Origin: Chiloscyllium plagiosum
Taxonomy: Eukaryota
Direction: 5' to 3'
Length of the DNA: 64,000 nt
NCBI RefSeq assembly: GCF_004010195.1
Contig: NC_057721.1
Location: forward strand, 41,805,964-41,869,963
Shown here: positions 1 to 64,000 of the stretch, one piece after another
How positions within the stretch are numbered: position 1 is the stretch's first letter
How the letters are laid out: each line of letters opens with the position of its first letter
The notes under the pieces: generated by a model
Databases searched by the model: none
The model's input: the letters and a program-made list of their open reading frames with translations, nothing else
Told to the model about the DNA's origin: nothing
Translations under genes and position numbers: made by a program

Positions 1-320
1 ATAACAAAATCAGAGGGTTAGATAGGGTGGACAGTGATCTTTTTCCTCGCTTGGTGAATGCTAACACAAGGGGACATAGCTTCAAATTGAAGGGTGATAG
101 ATTTAGAACAGATATCAGGGGTAGTTTCTTTACTCAGAGAGTAGTAGGGCTGTGGTACTGCCTGCTTGCAACTCACCAATGTTAAGGGCACTTTGGACAT
201 ACATATGGATAATAATGGAATGGGGTAGGTTAGATCGGCATCAGATTAATTTCACAGATCGGCGCAACATCGAGGGCCGAAGGGCCTCTACTGTGCTGTA
301 ACGTTCTATGTTCTATGTTC
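1..320 (+). mobile_element. CR1-type LINE 3' end fragment
   Basis: Degenerate RT C-terminal sequence (TRGHSFKL-like) and CR1 3' UTR ending in (ttctatg)n tail near 304-320. Confidence 0.75.
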
Positions 321-1185
321 TGAAGGTTAACTTGCAGGTTGAGTCCGTGGTTAAGAAAGCAAATCTAATGTTGTCATTTATCTCAAGAGGACTGGAATGT
401 AAAAGCAGTGATGTGCTACTGAGACTTTATAAAGCTCTGGTTAGGCCCCATTTAGAATACTGTGTCCAGTTTTGGGCCCCACACCTCAGAAAGGACATAC
501 TGGTACTGGAGCGTGTCCCGTGGAGATTCACACGGATGATCCCTGGAATGGTAGGCCTAACATACGATGAACAGCTGAGGATCCTGGGATTGTATTCATT
601 AGAGTTTAGAAGGTTATGGGGAGATCCAATAGAAACTTACAAGATAATGCATGGCTTAGAAAGGGTGGAGGAGAAAGTGAGGACTGCAGATGCTGGAGAT
701 CAGAGCTGAAAACGTGTTGCTGGAAAAGCGCAGGTCAGGCAGCATCCTGAAGAAGGGCTTATGCCCGAAACGTCGATTCTCCTGTTCCTTGGATGCTGCC
801 TGACTTGCTGCGCTTTTCCAGCAACACATTTTCAGCTTAGAAAGGGTGGAGGCTGGAAATTTGTTTCTGTCAGGCGGGGATACTAGGACCCGTGGGCACA
901 GCCTTAGAATTAGAGGGGGGTCAATTTAAAACAGAAATGAGGAGACATTTCTTCAGCCAGAGAGTGGTGGGCCTGTGGAATTCATTGCCACGGAGTGAAG
1001 TGGAGGCCGGCACATTAAATGTCTTCAAGGCAGAGATTAATAAATTCTTAATCTCGCAAGGAATTAAAGGCTGCGGGGAGAGTGCGGGTAAGTGGCGTTG
1101 AAATGCCCATCAGCCATGATTAAATGGCAGAGTGGACTCGATGGGCTGAATGGCCTTACTTCCACTCCTATGTCTTATGGTCTTA
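321..1185 (+). mobile_element. CR1-type LINE 3' fragment, interrupted by a Penelope-derived hairpin element
   Basis: ORF 308-709 [21 protein letters not shown] and ORF 892-1101 FFSQRVVGLWNSLP are typical CR1 ORF2 C-terminus motifs; ends tcttatggtctt. Confidence 0.85.
670..837. mobile_element. Penelope-derived inverted-repeat element with minimal hammerhead ribozyme motif
   Basis: Inverted arms; core CTGAAGA-A-GGGC-TTAT-GCCC-GAAAC-GTC at 747-774; direct repeat gcttagaaagggtggagg at 654-671 and 835-852 (TSD, partly overlapping the element ends). Confidence 0.75.
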
Positions 1186-1491
1186 AAACCTCCAAAGAAG
1201 CAATTTTATTTATATATGAATTAAACTGTAACAAACAGCCATACTAATTCCCCTGGTAGGTTTTATATTAGAATGTTACACCTTAGGATGTTAACAATAT
1301 AACGTATAACTGCCTTCTCTTTCGGTACAAAGCCAGCCAGCTCATTACCAAACAAGATAATCGAGTCAATCTGATGCACACCGATCACGGATATTAATTT
1401 AATCTTTCATTCTCACTAGATGGCATATATAACCAACATCATTAAAACTGCTCAGAACTCTAGTAATAAGGAAGTAAAAGTTTGAACTCAC

Positions 1492-1590
1492 CTTGTATCA
1501 GAACCCTTATTGCTAGAATGCTACAAAACACCAGTTTTACTGTCTCTGCACAAACATTCACTGTAGCTGGTAGATAGTCATATTCATTAT
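1492..1590 (-). CDS. SLC35A5: SLC35A5 second coding exon (nucleotide-sugar transporter family); gene continues off the left edge
   Basis: AG/GT-bounded 99-nt exon encoding (D)[32 protein letters not shown], resembling human ENKYDYLPTTVNVCSELVKLVFCVL; phase 1-1 fits the upstream exon. Confidence 0.9.
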
Positions 1591-2014
1591 CTGTGAAATA
1601 TAATAAAAAGTTTTTAGTTTGTTAACCCTGACTGCAGACGATGAAAAGCTTTAAACTACAAGAATTTCACAAGAAATTGCCCTGTTCAAAAGAAATCTCC
1701 AAACAATCAACCATTAAAGCTAAACACCAGGGACAAACAATATTTGCATATTTTGTGGTAGATTTCAAACCATGGATCTAGCTAGATCTTACTAAAATGC
1801 TCCTCTTTACTGTAGTAGTTTATTTTAAGCTAGTGTAAACATAGAAATATTAAGAAATAACTACAAACTGGTGGTCAATACTTTATATCATATCTGTGAT
1901 TTTTTGCTGTCAAGCTATGCGAATATCTAGCTCTATTTGCATTCCCATTCCCTTCTCTGAGCAATGCATCATACCTAAATTCGACATGCACAGGCTTCCA
2001 GATATTTTAGAATT

Positions 2015-2760
2015 AACCTGTTCAGAGATGTTGTTTCACACCTCTGGATCAGGTGGGACTTGAATCCCAGTCTCCTGACTCAGAGGTAGGTACACCACCA
2101 GGACACCACAGGCCACCAAAGCTACAGACTTCTTTTTTTTATATAATCAACCTGTTCTGAGATGTTATTACACCCTGGAGCACATGGGACTTGACCTCAG
2201 ACCTCCCAGTCCTGGGGTAGAGATGCTACCATTACACCACAAGAAGACCTCAAACACAGACTCCTTTTATTTAATTTAACCTAATTTTCTAATCAATCTA
2301 TTCAGAAATGTAATTACACGCCTCTGGAGCAGATTGGACTTGAGCCCAGGTCTCTCTGTCCAAGTGCAGGGACACTACCACTGTCTACAAGAGGGTCCCG
2401 CCTGGATCTACTTTTTTTATACTACCACTGAGCCAAAAGTTGACCCTAGCCTATTCTATTTTTTTATTATTAATCTATTTTTTGAATCAACCTGTTCGGA
2501 AACATTATTAAACACCTTTGGAGCAGGTGGGTCTTGAACCCAGGCTTCCAGTCTAGGTGTAGGGACACTACCTCTTTGCCATAAGAGATGCCCAGCCATG
2601 GACTTGTTTTTTTTTAATTTAACCTATTTTTCTAATCGATCTGTTCAGAGATGTTATTACAAACCTCTGGATCAGGTGGGACTTAAGTCCAGGCCTTTCG
2701 GTCCAGGGATAGGGACATTATCTCTGTGCCATAAGAGGGCTCCAGACACAGACTTCCAAG
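2015..2760 (-). repeat. Tandem array of about 5 diverged tRNA-derived SINE-like units
   Basis: Repeated unit aacctgttcagagatgttattacacctctggagcaggtgggacttgaacccagg...gggacactaccac; the reverse complement has A-box-like TGGTGTAGTGG and B-box-like GGTTCAAGTCC. Confidence 0.65.
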
Positions 2761-4489
2761 GTCTCTGCAAGTATTGCTTACAGCTGCAATAGTGGCTAAT
2801 TATAACCAATGAAACAAGTACACTTGAGCTGTGCAGTCATTGAAATTTAAAACAAAACTGTACTCCCACTTTAACAAGGTTTCTATTTATAAGTAATGCT
2901 GAGTAAGCTTTGTGATCTCAGGAAGTCTGGTGTGAACAAGATATCATGGAGGATTGGATATTAAATGCCTTGACAACAATGCTCGGAGCCAAATGAAGTA
3001 GTATTTCCTATTCAAATTCCCATCTCCATGATATCTGCCAGCCTGATCCTCCCTCACTCATCGATCACCAGCTTCCAAACAGTTACAAACCCTGTGATCA
3101 AACTCTACCCAGCTGCAGCAACTATCCTGCCTTAACCACAATCTCACCAACCCCGCTAGCCAGATGCCACACACCTATCACTAACATCTCAAAGCCTCCC
3201 ATCAAATTATGGTCAATATTTTGTGAATACACCATGCTGGGATGATCTGAAACTCCAGACCATCTATTATGTTGGCTGTCAAGTAAGAAATCTGTAGAAA
3301 GGTTTTTGAAAACACTTTGCTGCTTGAGTCTGGTTATTACTGCTTGGTTGCCCATATGACTTCTCTCCCCCTCAATCAGCACATGGTTCAATAAATATTG
3401 GGGCCATTCTATCAGCAAAGTGATAGCATTGCTCATGCAAACTTCCTATCTGTAACAGAAGCATTTTGTAACATAATTTTATATACAATGAAATGTATGC
3501 CCTTTTCCAATAGTCTAAAAGAAATTGACTTGAAGAAAGTACAACTGCTGTTTTTGATGTAGTTATGTTAAATGCAACCAGACCGAAAGTCACACAAATT
3601 TGAGGCTGCTTGCTACTGCAACAAAAGATTTGCAATCATTGGGTTGTTCCTAAAAGTATAAGGAAAGTATTAAGCAAATTGTAATTGCTGAGGAATTTTG
3701 TTTTTGAAAGCATTTTTGTCTGAGCATATCTTGATGTACAAACCAATGTCAACACTACTACCTTTAACAGTAATTTAATGCAGCTTCATTACCGAGCTCT
3801 GCCCTTTCACACAGTTCACCATCTGGAACTTTTCATCAGAGGTTCCAGCATACATCTGATGTATTAATGCCTCAGAAAAGCCTTAGTTATATTTCACATT
3901 CAGATACACACTAAAGTGATGATTTTAGCAAAGAAGATCTAATTTTGGTGGCCATAATAAACTGCCGAGTGTGAATGTTTCGGATATGTTAATAAAACTA
4001 CATTACAGCAGCTAATTCTGTCAAAATAAAAAAAATATTAACTGCCATCAGTACAAGGATGCAATTTAGATCTTATGCCAGTTAGTATCTGAAAACAGTT
4101 TTATTAACAGAACCCTCATAATTTAACCAAACTCCATAACACCAAACATTTGTGCGAATTAAGTCTTCTTCAAATAGGCTCACTATCAAAAAATGATTTC
4201 CTCAATGAAAGTTTGAGTTAATGATCAACAACAGAAGAAATCTTTATAATAGTTAATGAGTGTAGACACAGATAATATCCCAAAAATACATTTTTTGCTA
4301 AGTTTTCAAAATCCTGGAATTCCCTCCAAACAGCATTGTGGGTGTACTTACACATCTAATGGATTGCCATGGTTCAAACAGGCTACTTATCACCACTTTC
4401 TGAAGGACAATGAGGGGAGGGCAATAAATGCTGGCCCAGCAAATAACACTCAGATCCCATGAGTGAATTTAGTGGGCTCATTCAAGAGC

Positions 4490-5000
4490 AGTTCTGGTCA
4501 CCCTGGTATAGGAAGGATGTTATTAAACTGGAGATGGTTCAGAAAAGATTTATCAGGTTGTTGCCAGGAATAGAGATTTTGAGATATGACTGGATAGGCT
4601 GGGACTTTTTTCACTTGACCATAGAGGTTGAGGGGTGACCTTATTGAGGTTTATAAAATCATGAGGGGCATAGATAAGGTGAATGACAAGTGTCTTTACC
4701 CTAGAATGGGGGAATTCAAAACTGGGGGCATATGTTTAAGGTGAGAGGAGTAAGATTTCATGAGGACAACTTTTTTTTATTCTTACAGAGTGGTTTGTGT
4801 GTGGAATGAACAGCCAGAGAAAGTGGAGGATGCAGGTACATTGATAACATTTAGAAAACAGTTGGATATGTTCACAAACAGAAAAGATTTGGAGGGATAT
4901 GGGCCAAACGCAGACAGGTGGGACTAGTTTAGTTTGGGAACATGGTCAGTGTGGATTGGTAGGACTGAAGGGTTTGCTTCCATGCTGTATGACTCTATAA
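4490..5000 (+). mobile_element. CR1 LINE 3' fragment
   Basis: cagttctggtcaccc...aggaaggatgtt motif through the 3' tail catgctgtatgactctat. Confidence 0.75.
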
Positions 5001-6817
5001 GAGTTTAATGTCTGAATAATGCAGCATGTGTTTTTCCTTGTTGTCTGCAGGAAAGGTAGTTCCAGACACAAGAATTTAAAATCTTCCTCAGTGTAAGGAG
5101 GTTAAGAATCCTGCAGCAAGTAACTCACTGCCTGACTTTACCTGTCCACCATCTACAGGGGATAAGTCAGGGTGTGCTGGGAGACTCCACATCTGCTTAA
5201 ATGGGTGGAGTTCCAACAATACTCAAGAAGCTCGACTGGTATACATTTACAAACATCCACTCCCTCTATCATCAATGTTCGGTGTCAGAAGTGTATACTG
5301 CCTGCAAAATGTAGTCCAGACATTTCCCAGTGCCCTTAAGTGACTGGTGTAATGTTATGCAGGTTGGCTAATTACCTAGGCTCTATTAATAAAACTATTT
5401 TCAGCTACTCGCTGACTTAAGATCTGAAACTGAATCCCTGTAATGATGGTGGTTTATTTCTTTCATAGCAGCTAGTTTTGTCAAAGTAATGTGGCATAAT
5501 GAACATGTGATCCAAACTCTCCACACTCAACAATTACTTAGGGTGATCACCAAAATTACATCAAATATAATTTTCTCCTTTGCTAAAATCCTCACTTTGG
5601 TGTCTATCTTAACGTGAAATACAATGAAGACTCTTTTAGGTATTAATACTGCCAAACCAAAGGGCAATAGCAGGACAACGGCAGTAAAAATATGAGAAAA
5701 CCACCATTTATAAGTTCCTCTCCAAGCTATTGACCATCCTGACTTGGAAATATATCACCATTCCTTCAGTGTTGTTGAATCACAATCTTGGAATTCCCTC
5801 GCTAACAGCACCGTGGGTGTACTCACACCAAATGGAATGCCACTGTTCAAACAGGCAACATACCTCCGCCTTCTGAAGAGCTACAAGGGAAGAGCAATAA
5901 ATACTGGCCCAGCCAGTGGGACTCAAATTCTCAGCTGAGTGAGCTGAGAAAAAAATTCTATAGCTAAGAGGTCAGAACTAAAAGTCATGCTCATACACTA
6001 GAAATACTTATATTATAATAATGAAGCTATTGTAGTTTTCTACTATATTTCTTACACAAATTTTAGATTTGAATATTGGCTGACAGTAAATGCATTTAAA
6101 AGCTTCATATGTAAACTAGATCAACAGGGTGTAACTGAAGGAAACTGGTGAAATGTAGCAAGGATTGTAATTGCAAGAAGTTGTTAAAGAAAGCTGGAGT
6201 GAATAAATTTCCAATTATCAATAGCAGGAAGAAAGGAAATTTTGAGAGTAAAAGATCTGTAACTTCTTTCTGATTGCTAGTCTGATTCCATCCAACAGTC
6301 CAACAATCTTTTCTTCCCTCCACAGACCAGCCTGATCCCCACATTACATCAATTTTTCCTTTCCTATTCATTGCTATACCCCAACATACATGTCCCTGTC
6401 CCCTCTCCTCATGTGCCAAGGGTACACTGTTCCTCCTGGTTTCTGAATTTTGAGCCTGGATTTCCAGGACCTATTTCTGTAATCTTGAATTGTATGCTTC
6501 TGTCACTGTCTTCCTCTTGACAGCGCTGGATTGAGAGATTGGCAGAGAACAAACAACGGCCCTCTCAACCCAACAGGCTGTCAGACAGAAAGCAGAATAA
6601 AAATAAATAATATGCTTTTACAAACATTTCCATTATTACCAGATCTCCTCCCCTGCACACAAGTGTTCCTATTCCATCCCTGTGAATATCAAGGACCATA
6701 ACATTAAAATAATTAAAGTTATCAGACTACAAATAAAACGTGGAAGATTAAATTTCAAAATATCGTGTTTAGTGATTAAGTGCAGAGCAAAGAATTGCAA
6801 AGGGCAATTGCTGGCAC

Positions 6818-6941
6818 CTTCATTAGCAGAAAGCTTCATTAGAAGAATCCGACTGCATCCGAGTATGATGTATAGTGCACCCAACACCAACGTATATACT
6901 AACGAACGGGAACAAAGGGAAGCAAAGGATTTGGAGATCAT
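6818..6941 (-). CDS. SLC35A5: SLC35A5 first coding exon
   Basis: ATG at 6941; MISKSFASLCSRSLVYTLVLGALYIILGCSRILLMKLSANE resembles human ...CSLSTMYTFLLGAIFIALSSSRILLVKYSANE; acceptor AG at 6966-6965, donor GT at 6817; head-to-head with ATG3 as in human. Confidence 0.88.
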
Positions 6942-7114
6942 TTCCAACTTCAGTACTTGAGCATCTGCCAAATAAAATTACACAAGGAAAAATAATTAGA
7001 GATCTAAACTCCCTAAAGTAGCTGCCAAAAATACTCAATGAAAATCATAATATTACAATTCTAATGTTTTTCAAGCAAATTTGGAAATACCACAATGTTC
7101 AGTGAGTTATTTGC

Positions 7115-8370
7115 ACAATCATAGAATAACAATACAGAACAAGCCCATCAGCTCATAAAATACACTACTACCTACACTAGTCCTACTGTCCACCACTAGG
7201 CCTAAATCTTTGAATGTTATGACATTTGACATGATCATCAAGTACTTTTTAAAGATTGTGAGGTTTCCCACCTGAACTACTCTCCCAGGCAGTGCATTCC
7301 AGACCCCCACCATCTTTTCCTCAAATGCCCTCTACATCTCCTGCCTTTCACCTTAAAGAAATGTTCCTTTGCTATTCATCCTTCAACTAGCAGCTTTCTG
7401 TTCTCCTATCCATGCTCCTTAATCTTATACACCTCTCTCAGGTTCCCCTCAACATTTTTTGCTCCAAAGCAAAAAACAACTTGAGTTTATCCATCCTCTC
7501 TTCATAGCTGAAATGCTCCAGGCCAGGAAAAATCTTGGTGAATCTCCTTTGCAACCTCTCCAATGCAATCACATCCTTCCCAACAGTATGGTGACTAGAA
7601 CGGTACACAGTACTCTTGCTGTGGCCTAAACAAAGTTCTGTGTAAGCTACAACACAATTTCCCTGCTATTACATCTATGTCATGACTAATAAAGGCAACA
7701 ATTTTGACTATGCCTTAACTACCCGAGTAACCTGCCTTGTCATCTTCTAGGATCTGTGGACAAACACCCCAAGATCCCTGTTTTTCTGGGTAACCTAGTA
7801 TTATTAAGTACTCCCTTGTCTTGCTTCTTCTTCCAAAGTGTATCATCAAGATTAAATTCCATGTGCCATTGATCTGCCTATCTGACCAATCCATTTACAT
7901 CTTTCTGTAACCTAACACTTTCCTCCTCACTGTCATCCACCTGGCCAAGCATTTTAACATCTGTAAACTTATCATTCCCCTTCACCCAAAATTCTCACCA
8001 ATATCATTTATGAATGTCATTAACAAGAAAGAACCCAGCACTAATCCGTGTGATATGCCACTGTACACCAGGTTCCAATAACCCCCAAACAGCCTTCTCC
8101 CATTACCTTCTGTCTCCTGTCACAAAGCAAATTTTGGACCCATCTTGCCAAGTTGCCCTGGATCTCATGAGCTGTTTCTTCTTTCCCAGTTTCCCACGAT
8201 GAACCTTGCCAAAAGCCTTAATGAAATCCATGCAGACTACATCAACCGCCCTACCCTCATCCAAATGTTTAGTCACTTCCTTGAAAATTGCACTAGATTT
8301 GGTAAGAATGACCTCCCTCTGACAAAGGCACACTGATTATACCTGCCACTCTAAATGGAGATTAATTTTA
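7115..8370 (-). mobile_element. CR1 LINE fragment (RT region to 3' tail)
   Basis: ORFs with EVTKHLDEGRAVDVVCMDFIKAF and GVWNALPGRVV; tail catagaat. Confidence 0.8.
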
Positions 8371-9149
8371 TCTTTCACTATTTTCTCCAATAATTAAGGA
8401 TTTGGGAAAAGTGGGAAGTTTTAAACTTGACCCTAACAGTTGAATAAGGATCATCATAAGGAATGTGCAACTGTGAGGCGCCCTGATCAGTGACAGCACT
8501 GACTACATAGTCAATGTAGTTCTCCACCCAGTAATTGTTCAACTCTGCTGATGGGCTCACCCGCAAGTAAGAAGTCATAAATTCCTTCACCAAACGTAAA
8601 TGCAATGTATTCCAAGCAAGACATGCTGTTTATGTCTGCGTTACATGCTGCAGGCATGCAAGGTGTGGGTTATCATTGCACTGCTCCGCCATCATTTAGT
8701 TGACCACTCAAATCATAATTTAACATCTCCAATGAAAAAAAAGATTAATTTTCTACACGTTTGAAAAGAGTTAAAGGGAAATTTATCCTTCCTTCTTTTG
8801 CATTCAACATTCCCATACTGCTGGGCTCACTGTAACTTTGCAGCCAAGCCAATAAATGCTGGGTATTTATACAGTGGCTCAGTTAGTATTTGAAACGGCA
8901 GCTCAATCTTTATGTCAAAACTCTTCTAGAGTTTTTCTATGATCTTGCTTCACATTCGATTCAGATTATGTCATATTTAGTATCATTATCTTGCAAATTG
9001 TGGAGGCCCCAAATCAAACCTTTTTGAATGGGCCCCCACAAGACAAATACTGATAATGAGTGGGATATTCTAATCTCCTACACAAGCTGTCTTACAATCT
9101 TTGAACATAATTACTAAACATATGAATTGATTCATTTTTTTAAAAAATT

Positions 9150-10290
9150 CATTCATAAATTGTGGTTTTTGTTGGTTAAGCTGGCATTTATTGTCCAACC
9201 CTAAATGCTTAGGATGATGAGCTGTCTTCTTGAACTACTTCAGTACTTCACATGCAAGAACACTTGTAATGCTTGCAAGACAGCTTGCAGGTGGTGATGT
9301 TTCTATACATCTGCTGCCTCGTTTTTACGTATCCGGTAGAAATAACAAATACAAGCTATTTTACTCTACTCTACCTTGCCCTTCTAGAAAGTAGGGTTCG
9401 CAGGTTTGGGAAGTGCCATTGAGGGAGTGTTGTTGAGCTGTTGCTGTACATTTTTTAGATGGTGGAGACTTTTGGCACTGTGTGTTGACGATGAAGGAAG
9501 TTAATGTTGATGGCAGTGGATGATGTGGCAATCAAGCATCCGCTTTGTCCTCGAGGATGTCAAGCTTCTTGAGTATCCAGTGCCTTCAGCCATTTATTGA
9601 TATCACTTGGAGTTAAGCAAATAGGTTGAAGACTGGCATCTGTGATGCTGGGGACCTCGAACTGAGACAAAGATGATCATCTACTTGGTATTACTGGTTG
9701 AAGACTGATGCAAATATTTCAGCCTGGTCTATTACACTGACATGCTGAGTTTCCCCATTGTTGAGAATGAGGGTATTTTTACATCCTCCAGTGAGTTGAT
9801 TAACTATTCACCATCATTCACAATTGAATGTAGCATAACTTTGGAGCTTAGATCTGGTCTGTTGGGATTCCCTTAGCACCTATCTAATGCATGGTGCTTC
9901 CTCTGTTGGGCATAAAAATAGTCGTGTGTTGCAGCTTCACCAGGGTGATGCCTCATTTTTAGGAGTGCTGCTCTTTCATACCTTCCTGCATTCTTCAATG
10001 AAAGAAGGTTGATTTTCCAGCTTCATGATAATGTAATGGGGGGGATATGTGGTGCGATAAGGTTACAGACTACGGTACTAATTCTGCTGCAACTGATGGC
10101 TCACAGTGCCTCATGGATGTCCAGCTTCAATTTGCTAATTCTGTTCACATTTTGTCCCATTTAGTATGGATAAGCCACAAAACATGATAGAAGGTATCCT
10201 AAATGTCAAACTGGGACTGTCTCCACAAAATCCTTATTGGTCTCTCTTATAAATATGGTCATGGGCAGATGCATCTGCACAGGGAGAACA
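9150..10290 (-). mobile_element. Degenerate LINE remnant
   Basis: Shares attcattcat...gcatttattg(t/c)cca.ccct 3'-end motif and body with copies near 12820-13100 and 34030-34900. Confidence 0.5.
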
Positions 10291-11433
10291 GGTGAGGACA
10301 GTGTTGTGGGAGTATATATACCAACTAAGGGTTAGGGCTAGGCAGCACTCACCACGTGTTGAAATTCAGTCAGAGATGGGCAATAATTACCAAACTAGCC
10401 AGCAATGCTCACATCACACAAACAAATGGAAAAAAATCTGATTACAAATGTTCTCTACGCTCTTCTGATTCTTTAGCATATCTGATATCAATCACTCGAT
10501 CACTGCAGCCTTTAGCTAACTAGATCCTATCTGAAATTCTCTTTCTCCAACTCTCCACCTCAATTTCTCCTTCTAAGGCACTCCTTAAAACCTAACTGGT
10601 CAAGTGAATCAATACCTCTTCGTATGGATCAGCATCATGTTGGGTTGTAATGCTCCTTTAATACTTTTGATTATTATATACATTAATACATGTTGTTTTG
10701 AGGTAGAATTTTGGTACTCAGGCAGTGATGGGAATCTGGAATTCAGTGAAATGATGGTAGGGACAGAAACCCTCATTGCATTTAAAAATTAGACACGAAA
10801 GCTGAAGCTAGGATCAAATGGATAACTCTTTAGCCTTAGCTAATGAGCCGAAAGGCTTATTTTAGTGTAAAAATAATTAACGTTTCACATGGCTGATTAA
10901 ACCACGTACAGACTAACCTATTTCTTGAGGAGGTTGGTGGCACAGTATCAAGGTTAGAATGACCGTGTTATATAACATATGGAATGGACTGGTGACAACT
11001 GACAGAAGCAAGTATCTGGTGCCCGACAGCAATAACAAACCAAGAGGCAGTAATTCACGTGAACTACAAAGACAACCTGTTTCCAAGACAATGCACCAAC
11101 AACCTTTACTCTCAGGGGCAATCCTCAACAGAACAGCTGCCACAAGAAACTCTCACAACTTGAGGTCTTCCACACCCACCTATAAAAGCTATTACCACCC
11201 CAGCGGCTCATGCCAGGTTGACCAAACGCGGCCCATGTTAAACCTGTCACGTTAACACACCTAAACCAGGTGAGAGACACAAACACAACAACCCACAGCA
11301 TTTAACTAGCACCTGGACAGGGAAGCTGCCATCACCGAGTCTGCCACACAGGCTGCTGTTTGCCAGCCTGACTCCTCTGGACTGAAGCCGATACAGAGAC
11401 AAGCCCAGTTGCCTGGCATGGCCTGGCCTGTAC

Positions 11434-11717
11434 CTGAGAGTTTGATGGAGGACTCCAAGGGGCTGCGTCCTCCCCGAGAGATGTCTCACGACGCTCCAGC
11501 CGGCCCGGGCACTGCGCCTGCGCCTGCGACGCATGCCCTCAGTGACATCATCACGCAGGGCCCGCGTTGAGCCTCGAGACTTGCGTCGGCCGCGCATGTG
11601 CGGGCGCAGTTGCGGAACTTGAGCTGGGAGTGGAGGGAGAGTCAGTGAGTGAGCTCCTGGAGCAGAGCTGCTGACGCTCACTGACTGCTGCATGCTCAAA
11701 CCGAGAGGGGAGGCGAC
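11434..11717. promoter_or_regulatory. CpG-rich bidirectional promoter / 5' UTR region shared by SLC35A5 and ATG3
   Basis: Clear CpG-dense island in an AT-rich background; NRF1-like GCGCCTGCGC (11514-11523) and CGCGCATGTGCG (11591-11602); CRE-like TGACATCA (11543-11550); candidate minus-strand donor CAG|GTACAG at 11433 for a non-coding SLC35A5 exon 1. Confidence 0.7.
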
Positions 11718-11789
11718 ATGCAGAACGTCATTAACACCGTCAAAGGGACTGCACTCGGTGTGGCAGAGTTCCTGACGCCCGTACTTAAG
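11718..11789 (+). CDS. ATG3: ATG3 exon 1
   Basis: [24 protein letters not shown], donor GTGAGT. Confidence 0.96.
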
Positions 11790-14700
11790 GTGAGTGTTGT
11801 TTGTTCAGGCCTGTCACGACCATATTGCGAGTGACAGGATTGACTCTCCATCCAGCACTGAGGGCTGTGGAGGGGAGAATAGTGAGAGCCGGGGGGTGGG
11901 AATATTAAGGCTGGAGGGGAAATAATGAAGGGTGGGGGGTTCTGGGGACTCGAAGCATTGAGGGTGCTGGGGCTCAGAATTGTAACTCAATGAACTAAAT
12001 GACTAGCCAGCTCATGACTTTGAAGGCTTTGTCTGGTTGGCCAGGTGCTTACTGAATGGCAGAATATATGAACAGCTCATGTCACCACTTAATGTTTAGA
12101 CTCCTCTCACCCTTGTGATTGCAGACTCGGATTGTCCTGGCTTGAATTAACCAACAATTCAAGTCTCTTTGATTCTTAGCAAACATCATTGTCATTCTGC
12201 TGTAATCCACTTGTAAATTTATGTCGTTTTAAAATCAAAAATACAGTGTAAACAAGCAAAGCATGCTGCAAAGGCTGATTTGTTAAGTTGAACATTTGGG
12301 GAGTGAAGTTGTATAAGTGTTTGGTTAATCAATCAAGATAGTTTTGTAACTGTGAATTGAAAGGGAAATCTCAGTACATCGAGCTTTTGCTACATTGAGG
12401 TGGTTCTGAGTAGATGGCCCAGGATTTCAGCAGCAAGTTCTTGACCCTGATATCTATGTTCAATATCAATCACTATTATAATAACAATAAGGATACTGTT
12501 TTTGTTTTCACTTATGGGTTATAACTGGTATTATTTAAGTTGTATGTGGCTGTTATGAAGGAAATTGTCAGGCATAGAATAATGCAGCTCAGAAGGTGAA
12601 TATTCATCCCATTTGTGTGTATTTACACTTTTAAAAAATATACCAATTAGTGAAAATACTGTGTTTTGCCCTGAACTCTTTCAGTTTCTCCTTTTTATTA
12701 GTACATTATCAATTTTCTTTCGTGATTTTTAGAAATTGTAAATGTTTTGAAGAGTTTTCTTCTGCCAGAACTTGGTGTGTAAAATTTTGTTCTGTTTTGT
12801 AAAGTGATTTCCTATTCATTTGAGATGTGGGCATAACAGGCTGCTTAGCAAGGCTGATGGTGACTTACCTTCTTGGATCTCTTCATAATTTTAGGAATAG
12901 AGACACCCACATGTTGTTAGAGTTCCATCATTTTAATCCATCAACAATCAAGTAAGAGCGATATTGTTCCAACTTAGGGTAGTGTGTGACTTGGAGAGGA
13001 ACTTGAAGGTGATGGTATCCCATACTTCTGCCCCTGTCTCTCCATAAAATTTGAATGATGCTGTCAGAATAGTCTTAGTGAGTTACTGCTGTGCATTTCG
13101 TTGATGCGATCAAATGAAATAAGAGCAGAAGTTGATAATTCAGACCCTCAATCCTGCTATGCCCTTGTTTAATGTCCTGGATGATCTGTTTGTGTTTCAA
13201 ATTCCACATCCCCATTTATTGCAATAATCTGTGATTCCCTTACCTAACACGAATCTATCTACGTTGCATTCCTGACGAAGGGCTTATGCCTGAAACATTG
13301 ATTCTCCTGCTCCATGGATGCTGCCTGACCTGCTGTTCTTTTCCAGCATCACACTCTCGATTCTGATCTCCAGCATCTGCAGTCCTCATTTTCGCCAAGA
13401 ATCTATCTACCTCTGCCTTAGAAATATTCCATGTTCCCACTTCTGCTACTTTTCAAAGTTACATAAACCCCTCTGACAGAAAAAAAAAGTCTGCTCCCTT
13501 CTGTCCTAAAATGTGATCTCTAATTTTTAAGAGGTATCCCCAAGTTCTAGACCTAACCATGAAAGCAATCATTTTTCCACATTCCCTTTGTCAAGATAAT
13601 TTAGCATCTTGTACTGTTCAGTCAAGTCACTTCCCGCTCTTGTAAATTCAAGTGGAAACAAGTTCACTTTTCAAACTTCAATACAGGTATCAATGTAGTA
13701 AACTTCCTTTCAAATTCTTCCAACAATTCTTCAATTCATTTCTTAAGTAGACCAAGCTGCACCATACTTGAAATGTGGTCTCATCAATACCCTGTATAAC
13801 TGAAGCATAATAGTGTGATACCATTTGCTGCCAGTGTTGATGATGTAGGAAGTGAATGTTGAAGGTGCTGATCAAATGGGTTGCTTTATCTTGGCTGATT
13901 GGCACCCCATCCACATCTTCAACATTGAAGTGTAAAGTGAAGTCATTCCTCAAACATTATCACTATCTGTGCACTATTATAAATTCTAACGTCTGCAAAC
14001 ATATATCGTGAAGATATGGCCTCAAATTATGTCACTTTAAAACAGTTTAAATGTTTGAAAGGAACTCCTTCTGGAAAGGGGAGCAAAGGGACATGAGAAA
14101 GCACACAGGTCATGTCTGGAAGATAGATGTGATCTTCATAGTAAGATTGGACTTTGTGTGTATAAATTATATGTTGTCAGAATTCAGGAAAAATAAGGGT
14201 GGACCAAAAAGGCCATTAAGCCTGCTCCATCTTGCAATAGAATAATGGCTGATCTTCATCTTCGACTCCCCTTTCCTGCCAACCTCACTTTTTCCTGGCT
14301 TCCATGAAATGCCAACAATCTTAACACAATCAGCATATTCTCTATTCCTTTTGCTCATGTTGCTGATTTAGCTTGCCCTGAAAAGATGTTATTTTTCACA
14401 GTTACTCTCTGTAATACTGATTTACACTGTCTAACATCACTCCGTATAAAAATAAGGGTCATAATGTACTAAAACACCAACTACAGTTATCATTGCCATG
14501 CTTTGCTTGTCATGGGCTTGGCACTCCTCTGTGCCATGCATTGAGTATAAGAGTTTGGAGATCATGTTGCAGCTGTACAAGATAATTGTTAGGCCACTTT
14601 TGGCATACTACGTTCAGTTCTGGTCTCCCTACTGTAGGAAACATTTTGTCAAACATGAAAAGGTGCAGAGAAGATTTTCCAGGGCTGGAGGGTTTGAACT

Positions 14701-17700
14701 ATAGGGCGAGGCTGAGTAGGCTGGAGCATCAGAGCTGAGGGGTGACCTTAGAGAGGTTTATAAAACCATGAGGTTTAGGGTGAGAGAGAAAAGATTTCAA
14801 AGGGACCTAAGGGAACAATTTTGACATAATGAGGGTGGTGCATGTAAGAAATGAGCTGACAGAGGAAGTGGTGGAGGTTGGTACAATGACAGCATTTAAA
14901 GACATTTGGATAGATACATGAATAGAAAAGGTTTGGAGGCTTATGGGCAGCAAGGTACATAGTTTGGGATTATGTTTGGCATGGACTGATTGGACCAAAG
15001 GGTCTGTTTCTATGCTGTATGACTCTAAAAGGCATCTGGATGTGCACATGAAGGGTTTGGAGGGATATGGGCCAAATGCTGGCAAATGGGACTGGATTAA
15101 TTTAGGATATCTGGTTGGCATGGACAGGTTGGACTGAAGGGTCTCTTTCCATGCTGTACAATTCTGACTGACTGTATGACCTCTTTTTTTTTTTTACTTG
15201 TTATTGGTTGCACTCTGATCATTTTGTTTTCATATCAGATAGTCTGTTTCACCTGCCTTCTAATTAATGGTTTAATTGCATTGAAGTTTATTTTTAAATG
15301 TCACATTGGTGCCCCATCTTTGGTGAAAACTAAAGTGTATTTGAATCATTTGAGGAATATTTGCTCCAATGTACACTATTACATCCAGCATATCTGTTCT
15401 ATCAAATAATAAAACAATGCTGGTGTCCTTTACCAAACACTCACTTGGCATTCATATCAATTCACTTTTAAACTTAATCACTAAATTGTCTCCAGTATTC
15501 AAAAAAATACACTCACTCATTTGTCCCCTTTTTCCTAATAGTTAATAGTTAATAGCTAAGCTTGTGTAGACCTAAGAGTGTTGTGGTCACACCATGTGGA
15601 GCGATCAAACTTTCTGGTTGGTAGCTGCCTGTGTCTCTACAACGCACTCAGGCAGTGCATTCTAGATCATGATCATTTACTATGTGGAAAAAGCTATTTT
15701 GTTGCTTTTGCCTATTACTTTAAATGTGTGCCCTATTGTTCTTAATCTTACTGTGAGTGGCAACAGTTTCTCCTTATCTATGCTATCCAGACCTCTCATT
15801 TTTAATTTGATATGCCTCCCCGTTCTCCTCTCAGCTTGCTCTTCTAAGCAGCGCACAGTGCTAGTTTCTCCAATCTATATTCATAACATGAAGTTTCTCA
15901 TCCTTGGCAGCATTCTCATAAATCTCTTTGTCCAATGCTCATACAGATTTCCTAAAGTATGGTGTTCAGAACTGGATGCAGTACTCCAGCAGAGGTCAAA
16001 CTGGTATCTTTTACAAGTTTAGTATAGCTTTCTTTCTCTATGCCTATGTATACTTTATTACCCATGCTCTCAACCTCTTCCTTAATGACTTGTTCACTCA
16101 GTTCCTGCACCTCCTTTTGAATTGTACCCTTTCATTTATTTGTCTCTCTATTTTTGTTCTTATAAAAATGCAACATCATTCATTTTTCTATATTGAACTG
16201 TTGTCTATTCCATCAACTTGTCTGTCTTTTCGAAGTTTTACACTTTCCTGATCTCATTTCACAATGTTTCCAAGTTTCAAATATTCTGCAAATTTTGATT
16301 TGTGACCTGTATGTCCATGTCATTTATATGTATCAGGAAATGCAAGGGCCCTGCAGATCTGCAGCACAGACCTTCTCCAGTCCAAAGAATATCTATTAAC
16401 TCCCACTTTGTGTCTTGGCACTCAGCCCATCTATCTCCATGTTAAAACTGACCTTTTTGTTCTCTGAGTTATCACTTTGCTCATAATTGTTGTGTGGCAC
16501 TCTAATCAAGTCCCTTTTATAGGTTCACTAACATCGCATCAACATCATTATCCTCATCAACACTGTTACATCTTCAAAACAAAAAGTCACATCATTTGTG
16601 TATGATTTCCTCTGAGGAAGTCCATACTGGTTTTCCTTTATTAACACTTTTCGGTGTGGTCATTCATTTTATTCGCAATTATTATTTGCAGAAGTTTCTG
16701 TACAGCTGACATTAGACTGTTTTGTAGTTTTAGGACTTCTCTTTACATCTTTGTTTGAATAAGGATGTGATACTTGCTGTTCTCCAATCCTCTGGTACCA
16801 CGCCTGAATCTAAGGAAAACTGAAAATCTATGACAAGTGCATCTGGACTTTGCACTTGCAATTCCCTCTGTACCCATGGATGTATCTCATCCAGTCTCGT
16901 TGATTTATCAGCTGTTAGTTCAGACAGCCCATCCAATATCTTTTCATTATCAAATGTAATTTCTTGTAGTGACTGAATTAACCCATTTTTCTCCATAGCC
17001 TGTGCAACATCATTTCCTTGGTAAAATTGAAAAGCAGTCATTAACTCTTTAACCATGCCCCACCTCTAGACATAAATTTTTAATCCTTAATTGGCACTGT
17101 GACTGTTTTATTATTTTATGACCCTTTTATTACTTATCTGCCGATTTGAATATTGTTGGATTTCCTTTTATGTTGGCTGCCATGTTCTTTTCATACACAC
17201 TGTTTACTGCTCTTTTAGAATCGTAGAATCCCTACAATGTGGAAACAGGCCCATTGGCCCAACAAGTCCACACTGACCTTCTGAAGAATAACCCACCTGG
17301 ATCCATTCTCCTACTCTATTACTCTACATTTAACCCTGACTAATGCACTGCATCTACACATTCCTGGAGGTGACCCACAGCAGTAGAATCTGATTGTTGG
17401 GAGTGCTGCTGCCCCTGATGGTGTTTCTGCAAACTGCAGGACGATGTGAACCTCCACCTGTACTCTAGGCAGGCGGACGGCCTCTCCCCGGTATGGACCC
17501 GCTGGTGCTTCAGCAGGTTGGAGGAATTGCTGAACCCCTTCCTGCACTCGGGGCAGGGGAAGGGCTTCTCCCTTGTCTGGACCCGCTGGTGCTTCAGCAG
17601 GGAGTAGGAATCGCTGAAGGCCTCCCCACGCTTGGAACAGCTGAAAGGTCTCTCCCCAGTGTGGGCGTACTGGTGGCAGTAGGAAGGAAGAATTGTTGAA

Positions 17701-20700
17701 TGCCTTCCCACATTTGAGGCAGGGGGAGGGCTTCTTGCCAGTATGGACCTGTCGGTGGTCCGGCAAGTGGGAGGAACGAGTGAAATCCTTCCCGCACTGA
17801 AGATAGCTGAAAGGCCTGTCAGCCGTGTGGACCTGCTGGTGCCTCCGCAGGGAGTGGGAATCGCAGAGGGTGTTTCTGCACTCGGGGCAGCTGAAGAGCC
17901 TCTAGCCAGTGTGACTGCACTGATGAGTCTCCAGGGCAGATGGGACACTGAAGCTGTTCCCGCAGTTGCCACACGTCTGCGGTTTCTCCACTGGGTAGGA
18001 TTCCTGGGGTTTTTCCATGGCCATAGCTTCAGCTGTGCACAACCGTTCTTTGAGTTTTCACCTTCCTTCTGGACCTTCAATAGTCAGCATGATCTCAGTT
18101 GTATTTTCTGCTTGTTGATTATTAGCACTTTTATTTTTTAAAGTGTCATCTTAATTACAGTGTCTTTTATCATCCAGGGACTGCTGAATTTGGCTTCCGT
18201 ACCTCCTTGTATGAGGAAAATACCTTGACTGTATACACATGATTTCAACCTTGAATTTTGCCCATTGTTCTCTGTAACATTTCCTGTTGATCTTTAGCTC
18301 CAATGTATTCAACTGAACTCTATTCTTCTCCCATTGAAATAAAAGGAAATTACTGATGCCGCAACAGATTTGAAATAACATCAGAGGCCAGTGTCTGCTA
18401 ACACTCGGAGTCATTTACAATTGTGCATGTAGAACAGCGGAGGGGGTGAGGATGGGAAGATCAGCACAGGCACAGGCAGGGAGATGATTGGGAGGGAGAG
18501 GGGACACCACCCCTGTCTCCTTCACCACCTTCTATCATCCTTCACATGTGTCCTGCCCTCACCTCTCACTTCTCTCCCTTATCACTCCCCACATCTGAGG
18601 GCCCTCGCATCAATCACCTCCCGCTGCCCCTACCCTGCAATCACTTTTGACTACCCCCGGCCCCCTCACCTGCACTTCGCCCACCAAAACTCTGCCCTCA
18701 TTCAGCTGCCCTCCTCTCCCACCCCACCGGCCCCTCTCCCCCACACCCAACCCCAGAACACTACTTTTAAATGTACTTTCTACAACTTGGCTTTCTGCTT
18801 CTCCAAGCTGTAAAACCTGCAATTACGCACTGCTGTGATTTATCTCCAGTTCTTTTGAAATGGGTGTTATTTCAGTCATTCTGCTATCCAGTAAGCTGAG
18901 GCATTGGAACTTTAACCATCTCGAGTTAGTCACAGCACTAATTAAGAAATAGTTTGAATAATGTGCGAGGACTCTCCTATCATTAATGAATGTGTTCTTC
19001 CATTTTCAATGTAGGAATCAAAGTTTAAAGAGACTGGAGTAATTACCCCAGAGGAGGTAAGTCTGAAGAATTTGTTTAACCAAGCTGTTTAGAAGAGGAA
19101 GCCCTTTCTCTCATTTTTATTTGAGTGGATGATCTTGACTGTAATAAGTGTTGATTCTAAGTAAAGAACAAGCTGAATCATGGACCACTTTGATTCAAGT
19201 GACTTTTGGTCAAAATTCCCAACCTGTGCTCAAGGTTATTATATATAATAGAACTTCCCTTCCTCAGTCCACATGCTGGCAACAAACTTGTTATCCTAAT
19301 TTTCAGCTAACTCTAAGCTTTGCTGTTTGACAGAATATTTAATGAAATCTTGAATTAAAAATATATTCTTTTGATACAGGTGTGATTATGAAAATATACC
19401 TGGAAAATCTGGTGAAAATCTGGACTATATATAACACGCACATACTAGAACACAAATGGTACCTGTTGACTGGAGGATAGCTAGTTATTTTAGTTAAAAA
19501 GAAAACAACCAGGAAACTTTAATCTGATTATTTTAGTGCCTCTTATTCCTGGTAATAAAACAGAGTGGAATCTTTTTCTCAAAGATGTAACCGATAAACA
19601 CACAGTATAAACACACTCAAAGTATAAAAGATTTCAATAGCACAGATATCAAAACTGAAAGTCATGCTTGACCAACCTTTTAAAATAATTTTGAAGGAGT
19701 AATAAAGTTGGTACATAACTATGATCTAGTTTGATTTTTCAAACGTCCTTGATAAGATGCTTTGCAGTTAATTCTTGATTAAGATCAGGACGTCTGGATT
19801 TAGACAAAGATAGAATAGATCCGCAAAATAGAAACACGATAGGAGTTCACAGTATTCACTCATGCAAAAGGTGTGAAGTGTCGTTGTACAAGGATTTGCA
19901 TAGATATCATATATTTTGTACTAATGATTTACATGAGAATTTTCCTCAATGTCTTGGACAACATCAAATCATAGTTACTGTGTTGAGATGAGGATTCATA
20001 ACATATTGTTTAGGAACTTGAGTTCTAAAGTGGAGGCAAATGACTTTTAAAAGATTGCAAGAAATCATGTTACTTCAGATGAATGAATAGTGAGCCAACT
20101 GTTAAGATAACTTAGGATGTTTACTGACTTAGGTTTTACAACTGAGAGAAAGAGAAATGAGTCCAGAAGCAGTTTCATTCAGAGAGAAGCAAGGTGCATT
20201 AGAAAGAAGTCGTCCTTCTCAGTAGAGATGCTGTTTATTGGCAGTAAATGCAATTAGGGCTAGGGAAAAAGTCCTGAGAGGCTTAGAGAGCCAGAAGTAA
20301 ACGATTGTGTATGTACCTTATTTATCTTATAGAGCTGCTGAAGATATGAGATTAAAGAACCCATATGGGCTGAGTTAACTGCTTATTTTAGAAGTCTTGG
20401 GAAAAGGCATTTTTTAAAAAGTGCATAAATTTAACAAAAATAAACTTTTCAGGATAAACACTCACTGAAGCTTAGGTGCCTAAGATTGTTGTGATTAAAA
20501 AGGTTGAATCATTTTAATATTTCTGATAAGAGTTTCAAAATAATAGGATAATATAACATAGTTTGACTATTTCTCTTTTGTGTAATAAACATCTTTTGTT
20601 TTTTAATTAAACATACATTGCAGCTTCTCATGAATATGTTCAGGATCTGACCTCCACAGTGAACATAAGTAAAAATTCAACTTATGTCACTTAAAATTAA

Positions 20701-23700
20701 AATCAGTTCTCATTCTGGGATATTACTTGTTTAGCATTGCCATCAGCTGGGATCATATCAAACGTGAGCTTTTAATAGAATCAAATTTTTTTGAAATCAG
20801 AAGGGGATCCATGAATCTTTGGAAACAAGTGCATGGAGATACTGGGTATCAAAATAGGAGTTATTGTGAAGTACTTTACATGGATTGGAATTTAAAAATG
20901 GCCTTGGCTTACTGCAGGTAGATGGTACAACAGTGGATTATTTGAAGTCTTTAACGAGGGCTAGTCTAAGAACAGGTGAGTTGCAAGTAGAAATAAAATC
21001 AGGTCCTTGAAAGGGTTAGATACTTAAAGTAATTGCTCATTATTTTGAATTAAGAGGAGGGAAACTTGAAAGTGGCGTATTAGCTGAGATTCAGTTAGAA
21101 ATGAAAAAAAAATGAATCAAGAGAAATTAGCCTTAAATTGGAATTGATATGAAGAGAGGACAAGAAAAAAGAATTAGAACTACTAACAAGCCTGAGCTCC
21201 AGAGAGAGAGGGAGAACTAAGACAAAGTGACAACAAAAAAAAATATTATAGACTAGGAGTTCCGAGGAAGGGTCACTGAACCTGAAAAGTTAACTCTGAT
21301 TTCTCTCCATAGTTGCTGCCAGTGCTGATAAGACTTTCAATTATCCAGTTTTTTTCAGTTTTATATGACTAAACTAAAGCTTGGAGTAAAGGAACAAAAT
21401 AAAATGTAGTCCCACTGATTCCAATGGCAGATTTGATTTAATAAGAAATCTGTGTTTAGTGCCTCAATTTACAAAGGGTGGAGTTAAAAGCTATTTCATC
21501 TCATTTGAAAAGATAGTTGTGAATTTGTTGGTGGGCAAAAGATACTTGGGTTTTAATTTTAGTGTCCTGCAAAGTATAGCAGTGAATGTATACTTCTGTG
21601 TGTGAGAAGACCAGTCTGCAGACAATGAAGCTGTTAAAAGGGCTATACTTAATGCTTGCGAGCGTGTTTTTGAAGCATATCAGTTAAAGCTGGGGATAAG
21701 AAAGTAACCTAATCAGGCCTTTGTGCAATTTTCAAGAGAAGGAAATGCCAAAGCAGTCTCTTCAGATTATCAGAGTGTTTGATTAGAAGGTAGGAGAATA
21801 TTTCCACTTGTAGCGAAGCCAGATATAAGGGTGAAAAGAATATACAATCCACAATATCCATTTAGAGAATAAAACCGAAAATTGAAGAGCAAAAGGAGGC
21901 ATGAAAGAATGTTGATGGGGAAGATTATGGAGAATCTCCCGATACTTTTTTTAAGTTTTAAGGGGAAGAGAAGAACCAGGTGAAGAGTAGGACCCATTAT
22001 TGACTAAGGGGCAATATGTGCGTGAAGTATTAGTAGAGTATTAAATGAGTACTCCGCATCTGTCTTTACTCAGGAGAAGGATGCAAATGCAGACTTTGAG
22101 AAGATGGACAGTGAAGTTCCTGAGCAGATTGATGGAAGAAGTGAGGAGATGTTGGAGGTTGTGCCAGGTTTGGATGAGTTGGATCCTGCTGTGGGAGATG
22201 AGGGACATAATAATAAGAGCCCTGATCCAAATTTTTAAATCATCTCTGGCCACAGGGGGATGTGTCTGAGGATTGGAGACAGTTCGAAACAGACGAGGGA
22301 ACAATAAACCAGTGGCGGTCACATCAGTGGCAGGGAAATGTTTGGAGAAAATGCTAAAGGACAAAATTTAGTGTGGAGAGACAAACTTGATCAGAGCATG
22401 ATTCTGTTAGAGGGAGATCATGTTTAACAAATCTGGTTGAACTTTTTGAGGAGATGGCCAAGTGTGTAGATGAGGATAGGAGAAAGTGAGGACTGCAGAT
22501 GCTGGAGATCAGAGCTGAAAATGTGTTGCTGGAAAAGCGCAGCAGGTCAGGCAGCATCCAAGGAACAGGAGAATCGACGTTTCGGGTATAAGCCCTTCTT
22601 CAGGACTCCTGAAGAAGGGCTTATGCTAGAAACATCGATTCTCCTGTTCCTTGGATGCTGCCTGACCTGCTGCGCTTTTCCAGCAACACATTTTCAGCTG
22701 TAGATGAGGACAGGACAGCTGATGTAGACCATATAGATTTCAGAAAAACAGTTGATGCAGTCCTGCATGGGAAGCTGATTTGGTAACAGCACATGGAATC
22801 CAGGGTAATTTGGCAAGTTGGCTCCAAAATAGGCTTAGTGGCAAGAGACAGAAGGTGGTGGTGGAAGGCTGTTTCTGTAATTGGAGTCTGGTGTCCAGAA
22901 CTTTGGTTCGAGCACAGCTGAAGGACGGTGTGCAGTTCTGATCACCAGACGATAGGAAGATGTGATTGCCTTGGAAGGGGTGCAGAGGACATCCACCAAA
23001 GTGTTGCTTTGGATGGAGCATTTCAACTATGAAGAGAGGCTGGTAGGTTTGGGTTGTTTACTTCAGAGCAGAGAAGATTGAGGGGGGACCTGATAAAAAG
23101 TATACAAGATTGAGGAGCATGGACACGGGGAATAGAATATAACTGTTGACCTTATTTGAGAGGTCAAGACTAAGGAGGCATACTTTTAAAGTGAAAGATA
23201 GGAGGTTTAGAGGGGATTTGATGAAAAATATTTACCCAGAGGGTAGTGGAAGTCTTGAATGCACTGACCTGGGAGGGTGACCGCACAACCTTTAAAAATT
23301 ACCTGGATAAACATTTGAAGTATCTTAACATTCAAATTGGTGTCTAGTCCGGGAAAGTGGGACTAAGGTAGTAGTAGTGTTTTTATGGCAGCAGAGTCGA
23401 TGGGCTGAAGGGCCTCTTCTGTACAGTATGATTCTATGATCATTTGAAATAGTGGTTTGTTTCTGTGCTGTAGATTCAATGTCACCTCCTTTAACCTGAT
23501 GTAGAATAGTTTCCTAATGTATCTTGGATAGTGTAGCTTTGGACAAGATATTTCAGTAGTTAGTGAGTTTTAAGAAGATTTGTAGCTTAGGTTGAGGTTC
23601 TGGATGTAGGTTTGCTCACTGAGTTAGAAGGTTCATTTTCAGACGTTTCGTCACCAGTCTAGGTAACATTCGTCCGGAGGCTCACTGAAGATGTTAACTG

Positions 23701-26700
23701 GTTATGGTGACGAGATGTCTGAAAATGAGCCTTCCAGCTCAGCAAGCAAACGTGCATCCATATTTCAGTAGTCATATAACAAATTATAGAGGTTATTCAC
23801 CTTCAAAGGGAAATCTATAAGTTTATTTCTAAAATGTTGTTAGTGGAATACTTTGTGCTGAAGATTGCTTATGTACTTCTCGGTATTTCTTTGATAGTCA
23901 GATAAAGTAAGGGATTACTAAATTCCTCTTTTATTGTTACAAATCTTAAAACATTCAGGAAGTTAGCACTTAAGTTTGTAACCTCTCTTGGTTGAATTAT
24001 TTGGAAAAACAAAACTTTTCTAATACACAACCAGAAATTACTGGTGAAACTCAACATTTCCTTTTTTAATATACTGATTAGAATGCTTTGGGCATTTGCG
24101 TTATACCTTGAAACTTTTGTGAAATAATTGATACTTGTTATCCTCTGGACATTTGCTTCTGACTGTGTTCCAACAGGCTATTAAGTTTAATCCTTGAAGG
24201 AAAATACATTTGTGACAGTTTTTTCCAATAATTGACTCTAAATTCAAATCTCTCTCATGGAAACATTGTTTTAAAGAATTTTGCATGACACCTTTCAATT
24301 GGTCAGAGTGCTCCTTAGTTATTCAAACAAATGACTGCGTAGAAAAATGCAGACATTCTCAAAATACTGTAGAACAAAGCATGATTTTCTTTTTCCCAGT
24401 TAAATGTACTTAATTTTGTGGATATCCACTTTCTTTTTATCTTTGCAGTTTGTGGTAGCTGGAGATCACCTGGTCCATCACTGTCCCACTTGGCAATGGT
24501 GAGTGAATAATGGATTGTGAAAATTTAAAGTAATAAATGAAAACTGAAACCTACATCTAGAACAAATGAATCGCTTTGAGCCTGTGTAATTCTGCATAAC
24601 ATGTAATTAAAATTTGTGATATGCAACATTTATCTGGAACGGGGTCGGGTGGTGGGGGGGTGGGGGGGGGGGTGGTTCGAGTAAATCTAAATGCCTGACA
24701 CTGGATGGAACACTACCTAATGTTATGTATTATGGGTGATCAGATAGAGCTTTATGATGTCTTGAGGGATTTAAAATATTATACCATTGTCACTACCAGA
24801 ATTGAGAACCACAAACGTGCATGATTGTGGTGCCAGCATCACTAATAATTTCAGTTTTAGCTAGTCAAGCTAACTGTAGTAACATGATTGTTCCAAATTA
24901 TATTAATGATCTGTTAGGATACAGATTCAGGAAATCAGAATAGAGAATATTGCCATATAATGTATATGTTAGAGGTTATTCACCTTTAAAGGGAAATCTA
25001 TAAGTTTATTTCTAAAATGTTGTTAGTGGAAGATTGTTTAGGTATTTCTCAGTATTTCTTGATAGTCAGATGAAGTAAGGGATTGTTAAATTCCTCTTCT
25101 TTTGTTACAAATCTTAATACATTCAAGAAGTTATCACTTAAGTTTGTAACCTCTCTTGATTGAGTTACATGGGAAAATAAAACTCATCAATGGCCAAATG
25201 AAGCTTGTCGCAGGGAGATAATTGGAAATACCAGTTAGTAGAACAATCTAGTTGATACAGTGCTGAATAGCACAAATTTGACTACAACTTGCAGCATGAA
25301 ACGTCTGTTTAATCGAATGGATGAGCTTATGCTGTGTAAAAGCCTTCTCTTGCATCCTTTCTCTAACCTGATAAATGTAATCCATTCTCAGTCATGTTTA
25401 TCTAATTTTCCTGAAATGCATCTATACTAGCAACCTTTACTGCTCCTTGTTGTAAGGCATTCTGTGTTTAAGCATTCTTTAGGTAAAGAAGTTTCTCCTG
25501 AACTTCCCATGAGTTTATTAGTGACTGTCCTTAGATCTTTGACCTTACTCTGGTTTCACCGTCGGTGAAACCTTCCTCTTATTGTAGACCTTTTGACAAT
25601 CCAAACATATTATATCTTTATCTAATCTTCATGGTATTGCTTTAGGTTGAGCAAGCATTGTCATCCATTTTAGATTCCATGCTGATTTTAAACTTTGTTT
25701 CCAGATGTTTTTCTATTAAACCTTTTGAAGATTCTATTATCGTTCATACCACTGACTAAGCTAATTACTTTGGTTCCCGAGATTGTTCCATCTCCCCTCC
25801 AATCATAGGCATCTTACAGTTTTCTGATGCTGTTTCTTTTCTAATAAGTATGGTAGTGTACACATGAGCTGGTGCTTATACTGTCATTCTCCTAACTTTC
25901 CAATATATCTGGATGCAATCCACCTAGACCAAGGGTTTTTAATCATCTCTGTTTGATTATTTCATCAATTATCTCTGCTTTTTTGTTTTAAATGTCTTAT
26001 TTTTTTTTCCTAACCTCATATATCCCAACTTAGTTCCCCGGCTAAACAATGAGACAAATTTGATAATGCTGCCCGTTTTGCTAGAATTATGAGAGTCTAT
26101 CCCTGTCCCTTTTTTTGTGCTGTTGGTGATTTGAAGATTACAAATTTTTATTTTCGAAGCTAATTTTACTTTTTTATTTCCCATTGTTTCTTTAGCTTTA
26201 TAGAATTATAGAATCCTTACAATGTGGAAACAGGCCATTTGGCCCAACAACGACCCTCCGAAGAGTATCCCACCCACACCCACTCCCTTACCACTCTATA
26301 TTTCCCCAGACTAATGCATCTAACCTACACATCCATAGACACCGTAGGCAATTTAGCTCAGCCAATTCACCTAACCTGGACATCTTTGGATTGAGAAAGG
26401 AAACTGGAGCACCTGGAGGAAACCCACGCAGATACTGGGAGAATATGCAAACTCCACACAGACAGTCGCCTGAGGCTGGAATTGAACTAAAGTTCCAAGC
26501 ATTGTGAGGCAGCACTGAGCCACTGTGCCACATCTCTCTCTAACCTTTCTTTTGTCAGCTTCTCATTTGTTGTCTTGCACAGACTATGATAACAACTTAA
26601 ATGAAGGGACTAAGTGGCATCTATTCAAACTTGCTGAATATACAAAACTAATTGCAAAAATAAGCTGTGAGGAAATCATAGTGTATAAAGCAATATAATG

Positions 26701-29700
26701 TTTTCATTGGGGCCTCTTTCCATTTTTCTTCCCATGTCCTTCCTCCTTTTCCAAGTTCCTTTCCACTTGCTTTGAGATATCCTGTATCTCTCATTTTCTA
26801 GCACACAGGCAAAACATCCTTCTGGACTCCTAGATGCAACTGTATAGAGAACATAGGACAAAATCTAAAACACTACTGATTGAATTTACTCTTTCCCCAT
26901 TTGAACTGCATCCCATTCTATAATTCCATGATTAGTATTCTTGCCTGTATAATAAGCAATGTTTATCTTTGTCCTTGCATGTATCTGTTGCACAGGACCA
27001 GTGTCTGCACAATCTCCTTCTCTATGGCACCGTATCTTTCCTTACCCTATTGAATACCAGTCACACACTCCTCTTCCTGCACGTCTGGGGAAAACTATCC
27101 AAAGACTCTCTTTCCCTTATCATCACAGTGTCTCTAACTTCTATTGCAGGTCAACAACTCTGAGTTGCTTCTTGTGTCATTGTTATACTCTGATGATTTC
27201 TTGGATTTTTGGGTCACAAATACAGGGAGCCAACATCAGATCTCTAAGTTAGGGTTGATCCACTGAGAATCCTGTGTGACCCTGCCATGATTATTTAGGA
27301 AGGGGAGGATCAATGATTTTAAAATATCGAATGGGTGCATCTAAGGAGCTGGAAGAAATGGCATTGGCTTATCACTCAGGTTAAAATGGCAAACTCTGAT
27401 CCAACAATAAAACTTTGAGTGGTTTCATGAAGGAGATAATAAGCAATCAGGCCACTGGTCGGCTGAAGTAATTTGAGACCAGACCAAATCGCAGGGATGA
27501 ATCTTTAGCATCTCAGTTCTGTCGATGAGGAGGCCATTTTCATTTGCAATAGAACAGAAAAACCTAGTTTGCCTTCAAAAAGTATGTAGTCCAAAGGAAG
27601 TGTTAATGCAAATTGTCATTTTAATTGATAAATATAAAATGATAAAAGACAATTTAAAATGAAATGATTGTTATCTGTATGCTATTGTTTTTTGCAGGGG
27701 AACTGGGGAGGATGCCAAAGTCAAACCGTACTTGCCCAAGGATAAACAGTTTATGGTGACAAGAAATGGTACCACTGTTTTCATACTGAATCAATTAATT
27801 ATATCTTTTTCACTCAGTCATGATACACTAATTCACACTAATGTATCTTTTCAGTTTAAAATATTGCTGAACATCAAGTGGTTTAGTTGTTCACTGAGCA
27901 AATATACTTTATATTTTAATATGGTTAAATGGTCTACATTTTAATAAATAAAGCTATAATCTTGTGTAGCTTTAAGTAGAGGAAATCTACTGTGCTGCTT
28001 GTATTGTTTCACAGTTTTTTCTATTCCCATATAGTTCCTTGCTATAAGCGTTGCAAACAGATGGAATATTCTGATGAATTTGAAGCAGTCATTGAAGAGG
28101 ATGATGGTGATGGGGGATGGGTGGATACTTACCACAATTCAGGTATCAGAATAAAAAAAATCAAAAAAGGACCTTTAATTCTAAAATTGTCAAGAAATGT
28201 TACTCTTCTAATTTATTAAATGGTTTTGAAAAATAAATATAGATCAGAGCCAACTGAGTAAATTCTAGACCGTTTCTGTGGTATTTAGTCTGGGCATATT
28301 TATTTATATTCACAAAGCAGTAAGATTTCTGGAAAATTTACTTTTCAGCTAATTTTGCACAAAATTATAAAAGAATTGGTAAATCGCAGTTTCTTGAATT
28401 ACTCTATAGCCACTTGTTTTCCTTGCTCGTAAACTGTGACTTAATCATTTACCTTAGAATTTAAAGATATTTGTGCCTTTATTTGTGCGTACATTGGGTT
28501 TCCTTTACTGACAGGTTTTGCAGTACTGGGATTATGTACCAGGATTTGAACTAATTAGTTTATCTGAGGATTTGCTATGCTTTTAAGAGCAAGGGTAATG
28601 AGGATGGTTGAAAATGCTACCTGAAAAAGTCAGGTGACCTGAATTATCCAGTAAATGGCAGAACCTTAAGAAGCATTAACATACAGAGGCATCTGGGTGT
28701 ACAGGTCCACAGATCCCTGAAAGGGGCAACACAGGTGGATAAAGCAATCAAGGCATACAGAATGCTTGACTTCATCAGCATTGAATATAATGCAGCTTAT
28801 ATTACATCTGTATAAAATTTCAGTTAGGCCACATTTGGAATATTGCGTGCAGTTCTGGTTGCCACGCTACCATAAGGACATGGATTCTTTAGACAGGTTG
28901 TGGAGAAGTTTTATCAGGTTGTTACCTGGTCTAGAGGATTTTAGTTATGAAGAGAGGTTGGATAAATTCTGATTGCTTTCACTGAAAGGATTGAGGCTGA
29001 AAGGTGACCTGAAAGATGTCAACAACATTTATGACAGGCACAGTTAGGGTGGATAGTCAAAGGCTTTTTTTTCCAGGGTAGAAGAGTCAACTACAAGAAG
29101 GCACAGGGTCAAAGTGCAAGAGGGAAAGTTGAGGGGTGAATTGTGGGGAAAACCTTTCATGCAAAGGATGATGAGTGCCTAGAATGCACTGTCTGTGGAG
29201 GTGGTGGAAGCAGACACGTTAGTAAGATTTAAGGCATATCATGATAGACACATGAATGGGAGGTGAACAGAAGGATAGAAACCACATGGGGCAATAAGTA
29301 GTTGGTCTAAACTGGCACAGGCTTGGTGGGCTGAAGGACCTGTCCCTGTGCTATAAAGTATTGTATAATCTTAATGTCTGAATTCTCGTTGAGACAATTG
29401 TAATAACTCTCAACCTGTCTGTTTGTCTTCATGTATAACCTGACTTAATATGAAGTAAATATTTTAGAAATTATTTTGTTCTTATGCATTGCAAATGTTG
29501 ATAGACATTTCATAACTGCATTTTCCTGGCGTTGACAGGTGTTGCTGGATTGACAGATTCTGTCACAGAGATTACTCTAGAAAGCAAAGACAACTCAAAG
29601 TGTATAGGCAGCAGCACAGCCTGTATGGATGATAATGATGAAGACGATGATGGAGAAGCTGCTGATATGGAAGGTAATAGCACTGCTATACTCTTAGTTC

Positions 29701-32700
29701 TCAGTAACAGTCCATTTGAAATACTCTAATCTTTCTGGGTTCCCTGACTCTCATTCATTTCCTCTGTATGAATCACTCTCTGACTTAAATATACTAATTT
29801 GCCGAGCCTTCCTGGCTCTCTAGAGAAATGTCCCTTTGTTTCATTTCAGACCATTTTTTCTCGACCCTTCAGCCAACGAACGTACTGCCACAGGGAGTGG
29901 TTGAAGTGAATAGTATAGATGCATTAAGGGGAAATTAAAATAAAATAATAATTTATTGTAACTTGTACTTTCACACAAAAACAGTGAAAAATGTTTAAAT
30001 CACCATACAATGACACCTATATTAATAACAAGACCTGGATAAGATAAGCTGATGGCGAAAGAAAGGAATGGATTTGGGTGAGATCAGATGGAAAAAGGCT
30101 TGGTGAATCATAAAGATTGACATGGACTGGTTGGGCTGAATGGCCTGTGTCTCTGCCATGTAGCTTACAAAATGCGATATAAAATCTACCCTATCAAGTC
30201 CCTTAAACTTGTGTCTCAATGAGAAACATTTCTTATTATTCTTAACTCTAGGGATTTTGGGGCCAGCATGTGGGATTGCCCAATCTATTTTCATTGGATA
30301 ATCTTCACGCTCGGAACAAGTATTTGTTTCACTCCCTCTAAGATTGGTATGGCATGCATTGCGTAAGGAGACCTAAATTGTACACAAGCTCTGGATGTGT
30401 CCTCCCAAGACTTTGAGAGAATACAAATGAGAGTTATGCCTCATTTACACTAATAATTTTGGAACAAAGTCTAATGTGCCATTTGTTTCTCTAATTGTTT
30501 GATACAAGGTCTCTAATATGAATGAGTTGGAAAGCATTGATGGAGAAACAATATTTCTGGAATTTAAAGCCATGAGCCATTATTAGAAGATAGTCGTACA
30601 GCTCGGAAACAGCTTAGGTCCAACTCATCTAAGCTAACCAGATATCCCAATCTGACATAGTCCCATTTGCCAGCATTTGACCCATATCCCTCTAAACCCT
30701 TCCTAACCATATACCCATCCAGATGCCTTTTAAATATTGTAATTGTGCTCAACTACCACTTCCTCTGGCAGCTTGTTCCAGAAGTGTACCACTTTTTTCT
30801 GCATGAAAAAGCGACTCCTCGCATTCTTTTTAAATTTTTCCCCTCTCATCTTAAACCTATGCCCTCGTTAAGTTTGGAGCCCCCCCCCCCCACCCACCCT
30901 GGGAAGAAGACCTAGGCTATTCACCCTATCCATGCTCCTCATGATTTTATAAACCTCTATTAGGTCACCTCTCAGTCTCCAAAACTCCAGGGAAATTAGC
31001 CCCAGCCAGTTCAGCCTCTCACATAACTCAAATCTCCCAATCTCAGCAATATTCTTGTAGATCTTTTCACGTTTCGCAATGTCCTTCCTAAAGAAGGGTG
31101 ACCAGAATTGTACATAGTCCTATACAGCTACAAAATGACATCTCAGCTCCTGTACGCAATGCACGGACCAATAAAGGCAGGTGTGACATATGCTTTCACC
31201 ACCCTGTCTACCTGATACTCCACTTTCAAAGAACTATGCACCTGCACCCTCAGGTATCTTTGTTTGACAACACTCCCCTGGGACTGTACCATTTTTACTG
31301 TGTAAGTCCTGCCCTGATTTGCCTTTCCAAAATGCAATGCTTCACATTTATCTAAATTAAACTCCATCGGCAACTCCTTGGCCCCTTGGCCCATCTGATC
31401 AAACTCCCATTGTACTCTGAGATAACCTTTTTTACAATCCACTACACCACCAATTTTGGTGTCATTTGCAAATTTACCTCCTATATTCACACCCAAATCA
31501 TTTATATATGACGAAAAGCAGTGGACACAGCACCAGTTCTTGTGGAACTCCACTGGTCACAGGCCCTTTGTCTGCTACCTTCAAGCCAATTTCAAATCAA
31601 ATTAACAATCTTTAAATTCAAAAGAGAAATGAGGGGAAATGTATTTACTCAGCAACCAGTTTTTAATTTGCTTGTGGGACATAGGTGTCACTGGCTGGGC
31701 AGGCGTTTATTGCCCATCCCTAGTTGCTTTTGAGAAGGTGGTGGTGAGCTGTGAGACTGTGGAACTTGCCCTCACATGAACTTGTTGAGACAAATAACTT
31801 GGGTGCTTTCAAAAAGAATGTAGATGTGTACTGGTTGGGAAAGGGAAGTGAAACATATACCGAAATGGAATAGAATGGAACGAGACTTTCATAAGGTACC
31901 AGACTCTTTTGTGGAAACTTATGAATATCTTCTCGAATTCTGTACAAATTAAATTCATAAAAATTCCCTGGTTTACTACTAGTCAATCCTGATATCCATA
32001 TTTATGCATTTGTAAGCAGGAGTCACTTGTCAACAAACAGACATGTAAACCTATTGAGACCATTGTTTGGTCTCAAGAGATCAGTTAATCAGGCAGGCAT
32101 CCAAGATCAACCTGGGGCTTTTCTAATTGCTCTGTACAATTTATTTTTGTGCTAATACATCAGAGCAGCTTAAATAATGTATTATCGGACTACATTATTT
32201 TGTTAAAAGGGAAACTGATGAATGGGTTCTTACAATACTCCATTGAGACCAAATTTAGCAGCAGTTCAGTTTTGTTATCACTGATTAATAACTACTTGCT
32301 TAACTGTAATGGAGTGGAATTTTACTTAGAATCTATAGCTGCTAGGATTTCTTCATTCCTTCTCATTAGGGGAATAGATAACAGTCTGTAGTTGACAAAA
32401 ACTGGCATTATGATAGCTGTGTTAGAGGTTTATAGAGTCATAGAGATGTACAGCATGGAAACAGACCCTTCGGTCCAACCTGTCCATGCCGACCAGATTT
32501 CCCAACCCAATCTAGTCCCACCTGCCAGCACCCGGCCCATATCCCTCCAAACCCTTCCTATTCATATACCCATCCAAATGCCTCCTAAATGTTGCAATTG
32601 TACTAGTCTCCACCACATCCTCTGGCAGCTCATTCACCCTCTGCGTGAAAACGTTGCCCCTTAGGTCTCTTTAATATCTTTCCCCTCTCACCCTAAACCT

Positions 32701-35700
32701 ATGCCCTCTAGTTCTGGACTCCCCGACCCCAGGGAAAAGACTTTGTCTATTTATCCTATCCATGTCCCTCATAATTTTATAAACTTCTTTAAGGTCACCC
32801 CTCAGCTTCCGACGCTCCAGAGAAAACAGCCCCAGCCTGTTTAGCCTCTTCCTGTAGCTCAGATCCTCCAACCCTGGCAACGTCCTTGTAAATCTTTTCT
32901 GAACCCTTTCAAGTTTCACAACATCTTTCCGATAGGAAGGAGACCAGAATTGCGGTTGTTAGTAAGTTTAACATTACAGTAGATTATGGTTCTTTCTTTC
33001 ATACTTTACTCCCTTTGAGATGCTGCTTAAAAGCTATCTCTTTGACCAAGCTTTGTATCAGTTGCCCTAGTGTATCCTCATTTAGTTTGATGCCCAGTCT
33101 TGTCTAACACACTCCTGGGGTCATTTTGCAATGTTAAAGTTTAGCTGCACATTGTTAATGTGGGAGTTAAGACAAACAAAAAATATGGAATTATCTCAAA
33201 ATTATCGCACTTATCTGATTAAATTCTGTTGCCTGCTCATTACCCTATTATTTGTTATTATCAGCCATATACTATAGCAGTGCTGAGTACTTATCGTTTA
33301 TTGAACTGTGGCCTGTTATTTGTGGTTCTTGTGTTGCTATTTTAGTTTTGGTTTTTGATTGCCCCAACTGACATATAATTTTGAACATAATTCTGTGGGT
33401 GAAAATAAAATTTTATCCAGTGATCTATGCTATTACATACCTTCAGTGGCAATTTAATGATTATATTGTTAAATCAGTGTATAGTTTGTTTTCTTGTTCT
33501 AGCGTCTTAGTAAATTTTCCTTTCTCGCAGCCTATGAAGAAAGTGGATTGTTGGAAGAGACAGATGATGTAAGTTACAAATTGCTACAGTGTTTAAAACA
33601 AAATATGTTTTAATTGCCCTCTTCAGTTATTTGCTGTTTGTTTAAACTTAGAATTGATGTTTCAGGAAAAGTAGTTTGGAAACTTGATATTTGTGTTAAA
33701 TACAGAAACTTATGCACCTGAGTAATATGGTCTCACTGTTTCATTACACTGAGGAATTTTGAGATGGGTGGCATAAATAGCTATAAAGAAGTCCACTATT
33801 TAGTTTTGGTTGATAATTTGGATATTCCAGCATGTACTGCTTCCAGGAGATCCAAACAGTAGAAAGGATTGCAGCACTTGAAACACTTTGGCCTGTGGGA
33901 TCTCATGACCGTAATACAGAGAAATATCAGGCCAGCCCAGGAAGACCGTGCAAATATTTTTGTTGAACCTCAAAGGACCAAGACAATAATAATCTAATAT
34001 CTAGTTAACCCAACGACCTTCTATTTTAATCATTCATTCATGAGACGTGGATATTTCTTCCTAGGCCATAGTTTATTGCCCATCCCTGGAGATGGTGGTA
34101 GTGAACTGCCCTCTTAAACCCTTGCAGTCGTTCAGATATAGAGGTATCCAGTGTTGTTAGAAAACAAGTTCCAGATTTTTTGTCCCTGCGATTGTGAAGG
34201 CATGGTGATATAGTTCCACTTCAGGATGGTGTCTGACTTCAAAGGATGATGGTGTTTCCATGCAGCTGCTACCATTATCCTTTAGTGGTCACAGTTTTGG
34301 AAGGTGTGGTCAAGGGAGACTGGGTGAGTTACTGCAGCGTATCTTGTAGACGGTACCTTGTTACTGTGTCAGTGCTGAAGACAATGAAAGTTGAAGGTGG
34401 TGTACCAATCCAGCTGGCTGCTTTGTACTGGATGGTGGCGAACTTGTTGAATGTAATTGGAGCTTCACCTATCCAAGCAAATGAGTACTCCAACATACTC
34501 CAGACTTGTGCCTTGTAGATGGTGGACTAACCTTGGGAAGGCAAAAGATGAATTACTGTCCACGTGATTCTTAGCCTCTGACCTGCTTTTGTAGCCACAG
34601 TACATGAGGCTGGTTAAGTTCAGATTCTTTTCAATGGTAACAGCCAGGATGTTGATGTTGTTTGGATTCAGTGAAGGTACTGCCATTGAACATTAAATGA
34701 GCAATGGTTAGATTCTTTTCTATTGATTTATCATTGCCTACTAGCACTTACATGGTGCATTGTTACTTGGTAACACATTAGCCCAAGCCTGAATGTTGTC
34801 CCAGATCATGCTACATATGTACGTGACTGCATCAATACACAAAAAGTTGTGAATGGCATTGAGCACAGTGCAATCATCAGTGAGAATTCACACTTCTGAC
34901 CTTATGTGGGAAAGGAAATTATAACTCAAACATGCAAATATATGAATTTGTTCTTTTGACTGCTCAAGCCTGATCAGGCATTCATTAAGATCATGGCTGA
35001 CTTGTTTGTGGCCTCAACTCCACATTGACACTTGGTCTCCACAATTGAGTCACAGTGTCTTTCACTTGTGGGAGTTTATCCCATATTTTTACCCTTCTAC
35101 AAATTATTTCATAAACATGTTGGCAAGCTGTTCCAGAGCACGACAACTCTGTACAAAAAAAAAGCACTAATATGTAACCTAACTGTTTTCTCACTTTGTA
35201 TTGATGCCCCGACAGGCACAGCCCAGTCCACCATAGAATGAGTGGCTAGTGAGATAGTTGATGTGGCTTGGCTTAACATCTGTCCAAGGATAAATGTTTG
35301 AAGCTATTATTGAATATTATAGCAGGGCACTTGCTTAATAATCTTGAATTTATCCAAAGTCAGTATATTTTTGTGAAATTGAAATCATGTTTATTCTCCA
35401 ATTTATTGGAGAAGCTTGAGGAATTAACATTCTGTGGAAATCTGTTCTTAGATTTCCAGAATGCTTTTGGTAAGGGGCCACATCAAAGATTATTGTGGAA
35501 AATAAAGGCATATGGTGCAGGGGATAACATTGGCATAGATAAGAAAATTGAGTAGCTTACAAGAAGCAGACAGTAGACATGAAAGTGTCTTTATCTGGTT
35601 GGCACAATCTAGACTGATGTACTACAGAAAGCCTCAACATTTTACAATTTATATAAATGACCGGAATGAATAAACAGAAGATGTAGTTGTCAATTTGCTG

Positions 35701-38700
35701 ATAACACAGAAGTAGGTAGAAACTTAAGTTGTGAAGTGGACATAAAATGCCCACAAAAGATGTGTAGATAGTTATGTCCGTGTGGTAAATAGAAAATAAT
35801 GTGGGAAAATGTGAACTTGTCCATTTTGATAGGAAGATTTAAAAGAAAGCATTCACTAAATAGTGAGAAATTGTCACTGCATACTAGAACATTTAAATCT
35901 CTATGCATCTCAAAGGGCAAAACACTAGTATGGAGATGTACAGCAAGTAATTAGAAAAGTGAATTTGTATCGTTTATTGTGAAGGTCATTGAATACAAAA
36001 GTAGGAAGAATATCCTTCAATCTTACAATGCACTGGTGAGGTTACATCAGGAGTACTGTGTGCAGTATTTTTTCCTTTTAAGTTGGGAGAAGGTCTATTA
36101 AACTAATAACAAATAGGCAGCTCCACTGATGGGGATAGGTTAGACAAACCGGTCTTCCATTGGTTGGAGTTTAACAGTATGGGGGGATTTGATTGAAACA
36201 TAAGATACTGAAAGATCTTGACAGGGTAGATACAGACAGCAGGTTTTGGGAGAGTCTATAACTAGGGGTTACAGTTTAAAAATAAGACGCACTCCTTTAA
36301 AACAGTGAATTTTTCTTTAGTCTCTGGAACGCCTTTCCTGAAAAGGGTACGAAAGCAGAATCTATGAATGTTTTTCGGACAGAAGCAGATAAATGCTTGG
36401 TAAGCAGATGAGTGGAAGGTTATCAAAGCAGATGGGAATGTAGATTTGAGGTTATAAATAGATCCACTATCGGCAGCCAAATGACCACCTCCTGCCCCTT
36501 GTTCGTATGTTCATATCATTGCTAATCACCATCTAACACTCAAATAGATGATCTTATCGCTGGTCTGTGTGATTGCCAGGCAGCAAAATGTCTTGTGTTC
36601 GGATATTTTTCTTGTAAAGGAAGGTTAGAGTTTGCCCTAGCTTATCCCTAGTCATCGAGTCCTAGAGATGTACAGCATGTAAACCGACCCTTCGGTACAA
36701 CCTGTCCATGCAACCAAATATCCCAACCCAATCTAGTCCCACCTGCCAGCACCTGGCCCATATCCCTCTAAAGCCTTCCTATTCATGTACCCATCCAAAT
36801 GCCTCTTAAATGTTGCAATTGTACCAGCCTCCACCACATCCTCTGGCAGCTCATTCCATACACGTACCACCCTCTGCGTGAAAAGGTTGCCGCTTAGGTC
36901 TCTTTTATATCTTTCCTCCCTCACCCTAAACCTACACCCTCTAGTTCTTGACTCCCTGACCCCAGGGAAAAGACTTTGCCTATTTACCCTATCCATGCCC
37001 GTCATAATTTTGTAAACTTCTATAAGGTCACCCCCTCAGCCTCCGACGCTCCAGGGAAAACAGCCCCAGCCTGTTCAGCCTCTCCCTATAGCTCAAATCC
37101 TCCAACCCTGGCAACATCCTTGTAAATCTTTTCTGAACCCTTTCAAGTTTCACAACATCTTTCCGATAGGAAGGAGACCAGAATTGCACGCAGTATTCCA
37201 ACAGTGGCCTAACCAATGCCCTGTACCACCGCGACATGACCTCCCAACTCCTGTACTCAATACTCTGACCAATAAAGGAAAGCATACCAAATACCTTTTT
37301 CACTATCCTGCAACTCCACTTTCAAGGAGCTATGAACTTGCACTCCAAGGTCTCTGTTCAGGAACACTCCCTCGGACCTTACCGTTAAGTGTATAAGTCC
37401 TGCTAAGATTTGCTTTCCCAAAATGCAGCACCTCGCATTTATCTGAATTAAACTCCATCTGCCATTTCTCAGCCCATTGGCCCATCTGGTCCAGATCCTG
37501 TTGTAATCTGAGGTAACCCTCTTCACTGTTCAGTACACCTCCAATTTTGGTGTCATCTGCAAACTTATAAGAGTCTCATGCTCTACCGACTGAGCTAGCC
37601 GGGCCTCGCACTTGCTAAAGATAAATTAAATTACTTAGTGTGGAAACAGGCCCTTCAGCCCAACAAGAACACACCAACCCTCCGATGAGCAACCCACCCA
37701 GACCCATTCCCTTACATTTACCCCTTCACCTAACACTACGGGCAGTTTAGCATGGCCAATTCACCTATCCTGCACATTTTTGGACTGTGGGAGGAAACAG
37801 GAACACCCGGAGGAAACCCAGACACTGGGAGAATGTGCAAACTCCACACAGTTGCCTGAAGTGGGAATTGAACCCGGGGTCTCTGGCGCTGTGAAGCAGC
37901 AGTGTTAACCACTGTGCCACCAAGGACTGTTTTCTTTATTAGGGAATGACACGTGACTGTAAAGATTAGGATAATTGAGAAAGACAGTAAAGTTTAATTT
38001 AATTAAAATGCTACTATAGCAGTATTGCAATTTGGATTTGAATAAACAATCATTGAAATATGATATTCTTTTAAACTGTTTGCTCTAGGCAGCCCTGGAT
38101 ACGAGCAAGATAGAAGCGAGCAAGCCCAAAGCAGATGCTGTTGGAGAAGATGGAATTCTTCAGACGAGAACTTATGATCTATATATTACTTATGACAAGT
38201 ATTATCAGACACCCAGGCTTTGGTTGTTTGGTTATGATGAGGTAAACAGGTAGTGTCTTATCAATCATTGTTATGTAAAGGGATTAGTATTTTACAATTG
38301 TTTGTGAGCTTTATTTTCTTGAACATTATATAGTGTTTAATGGTTATATTCGAGAATGTGGTGCTGGAAAAGCACAGCAGGCCAGGCAGCATCCGAGGAG
38401 CAGGAGAAGCCTTCATCAGGGGCTTATGCCCGAAACGTCAATTCTCCTGCTCCTCGGATGCTGCCGAGCCTGCTGTGCTTTTCCAGCACCACACTCTCGA
38501 CTCTGATCTGCAGTCCACACTTTCTCCTAGTATAATGGTTATACCAAACTCTATTATTTTAATTATGATACAGATTTGTCATACGTGATTAATGTATGTA
38601 AAACCATAATCAACCGTTTGGCATGTTCCTATTTTCAGCAACGACACCCACTGACTGTAGAAGAGATGTATGAGGACATTAGCCAGGACCATGTCAAGAA

Positions 38701-41700
38701 AACAGTGACAATTGAAAATCATCCCCACTTGCCCCCACCTTCAATGTGTTCTGTTCATCCATGCAGGTATTCATTTGTAATTTTCAACAGTCTGCTAATT
38801 AATTTGGGAATTATGGATTTATCAGTGTCGATGAAAATGTAACTTTTAAAACACCTGATCTTCAACAATATTTATAATCTGAGTTATTCAAGGTTAAAAA
38901 TAAATACTTAAGATAAACAATCTACTGTACTTGCAGGGCAATATTGGAATACAGGGTGACTTATAAATATCTTTGTAGTTATGGAAATGTGAATATTTAT
39001 TTATCAAATGTGTAATGTACAATCAATAGTTGGACTGGCCTAAAAGTGAATTGGAGAAAATGGTGGATATTCTGGAATTCATATTTTGATGAATGAATTG
39101 TCAAGTAATGTTGGTCATGAATGTAAGCACATCCACAGTAAAATATTCAGTAGATTTGCTTACCCCTTTGGATTTTCCTGACTACACCTTATTTGCACTT
39201 CAAGTACAATCAGTTTATGTATTAATCCCTTCCATTTGAGGAAAAGCAAGGAGGAAGCCATTGTGATTGTGGTTGCAGAGCTAGGCTATTGCTGAACACA
39301 CTGAGTTCTAGTCATATCTTTAATGAGGAATGTTATTTACTTTAAAAAATAGTCTATGTATGTAGGGACACTCTGGTGCAGTTGTAATTTCCCTGTCTGT
39401 AAGCCAGGAGGCCTAGATTCAAATCCCACCTATTCCAGAGATGTGTAATAACATTTCTGAACAGATTGATTTGAAAATAAATAAATTAATCTACATTGTA
39501 TGGGTTTTGTGGTGTGGTGGTGTCCCTACCTTTTGAGCCAGCGGATCCAGGTTCCAATCCTAAATGCTTCAGCGATGTGTAATGACATCCCTGAACCGAC
39601 TTGATTAGAAAATATTGAAATTTACTTAATAGTGGCCTTATGCAGTAGTGGTGGTGTCTCTAACTCTGGGATAGGAGGCCTGAATTAAGTCCCAGCCATT
39701 CCAGAGTTGTATGGTAATCAATCTGAACAGGCTGATGAAAAATAGTTAAAGCTACATGAAAGGGTCCCTTGCAGTGCAGTGGTAGTGACCCTAACAGCCC
39801 AGAGGTATGTCATGAAATCTCTGAGCAGGTTGATTTAAAAATAGCTAAATCTACACACAGGAGGCTATTGTGGCAAAGTGGTAATGTCTTTATCTTTGAG
39901 TCAAGAGGCCTGTGTTCAAGTCGCACCTGCCAGAAGTGGGTAAAAACATCCTTGAGCAGATTATTTAGAAAATATAAATTGAAATGAAAAGTGCACTGCT
40001 GTTCGAATTCTGGTAGTGATTTGCTCATTCTCTGTGGGCATGTCTGATTACTTGCCTCACCTCTTCCTGAGAGTTTAAGTGTCAGTTAAAACCAGGAAAA
40101 AACTTCACCCTTCTAGGTACCTTACCAAAGCATTTCAGTGACTAAGAAACTCTCTGTCCATTTCTGGAAAAAATAGAAATTCTGAAGTTTTGTTTCAAGC
40201 TTGGACTTTGGTATTAAGAGTTTTCAAAGGAATTGTTTCTACCATCTACTTGTAACTTGAAGACCATTATTTCAAGACTGTATCATGTCAGAGAATAGAT
40301 AATCATGGATTGTAAAAGCTAAGGAAAATAGATGCCCTATGTGATAACTTTTAAAGTCAGCAATTTTTAAATCCTTGCAAAAGCACAAGCTTTAGGCTGG
40401 CCAAGTTTATTCACCAAACTGTCAGTATATCTTTCTAAAAGTTGTAAAACTTCATTATTGGCTATTGTCTCTTAAAGCTATAGTCAGGTTGTAAAGTGAC
40501 TGTTATCATTTTCTTAAAATCAGTTTCTACTAGGAATCCGTGAAACTTAAACTCTAGACAGTTAAATGAAAAGCCAATGGCATGCAGCTACAATGAAAAA
40601 GAGTTATCAACTATTGTGGGTAGGGTGTTTGGTTGGTGAGGCTGGGCATCCTAATACAGAGGGTAAGATCATACATCATGGAAAAGGAAGGGATTAGTGA
40701 TCGAGCACAACAGTATGTAGACCGAAGGCTGCTTTGAGGGATGTTGGGGGAGGGGTGAGGGTGGAAGAGAGCATGCTGTTGTTCATTCTAGCTCACAAGG
40801 AGTGCTGGAAAAGGCATTTAACTTGTGGAGCCAGCAGCTACTGCGTCTCTTTCACTGCTTTTTCAGTGTGTCCTGTGCTTCCACAGCAGATACTTGTGTT
40901 ACACAAAGCCCACCGCCATAAAAGTGGGAATGACCACATAAACTTCAGACTAGAGTTGTGTGGCTGACCATTTTTAACTCTTTCGTGCTGATCATGGGGG
41001 AAAGTGAGGTTTAATGTTGACACCAAAGTATCCTTTAATGAAATAATAGAATAAAGTAGTCAAAATACCAAAATACTTCCCAAAAATGCCCTATTGATAG
41101 AAGTTATAATCTAACAGTTCTCATTCATTTATTTAAGGTTCCAAAAGCCATACATTTTGTAGAAGAATGTGAGAAATAGAAGCAGGGGCCCTAGGTTCAG
41201 CTTAATGATCGTCCAATTGATCTACCGGGTTTTGAGAAGATTTGTAGCTCAGCTTGAGGTTCTGGATGTAGGTTTCCTCGCTAAGCTGGAAGGTTCATTT
41301 TCCAGATGTTTCATCACCTAACTAGGTAACTCAGCGAGCAAACTACACCCACTTGATCAACCTCCGTTTCACCTACTACTACCATCTCGGTATCCCTTAA
41401 CTTTATTAGCGTTCATGCAGGCTGGTACATTTACAACATTTAACCGGCATCTGGATGGTTTTATGAATAAGAAGAGTTTAGAGGGACATGAGCCAAATGT
41501 TGGCAAATGGGAGTAGATTAGTTTAGGATATATGGTCAGCATGGACGAATTGGACTAAAGACTCTGCTTCCTGTGCAACTTTGACTCTATATGTTTTGAA
41601 CATATCCATTGCTTGAGCATCAACAGCTCCTTGAGGTAAAGAACTCCACAGGTTTAAAACATTGAGTGAATCTCTTCTCATCGCAGTCCTAAATGCCCAA

Positions 41701-44700
41701 CAGTTTGTTCTGCAGTTGTGTCCTCTAGTTCTCGACTGGTAATCATCAAGAAGTACCAGATGATGTACCCCTTTCAAATTGGAATAGTAATTATGGATCC
41801 ACTCGCTTCTGAGTTAAATCTGTATTGTGAAAGAATTTCATGCAAGAAAACATTTAAATAATGATTTAAATAAGACAGCTATTTACATCCAGATATCTGT
41901 GAAGTGGCTACCTGCTTTTCACAGCAGTCTCTCTGTCATTAATGTGATGTTTAACTATCACTGCAGGATTGTACCTTTGTTACCATAGCAAAAACTGGTG
42001 TTTCCCCAATGAATGTTGTTGTGAAACAAAGTACGCTTTCACCAATGCGGTCACAGGGCATTTCTGTTTCTGGTTTTCCACGTGAGCAACACGATATTGA
42101 GCAAATGTTGCAAATGAATCTCAACCCAATTGTACTTCTGTTTACATTTTCAAAGTAAATACTCATTGTGAGGTGAGCAAGGATCCCATTTTTTACATGT
42201 TGTCTTTACATTTGAAACTCTGCCAGTTGTGGAAATATATCCTATACTCCATTGCTCAATGTAGTTTGCCAAATTATTTTCTAGCTTTCTTCTTAAATGT
42301 TGCAATTTTGTCACTTACTTCCTGTATGACAAATGTGATTGTGTAAGTAATGGTCATCACAATGACGTTTCAACTGAGGCTTTCCATGTTGCCAGTTATG
42401 GCACATCATGATTTGAGAAGCACTGTTATAGACTTTCCTTCCTGATGTTTCTCTTTAGTCTTTTATTTTGTGATAAACCTAGACTTGCATTGCCGTTCTT
42501 ACAACATTATCAACCTGATGTCCTACCTTCTTAATGTCCAGTGAATCTGTGCCCCCTATTTCTCTGCTCTTCCATTTAACTGACCTTACAAATATTTGGA
42601 GTGCAGTTACTGCTTATGTTTACCAAAAATGGATCACCTTATTATTTGTAATGAATTCCATAACACACAATCCCCCAATTCCCCATCTTATTAATATCTG
42701 TTTTACAATGTTCAATGACATATTGGTGATTCTGGCAGGGCTTTGTGTGTATTTGTGAAGAGTAGTTTAAATGTGTCCAATGTTTTGTCTTTCAGGCATG
42801 CTGAGGTAATGAAGAAAATCATTGAGACAGTTGCAGAAGGTGGAGGTGAACTCGGTGTACACATGTATCCTTGAACATTAGCAAGCAACCAAAATGTTAA
42901 TGACCATTTAGATTTTAACAGTTTTATTTATTGAGTGACAATTTAACACTCATCTACCCTCTTTTTTTTAAAAAAGCTGATTGCGGTCTTGCTGAAGTTG
43001 TCTCCTAATGCACTGTGACACAACTTAATCTTTCAATGTATCTGCAGAAGAGCTGAGCTACATGGATTAGGAAGTAACCTTAGCTAGTCCGAAGTCAACT
43101 GATACACAATTAATACTTGATCCTTCAGCGGCAATTTATTTGTTTATCACCAATTGAAGGAAAGCAGCCTCAGCACAGAGTATAATAAACTAACTTCTAA
43201 ATTCCCTTTGCTATTATTCTGATCCATTGTGCAATCTCTTTTCATAGAATTGACTACTTGATGAGTGGGTGACTGTGGTCTGGATGCAAAGAGCACATGC
43301 AATTTTTAGTTGGATTCTTTCATGCTGTATGCCAATTGTCAAAGTTTATAGCCAGATTGCCCAGTACACTTAGATCCCAATGTGACGCAGCTAACCTCCC
43401 AGTTTGGCTGGCTGGATCAATCTTCAAGGTCTTCAACTCTATCCTGTACAGTCAGGCCAGGGTTGACCTCCACAGACATTCTTCTAGGTTATATCATTAA
43501 CTAGCTCTAGCTCCTGCTGATTTGTGTTCTGTGAAATTTCTATGCTTTATCCATTAAACTATGCAGGGTGCCAAATCCTGATCTTTTGGGATTGTGTCCT
43601 TTTCTTCTAGTCATGTTGTGCACTCTCTAATCTCTGGATTTGAGGGAACAATCGTTTGTAGCAAGGGTAACCATAGACAGATGAGTGACTGCTGGAAGCA
43701 GAATTATTTTCTGTATTATGCATAGTGTGAAGATGCATTTCAATGAGAAGACAAAGACAGTGAGATGCTGAAAAGGCCAGCAGCCATTCTGCAATAAGTT
43801 CTCCCAGTTTTAATCTTAATATGTTTATGATTTAAATCTAATAAAGGAGAAGTCACCAAGTTTGTGAATCAGTACCTTTTTTTATCATAAGGCCATAGGA
43901 TATCAGAGCAGAATTAGGCCATTCAGCCCATTGAGTCTGCTCTGCTATTCTATCATGACTGATAAGTTTCCAAATCCAGCCTTCTCCACATAAACCTTGG
44001 TCCCCATACTGCTTGAGAATCTATCTCGCTCTCTTTTAAATGCAGTCAATGGCCTTGGGTCCAGAGTCCTCTGTCGCAAGGAGTTCCACAGAGTTACCAC
44101 CCTCTGGCTGAAGAAATTCTTCCTCATCTCAATTCTAAAAGGTTGTCCGTCATTCCTGAGGCTGTGTCGCCCAGGTCATAAGTTTCTCCTGTTATTAGAA
44201 ACACCTTTTCCATTTCCAAGCTCTCCAGACACTCAATATCTTATAAGTTTCATCTAATTCCCCCCTCATCCTTCTACACTCCATCGGTACAGACCCAGCG
44301 TCTTCAACCACCTCAAATGACACCAAGCTATTTATCCCTAGGGTTATTTTTGTAGACTTCTTTGGACCTCCTCCAATAACAGCACATCTTTCCTTAGATT
44401 AGGGGCCCAAAACCACCCACAATATTCCAAATGTGGTCTGGCTCGAGCTTAACAATGTCAGCAGTACATCTCTGTTCTTGTTTCTTGAAATGAATGCTAA
44501 CATTGCATCGACCTTCCTAACTGCCATGTGCATGCTTACCTCGAATCCTGAACTGGGACTCCCTTATCCTTTTGTGCTTTGGATTTCTGGAGCCTCTCCT
44601 GTTCATAGAATAGTCTATGCCTCTATTCTTCCCATTAAAATGTATAACTTGTCACTTTACCACATACAAACAAGGACAGGACTTATATAATTATAATGGC

Positions 44701-47243
44701 AGGGCCCCAGATAGTATTGTAGAACAGACAGACCTCTGGGTTCAAGTACATAATTCTTTGAAATGTGCATCATAGGTTGACCGGGTGGTTAAGAAGGTGT
44801 TTAGCATACTTGGCTTCATTGCTTTGACCTTTGAGTATGGGAGTTGGAATGTCATGATGAGGTTGTAGAGGATGTTGGTAAGGTCTCTTGAGTACACGGT
44901 GGCTCAGTGGTTAGCACCACAGCCTCTCAGCACCAGAGACCCGGGTTCAATTCCAGCCTCGGGCAACTGACTGTGTGGAGTTTGCACGTTCTCCCCGTGT
45001 CTGTGTGGGTTTCCTCCGTGTGCTCCGGTTTCCTCCCACAGTCCAAAGATGTGCAGGTCAGGTGGATTGTCCCATGTTAAATTGCCCATATTGTTAGGTA
45101 CATTAGTCAGAGGGAAATGAGTCTGGGTGGGTTACTCTTCAGAAGGTTGGTGTGGACGTGTTGGGCCAAAGGGCCTGTTTCCACACTGTAGGGAATTTAA
45201 TCTGCTGCATGCAGTTCTGGTTGCCGTGTTACAGGAAGGATATTATTAACCTGCAGAGTGTTCAAAAGAGACTTACCAGGATACTGCTAGGAATGGAGGG
45301 TTTCAGTTATAAAAATACACTGGAAAGACTGGGACTTTTTCACTGGAGGGTAGGAGGTTGAGGGAACATCTTATTGAGGTTTATAAAATCTTTATGTAAT
45401 TGCAAACGTCACAACGATGCCTTCAGTTCCTTCATCCAGGTTGTTAATATGTGAATAGTTACGGTCCAATATTGACCTCTACAGAACTCCACTAGTCACC
45501 AGCTGCCATCCTGAAAAAGATCCCTTTATTCAAAATGTCTGCTTTCTGCCAGTCAGCCAATCCTCTATCCATGCCAGTAACCTGCCCCTAATACCATGAC
45601 CTCTTATCCTGTTTCACAGGCTCTTGTATGGCATCTTGTCAAAGGCCTTCTGGAAATCTAAATAGATCAAGTCTTCTGACTCCTTTGTCCAACTTGCTCT
45701 TTACCACCTTAAGAAATTCTAACAGGCTTGTCAGGCATGATCTCCCTTTGGCAAAGATATGCTGACCCTGCCCTATTTTACCATGCGCTTCTAAGTACTC
45801 TGCAATCTCGTCCTTAAAAATTGACTCTTAAAATCTTACCAATGACTGAGGTCAAGTTAACCAGCCTATCGTTTCCTGTCTTCTCCCTTCCCTCCTGCTT
45901 AAACGGGGTGTTACATTAGCTATTTTCCAGTCCTCTGGGACCCTCTCTGAATCCAGTGATTCCTGAAATATCACCAATGCCTCTACAATCTCCTTAGTTA
46001 TGTCGTCCAGAAATCTGGGGTGTAGTCCATCTAGGCTGTCTGCTTTCAGACTCTTCACCTTCCCCACCACTTTCTCCTTAGTAATGGCCACAGCACCAAC
46101 CTCTGCCCCCGACACTCTTGAAGCTCTGGTATGTTATTGTTGTCTTCCACTGTGAAAACTGATACAAAGTACCATTTTAGTTCCTCTGACATTTCTTTGT
46201 TCCCCATTACTACTTTGCCAGCATCGTTTTTCAGCGGTCCAATTCCAAACTTGCCCCTCTGTCATCTTTTATATATCTTAAAAAAAAATTCTTGCAATCT
46301 TCATTTACATTTCTAGCTAGTTTACTATCATATATTTCATCATCTCCCCTTTTTTTGCTTTTTTTTTAGTTATCCTCTGCTCATTTTTAGTCTTCCTAAG
46401 TCTCTGCCTTCTCACTAATCTTCATCATATTCTCTTTTGTTGCCTTTATGCTGTCCCTGACCTCCCTTGTCAGCCAATGTTGCCTCATCCTCCCCTTTGT
46501 ATGCTTTTACTTCCTTGGAATGAATTTCTGCTGTGCCTCCCTAATTACCCAAAAACCCCTGCCATTGCTGCTCCAATGTCATCCCTGCTAGGTTTCCCTT
46601 CCAATCAATTCTGGTCAGTTCCTCCCTCGTGTCTTTATGATTACCTTATACTCAATTGTTATACCGTTCCATCTGATACAATCTTCTCTCTCACTGCATG
46701 GTGAACTCTATCATATTATGGTCACTGCCCCCTAGTGGATCCTTCACGTTCAGTTCCCTAATCAAGTCTGTTTCATTACATATCACTAACTCCAGAACTG
46801 CATGTTCTACACCCCAACTGGGCTCTACCTAAAAGTCATCTCAAGACATTCTACAAATTCATTTTCTTGAGTTTTGCTACCAGCCTGAGTTTTGATTGCG
46901 TTTAAAATTATGTGGCAATACATAGTTCTCCTTTAGTCCAATTTCCATTCTATTTCTAATTTCAGTTCCTTCTCCCTTGTGGTAGTAAGAACGCTTAATT
47001 GAAAGTATTATTTATTACTAACCTCTTTGGCCACTAAGGACTTCCAGAGGCCAATTTAGGCACACAGGATTTTTTGTAATGTTAAAGATTTTGGTCTCAA
47101 AGTACTGCAATATTTATTGTTTTAATTAACGATGCTGTTTCCTTAACTTACTGATTTTCAGGTATCTTCTTATTTTTTTGAAATTTGTTCAAGCAGTCAT
47201 TCCAACAATTGAATATGATTACACAAGACACTTTACCATGTAA
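11718..47243 (+). CDS. ATG3: Autophagy E2-like conjugating enzyme ATG3, complete, 11 coding exons, 948 nt / 315 aa
   Basis: Exons 11718-11789, 19015-19056, 24449-24498, 27698-27768, 28035-28142, 29539-29673, 33531-33568, 38089-38241, 38639-38766, 42796-42864, 47162-47243 splice in frame: [10 protein letters not shown]...HPC...[11 protein letters not shown]. Confidence 0.97.
13110..13810 (-). mobile_element. CR1-like LINE 3' fragment with nested Penelope-derived element
   Basis: Reverse-strand CR1 tail and body (FKAEVDRFL-like in ORF 13255-13440). Confidence 0.6.
13263..13398 (+). mobile_element. Penelope-derived short element with hammerhead-like core
   Basis: CTGACGA-A-GGGC-TTAT-GCCT-GAAAC-ATT at 13272-13299; 12-bp TSD GAATCTATCTAC at 13251-13262 and 13399-13410. 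Confidence 0.75.
14530..15175 (+). mobile_element. CR1 LINE 3' fragments with two successive 3' ends
   Basis: [22 protein letters not shown]; 3' tails near 15020 and 15170. Confidence 0.75.
17216..17360 (-). mobile_element. 3' half/tail of HE1-like SINE joined directly to the zinc-finger ORF
   Basis: Matches the 3' ends of the SINEs at 26200-26533 and 44893-45200 (gtggacttgttgggccaa.gggcctgtttccaca.tgtagggattcta); no tRNA head. Confidence 0.75.
17340..18018 (-). pseudogene. Intronless C2H2 zinc-finger (Kruppel-type) retro-pseudogene, about 7 degenerate fingers
   Basis: ATG at 18018: [50 protein letters not shown] [frameshift near 17675] [35 protein letters not shown]; in-frame TAG at 17904-17902. 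Confidence 0.85.
19015..19056 (+). CDS. ATG3: ATG3 exon 2
   Basis: [22 protein letters not shown]. Confidence 0.96.
20040..21770 (+). mobile_element. Degenerate Gypsy-type LTR retrotransposon remnant (LTR-like segment plus gag)
   Basis: 21455-21740 reads as broken gag-like LVPQF..YFISFEK...VKRAILNA...EAYQ; upstream AT-rich segment with aataaa ending ctgggatcatatca resembles an LTR end. Confidence 0.5.
21790..23440 (+). mobile_element. CR1 LINE fragment with nested hairpin element
   Basis: [21 protein letters not shown]-like motifs; 3' tail tatgattctatgat. Confidence 0.75.
22479..22699. mobile_element. Penelope-derived palindromic element with hammerhead-like cores on both strands
   Basis: Long inverted repeat; minus-strand core at 22576-22603, plus-strand core from 22609; TSD tgtagatgagga(t/c)agga at 22465-22481 and 22699-22715. 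Confidence 0.78.
23561..23759. mobile_element. Second family of Penelope-derived inverted-repeat element with hammerhead-like core
   Basis: CTGAAGA-T-GTTAAC..GGTGAC-GAGA-TGTC at 23685-23719; antisense GTTACC..GGTGAC-GAAACGTC at 23640-23671; 13-bp TSD ATATTTCAGTAGT at 23548-23560 and 23760-23772. Confidence 0.72.
23787..24016 (+). repeat. Direct repeat copy 1 (about 220 bp), upstream of ATG3 exon 3
   Basis: tagaggttattcacctt.aaagggaaatctataagtttatttctaaaatgttgttagtggaa... also at 24970-25185. Confidence 0.85.
24449..24498 (+). CDS. ATG3: ATG3 exon 3
   Basis: [25 protein letters not shown]. Confidence 0.96.
24970..25185 (+). repeat. Direct repeat copy 2, downstream of ATG3 exon 3
   Basis: Highly similar to 23787-24016 with a short internal indel. 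Confidence 0.85.
26200..26533 (-). mobile_element. HE1-like tRNA-derived SINE
   Basis: Reverse strand gtggcacagtggctcagtgct...ttcaattccagcctcaggcgactgtctgtgtggagtttgca...cctgtttccacattgtaaggattcta. Confidence 0.8.
27698..27768 (+). CDS. ATG3: ATG3 exon 4
   Basis: [27 protein letters not shown]. Confidence 0.95.
28035..28142 (+). CDS. ATG3: ATG3 exon 5
   Basis: [36 protein letters not shown]. Confidence 0.96.
28640..29370 (+). mobile_element. CR1 LINE 3' fragment
   Basis: [30 protein letters not shown]. Confidence 0.8.
29539..29673 (+). CDS. ATG3: ATG3 exon 6 (acidic flexible region)
   Basis: [45 protein letters not shown]; AG/GTAATA. Confidence 0.93.
30585..31570 (-). mobile_element. CR1 LINE fragment
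   Basis: [32 protein letters not shown]; FKRHLDGYM 3' motif. Confidence 0.85.
32430..32953 (-). mobile_element. Young 5'-truncated CR1 LINE
   Basis: [21 protein letters not shown]..; very similar to 36650-37190. Confidence 0.85.
33531..33568 (+). CDS. ATG3: ATG3 exon 7
   Basis: [21 protein letters not shown]. Confidence 0.93.
34030..34900 (-). mobile_element. Degenerate LINE remnant
   Basis: Related to 9150-10290 and to + strand fragments near 5090-5330. Confidence 0.5.
35290..36510 (+). mobile_element. Degenerate CR1 LINE fragment
   Basis: [23 protein letters not shown] motif and CR1 3' end. Confidence 0.7.
36650..37567 (-). mobile_element. Young 5'-truncated CR1 LINE fused to a tRNA 5' half
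   Basis: [10 protein letters not shown] to [17 protein letters not shown] to FKRHLDGYM and tail. Confidence 0.88.
37568..37604 (-). pseudogene. 5' half (37 nt) of tRNA-Lys(CTT)
   Basis: Reverse complement GCCCGGCTAGCTCAGTCGGTAGAGCATGAGACTCTTA matches vertebrate tRNA-Lys-CTT positions 1-37 as I recall them; stops just after the anticodon; no 3' half nearby. Confidence 0.88.
37630..37921 (-). mobile_element. HE1-like SINE
   Basis: gtggcacagtggttaacactgctgcttcacagcgccagagaccccgggttcaattccc...cctgtttccacact. Confidence 0.82.
38089..38241 (+). CDS. ATG3: ATG3 exon 8
   Basis: [51 protein letters not shown]. Confidence 0.96.
38349..38528. mobile_element. Penelope-derived hairpin element in the short ATG3 intron 8
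   Basis: Inverted arms tcgagaatgtggtgctggaaaagcacagcagg / cctgctgtgcttttccagcaccacactctcga; GGGCTTATGCCCGAAACGTC; TSD taatggttata at 38338-38348 and 38533-38543. Confidence 0.75.
38639..38766 (+). CDS. ATG3: ATG3 exon 9 (catalytic HPC cysteine, TGC 38762-38764)
   Basis: [43 protein letters not shown]. Confidence 0.97.
39365..39975 (+). repeat. Tandem array of about 5 diverged tRNA-derived SINE-like units
   Basis: Units tggtgcagt(g/t)gta..ccct..gagccaggaggcct.ggttcaaatcccacct..tccagagatgtgtaataacat.tctgaacaggttgatt.gaaaata; same family as 2015-2760. Confidence 0.65.
41227..41348. mobile_element. Truncated copy of the second Penelope-derived element family
   Basis: tttgagaagatttgtagctcag.ttgaggttctggatgtaggttt as at 23570; imperfect TSD ccaattgatctacc / ccacttgatcaacc. 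Confidence 0.65.
42796..42864 (+). CDS. ATG3: ATG3 exon 10
   Basis: [23 protein letters not shown]; followed by U12-type donor GTATCCTT. Confidence 0.96.
43890..46890. mobile_element. Cluster of nested CR1 fragments (minus 43890-44660, plus 44660-45395, minus 45400-46890) inside the U12 intron
   Basis: [49 protein letters not shown] motifs. Confidence 0.75.
44893..45200 (+). mobile_element. HE1-like SINE
   Basis: cacggtggctcagtggttagcac...gacccgggttcaattccagcc (A/B boxes)...gggcctgtttccacactgtaggga. Confidence 0.85.
47162..47243 (+). CDS. ATG3: ATG3 exon 11 (last coding exon)
   Basis: [29 protein letters not shown]. Confidence 0.97.
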
Positions 47244-47602
47244 CTCAAGTTTACACAATCACAATATTATCAGAATTTGTTCTGAGCTGACAAAATGCTG
47301 CTGCCTTTCGATTGTAACTAAGAATTCGCTCAGCATAATTCTGACTATTGTTCAGGTTCAGTTCCTTTTCAGAGGTTCTGTAATGAGATTGGCAAGAGCT
47401 TGTCTGTTTATCCACACAAAGAAGCTGAATTCAATTACAAAACCTATCTGCTTTTTTTCTATGAACTCTCCATTTTGTGTTCCCTGGTCTACTTTTGAGT
47501 AAACAACTAAAGCAAATACATTCTCTCTAATTCATGTTTCATTGCATTTTGAAAGTAAGATGTATTGACTTCTATTAAATTGATTTATATTTGCAGTATA
47601 CA

Positions 47603-47608
47603 AATAAA
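47603..47608 (+). terminator. Candidate ATG3 polyadenylation signal
   Basis: AATAAA about 360 nt after the stop, followed by a T-rich stretch. Confidence 0.55.
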
Positions 47609-47864
47609 TGAAAATGTCTGACAAAGGTTTTCTTTAAATGCTCTTTTTTCTTGCAAGTGGTCTTGTAGCACATTGTCAGGTTTTTTTGCTTGAATGGGTA
47701 AAAGACATTTTTAGCATTTAACTAGAAAATAGGAAAAAACAACTAATGTTACACAAGCAAGAAGGCAGGCTCAACTTGGAACAAGAATTGTGAAAGGAAA
47801 CTATAATTCTATTCTTTTGGTACTATGAGCTGTTATTATCTTGTTTTGTTACTAATTTGTTCTT

Positions 47865-48975
47865 TGATAAGGTTCCCCACGAGAGGCTATTGCAGAAAAT
47901 ACGGAGGCATGGGATTGAGGGTGATTTAGCAGTTTGGCTCAGAAATTGGCTAGCTGAAAGAAGACAGGGTGGTGGTTGATTGGAAATGTTCATCCTGGAG
48001 TTCAGTTACTAGTGGTGTGTCGCAAGGGTCTGTTTTGGGTTCACTGCTGTTGGTCATTTTTTTTATAAATGCTCTGGATGAGGACGTGGAACGACTCATT
48101 AGTAAATTTGCAGATGACACTAAAGTCGGAGGAGTTGTGGATAGTGAAGAAGGATGTTGTAGGTTACAGAGGGACATAGATAAGCTGCAGAGCTGGACTG
48201 AGAGGTGGCAAATGGAGTTTAATGAGGAAAACTGTGAGGTGATTCACTTTGGAAGGAATAGATAGTACTGGGCTAATGGTAAGATTCTTGGCAGTGTGGA
48301 TGAGCAGAGAGATCTCTGTCTATATACATGGATCTCTGAAAGTTGTCACGCAGGTTGATAGGGTTGTGAAGAAGGTGTATGGTGTGTTAGCTTTTATTGG
48401 TAGAGAGATTGCGTTTTGGAGGCCATGAGGTCATGTTGCAGCTGTACAAAACTCTGGTGCAGCTGCACTTAGAATATTGCGTACAGTTCTGGTCACTGCA
48501 TTATAGGAAGGATGTAGAAGCATTAGAAAGGGTGCAAAGGACAATTACCAGGATATTGCCTGGAATGGAGAGAAGGTCTTATGAAGAAAGGCTGAGGGAC
48601 TTGAGGCTGTTTTCATTGGAGCAAAGAAGGTTGTGAGGTGACTTAATAGAGATATACAAGATGATCAGAGGATAGATAGAGTAGACAGTGAGCCTTTTTT
48701 CTCTGATGGCTAGCAGGGGGATCATAGCTTTAAATTGAGGGGTGGTAGATCTAGGACAGATGTCAAAGATAGGTTCTTGACTCAGTAGTAAAGGTGTGGA
48801 ATGCACTGCCTGCAACAGTAGTAAGCTCGCCAACTTTAAGGTAATTTAAATGGTCATTCCATAAACGTATGGATGGTAATGGAATAGTGTAGGTTAGATG
48901 GGCTTCAGATTGGTTTCATAGGTCAGTGCAACATCAGGGTCAAAGAGCCTTAACTGTGCTGTAATATTCTATGTC
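47865..48975 (+). mobile_element. CR1 LINE fragment (RT to 3' end)
   Basis: VTSGVSQGSVLG..ISKFADDTKVGG..QMEFN; [18 protein letters not shown]. Confidence 0.88.
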
Positions 48976-49579
48976 TGTTATAAGGCTTGGTAATAATACC
49001 CAGCAGTACATTAATTGCTTGATATTTTTTAAATGCAACCCACATTGAGGATAGTGGACAGTTCAAGACATTGATAAATTGTGAATTAGAAGCCAAAAAA
49101 CTCTACAACATGCTTTCTTTTTTTACTGCTTTTAAAATGTAGTACTATAAATTGCATTTTACTGTTCTGAACAATATGACTTCATAAGGTTCATGCTCGG
49201 GAACATCATAGCATTGATGTACAACAATTCATTTCTCAGCAAGAGACAATCTTTGTAAACTTCAGTTTATAGTTTTTGGTAAACTTGCATTTATTTAAGA
49301 GGGAAACACAAGATTTTGTTTTCCAGTGTTGGTATTAATTGCTTCCTGATCAAACCAAATGTAAAATTTTATTTTTGCATTAAAAATATATTTAGTATTA
49401 AATTTCAGTGAAGGGGAGGGGGTGAATCTTCGACTGCACCAGTTCAATATTTCTGTTTCCTACACAAAACATTCTTTGGCATTCTATGTCTGTGATTTCC
49501 AATTTAGTACCAGTCTATGACAATATTTCATTGTATATAGATTAGTAAATTTCCAACTACATGTTCAAGGCCTGCAACA

Positions 49580-49895
49580 ACATAGAGTCATAGACTCTCT
49601 ACAGTGCAGATAGAGACCATTTGACCCATTTGAATCTGCTCAAAAGAGCATCCGACCCAGACTCTCACACCCCCCACTCTGTCCCAGTAACATTTACCAT
49701 GGCTAATCTACCTGGCCTACATAATCCTGGACATTATGAATAATGTAGCATAGCCAATCCACCTAACCTGTACACCTTTGGACTGTGGGAGGAAACCGGA
49801 GCACCCTGTGGAAATCCACTCAGACGTGGGGTAAAGGTGGAATCAAGCCTGTGTCCTTGGTGCTGTGAGGCAGCAGTGCTCACTACTGTGCCATC
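49580..49895 (-). mobile_element. HE1-like SINE (diverged)
   Basis: ggcacagtagtgagcactgctgcctcacagcacc...tttcctcccacagtccaaag on the reverse strand. Confidence 0.72.
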
Positions 49896-50809
49896 CCACG
49901 ATAGTATTAAATTATTTATTAATAAAATGGAGTGCATTAAATGCAAAGGTAATTCATGAAGAAAAGTATTTGTCTAAATGTTGAGCATATAAAAATAGCA
50001 GTGAAATGATGAAAAAAAATTAAATTTTATTTTAATATTACTGCAAGTATGTGAACATTTAAGAGTAGAAAATTTGCACCTTCTACAGTTTGTCTCCCAT
50101 CCCTTGTCATTCTTTGACCCCAAGCTCATCATTTCCATAGAGTTCACCACCTCCTCCATTGACAATGTTCCCACTAAAACAGCTGACCACCCAAAGTCCG
50201 TCCCTCTCCGACCCACATATTTCTTAATATAACCAATAGTTAAGGTGAGAAAGGAAACTGTTGAAGGCTATTCATTGTCTAAATATGTAAAAGTATTACA
50301 GCTGGGAGACAGAACTTTTGAACTGGTATATTTTAACCCTCTGCATAAAGTCTCTTGGCTGAACCTTGTCCATTCTTTTTTTGCAAGTGCGCATTAGATC
50401 AAGGTTTTTCATTGAGGTCTAGTGGGTTTTCTCTTATCTTCCTAAATGCCCCTCTAGCTACCTCCATTGCCTCCGTCGCATCTCTCCTGTCCGTTTCCAG
50501 CCCCATCTTACCACATGTAATTTGCCAAACAGTGCGCCATTCAGCTATCCTCAAAGATCAGCATCCCCTGGAATTGCATCATCTGTAAAAGGCTGCTGTG
50601 CACTGAGATGAACATTGGCAGTCTGACATCCCACCTCACCGTTGCAGGCACATAATCAGCATAGCTGTCACTCCCCTATCACCCTCAACACTGTTTAACC
50701 ACTAGGCTCACACTTTACCTCTCTGGCAACATTCCATGTCAAAACCCTGTCCAGCTCATCTCTCCCTTATCCCCAAGTGCCTAGTGGAGATCTGCAGCAA
50801 TTCATTGAT

Positions 50810-53800
50810 TAGTAGGGAACCTCCCATACAGGCAGACAATGAGACAATCCCACACGAGGAAGAGTGTCCAGCCTGCAGGATCCTCTGAGTCGATTACTTT
50901 CCAGGCCCTGGTGAAATCTTGCGAGATGTTGGGGAAACAAATAGAAGAGAAGCTGGCTCCAATCTCTCTCATGCTGTAGAAGCATGAGCCACAGCTGGCA
51001 GACTTGGAGAAGAGGATGGATGAGGTGGAGCACAGGGTCACAGTGGTGGAAGCTGATGCCAGTTCATCCAAGGATAGGATCCAAGCCCTGGAGACGCAGG
51101 TCTGCAATTTGAGTAAGCAAGTGGATGATCTTGAGAACACGGGTAGGAGAAAAAACATTCGGATCATCAGTCTGCCTGAGGGTAAGGAAGGAGAGCGGCC
51201 TGCGGAATTTATTGAGAAATTCCTTGACTTGGAGGCTGGCATGAGAGGATTGAAGATAGAGAGGACGGAGATCGGATCTAGGTCAATGTCATCGTCCTTT
51301 CCTGGTGGGGTTCCATCACTATAGGCATAAGGACAGAATCATGGAAGCTTCCAGGATGCAGGGGAAGGATCCAAAGGTCCTAATTTACGAGGGCTTTAAG
51401 ATCATGTTCTTCCAGGACTTCTCAGCGGCGGTGATCCAGAAACGAAAATCTCATGACAGTGTCAAGAGAAGACTGAGAGAACTTGGGATTTGGTACTCTG
51501 AGGTATTCGCCGGTACTCCGATCCACCCTAGATGGTGGGATGGTTAGATGCCTACCTATGGGCAGTTTGGGATGGGTAATTGCCCCCTCTGGGCAGGGGG
51601 TGTGCTCCTCTACTCAGCGCCATTTTGTTTTATATGTTGGTTTGTTTTTTTTTTTGGTTTTTGTTATTTTTAATTTTTAATAGCTTTGTAGGTTTGTTTA
51701 ATGTAGCGGTCTTAGTTTCTGTGTTCGGTGGATCATGTGACACTAAGACTCAGTGATTTGTGGTTCGAGTTCCTCCTGTCTGGAATTTAAATGTTACTGC
51801 ATAAGATTATGGCTAATGACTTGATTAAATGGTGTACCTGGAACATCAGGGGAAGTCACTCATCAATTAAGAGGAAGAAGGTACTCTTGAGTCTTAGAAG
51901 GAAGAAGGTGGATATTGCTTTGTTACAGGAGACACACTTCGATGACAAGGAGCATCTGAAATTACAGCAGAATAACTTTGACCGAGTTTATTTTTTCATC
52001 ATTTAATACCAGAAGTAGGGGAGTGGCTATATTGGTTCGGAAGAATCTCCCATATAAGTTCCTAGAGTGTGTTAAAGACACACATGGGAGGTTTGTAATT
52101 CTTAAAGCTTTGATAATTGGAAAGAATATGGTGTTTTAAATATTTATTGCCCTCCAGCTCATCCCCTTAAGTTTTTGGTAGATGTGTTTTCTAAACTAAT
52201 AAGTCTCGAGTTCCGACGCATCATTATAGGGGGAGATTTTAACTGTCTCGTGGATCCCACAGTAGACAGATTGCTCAAAGGCGCCCCAGTACCCTCTGTA
52301 CAAACTAAATGATTAGTGGATCTATGTGTGGAGTTAGGGTTGGTGAACGTCTGGAGGCATCTTCATCCTACATTGCAGGAATGATTTGGAGATGCCTGTG
52401 TTGGACTGGGGTGTACAAAGTTAAAAATCACACAACACCAGGTTATAGTCCAACAGGTTTAATTGGAAGCACAGTAGCTTTCAGAGCATCGCTCCTTCAT
52501 CAGGTGTTAGTCATCAGGGATTTTGTTTTTCTCTAATCCGCACAGATGTCACACTCTGATTGATTTTTTTTTTACTCCCGTGGCAACTCTGGACTTAATG
52601 GCATCTTGTTCGATTGGTAATATGACAATGTCCGATCATGCTCCAGTGTACCTGTTACTTAAGATTAAGCACGCTATAGTGGGACCATGGCACTGGTGAA
52701 TGGATCCCTTTATCCTTAAGGCTAATAGGTGAGTGGAGTATTTCTCAAGGGAATTTTGGGCGTTCTGAGGCATTAACTCGGGCTCGGTTAGTAGTCCATA
52801 CATCCTTTGGGAAACTGCCAAAGCCTATATCGGGGTGTAGTTATTTCCTACTCTGCCAGTAGGAAGCGGCAGAAGGGTGAGCAGCAACGTCTCCTCGAGG
52901 CACGGTTGAAGGCAGCCAAGAAGGCTTTCTCTGACAGGCCATTGATGGTCAAGCTACAGGGGATTATAGCACTATGGTCTGCATTGAATTCCGTTCTCAC
53001 GCAGACAGCAAAGAAAGAACTTGCTTTTGCAAAACAAAGATGATATGAGCATGGTGACAAACTAGGTAAGTACCTAGCATATCTCGCCAGGAAGAGAAGT
53101 GCCCTACAAACTATTACAGTGATTAGGGAAGAGTCTGGGAACCTAACATGTGACTCTAAAAAGATTAATGTGGCATTCCAGAGATTTTACTCTAACGTAT
53201 ACCAATCTGAGGGTTGTTAGGAAGCGTGTGTCAAAATGGAATATTTTTTCAAGAATCTGAAGCTCCTGGACGTGACCCCCGAACAAGAAACCTTTCTTAA
53301 TGCCCCCTTATCAGAGCAAGAAGTGCAGAAAGCTGTGAGGCAGCTTCAGAGTGGACAGGTGCCTGGTCCTGACAGACCTCCCAGCAATTCCTATAAGGAA
53401 TTTATAAGTATACCGTCAGACCTGATGCTAAAGATGTTTAATGATTCACACAGTCATGATTGTCTCCTACCAATCTCTGAGAGAGGCCAATATTTCACTT
53501 ATTTTTAAAAAAGGGAAGGTCCTGGAGGACTGTACTTCACACAGGACCATCTCGCTCTTAAATGTGGACTTTAAAATCCTCTCCTAAAGACACTCGTGTT
53601 TAGACTGGAGATTGTGTTACCTATTATTAAAGAGGGCTTCATAAAGAGCCGCAAATCCTCCAATAACATTAGGAGGCTGCTTAATGTAATTCAAGCATGC
53701 TAACAGCAGTCAATACAGGGATTGGTGATTTCTCTAGATGCAGAGAAGGCATTTGACCAAGTTGAGTGGCCGTACCTTTTCTATACTTTGGAGTGATTTG

Positions 53801-56005
53801 GCTTGGGTGAAGTCTTTATAGGATGGGGAAAGGTTCTCTCCAGTGGCCCTCTTGCTGCGGTCATCACCAGTGGGGTACGATCAAGCAATTTTAACATTTT
53901 CAGGGGCAGCCGGCAGGGCTGTCCCCTCTCCCCACTGCTTTTTACTTTGGTGATTGAACCATTGGCGGAGGCCATTCATGGGGATCCCAATATACCAGCT
54001 TCAGAAATGGGGTCAAAATTACATAAGATTTCATTGTATGTGGATGATGTCCTCATTTTTTTGTCAAATTCCAGCAGTTTCAGTGCCTTGTCTGATGGGG
54101 TACAAGATTAATTTTGCAAAATCAGAGGCTATGCCTGTGGATGGTCTTACAAAGGTGCTAGGTCTTGAGGGTGAATATCGATACCCACTCAGGTGGTCAC
54201 GGGGTCAGGGGGGGGGAGGTTTTGTGTATTTGGGCATATTCATTATGCCAGTTCTGGATCAGTTGTTCAAAGCCAATTTTGTTCAATTATTTGACAAAAT
54301 CGAGCAAGACCTTCAAAGATGGGAGGCGCTTCTGTCTCATGGTTGGATCAGATAGCAATTACTAAGATGAATATACTCCCCTGTTTGCTCTATCCTAAAC
54401 GGATATTCCCACTGATTTTCAATAAGCAAACATCCAGGAGGCCGAATGGCTGGTTCAGCTCCTTTATTTGGCATCGTAAGCAGCCCCTCGTTAAATTAGC
54501 TAAACTGCTATTGCCTCACAGATTGGGGGGAGTGGATCTTCCGGACATTAAAAACTACGAACTAAGCTCACTTTTTTGTTTTATGTGGGCGATTGGGTTT
54601 GTGGGGATTGTCATTCAATATGGCTAGATATCAAAGCCTCCCACGCAAGATACCCCCTTACCAGTTTGCTGTTTTAGGACAAAATGAGGGCAGTTAGGGA
54701 ATATTACCATAACCCAATCGTCATCAATGCTGTTAAAGCATGGAAGGCAATTCAGTAGAGGGAAGGCAATATTGGCAAAACATCGTTTTTTACGCCTTTA
54801 GTGGGTATGTCAGGTTTTCAACCAGGGATGACAGATTCAAGATTTAAACATTGGGCAGCCAGGGGTGTGTCTTGCATAGGCAATTTATTTGAGGGAGACT
54901 TAATGATGTTCTTCGATCAGTTAGTACCGAAATACGAGCTGTCTAATGGATCTCTTTCGTTTTTTTTCCAAATTAGGGATTTTATTTAAAAAAAAGATTA
55001 CATTTTTGACCCCTAAGAATCCGGCATAGAAAGCAGGGTGCTCAATGCTAAGAGTGCACTTTCTGTCAGCACTTAATATCATCAACTGGGGAGTGGCCCC
55101 TCAGATGAATTCGATCGACTCTGCAGGGTGTGGGAGAGAGCTAGGCATTGAGGTCTCCTCAGAGGCATGGGACGATATTTGGAAAAATGCAGGAAGATAT
55201 CAATTTGCAATAGGACCCATGCTTTACAGTTGAAAATTCTCCACAGGGTCCACTTGGCTCTGGACCGTTTGTCAAAATTTAAACCAGGGATATCTTCAGC
55301 ATCTTCCCAAGTGCAAGGTCTGCACGGGCACTCTTACCCATTGTCTCTGGTCTTGTTGTAGGCTTCAAACATACTGGAGTGCTGTGGCAGGTGCAATGGA
55401 GAGGATTTTGGGTATATGGATGGAGAAGGGCCCTATCTCTCTCCTTCTGGACCTGTCCACTGTATTTCCTGCAGACATCCATAAGAAAAAACTTTTCTGT
55501 ATCCTCACTTTCTGTGCAAAAAAGAATATCTTGCTAGGTTGGGTGTCCAAAAACCCCCCGGGCCTGTTGGGTCGGTGGAAGATTGTTATTGAGCATATTC
55601 CCCTGGATTTTCTCACAAATATGATCCACCGCAAATCTGAGAATTTTTATAAGACATGGTAGCCCTTTTTGGAATACCTTGACATTGATGTATCTGCCGC
55701 ACTAATAAGGGCTTTTATACAGCCATAACAATTGTGTTTTACAAGTCCAATGTCTGGGGAGGAGAAACTGTGAACATATGAGTGCCTTGTTTGGCTGAGC
55801 TGAGTTATTACTATTTATTAGTTTGTTGTTAGTTATTTAATTAACTAGCGAGTTTGTTTTTTTTGTTCTATATTTTTCTATATATGTTCATATGTTTGTA
55901 CAGGAGGGTGGGTTGGGTTTTTTTGTACTGTTTTGTTATATTGTTTTGTATTTGTTATAATGTTAAAAAATCTAATTTTTCAATTAAAATATATTAAGAA
56001 AAATA
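50810..56005 (+). mobile_element. Near full-length but inactivated L1-clade LINE (ORF1, APE endonuclease, RT, C-terminal Cys region)
   Basis: ORF1 DDLENTGRRKNIRIISLPEGKE; ORF2 from 51809 WNIRG..LLQETH, GSRQGCPLSPLLF..SLYVDDVL; many stops and frameshifts; T-rich 3' UTR and A-rich end. Confidence 0.9.
52380..52512 (-). mobile_element. Third short element family with hammerhead-like core, inserted in the L1 endonuclease region
   Basis: Reverse complement of 52475-52503: CTGATGA-A-GGAGC-GAT-GCTCT-GAAA-GCTA; interrupts L1 ORF2. Confidence 0.65.
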
Positions 56006-56279
56006 TTTTGAGGGGGTTTGGTCTGGTCCATAACGCCATGCAGCTCAGCATAACTTCAGGTACTGCACCACACCTTTCATTAGAAATTTTACAGCCTTTT
56101 GAACTCAACATTGACTTCAATAAATTCGGATCATAACCTCTTCTCCCTCATTTTTCAGACAGCTGTTGGTAATCCTGCTTTTCTCACTTTTGGATTATCT
56201 TGTCCATCTAAAATCTGAAACACAAAACAAAATACTGTGGAGCAAAAAAATCAAAATACAGCCCTAGGTCATTCTTCAA

Positions 56280-56990
56280 TTACCCCTCCCCTTCTAGCAG
56301 CCTCTTCACGTGAGCACGGTGATGTAACACTTGCAGTTCTATTGTCTCACTCATCATAATCCAAGACTCGAAATGCACCTTAGTGAAACACTAACATACA
56401 TGTGTTTTCAATGTATTTGCAGCTCTTAATGAACCTTGCTGTACAGTGGGGAGGTAAAATGCAAATTGATTGACTGCAGAACACCTAGATTCAACCCACA
56501 AGCCTGACCCCAGGCCTGCAATTGTATATCGTTAATTCTCCATGTTCTCATGATGTTTCTGTTCTCCGCCTCCTGCAATGTTTGAACGAGGCTCAAAGAG
56601 CAACACTTCATCTTTCAATTAACACTTTTCAGATCATTATCTCTGCCCCCATTTTGCTTCAAATTTCTTAGCTCAACTTGGTTAAGTCCTTCTGTTTTTG
56701 CTTTTCGATGATAGCTATTCCTTATTCTGCCACTCACCCTGCTCAAGGCATTTTTAAATCTCTCCCATTACCACTCTATTTCAGCTTACAACACCATTCC
56801 TTTTGTCATTTAATAGCCCCCTGCCTTTTACCCTATCACAGACTTCCCTTTTACTCTTTTTCTCAGCCCCCTCCTTATCACTTAAAACTAATTATATTTC
56901 TAAACTTACCCTCTTCTGAAAAAAGGTCATAGACCTGAAACATTAACAGTGCTTTTGTCTCTGGATTTCCAGCAATAGCTGTATTTTTTT
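56280..56990 (+). mobile_element. Degenerate Penelope-like element 3' end (GIY-YIG remnant plus terminal hammerhead-like motif)
   Basis: Broken LY.GE.K..L.D and EQH.IF.L-like coding remnants; CTGAAAA-A-AGGTC-ATA-GACCT-GAAAC-ATTA at 56916-56945. Confidence 0.55.
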
Positions 56991-58510
56991 GGAGAAAGTG
57001 AGGAGATTTTTAAATAAAGCTTTATGTTTAAAACTTGACAAAACTGTTTTGCGGATGTCCTATAGTGAAACGGTAGCCTGCCTGATGAAATGCCACAGTT
57101 TCAGTCCTATTCCATACAATGAAGGTGCAATTGTAATATGGCAAAAGAAGTTGATGAGCAACCATAAATCCTTCCTACGTAAGTCAGTGGCAGCTGGTGA
57201 GAGGAGTCTCTCTTCTCTGATGGAACCATAAGAAATAGGAGCACATGCGGGCCATTTGGCCTCTTGAGTCTGCTGTACTATTCAATAAGATCGTGGTTGA
57301 TGTGACTTTGCTCACATCCACTTTCTTACATTTTCCCCATTTACATTTGATTCTCATACTGATCAAGAATCTATCTGTCTCAGCCTTAAATATACACAAG
57401 GACTGCTGGGAAAAAATTGAAATCTCTACCCTTAGTAACTATGACTCCAGGCTACAACACTCTAAATATATGTTGCCAAAGCAACTTGGATCTGGTCAGC
57501 TGGCTGGCCAGGGTTGATTAGATTGGTGCCAGCAGTAGTTGGGTTGAGTCCTGTTCTGGCTGGGGTGCATTTGGCACCTGCTTCCTTGTCCTAGCTGTGC
57601 TGGAGATGGTTATGCTGTCGGTCAGATCTGTCTCCAGGCAGAGGACTTGAAAGGAAAAGAACATTTTTAATTGACCAAGGTTGCGAAGTGAAAAGAGAGA
57701 GATAAACCAACAGACTCAATCAACTTTATGTTTACAATTCAGACAAATTTGTGTTTTGCAAATTAACTCTGAGCTTCCATAACACTTAACTGAGACTGTT
57801 CTGCTGACTGGTGATGAATTCATTTCAGCAAATGGCTTATCATAGCCTAAAATACCACACTTTGTACAGGTAAAGTTGCCATAGTCTGACTAGACCACAG
57901 GGCTCATTAAGAGAGATAACTGGTGGTGGTTTAACCTATGGATCACCGCACCTCAGACAAGGGGAGAGGTTGAGAAGGAGAGTCCTTCATTGTAACCTCA
58001 GTCAGTGCCAGAACTGAATCCAAACTGTTGGCATTCCTCTCCATCACGAGCCTGCCAACTGATCTAACCGACCCTCACTTTAGAAGTGTGCTGGAAGCAC
58101 AGAAGTAGGATTTCAATCTTCAAATACTTTGGAAAGCAAAATGTTCTTTTATTTGCACAGCTGCAGTGGGTAAGTTAAACATTAATTGAATGTTTAATTT
58201 TGAATGAAAAAAACTTAAGCATATGATGTAACTCTTTTCCTACAATCTATAATATAAAACAAGAACTTGCTTCATCCAAAACGACTGCTTAGTCCTGTTA
58301 CGTGCCCAACAAACGCACATTTCCCAAAGAAAGATGGGGCCCCATGTTGCATACCAGGTGTTAGCACCTTTTATATTGTTTGGACATATCTGTGGTTTAC
58401 TTAAGGGAGTGGTACAGGAGCCTGATAGCAGCCACAGGGGCTCATAAGAGAAGAATGTGTGCTTCCCACAATATTTCACAGTCTTTGTAATGGGCTAAAG
58501 CTCACAGTTT

Positions 58511-59010
58511 NNNNNNNNNNNNNNNNNNNNNNNNNNNNNNNNNNNNNNNNNNNNNNNNNNNNNNNNNNNNNNNNNNNNNNNNNNNNNNNNNNNNNNNNNN
58601 NNNNNNNNNNNNNNNNNNNNNNNNNNNNNNNNNNNNNNNNNNNNNNNNNNNNNNNNNNNNNNNNNNNNNNNNNNNNNNNNNNNNNNNNNNNNNNNNNNNN
58701 NNNNNNNNNNNNNNNNNNNNNNNNNNNNNNNNNNNNNNNNNNNNNNNNNNNNNNNNNNNNNNNNNNNNNNNNNNNNNNNNNNNNNNNNNNNNNNNNNNNN
58801 NNNNNNNNNNNNNNNNNNNNNNNNNNNNNNNNNNNNNNNNNNNNNNNNNNNNNNNNNNNNNNNNNNNNNNNNNNNNNNNNNNNNNNNNNNNNNNNNNNNN
58901 NNNNNNNNNNNNNNNNNNNNNNNNNNNNNNNNNNNNNNNNNNNNNNNNNNNNNNNNNNNNNNNNNNNNNNNNNNNNNNNNNNNNNNNNNNNNNNNNNNNN
59001 NNNNNNNNNN
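58511..59010. other. Assembly gap (500 N)
   Basis: Run of N. Confidence 1.
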
Positions 59011-60472
59011 TGCTGAAGTCTCCATGTCGTTCTGCACATGTGTCAATGTCAGTGCTGAAGTTTCTGTGTCGTTCTGCATGTGTGTCGATGTCACTGCTGC
59101 AGTTTCCGTGTCGTTCTGCACGTGTGTAGATGTCACTGCTGAAGTTTCCGTGTCGGACCGCACTTGTGTTGATGTCAGTGCTGACGTTTTGTGTCGTTTT
59201 GCATGTGTGTCGATGTCAGTGCTGAAGTTTCCGTGTTGTTCTGCACGTGTGTCGATGTCAGTGCTGAAGTTTCCGTGTCGGACCGCACGTGTGTCGATGT
59301 CAGTGCTGAAGTTTCCGTGTTGTTCTGCACGTGTGTCGATGTCAGTGCTGAAGTTTCCGTGTCGGACCGCACGTGTGTTGATGTCAGTGCTGAAGTTTCC
59401 GTGTCATTTTGCATGTGTGTCGATGTCAGTGCTGAAGTTTCCGTGTCGTTTTGCATGTGTGTCGATTTCAGTGCTGAAGTTTCCGTGTCGTTCTGCACGT
59501 GTGTCGATGTCAGTGCTGAAGTTTCTGTGTCGGTCCGTACGTGTGTCGATGTCAGTGCTGAAGTTTTGGTGTCGTTCTGCATGTGTGTCGATGTCAGTGC
59601 TGAAGTTTCCGTGTTGTTCTGCACGTGTGTCGAAGTCAGTGCTGAAGTTTTCGTGTCGTTCTGCACGTGTTTGTCCATGTCAGTGCTGACGTTTCCGTGT
59701 CGTTCCACGCGTGTGTCCATGTCAGTGCTGAAGTGTATGTGTCGTTCTGCACGTGTGTCGATGTCAGGGCTGAACTTTCTGTGCCATTCTGCATGTGTGT
59801 CCATGTCAGTGCTGAAGTTTCCATGTCGTTCCGCACATGTGTCCGTGTCAGTGCTGAATTTTGTGTGTCGTTCCGCACGTGTGTCGATGTCAGTGCTGAA
59901 GTTTCTGTGTCGTTCTGCACGTGTGCCGATGTCAGTGCTGAAGTTTGTGTGCCGTTCTGCACCTGTGTCCATGTCATTGCTGAAGTTTCCGTGTCGCTCT
60001 GTTCGTGTGTAGATGCCGCTGCTGAAGTTTCTGTGTCATTCTGCACGTGTGTCAATGACAGTGCTGAAGGTTCTGTGTCGTCCTGCACGTGTGTCGATGA
60101 CAGTGCTGAAGTTTCCGTGTCGTTTTGCACATGTATCGATGTCAGTGCTGATGTTTCTGTGTTGTTCTGCATGTGTGTAGATGTCAGTGCTGAAGTTTCC
60201 ATGCGGTTCTGCACATGTGTAGATGTCAGTGCTGAAGTTTCCGTGCGGTTCTGCATGTGTGTCGATGTCAGTGCTGGAGTTTCTGTGCCGTTCCACACGT
60301 GTATCAATGACAGTGCTGAAGTTTCCGTGTCATTCTGCACATGTGTGTCAATGTCAGTGCTGAGGTTTCCGTGTCGTTGTGCATACTGTGTAGATGTCAG
60401 TGCTGAGGTTTCCGTGTCGTTCTGCACGTGTGTAGATATCAGTGCTGAAGTTTCCGTGTCGTTCTGCATGAG
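59011..60472. repeat. 42-bp tandem repeat (minisatellite), about 35 visible copies, running into the gap
   Basis: Unit tgtcagtgctgaagtttccgtgtcgttctgcacgtgtgtcga; 14-aa periodicity in the ORF track. Confidence 0.95.
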
Positions 60473-61199
60473 TGCCAATTTAACTGCCATCAGAGCCTGT
60501 GAGCAATGCATTGAGCAGCTTCATCTCAAAAATTATAACTAATGAATGTTCATTGCTCTCCCTCTGAGACAAGACTTTTCTTGTATAATTCCTAGAGAAG
60601 CCCTATATAATCCTTTCAGGACTGCATTACTCTTAAACTTACCGTTTGCCTTTCTAGTTTGTTCTTATGGTGATGATGATCCTCTTTCCCTGCATTCACA
60701 ATTTGTTTTCAAGGTCATGTGTTAAGTTTACTTTGTTTGTGTTAATAATTATGATTTAAGTCTTCATTCAAGAAGAGCTCTACTTTGCATTCGTGATCGT
60801 GAGGGTTATTTTTTGAGTGATCGTGAGGGTTATTTTTTGCTTGTCTGCCCCATCCCCACTTTTCCCATCGGCCCATTATTTCCATTAAGCGAGATTTCCG
60901 CTGGAATGCAACTATGGGGTTATAGGACAACTGCTTGTATTGTTGTGGAATTTGCTGCTGATCACGTAGAGATCTCTTACGGAAAATATCTGCCAATGAC
61001 TCATGCTCTGAGAGTAGGTGGCTCATATTTACACAGAGTCTTGCGACAGGTGATCTGTTATTTGATGTTCTCATGGATGTGGTGTAGGTAGCAAGATAAA
61101 GGTCTAACCCCCCGGTGACTGGAGCAGGACTGCAAACTCAGATTTCAAGTAAAGCAGGACAAGTCTGTGCAAAACGATTTATTTGGCCTGGACGACAGC

Positions 61200-61327
61200 A
61201 TGAAGTGCTGCTGCCCACTCCTGCTGTTAATTTCATGTCTCCTCCAGGGCGGATTGTCAGTGAACAGGCTGCACCATTTGGCTGCTGTAGAAATCAATTG
61301 GACTTATTCCGGAAACAAGGGAGAAAG
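61200..61327 (+). CDS. Coagulation factor V-like (F5/F8 A-domain family) exon 1: signal peptide and start of A1
   Basis: MKCCCPLLLLISCLLQGGLS-VNRLHHLAAVEINWTYSG resembles F5 RQFYVAAQGISWSY / F8 RRYYLGAVELSWDY; phase-2 donor GTACAT. Confidence 0.78.
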
Positions 61328-61569
61328 GTACATCTCCACAACTAAACAGCATTCAATTATTGATTCTGGGGACTTTGTTTAAGCCTGTTCCTTACCAGTC
61401 AATCTTTGTTGAAACGTTTATTATGACTTTTCCAAACTTAACCCATCGGCCAGTGATTTTGATTTTCCCCCACATATCGTTAAATTGTTTCAGTCATTAC
61501 ATTTGTGGTGCTCATTCATTGTTTGCCTTTTTAAGGCTAAATTAATATTTCTGAATGGCATGTTTTCAG

Positions 61570-61661
61570 TTCTGCTGAAATGGACACCTATGACAAGATT
61601 GTTTACAAGGAGTACCATGACGCTGACTTTACCAGAGAAAAGCCTGGCCCAGACTGGAGAG
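61570..61661 (+). CDS. Factor V-like exon 2
   Basis: 92-nt AG/GT exon SAEMDTYDKIVYKEYHDADFTREKPGPDWRG, resembling F5 FKKIVYREY..FKKEKP and F8 KPRPPWMG. Confidence 0.85.
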
Positions 61662-61809
61662 GTAACTTATTAAAATGTGATCAAATATGCTGAAAAATCA
61701 AGCGATGCTCCCTGAGTTAAAATTTGTTATTGCTATTTCCTACAATTGATTTTATATTTAGATTTTGATTACAATTTGCTTTTGCAATCTCTCATTTTAC
61801 TTGTTGCAG

Positions 61810-61932
61810 GGTTGATGGGTCCCACTCTACGAGCAGAAGTAGGAGATATTTTACAGATCCATTTCAAGAACAAGGCTCCTTATCCTTTCAACATTCGTCC
61901 ACAGGGAATAATGAATGGACAATCAGCTGTTG
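61810..61932 (+). CDS. Factor V-like exon 3; gene continues off the right edge
   Basis: 123-nt AG/GTAAG exon GLMGPTLRAEVGDILQIHFKNKAPYPFNIRPQGI, resembling F5 [34 protein letters not shown]. Confidence 0.88.
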
Positions 61933-62324
61933 GTAAGATTGGATTTGACCCTTGAGCAATATGTTCCAAGTGGATAATTCAATGGGGGGTGGGTATCTTG
62001 TGTTGCAATGGTAATGTTCGTTCCTTACAGCCTGGAGACCTAGGTTTAAGTTCAATCTGCTATAGAGGTATGTAGTAACATGCATGATCAAGTTAATTAG
62101 ATGTATCTCGAGTTCTATGGTAGAGCCCCTGACACTAATTACAATAACTGGAATTCAGTCAGTATTTTTTGGAGAATGAGTATTGGAGTATTTTTAATTA
62201 AGATCTTAACATTTTACAAATCTTCATCTATTTTTCAAAAAGTTGGATTCAGTAGACTTTGCTTACATAGTTCACTGTGAGGAACTTGGGTATCAAATGT
62301 ATATTTTTAAAATTAGAGTCAATT

Positions 62325-62458
62325 CTCATTCCTGATGGTGGGCTTATGCCTAAAATGTCGACTCTCCTGCTCCTCGGTTGCTGCCTGACACGCTGTGCTT
62401 TTCCAGCACCACACTTTTTGACTCTGATCTCCAGCATCTGCAGCCCTCACTTTCACCC
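62325..62458 (+). mobile_element. Degenerate Penelope-derived element (first family)
   Basis: cattcctgatggtgggcttatgcctaaaatgtcgactctcctgctcc...ccagcatctgcag. Confidence 0.65.
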
Positions 62459-62609
62459 AGTGTCAAATTCTTCCCAAGCTCCAAAATTGCTGAAGCTATA
62501 TGCTGGGATCATTCATTAAAAAAAACTGAATTTGACGTTGATTTTTTTTGTGGGCATTGACATCTTTGGAACCTGAAACCAAACGTAAGTTGGTAGAGTT
62601 GCAGTCCAG

Positions 62610-63200
62610 AAAACCATAAGATATGGGAAGAGATGAAGTCCATTTGGCCCATTAAATCTGCTCTATCATTCAGTGGCTGATGTGATAATCCTCAACTCCA
62701 CTTTCCTGCCTTTTCCCATCCCCATAACCCTCAATTCCCTGACTGATTAATGGCTAAGGAATTCAACAAATTCAGTAACTTCTGAGGCAAGTTTTCCTGA
62801 TCTCTTCCTAACTGGGTGACCCCTTTATTCTGAGATTATGCTCTCTGGTCCTAGATTCCTTGATAAAATGAAACAGCCATTCTGCATCCATCCTGTCAAG
62901 TCCCCTAAGAATCTTGAATGTTTCAATAATATAATCTCATTCTCCTAAATTTCAGGCCCAACCCACGCCACTTCATAAGATGATTTCTTCATATCTGGAA
63001 TCAGCCCAGTGAACTTTCTCTAGACTGCCTCCAATGCTAGTAAACCTTTTCTTTGCTAAAGGGATCAGAACAGTTCTCAGTATTCAAGATGTGGTCTAAA
63101 TAGTGTCTTGTATAGTGTTTGTCCTACTGTTATACTCCCATTTCTTTGAAGTAAAGGCCAACATTTCTCATGCCTTCTCTACTACCTGTTGAACTTGGAT
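62610..63200 (-). mobile_element. CR1-like LINE 3' fragment
   Basis: ccataagatatggga tail and CR1 body on the reverse strand. Confidence 0.6.
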
Positions 63201-64000
63201 CCTTCAAATGGTTATACCTTTTCATTTCTTCCATCCCTTTCTTTCTGCCAACATCCCTTACCTAACACCCCAGTGAGTTTCTGATCTTTGACATGGTATT
63301 AATTAGTGATACTGAATAGAAGGAAGGCCTACAGAGGAAATTACACAATAATGATTTGGTTTACTTACTAGCTTCACTATTTTTCAGGTGAGGAATCAAA
63401 GGCAGTAAGGTATCTTATGCATCAAAACTATCAAGATAAAAGAAGGGCAATTGTGGGAAAACAACATAAAAATACTAAGATTTTAAAATTATAAAACCAT
63501 GTTTAGATATAAATTCATTTCTGTTTTGTTTCATTATAATCTGGAGTGTTGTGCCAGCTTTTGTGCTCAATTAAAATATTAAAACTATTGGAATCTTGCA
63601 ATTCAACAATATGTTTGAGCATTGACAATTTATAAGGCTAAACCTACAGAAGTCCATAAATAGGCATTTGTTGAACCATGAACCTGTAAACACTGCTGGC
63701 AGGATTGTGCAATTTACATAGAAGTGCCTTATTTCTATATAAACACATGGACACTAACACGCACACACAAAAAAAACTTTGATTCCTGGCCCATTTGCAG
63801 AAACAAGTAGCAGTCAATTCTGTCAAACAGAATAGTTTTCAAATGTACTGATCTGCATTTTTTACAATACAGTATTCTTAATTTCAGAAATGGCAATTAA
63901 AGTGAAATTTTGGGATTTTATTTTGAAAATCTCGGCTATCATCAGGTGAATATTGGCAACATTCTGGGCCACTAAATACACTTAACTTGGATCCATGCTG

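Follow-up and report, generated by a model that had tools for sequence, protein, structure and literature searches.

A zinc-finger pseudogene within a CR1 remnant of Chiloscyllium plagiosum belongs to a set of at least 22 dispersed copies ending at a SINE tail

The window analyzed here is a stretch of 64,000 nucleotides of Chiloscyllium plagiosum DNA (NC_057721.1, positions 41,805,964–41,869,963), and the unit positions given below are window positions. Inspection of the window sequence revealed a minus-strand unit of 830 bp (18046–17216), which is a processed pseudogene from a C2H2 zinc-finger (ZNF) gene family clustered on contig C44. The term "processed" would apply to it by way of its sibling copies, as the window copy is too short for an intron-loss test of its own. 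The features of the locus are as follows:

18047–18246, minus strand: host CR1-type LINE remnant upstream of the insertion, 63% to the CR1 homologue L178
18019–18046, minus strand: 5'-truncated rest (28 nt) of the parent 5' UTR (exon 2); in the parents, exon 2 extends for about another 380 nt and exon 1 is present as well
17359–18018, minus strand: dead C2H2-ZNF coding part with seven finger repeats and the C-terminal tail of the family
17359–17366, minus strand: deletion junction, relative to sibling copies, at which the region of the ZNF stop meets the middle of the SINE (8-nt overlap with one mismatch)
17216–17366, minus strand: 3' part of the UTR-resident SINE, with a rare G at 17351 that marks the ZNF-linked SINE
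17236–17275, minus strand: predicted tail hairpin (weak fold), the presumed recognition site of the reverse transcriptase
17216–17230, minus strand: terminal octamer-type repeats GATTCTAC-GATTCTA, the presumed priming site, without poly(A)
16676–17215, minus strand: host CR1-type LINE remnant downstream of the insertion, 63–82% to seven CR1 homologues (L174–L180)

The minus-strand leader, the ATG at 18018 and the roughly seven C2H2 fingers described in an earlier note on this DNA were confirmed, as was the (gattcta)-type tail at 17230–17216. An additional in-frame ATG is located at 18024. Five of the seven finger repeats were motif-matched (17973, 17889, 17805, 17639 and 17555), the broken finger 4 near 17721 and the degenerate finger 7 near 17471 were seen by eye, and Pfam zf-C2H2 was matched on the last frame of the unit. 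The copy is dead, as had been proposed, with a TAG at 17904 and a change of frame in finger 4 near 17675. Its coding part is 74–75% to the intact cluster genes L002 and L096, and its last frame enters SINE sequence. This SINE, which we take to be HE1, has a head that is tRNA-like by eye; ARAGORN predicted no genes in six loci, and no hit of the tRNA and Rfam scans exceeded the gathering score, with no tRNA family at the parent gene L142.

The CR1 homologue L178 aligned across the insertion without a gap, the upstream flank reaching to 18048 and the downstream flank starting from 17214, in agreement with the proposal that the unit interrupts a CR1; the downstream CR1 frame had no Pfam match. 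The motif tcttt, thought to be a possible short target site duplication (TSD), was indeed found at both ends of the unit, but a 5-bp TSD is not favored. The best empty site against the seven CR1 homologues removes 0–4 bases and never five: two bases in three of the seven and one base in two of them (one tied with three bases).

Part of the ZNF family on C44 carries one ancestral SINE, on the same strand as the gene and about 100 nt past the stop codon. In the SINE-bearing parents, the coding region ends at a stop of its own and is followed by a 3' UTR with a complete SINE, which does not correspond to a cassette of a ZNF ORF fused to half of a SINE, as was first envisaged; in four of the genes a GT–AG intron of 3.4–6.0 kb lies in the 5' UTR. 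The diagnostic base A of the SINE was present in 10/12 cluster and 14/16 dispersed sequences, compared with 1/30 free SINEs (Fisher, 7e-9), and one of four unselected diagnostic columns agreed with the free SINEs. The G state of the window copy had 22 exact matches genome-wide, 13 of which were ZNF-linked, and the common T state had 3,536, with none of 30 sampled being ZNF-linked. A single sense SINE landed in one ancestral gene of the cluster, about 100 nt past its stop, as shown by the common junction, the common diagnostic bases and the empty site in paralogues. Ordinary DNA duplication then carried it to further members of the C44 cluster, as shown by the introns and flanks in common.

Outside the cluster, at least 22 dispersed copies (427–3554 bp) were found on 17 large contigs, all of them ending at the SINE tail. 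With C44 set aside, searches of which the two richest had the SINE head as part of the queries recovered 30 loci derived from the ZNF family on large contigs, and these copies make up 22 of them; the remaining eight are whole-gene or gap-bounded pieces. No cassette-adjacent flank is common to any two dispersed copies, and the stretch located beyond the SINE in parent genes scored 31–80 in 7/7 cluster genes, as opposed to 8–16 in 22/22 dispersed copies. The 22 copies thereby show the dispersal, the unshared parental flanks and the variable 5' truncation that characterize retrocopies. Their variable 5' ends show that copying mostly ended early. Moreover, three of the four copies that reach the intron (C9:71.98M, C7:55.98M and C29:49.03M) contain the exact exon 1–exon 2 join, which demonstrates an RNA step. 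The C7 copy begins at the start of the exon-1 match and lacks the sequence that lies upstream of it in the parents.

Dispersal at the DNA level occurred as well, since whole genes with the intron and the downstream flank are present at C9:51.0M and on C8. Together with the 1 kb of intron retained in the tail-ending copy on C33 and the weakness of TSDs, this could suggest that the copies moved as DNA, either by segmental duplication or through recombination or gene conversion mediated by the SINE, whose end would mark a breakpoint. Such movement is refuted for the three spliced copies by their exact exon junctions, and it fits poorly with 22 ends at the tail, unique flanks on both sides and scattered 5' ends, so that we regard it as highly improbable.

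Clear TSDs were not seen around the dispersed copies. The longest exact flank repeats were 2–6 nt, barely above chance (in 20 copies the mean was 3.6 and the chance expectation 3.2, p ~0.05 with windows chosen post hoc), and wide windows gave no TSD signal; free SINEs are likewise without TSDs (2.93 versus 2.97). Poly(A) was absent from the 3' end of 22/22 copies, in which the longest A run was at most 5. The copies end instead in a predicted hairpin followed by short terminal repeats, as expected of the stringent (CR1-type) mode. The hairpin itself is weak: its z of −1.58 was equaled in stability by 16 of 200 shuffles, which is not significant, and it recurred in consensus folds that showed no real covariation and in which 2/18 rows in one and 1/16 in the other were on the wrong strand or misplaced.

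Could these be ordinary processed pseudogenes of the L1/Tx1 type, made from transcripts that chanced to end at the SINE? Many retrocopies exist in cartilaginous fish, where they are tied to CR1 or Tx1 content according to a recent survey (bioRxiv 10.64898/2026.06.26.734816), and the true transcript 3' ends of the parents were not seen; at the parent L142, the aligned reads and contigs were repeat-swamped and yielded neither an exon junction nor a transcript end. Against this stand the lack of poly(A) in all 22 copies and of long TSDs, the absence of AATAAA/ATTAAA from the stop to the tail in 6/6 parents, and the resemblance of the copy ends to those of free SINEs. An L1/Tx1 origin is, in consequence, extremely improbable.

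Related tails were present at CR1 3' ends (80–84% alike; 47 of 61 bases). The exact or active partner LINE was not found, the CR1 tails located being 77–84% alike, and we infer that the responsible reverse transcriptase is of the CR1 type. An eel LINE moves foreign RNA in trans, with the 3' tail as the sole cis element needed and reverse transcription beginning at the terminal repeat (PMC1636434), and HE1 and HER1 have a common tail (PMC3747384).

The direct ZNF/SINE fusion is private to the window copy, as is the stop inside the SINE, which is present at 17342–17340 as the earlier note had stated but results from a deletion. Compared with its siblings, the window copy lacks 317–330 nt at an 8-nt overlap with one mismatch (17366–17359), a microhomology deletion of about 320 nt having taken out the genuine stop codon together with the 3' UTR and the 5' half of the SINE. 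Cryptic splicing was ruled out as its cause, because a GT/GC donor is absent at the break. Dispersed copies with variable 5' truncation and unique flanks, as called for by the genome-wide check proposed earlier, do exist; the exact junction, however, is spanned by the window alone among 40 scored of 1198 candidates, which excludes a repeated cassette with this junction. A unique junction had been named as evidence against the proposal, but the mechanism stands, because the fusion is a private deletion.

A unique junction with microhomology would also be left by a template switch from a free SINE RNA to a SINE-less ZNF mRNA, making the window copy a chimera. Its ZNF part is nearest, by BLAST, to the SINE-less L002 and L096, a short tree groups the copy (170 nt) with a SINE-less clade and one full-SINE copy (support 98/92), and the nearest single match of its SINE part is a free SINE (90%). 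In contrast, the G state of the window SINE occurs in 19/25 UTR-linked SINEs versus 22/3,558 exact-pattern matches genome-wide, a ready-made ZNF-UTR-SINE template exists in 21 siblings, and internal deletions that spare the tail are found in siblings on C11, C14 and C29. A template switch thus appears improbable. On the same tree, from which 47 SINE-less rows had been removed as near-identical or secondary and in which the copies on C14, C26 and C29 were absent, 19 dispersed rows require 16 changes, at least five of them forced by well-supported branches, and a single master element forming one clade, like SVA_F1, was ruled out by this.

We consider it highly likely that the window unit derives from a clustered ZNF gene as a dead copy truncated at its 5' end, one of 22 that end at the SINE tail, and that a CR1-type reverse transcriptase engaged this tail on the parent RNA and copied the RNA into new sites. 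Transcripts of several parents, their plurality being suggested by the tree, would have served as templates. Reverse transcription would have begun at the tail repeats, internal to the transcript, and not at poly(A); these repeats are where the copies are seen to end. The window copy lost its approximately 320 nt, either during or after insertion, and decayed. The idea that a LINE reverse transcriptase copies tail-bearing ZNF transcripts is thus strengthened by 22 tail-ended copies and three intron losses, with the LINE as its inferred part. Where an amplification of intronless ZNF genes had been envisaged, the process yielded pseudogenes only: none of the 21 scanned copies with coding sequence has an intact ORF, and the 22nd consists of UTR and SINE only. 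All 22 copies are dead and none qualifies as a functional retrogene, so the evolutionary yield here looks nil.

Like SVA 5' transduction and SVA_F1/MAST2, the ZNF copies involve a non-autonomous element, an upstream host promoter and host exon cargo; SVA, however, is mobilized by poly(A)-primed L1, whereas the ZNF copies have a stringent LINE-type tail without poly(A), a whole spliced coding mRNA as cargo and many parents in place of one master (PMC12593883). With HE1/HER1 of sharks (PMC3747384), UnaSINE/UnaL2 (PMC1636434) and CR1 with its hairpin and ATTCTRTG repeat (PMC8665684), they share a hairpin followed by short repeats in which the element ends, 5' truncation and little or no TSD. Unlike in all of these, the tail would be used from within a host Pol II transcript. 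In crocodilians, SINEU-2A_Crp copies likewise contain sequence of a SINE-invaded multicopy zinc-finger gene family, namely 31 nt of intron ascribed to template switch or recombination (PMC4494074), whereas here the spliced mRNA carried along reaches 1.6 kb and includes the coding region. Intron loss, 5' truncation, dispersal and decay are as in L1-type processed pseudogenes, which differ in that the ZNF copies have no poly(A) or clear TSD and an internal SINE tail fixes their 3' end (PMC5470649). A literature search that did not extend to subscription journals or to the supplementary files of the 2026 bioRxiv survey turned up no account of shark ZNF retrocopies primed from a SINE tail.

Retrogenes are few in birds and other CR1-rich genomes, and the usual account is that the reverse transcriptase demands its own 3' tail. 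In PMC5470649, this CR1 specificity is given as a limit on hitchhiking cellular RNAs, and the ZNF family is the exception that such a rule predicts. The family amounts to a gain-of-function experiment set up by nature that contains its own control, as tail-bearing paralogues gave at least 22 retrocopies and none were found for the sampled tail-less ones: among 40 matches listed for the UTR of the SINE-less subfamily, none lay outside C44 or unplaced contigs, in a list crowded by close paralogues (35/40 at ≥86%). It is doubtful, though conceivable, that, in CR1-dominated genomes, carrying a sense SINE in the 3' UTR generally opens a gene to retroposition and that this route sometimes seeded living intronless ZNF genes or clusters. 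If so, tail-bearing mRNAs would be the source of most shark retrocopies, and a LINE would amplify a fast-turnover ZNF family that may help to silence it. The signature to be checked is a retrocopy that ends at a SINE tail without poly(A), which pipelines based on poly(A) would miss.

The minus-strand unit described in the earlier note at 18046-17216 held up: a leader and an ATG (18018) are followed by seven finger repeats with a TAG at 17904; past a frame change in finger 4, the reading frame enters the SINE and meets its stop at 17340. The unit ends in GATTCTAC-GATTCTA. The SINE is presumably HE1. The surrounding older CR1 was confirmed as well, one CR1 homologue aligning both flanks gaplessly. 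As for the suggested 5-bp target-site duplication (TSD), tcttt does stand at both ends, but seven CR1 homologues are best matched by 0-4 duplicated bases, mostly 1-2 and never 5.

The ZNF/SINE junction, which had been expected to recur in dispersed copies, did not: in a search of the 3.56-Gb genome, it was spanned by the window (C12:41.81-41.87 Mb) alone among the best 40 of 1198 candidates. In relatives, the family stop codon is followed by ~100 nt of 3' UTR and then by a full same-strand SINE. The window copy lacks 317-330 nt seen in them, with the gap falling between two similar 8-mers and no splice donor at the break. The junction is private to the window; the underlying ZNF-UTR-SINE architecture is common to its relatives.

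The family is clustered on contig 44 (C44) and unplaced contigs. In four parent genes, exon 1 is separated by a GT-AG intron of 3.4-6.0 kb from a single large exon 2. Intact ORFs occur in several parents; two examples, both with the full SINE, encode 18 fingers in 539 aa and 11 fingers in 376 aa. Since the DNA after the tail in SINE-bearing parents directly adjoins the UTR in SINE-less paralogues, the latter represent the empty site. The SINE starts at the same point in every SINE-bearing family gene, so a single insertion was multiplied through the cluster by DNA duplication. In an intact 7-finger gene (L096, C44:10.20M), the UTR carries a same-strand CR1 3' end (L096:2270-2470) in the SINE's place. 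About 75 nt of the exon 2 5' UTR of cluster genes (L142:2870-2990 region, C44 ~15.225 Mb) are a high-copy repeat in sense orientation, which we take to resemble the hammerhead-ribozyme end of Penelope-like elements; an Rfam scan of L142 gave no hammerhead match for it.

The genome was searched with queries taken from the UTR, the leader, the exons, the downstream DNA and SINE variants, up to 40 candidates being scored per DNA search. At least 30 family-derived loci lie on large contigs other than C44. Of these 30, 22 stop at the SINE tail; they are spread over 17 contigs and are 427-3554 bp long. Parental downstream DNA was absent from all 22 (scores 8-16 vs 31-80 in seven parents), as was poly(A), and no two of them had a cassette-adjacent flank in common, so that the predicted unique flanks were found. 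Eight loci do not end at the tail.

Dispersed loci not ending at the SINE tail
C9:51.0M (L186) and C8:84.2M (L181): whole genes with intron
C24, C16 and C34 (L138-L140): intron-bearing 5' pieces, one gap-bounded
C50 (L187): gap-rich cluster-like piece
C28: downstream fragment inside a tandem array
C4:19.5M: ZNF copy of unsettled type

Some of the intron-bearing loci L186, L181, L138-L140 and L187 have gaps at their borders and may be misplaced cluster contigs. On C28 (L188:3427-5208, 7.02M), there is a 21-22-bp tandem array in which a 670-bp unit contains the parental downstream segment twice. The C4 locus (L149:2495-3410, minus, 19.54M) is a 5'-truncated ZNF piece without SINE that continues via the downstream sequence of the parents and reaches the 3' end of a CR1 on the same strand; a second tail donor may have primed it. 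One dispersed copy that does stop at the full UTR SINE (L135:2102-3328, C2:8.06M) opens with a SINE head (1-123) joined to the ZNF; Pol III transcription of this composite, seen once, could in principle occur.

Four tail-ending copies reach the intron, and three of them have the exact exon 1-exon 2 join, which demonstrates an RNA intermediate.

Copies with an exact exon join
C9:71.98M: 13 nt of exon 1 kept
C29:49.03M: 13 nt of exon 1 kept
C7:55.98M: whole matching exon 1 kept

The fourth, on C33, has its 5' end within the intron but stops at the tail like the others, suggesting an unspliced template. Two independent spliced copies (L073:638 and L256:564) share an identical 5' truncation point 13 nt before the exon 1 end, which could mark either a second transcription start or a stop of the reverse transcriptase (RT).

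A diagnostic column not used for selection carried A in 10/12 cluster SINEs, 14/16 dispersed copies and 1/30 free SINEs; of further columns, two agreed (11/16 and 8/16) and one disagreed. These markers indicate that the SINE moved together with the ZNF gene. The window SINE keeps one marker, a G-type pattern with 22 exact genome matches (13 ZNF-linked), while the T-type pattern had 3,536 matches (none of the first 30 ZNF-linked), the two patterns being not perfectly symmetrical. This marker favours a deletion from a SINE-bearing parent as the origin of the window copy, rather than an RT jump that began on a free SINE, even though a short tree, placing it beside a SINE-less clade and one full-SINE sibling, points against such a deletion.

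In an 82-row tree, the 19 dispersed rows did not cluster (16 changes; as low in 126/500 shuffles), at least five origins were forced for them, and their end branches measured 0.09-0.22. The proposed amplification of intronless ZNF genes stands as retroposition but not as a source of genes, since none of 21 copies with coding sequence had an intact ORF. Together, these results argue for repeated retroposition from several parents. A self-propagating single-master element was rejected on the unclustered rows. The dispersed copies are many events, all old and dead, with no living retrogene among those examined. The 40 matches listed for a SINE-less subfamily UTR query all lay on C44 or unplaced contigs; with the listing crowded by close paralogues, this supports tail-dependence, not decisively. 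With the sequence that follows the SINE as query, 22 matches were obtained; four were on other large contigs, and none of these was an intronless poly(A) copy.

We suggest that an RT would grip the SINE tail within parent ZNF RNA and start at the terminal repeats. In 6/6 parents, the stretch from stop to tail holds no poly(A) signal, and the RT therefore probably primed at an internal site of a longer transcript. The enzyme would be of CR1 type: CR1 3' ends with tails 77-84% similar are present in examined loci of the same genome, and a hairpin, with weak statistics, is predicted ahead of the terminal repeats. An excerpt of PMC8665684 describes such a hairpin in CR1, and, in a passage of PMC1636434, the tail of an eel LINE alone is enough for mobilisation in trans, with RT starting at the repeats. 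TSDs were at most slightly above chance in dispersed copies; as 30 free SINEs were at chance, the lack of TSDs fits tail-priming machinery. Neither poly(A) nor TSDs, the criteria for L1-type retrocopies, characterise the ZNF copies.

Passages of two reviews (PMC5470649, PMC3747384) regard CR1 tail specificity as a barrier to mRNA hitchhiking. The ZNF copies work like SVA 5' transduction as outlined in part of PMC12593883, but via a stringent tail, and the nearest natural case found is a 31-nt extension of crocodilian SINEU (excerpt of PMC4494074); sections of PMC13343379 and PMC8535693 give general background. Our literature search found no report of retroposition of a ZNF family via a SINE tail in sharks.

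Three further features lie in the window.

36733-37035, minus: C-terminal part of a CR1 ORF2, followed by a 3' tail akin to that of the SINE
50800-55660, plus: decayed L1-like element in which frames resembling ORF1 and ORF2 can be made out by eye
59011-60468: 42-bp tandem repeat, ~35 copies, adjoining an N gap

The second indicates that L1-clade elements, too, were once in this genome.

Follow-up and report, generated by a model that had tools for sequence, protein, structure and literature searches.

A single-copy fusion of a tRNA-Lys 5′ half with a 5′-truncated CR1 LINE in Chiloscyllium plagiosum, one of a recurrent, sense-oriented class of tRNA fusions

A stretch of 64,000 nucleotides from Chiloscyllium plagiosum (hereafter the window) was analysed together with the rest of its own genome. 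On the minus strand, window positions 37604-37568 comprise nt 1-37 of tRNA-Lys-CTT, with the A box and the anticodon and without the B box. This piece is an exact match to intact genes of the same genome (L002, L003, L006 and L008), confirming its original prediction as nt 1-37 of tRNA-Lys-CTT. An exact search of the 3.56-Gb genome placed the 37-mer at 11 sites (chance expectation 4e-13): nine whole tRNA-Lys genes called by ARAGORN, one copy stopping at nt 54 and the window locus. The half itself was detected by neither Rfam nor ARAGORN, and the folding of the tRNA piece, the CR1 tail and the SINE tail was no better than that of shuffles. The 3′ half had been described as missing beyond the CR1, and indeed none was found anywhere in the 64-kb window with up to 6 edits allowed.

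The tRNA piece adjoins, without a spacer, a 5′-truncated CR1-type LINE that runs from 37567 to 36650 on the minus strand, from the FADD motif of the reverse transcriptase (RT) to the 3′ tail, with frameshifts. The spacerless joint to a truncated CR1 opening with KFADDT, noted in the first description, was thereby confirmed, the CR1 measuring 918 bp. It was identified by an RVT_1 match (E 5e-5, below the Pfam cut-off) and by its family copies, displaying 88-91% identity to those spanning its full length and 4.6% divergence from the 14-copy majority. The RT of L042, a copy of this family, has 61-66% identity to named shark and ray proteins and 39-53% identity to bird and turtle proteins, values that would fit a canonical CR1 in cartilaginous fish. 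Named homologs among the best 120 matches are mostly RT proteins of birds, turtles, sharks and rays, and none of these 120 bears the name CR1. Bird LINEs are mostly CR1, and the RVT_1 domain and the named homologs together are those of a vertebrate-type CR1. No endonuclease was found by Pfam in the short frames of two other tRNA-fused CR1 copies, L059 and L062. A protein filed under Proteus mirabilis (P0014, on a 1.7-kb contig) is 91% identical to the RT of the window family and likely represents host DNA inside a bacterial assembly.

The tRNA-CR1 junction occurs at one place in the genome at up to 3 mismatches, which rules out an amplified family. Among 30 CR1 copies spanning the junction, position -1 is G in 26 and A in four (most of them came from a search weighted towards A at this position); the window carries A37 there. 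Three of the A-type copies were checked, and they share at most one of the window's 11 derived sites, ruling out a source subfamily that offered 3-4 nt of microhomology. Given the predominance of G at -1 and the unrelatedness of the A-type copies by derived sites, the joint reads as blunt; the last tRNA base is then A37, or U36 when a single later change is admitted. To place the end at C34, one CR1 base would have to be lost, which is seen in 1/30 copies. The tRNA and the CR1 have TTA in common at the junction, one base out of register. A homology-guided switch was considered, tRNA nt 22-31 and the CR1 immediately before the junction agreeing at 9/10 positions, and was rejected, as 6.4% of 30-nt CR1 windows score as high.

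Fourteen bases separate the tRNA piece from the tail of an upstream tRNA-derived SINE with a CR1-like tail (37619..37912, minus strand), presumably an HE1/V-SINE. It lies 7.9% from its majority, against 3.4% for the SINE family median and 4.6% for the CR1, and is therefore probably an older insertion, separate from the tRNA-CR1 unit. A single three-part insertion of SINE, tRNA and CR1 was not favoured, the SINE being more diverged and no target-site duplication (TSD) framing all three. Within the intervening bases, the eight that precede tRNA +1 (37605..37612, minus strand) match the leader of L052 and L083 at 7/8, with one CpG-type change; L052 and L083 are truncated tRNA-Lys pseudogenes in a tRNA cluster, not intact genes. 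This match length was reached by 0/200 draws from other tRNA families, a rough null with redundant arrays. The last six bases are also identical to the CR1 family at 19-24 nt before the junction, so that a 6-nt CR1 remnant, or plain target DNA, is the rival reading. A precursor-tRNA leader is nevertheless the probable one and is favoured over the CR1 match, because 24/60 fusions in the genome, the window included, have leader matches beyond all 200 null draws. The statement that the unit begins at the mature 5′ end is consequently doubtful: the upstream bases look like a leader, although six of them match CR1. Comparison of this flank with tRNA-Lys leaders, as had been proposed, gave its match to the two pseudogenes and not to an intact gene.

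The 3′ flank (36300..36649) had no other copy among the DNA compared. No convincing TSD was found around either the tRNA-CR1 unit or the SINE-containing unit, the best local duplication being 6 nt with a mismatch. TSDs of the CR1 clade peak at 3-5 bp only (PMC4245944). A contig of one other animal, organism B, tracks the flank over 36301-36674 with 16 substitutions and one gap and ends 25 nt inside the CR1 tail, an overlap below the 31-nt rule of the search; it hints that the insertion may be shared with this relative of ~4% divergence. In organism C the 3′ flank was not covered at 92% likeness, which has no bearing on the empty site, and run shares, which reach 0.8, are uninformative owing to the SINE and tRNA words in the query. 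That an assembly artefact joined a tRNA gene to the CR1 is highly improbable, since the nearest assembly gap is 21 kb from the junction, no other Lys copy has this 5′ flank, and a large polar class of fusions has the structure in common. A 500-base N run occupies 58511-59010 of the window.

This class was delineated by searching the genome with eight tRNA head patterns, which gave 435 matches (Lys 48, Cys 46, Val 78, Tyr 26, Glu 5, Asn 126, Thr 71 and Ala 35). From these, 275 distinct tRNA copies, genes included, were analysed, with chromosome-scale contigs favoured. A SINE (49) or a CR1 (10) lies within 40 nt downstream of 59 of the 275 copies, and every one of these 59 partners is in sense orientation (0 antisense, p 3e-18); upstream SINE or CR1 neighbours are 10:5 sense to antisense. 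Among the SINE partners, 47/49 begin within the first 10 SINE nt (~0.5 expected from background density). Since L103 (two copies) and L180 share one site, the 59 fusions represent at most 57 independent events. At 6/6 testable loci an interrupted host repeat resumes after the whole tRNA-SINE unit (the rejoining is exact at L210, 528|529, overlaps by 5 nt at L063 and leaves a gap of 6-33 nt at each of L330, L067, L180 and L306), showing that the tRNA and the SINE were inserted as one unit at those loci. For the window locus, where no clear TSD is present, a single insertion event is argued by analogy; we infer that the tRNA and the CR1 very probably arrived there together.

Eight tight tRNA-CR1 fusions (gap of at most 20 nt) were found, namely the window, L059, L061, L062, L169, L170, L316 and L349. 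They have eight different CR1 breakpoints, and 6/8 carry a whole tRNA. In L184 and L357 the CR1 follows after 36-37 nt, making these ambiguous as fusions. Three of the chimeras were themselves the source of libraries CR1b, c and d; the CR1 start was confirmed by independent copies for L061 and L062, and for L059 by one 72% copy only. The genome search for tRNA-CR1 junctions called for in the original prediction thus points to a recurrent mechanism and not to an amplified family, with the qualification that the window is the only case of a tRNA half ending at nt 30-38 beside a CR1, while the wider tRNA-CR1 class recurs. A small RNA directly 5′ of a 5′-truncated LINE, and independent junctions with no amplified master, are two marks of a small-RNA/LINE chimeric retrocopy that the fusion displays; the third, joint insertion of both parts, was demonstrated for tRNA-SINE units at other loci. 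Chimeric tRNA-CR1 retrocopies in sharks were not found in the literature, subscription journals and Repbase reports aside.

The frequency of whole tRNAs in these fusions raises a later DNA deletion as an explanation for the window half: a whole pre-tRNA-CR1 chimera, comparable to L059, L061 and L062, would have lost the tRNA 3′ half, its trailer and some CR1. Internal deletions do occur in fusions L172 and L181, and the common TTA also speaks for such a loss. This account is unlikely, however, as it requires a second event, its microhomology is out of register, and A stands at -1 in just 4/30 CR1 copies, the three checked having at most 1/11 derived sites in common with the window.

The donors of the fusions in this genome look like precursors. 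CCA is present in 0/40 exact full-length tRNA fusions, trailers are retained, the intron is kept in 7/7 SINE-fused Tyr copies, and leader matches are frequent. Kept introns, leaders and trailers together suggest that reverse transcriptase meets tRNA precursors in the nucleus. The tRNA is whole or nearly whole in 51/59 fusions; the remaining eight comprise two with internal deletions, three that end at nt 48, at nt 54 and just past the Tyr intron, and three that end at nt 30-38. These last are the window, L073 (nt 36) and L174 (nt 30), the window having a CR1 as its partner and the other two a SINE. With donors of this kind, a mature half cut by a nuclease and bearing a cyclic phosphate, as originally envisaged, was not shown.

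Ends at nt 30-38 were also found in 8 of 16 hand-picked clean 3′-truncated copies (p 0.027 against a uniform spread). The cluster pseudogenes L052, L054, L083 and L134, array variants and the internal deletions L158, L172, L181, L329 and L363 were left out of the 16, and the head patterns impose a floor near nt 28-31 on truncated copies; because of the hand-picked exclusions and this floor, the enrichment is weak. L052, L054 and L083, which are cut at nt 28-31 in a tRNA-Lys cluster and have gene-like upstream flanks, were probably truncated at the DNA level. At L163, a 5′ piece of tRNA-Val (30-31 nt), preceded by a 7-nt leader, is repeated in tandem to at least four copies beside a gap.

Two free halves were observed between 10-11-nt duplications: L070, a 5′ half of tRNA-Lys-TTT to nt 36, and L168, one of tRNA-Cys to about nt 35-37. 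Both resemble the tailless tRNA retropseudogenes, copies whose ends lie in tRNA loops (Noll et al. 2015, PMC5322556). Elements of that kind are flanked by TSDs with no partner and are primed at the target site, whereas the window half is joined to a LINE. That free halves insert alone bears on a history of two insertions, either a CR1 entering an earlier tRNA retrocopy, with deletion of the 3′ half of the latter, or a free half being inserted close to a CR1 5′ end in place of 18 nt. The lack of a TSD and the six CR1-like bases before the tRNA would both suit such a history. We consider it quite unlikely, given that antisense cases number 0/59, the free halves carry duplications and not deletions, the window contains no tRNA 3′ half, and a landing 6 nt from the CR1 end is itself improbable.

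The reading that we somewhat favour is that the tRNA-Lys 5′ half and the CR1 were joined in a single-copy fusion by template jumping of the CR1 reverse transcriptase. Target-primed reverse transcription of the CR1 RNA would have ended early; the enzyme would then have left the CR1 RNA for the anticodon loop of a tRNA, probably an unprocessed one, and copied that tRNA through to its putative 8-nt leader. The end at nt 36-37 could correspond to the 3′ end of a tRNA fragment or to an internal landing in the open loop. Capture of a tRNA piece during CR1 retrotransposition, as first proposed, is supported, with a mechanism that recurs and a junction that is single-copy.

RNA ligation preceding retrotransposition is a doubtful alternative. 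By this route a tRNA cut at 36/37, leaving a 2′,3′-cyclic phosphate, would be joined by RtcB to a broken CR1 RNA with a 5′-OH, and the chimera would retrotranspose as do U6/L1 chimeras. The blunt junction fits ligation as well as it fits jumping, which counts against the latter at the window, and the sense orientation and the truncated copies with ends at nt 30-38 agree with it too. The canonical tRNA intron cut site is 37/38, close to the end of the window half, and a broken CR1 5′ end could carry a 5′-OH. Full-length Pol III transcripts, on the other hand, should begin with a triphosphate. RtcB needs a cyclic phosphate and a 5′-OH, and ligation has been proposed for 3′-truncated small RNAs (PMC6789731). 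Intact SINE 5′ ends and U-rich trailers are thus poor RtcB substrates, so that ligation leaves most members of the class unexplained and the class favours jumping, although with halves in only 3/59 fusions this evidence bears mainly on whole precursors. No fusion of the Tyr 5′ exon, a natural RtcB substrate end, to a SINE or CR1 occurs among the 24 Tyr copies; in L227, which lacks such a partner, 5 intron bases remain. Human angiogenin cuts tRNA-LysCUU between C34 and U35 (PMC11840711), and the window end at 36-37 differs from this position, although shark sites may differ from human ones. A donor cut at a known nuclease site, and hence an angiogenin-type 5′ half, accordingly did not emerge at the window. 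A count of 3′ ends over the whole genome would let sequence discriminate between ligation and jumping.

An improbable extension is that, in the nucleus of the shark germ line, intron-less pre-tRNAs are cut at 36-37, on or beside the canonical intron site, and that CR1 or SINE RNA joined to such halves has become fixed in the genome. If true, shark genomes would preserve nuclear pre-tRNA cleavage as a record that can be dated and that differs from angiogenin halves.

The suggested likeness of the locus to a proto-SINE was not borne out. There is one copy, no exact match to the B-box consensus occurs in the window element, the nearest site with 1 mismatch being at nt 152, and four T4 runs (37423, 37060, 36971 and 36884) precede the CR1 tail. 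A SINE2 or proto-SINE would have both A and B boxes, several copies with one junction and Pol III transcription predicted to reach the LINE tail. Lacking a B box and containing internal terminators, the fusion is predicted to be dead, and the window locus is likely dead DNA. TguSINE1 and PittSINE, in which a tRNA lies 5′ of a CR1 3′ end and template switching onto the tRNA was proposed (Suh et al. 2017, PMC5729268), are by contrast amplified and have A and B boxes and a short tail.

The fusion resembles known small-RNA chimeras and differs from them in its CR1 partner, its sense polarity and its probable precursor donor. Human tRNA/LINE-1 chimeric insertions at 21 loci, proposed to arise from anticodon-loop halves (Law and Burns 2025, bioRxiv 10.1101/2025.02.02.635956), likewise place a tRNA half, in many cases nt 1-37, at the head of a truncated LINE. 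They involve L1, are mostly antisense (twin priming) and have TSDs of 9-19 bp, whereas the shark fusions surveyed involve CR1 as well as SINEs, are 59/59 sense and show no evident TSD at the window; their donors are mostly whole precursors, versus typically halves in human. U6 chimeras with L1, L2, RTE and SINEs, which arise through template switching or ligation by RtcB (Doucet et al. 2015, PMC4476161; Moldovan et al. 2019, PMC6789731), are similar in that a sense-oriented Pol III RNA forms the 5′ end of the LINE or SINE, the head at the window being a tRNA piece instead (for general background, see PMC4494074, PMC3747384, PMC7245038 and PMC13343379).

For CR1, the U6 survey has a single U6-CR1 case, from turkey, on which Doucet et al. 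reached no conclusion (PMC4476161); against this stand the eight tight tRNA-CR1 fusions described here and one U6-tRNA-CR1 fusion. The latter, at L061 1456-1638 (minus strand), consists of a full U6 snRNA (Rfam, 109.5 bits), a tRNA-Lys with its trailer and a 5′-truncated CR1, and is a clear case of U6 associated with CR1, the point that PMC4476161 had left open. The tRNA-CR1 fusions extend small-RNA chimeras to CR1, where that survey was inconclusive. The model of SINE birth from a tRNA head and a LINE tail needs frequent sense fusions of tRNAs to LINE 3′ ends, and eight independent tRNA-CR1 fusions in a partial survey of eight tRNA families bear on it. The class is in this respect more significant than the window locus itself.

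Several further composite structures were observed. L072 combines a tRNA-Lys, a 5S-like sequence (judged by eye, Rfam making no call at the gathering score) and a SINE; L141 is a stack of tRNA-Val, tRNA-Asn and a SINE; L229 stacks a pre-tRNA-Tyr and a tRNA-Gly; and L349 has two tRNA-Ala fragments before its CR1. In L062 a CR1 3′ tail directly precedes the tRNA-Lys that is fused to another CR1, possibly a CR1-tRNA-CR1 product of successive jumps. Near the window locus there are three Rfam miRNA matches, all below cut-offs, whose source is an inverted repeat of an abundant short element at 38350-38500. We take this element to have a hammerhead-like core and to deserve a Penelope-like label. At L086 a tRNA-Lys is fused to an element of the same type within a 14-bp duplication.
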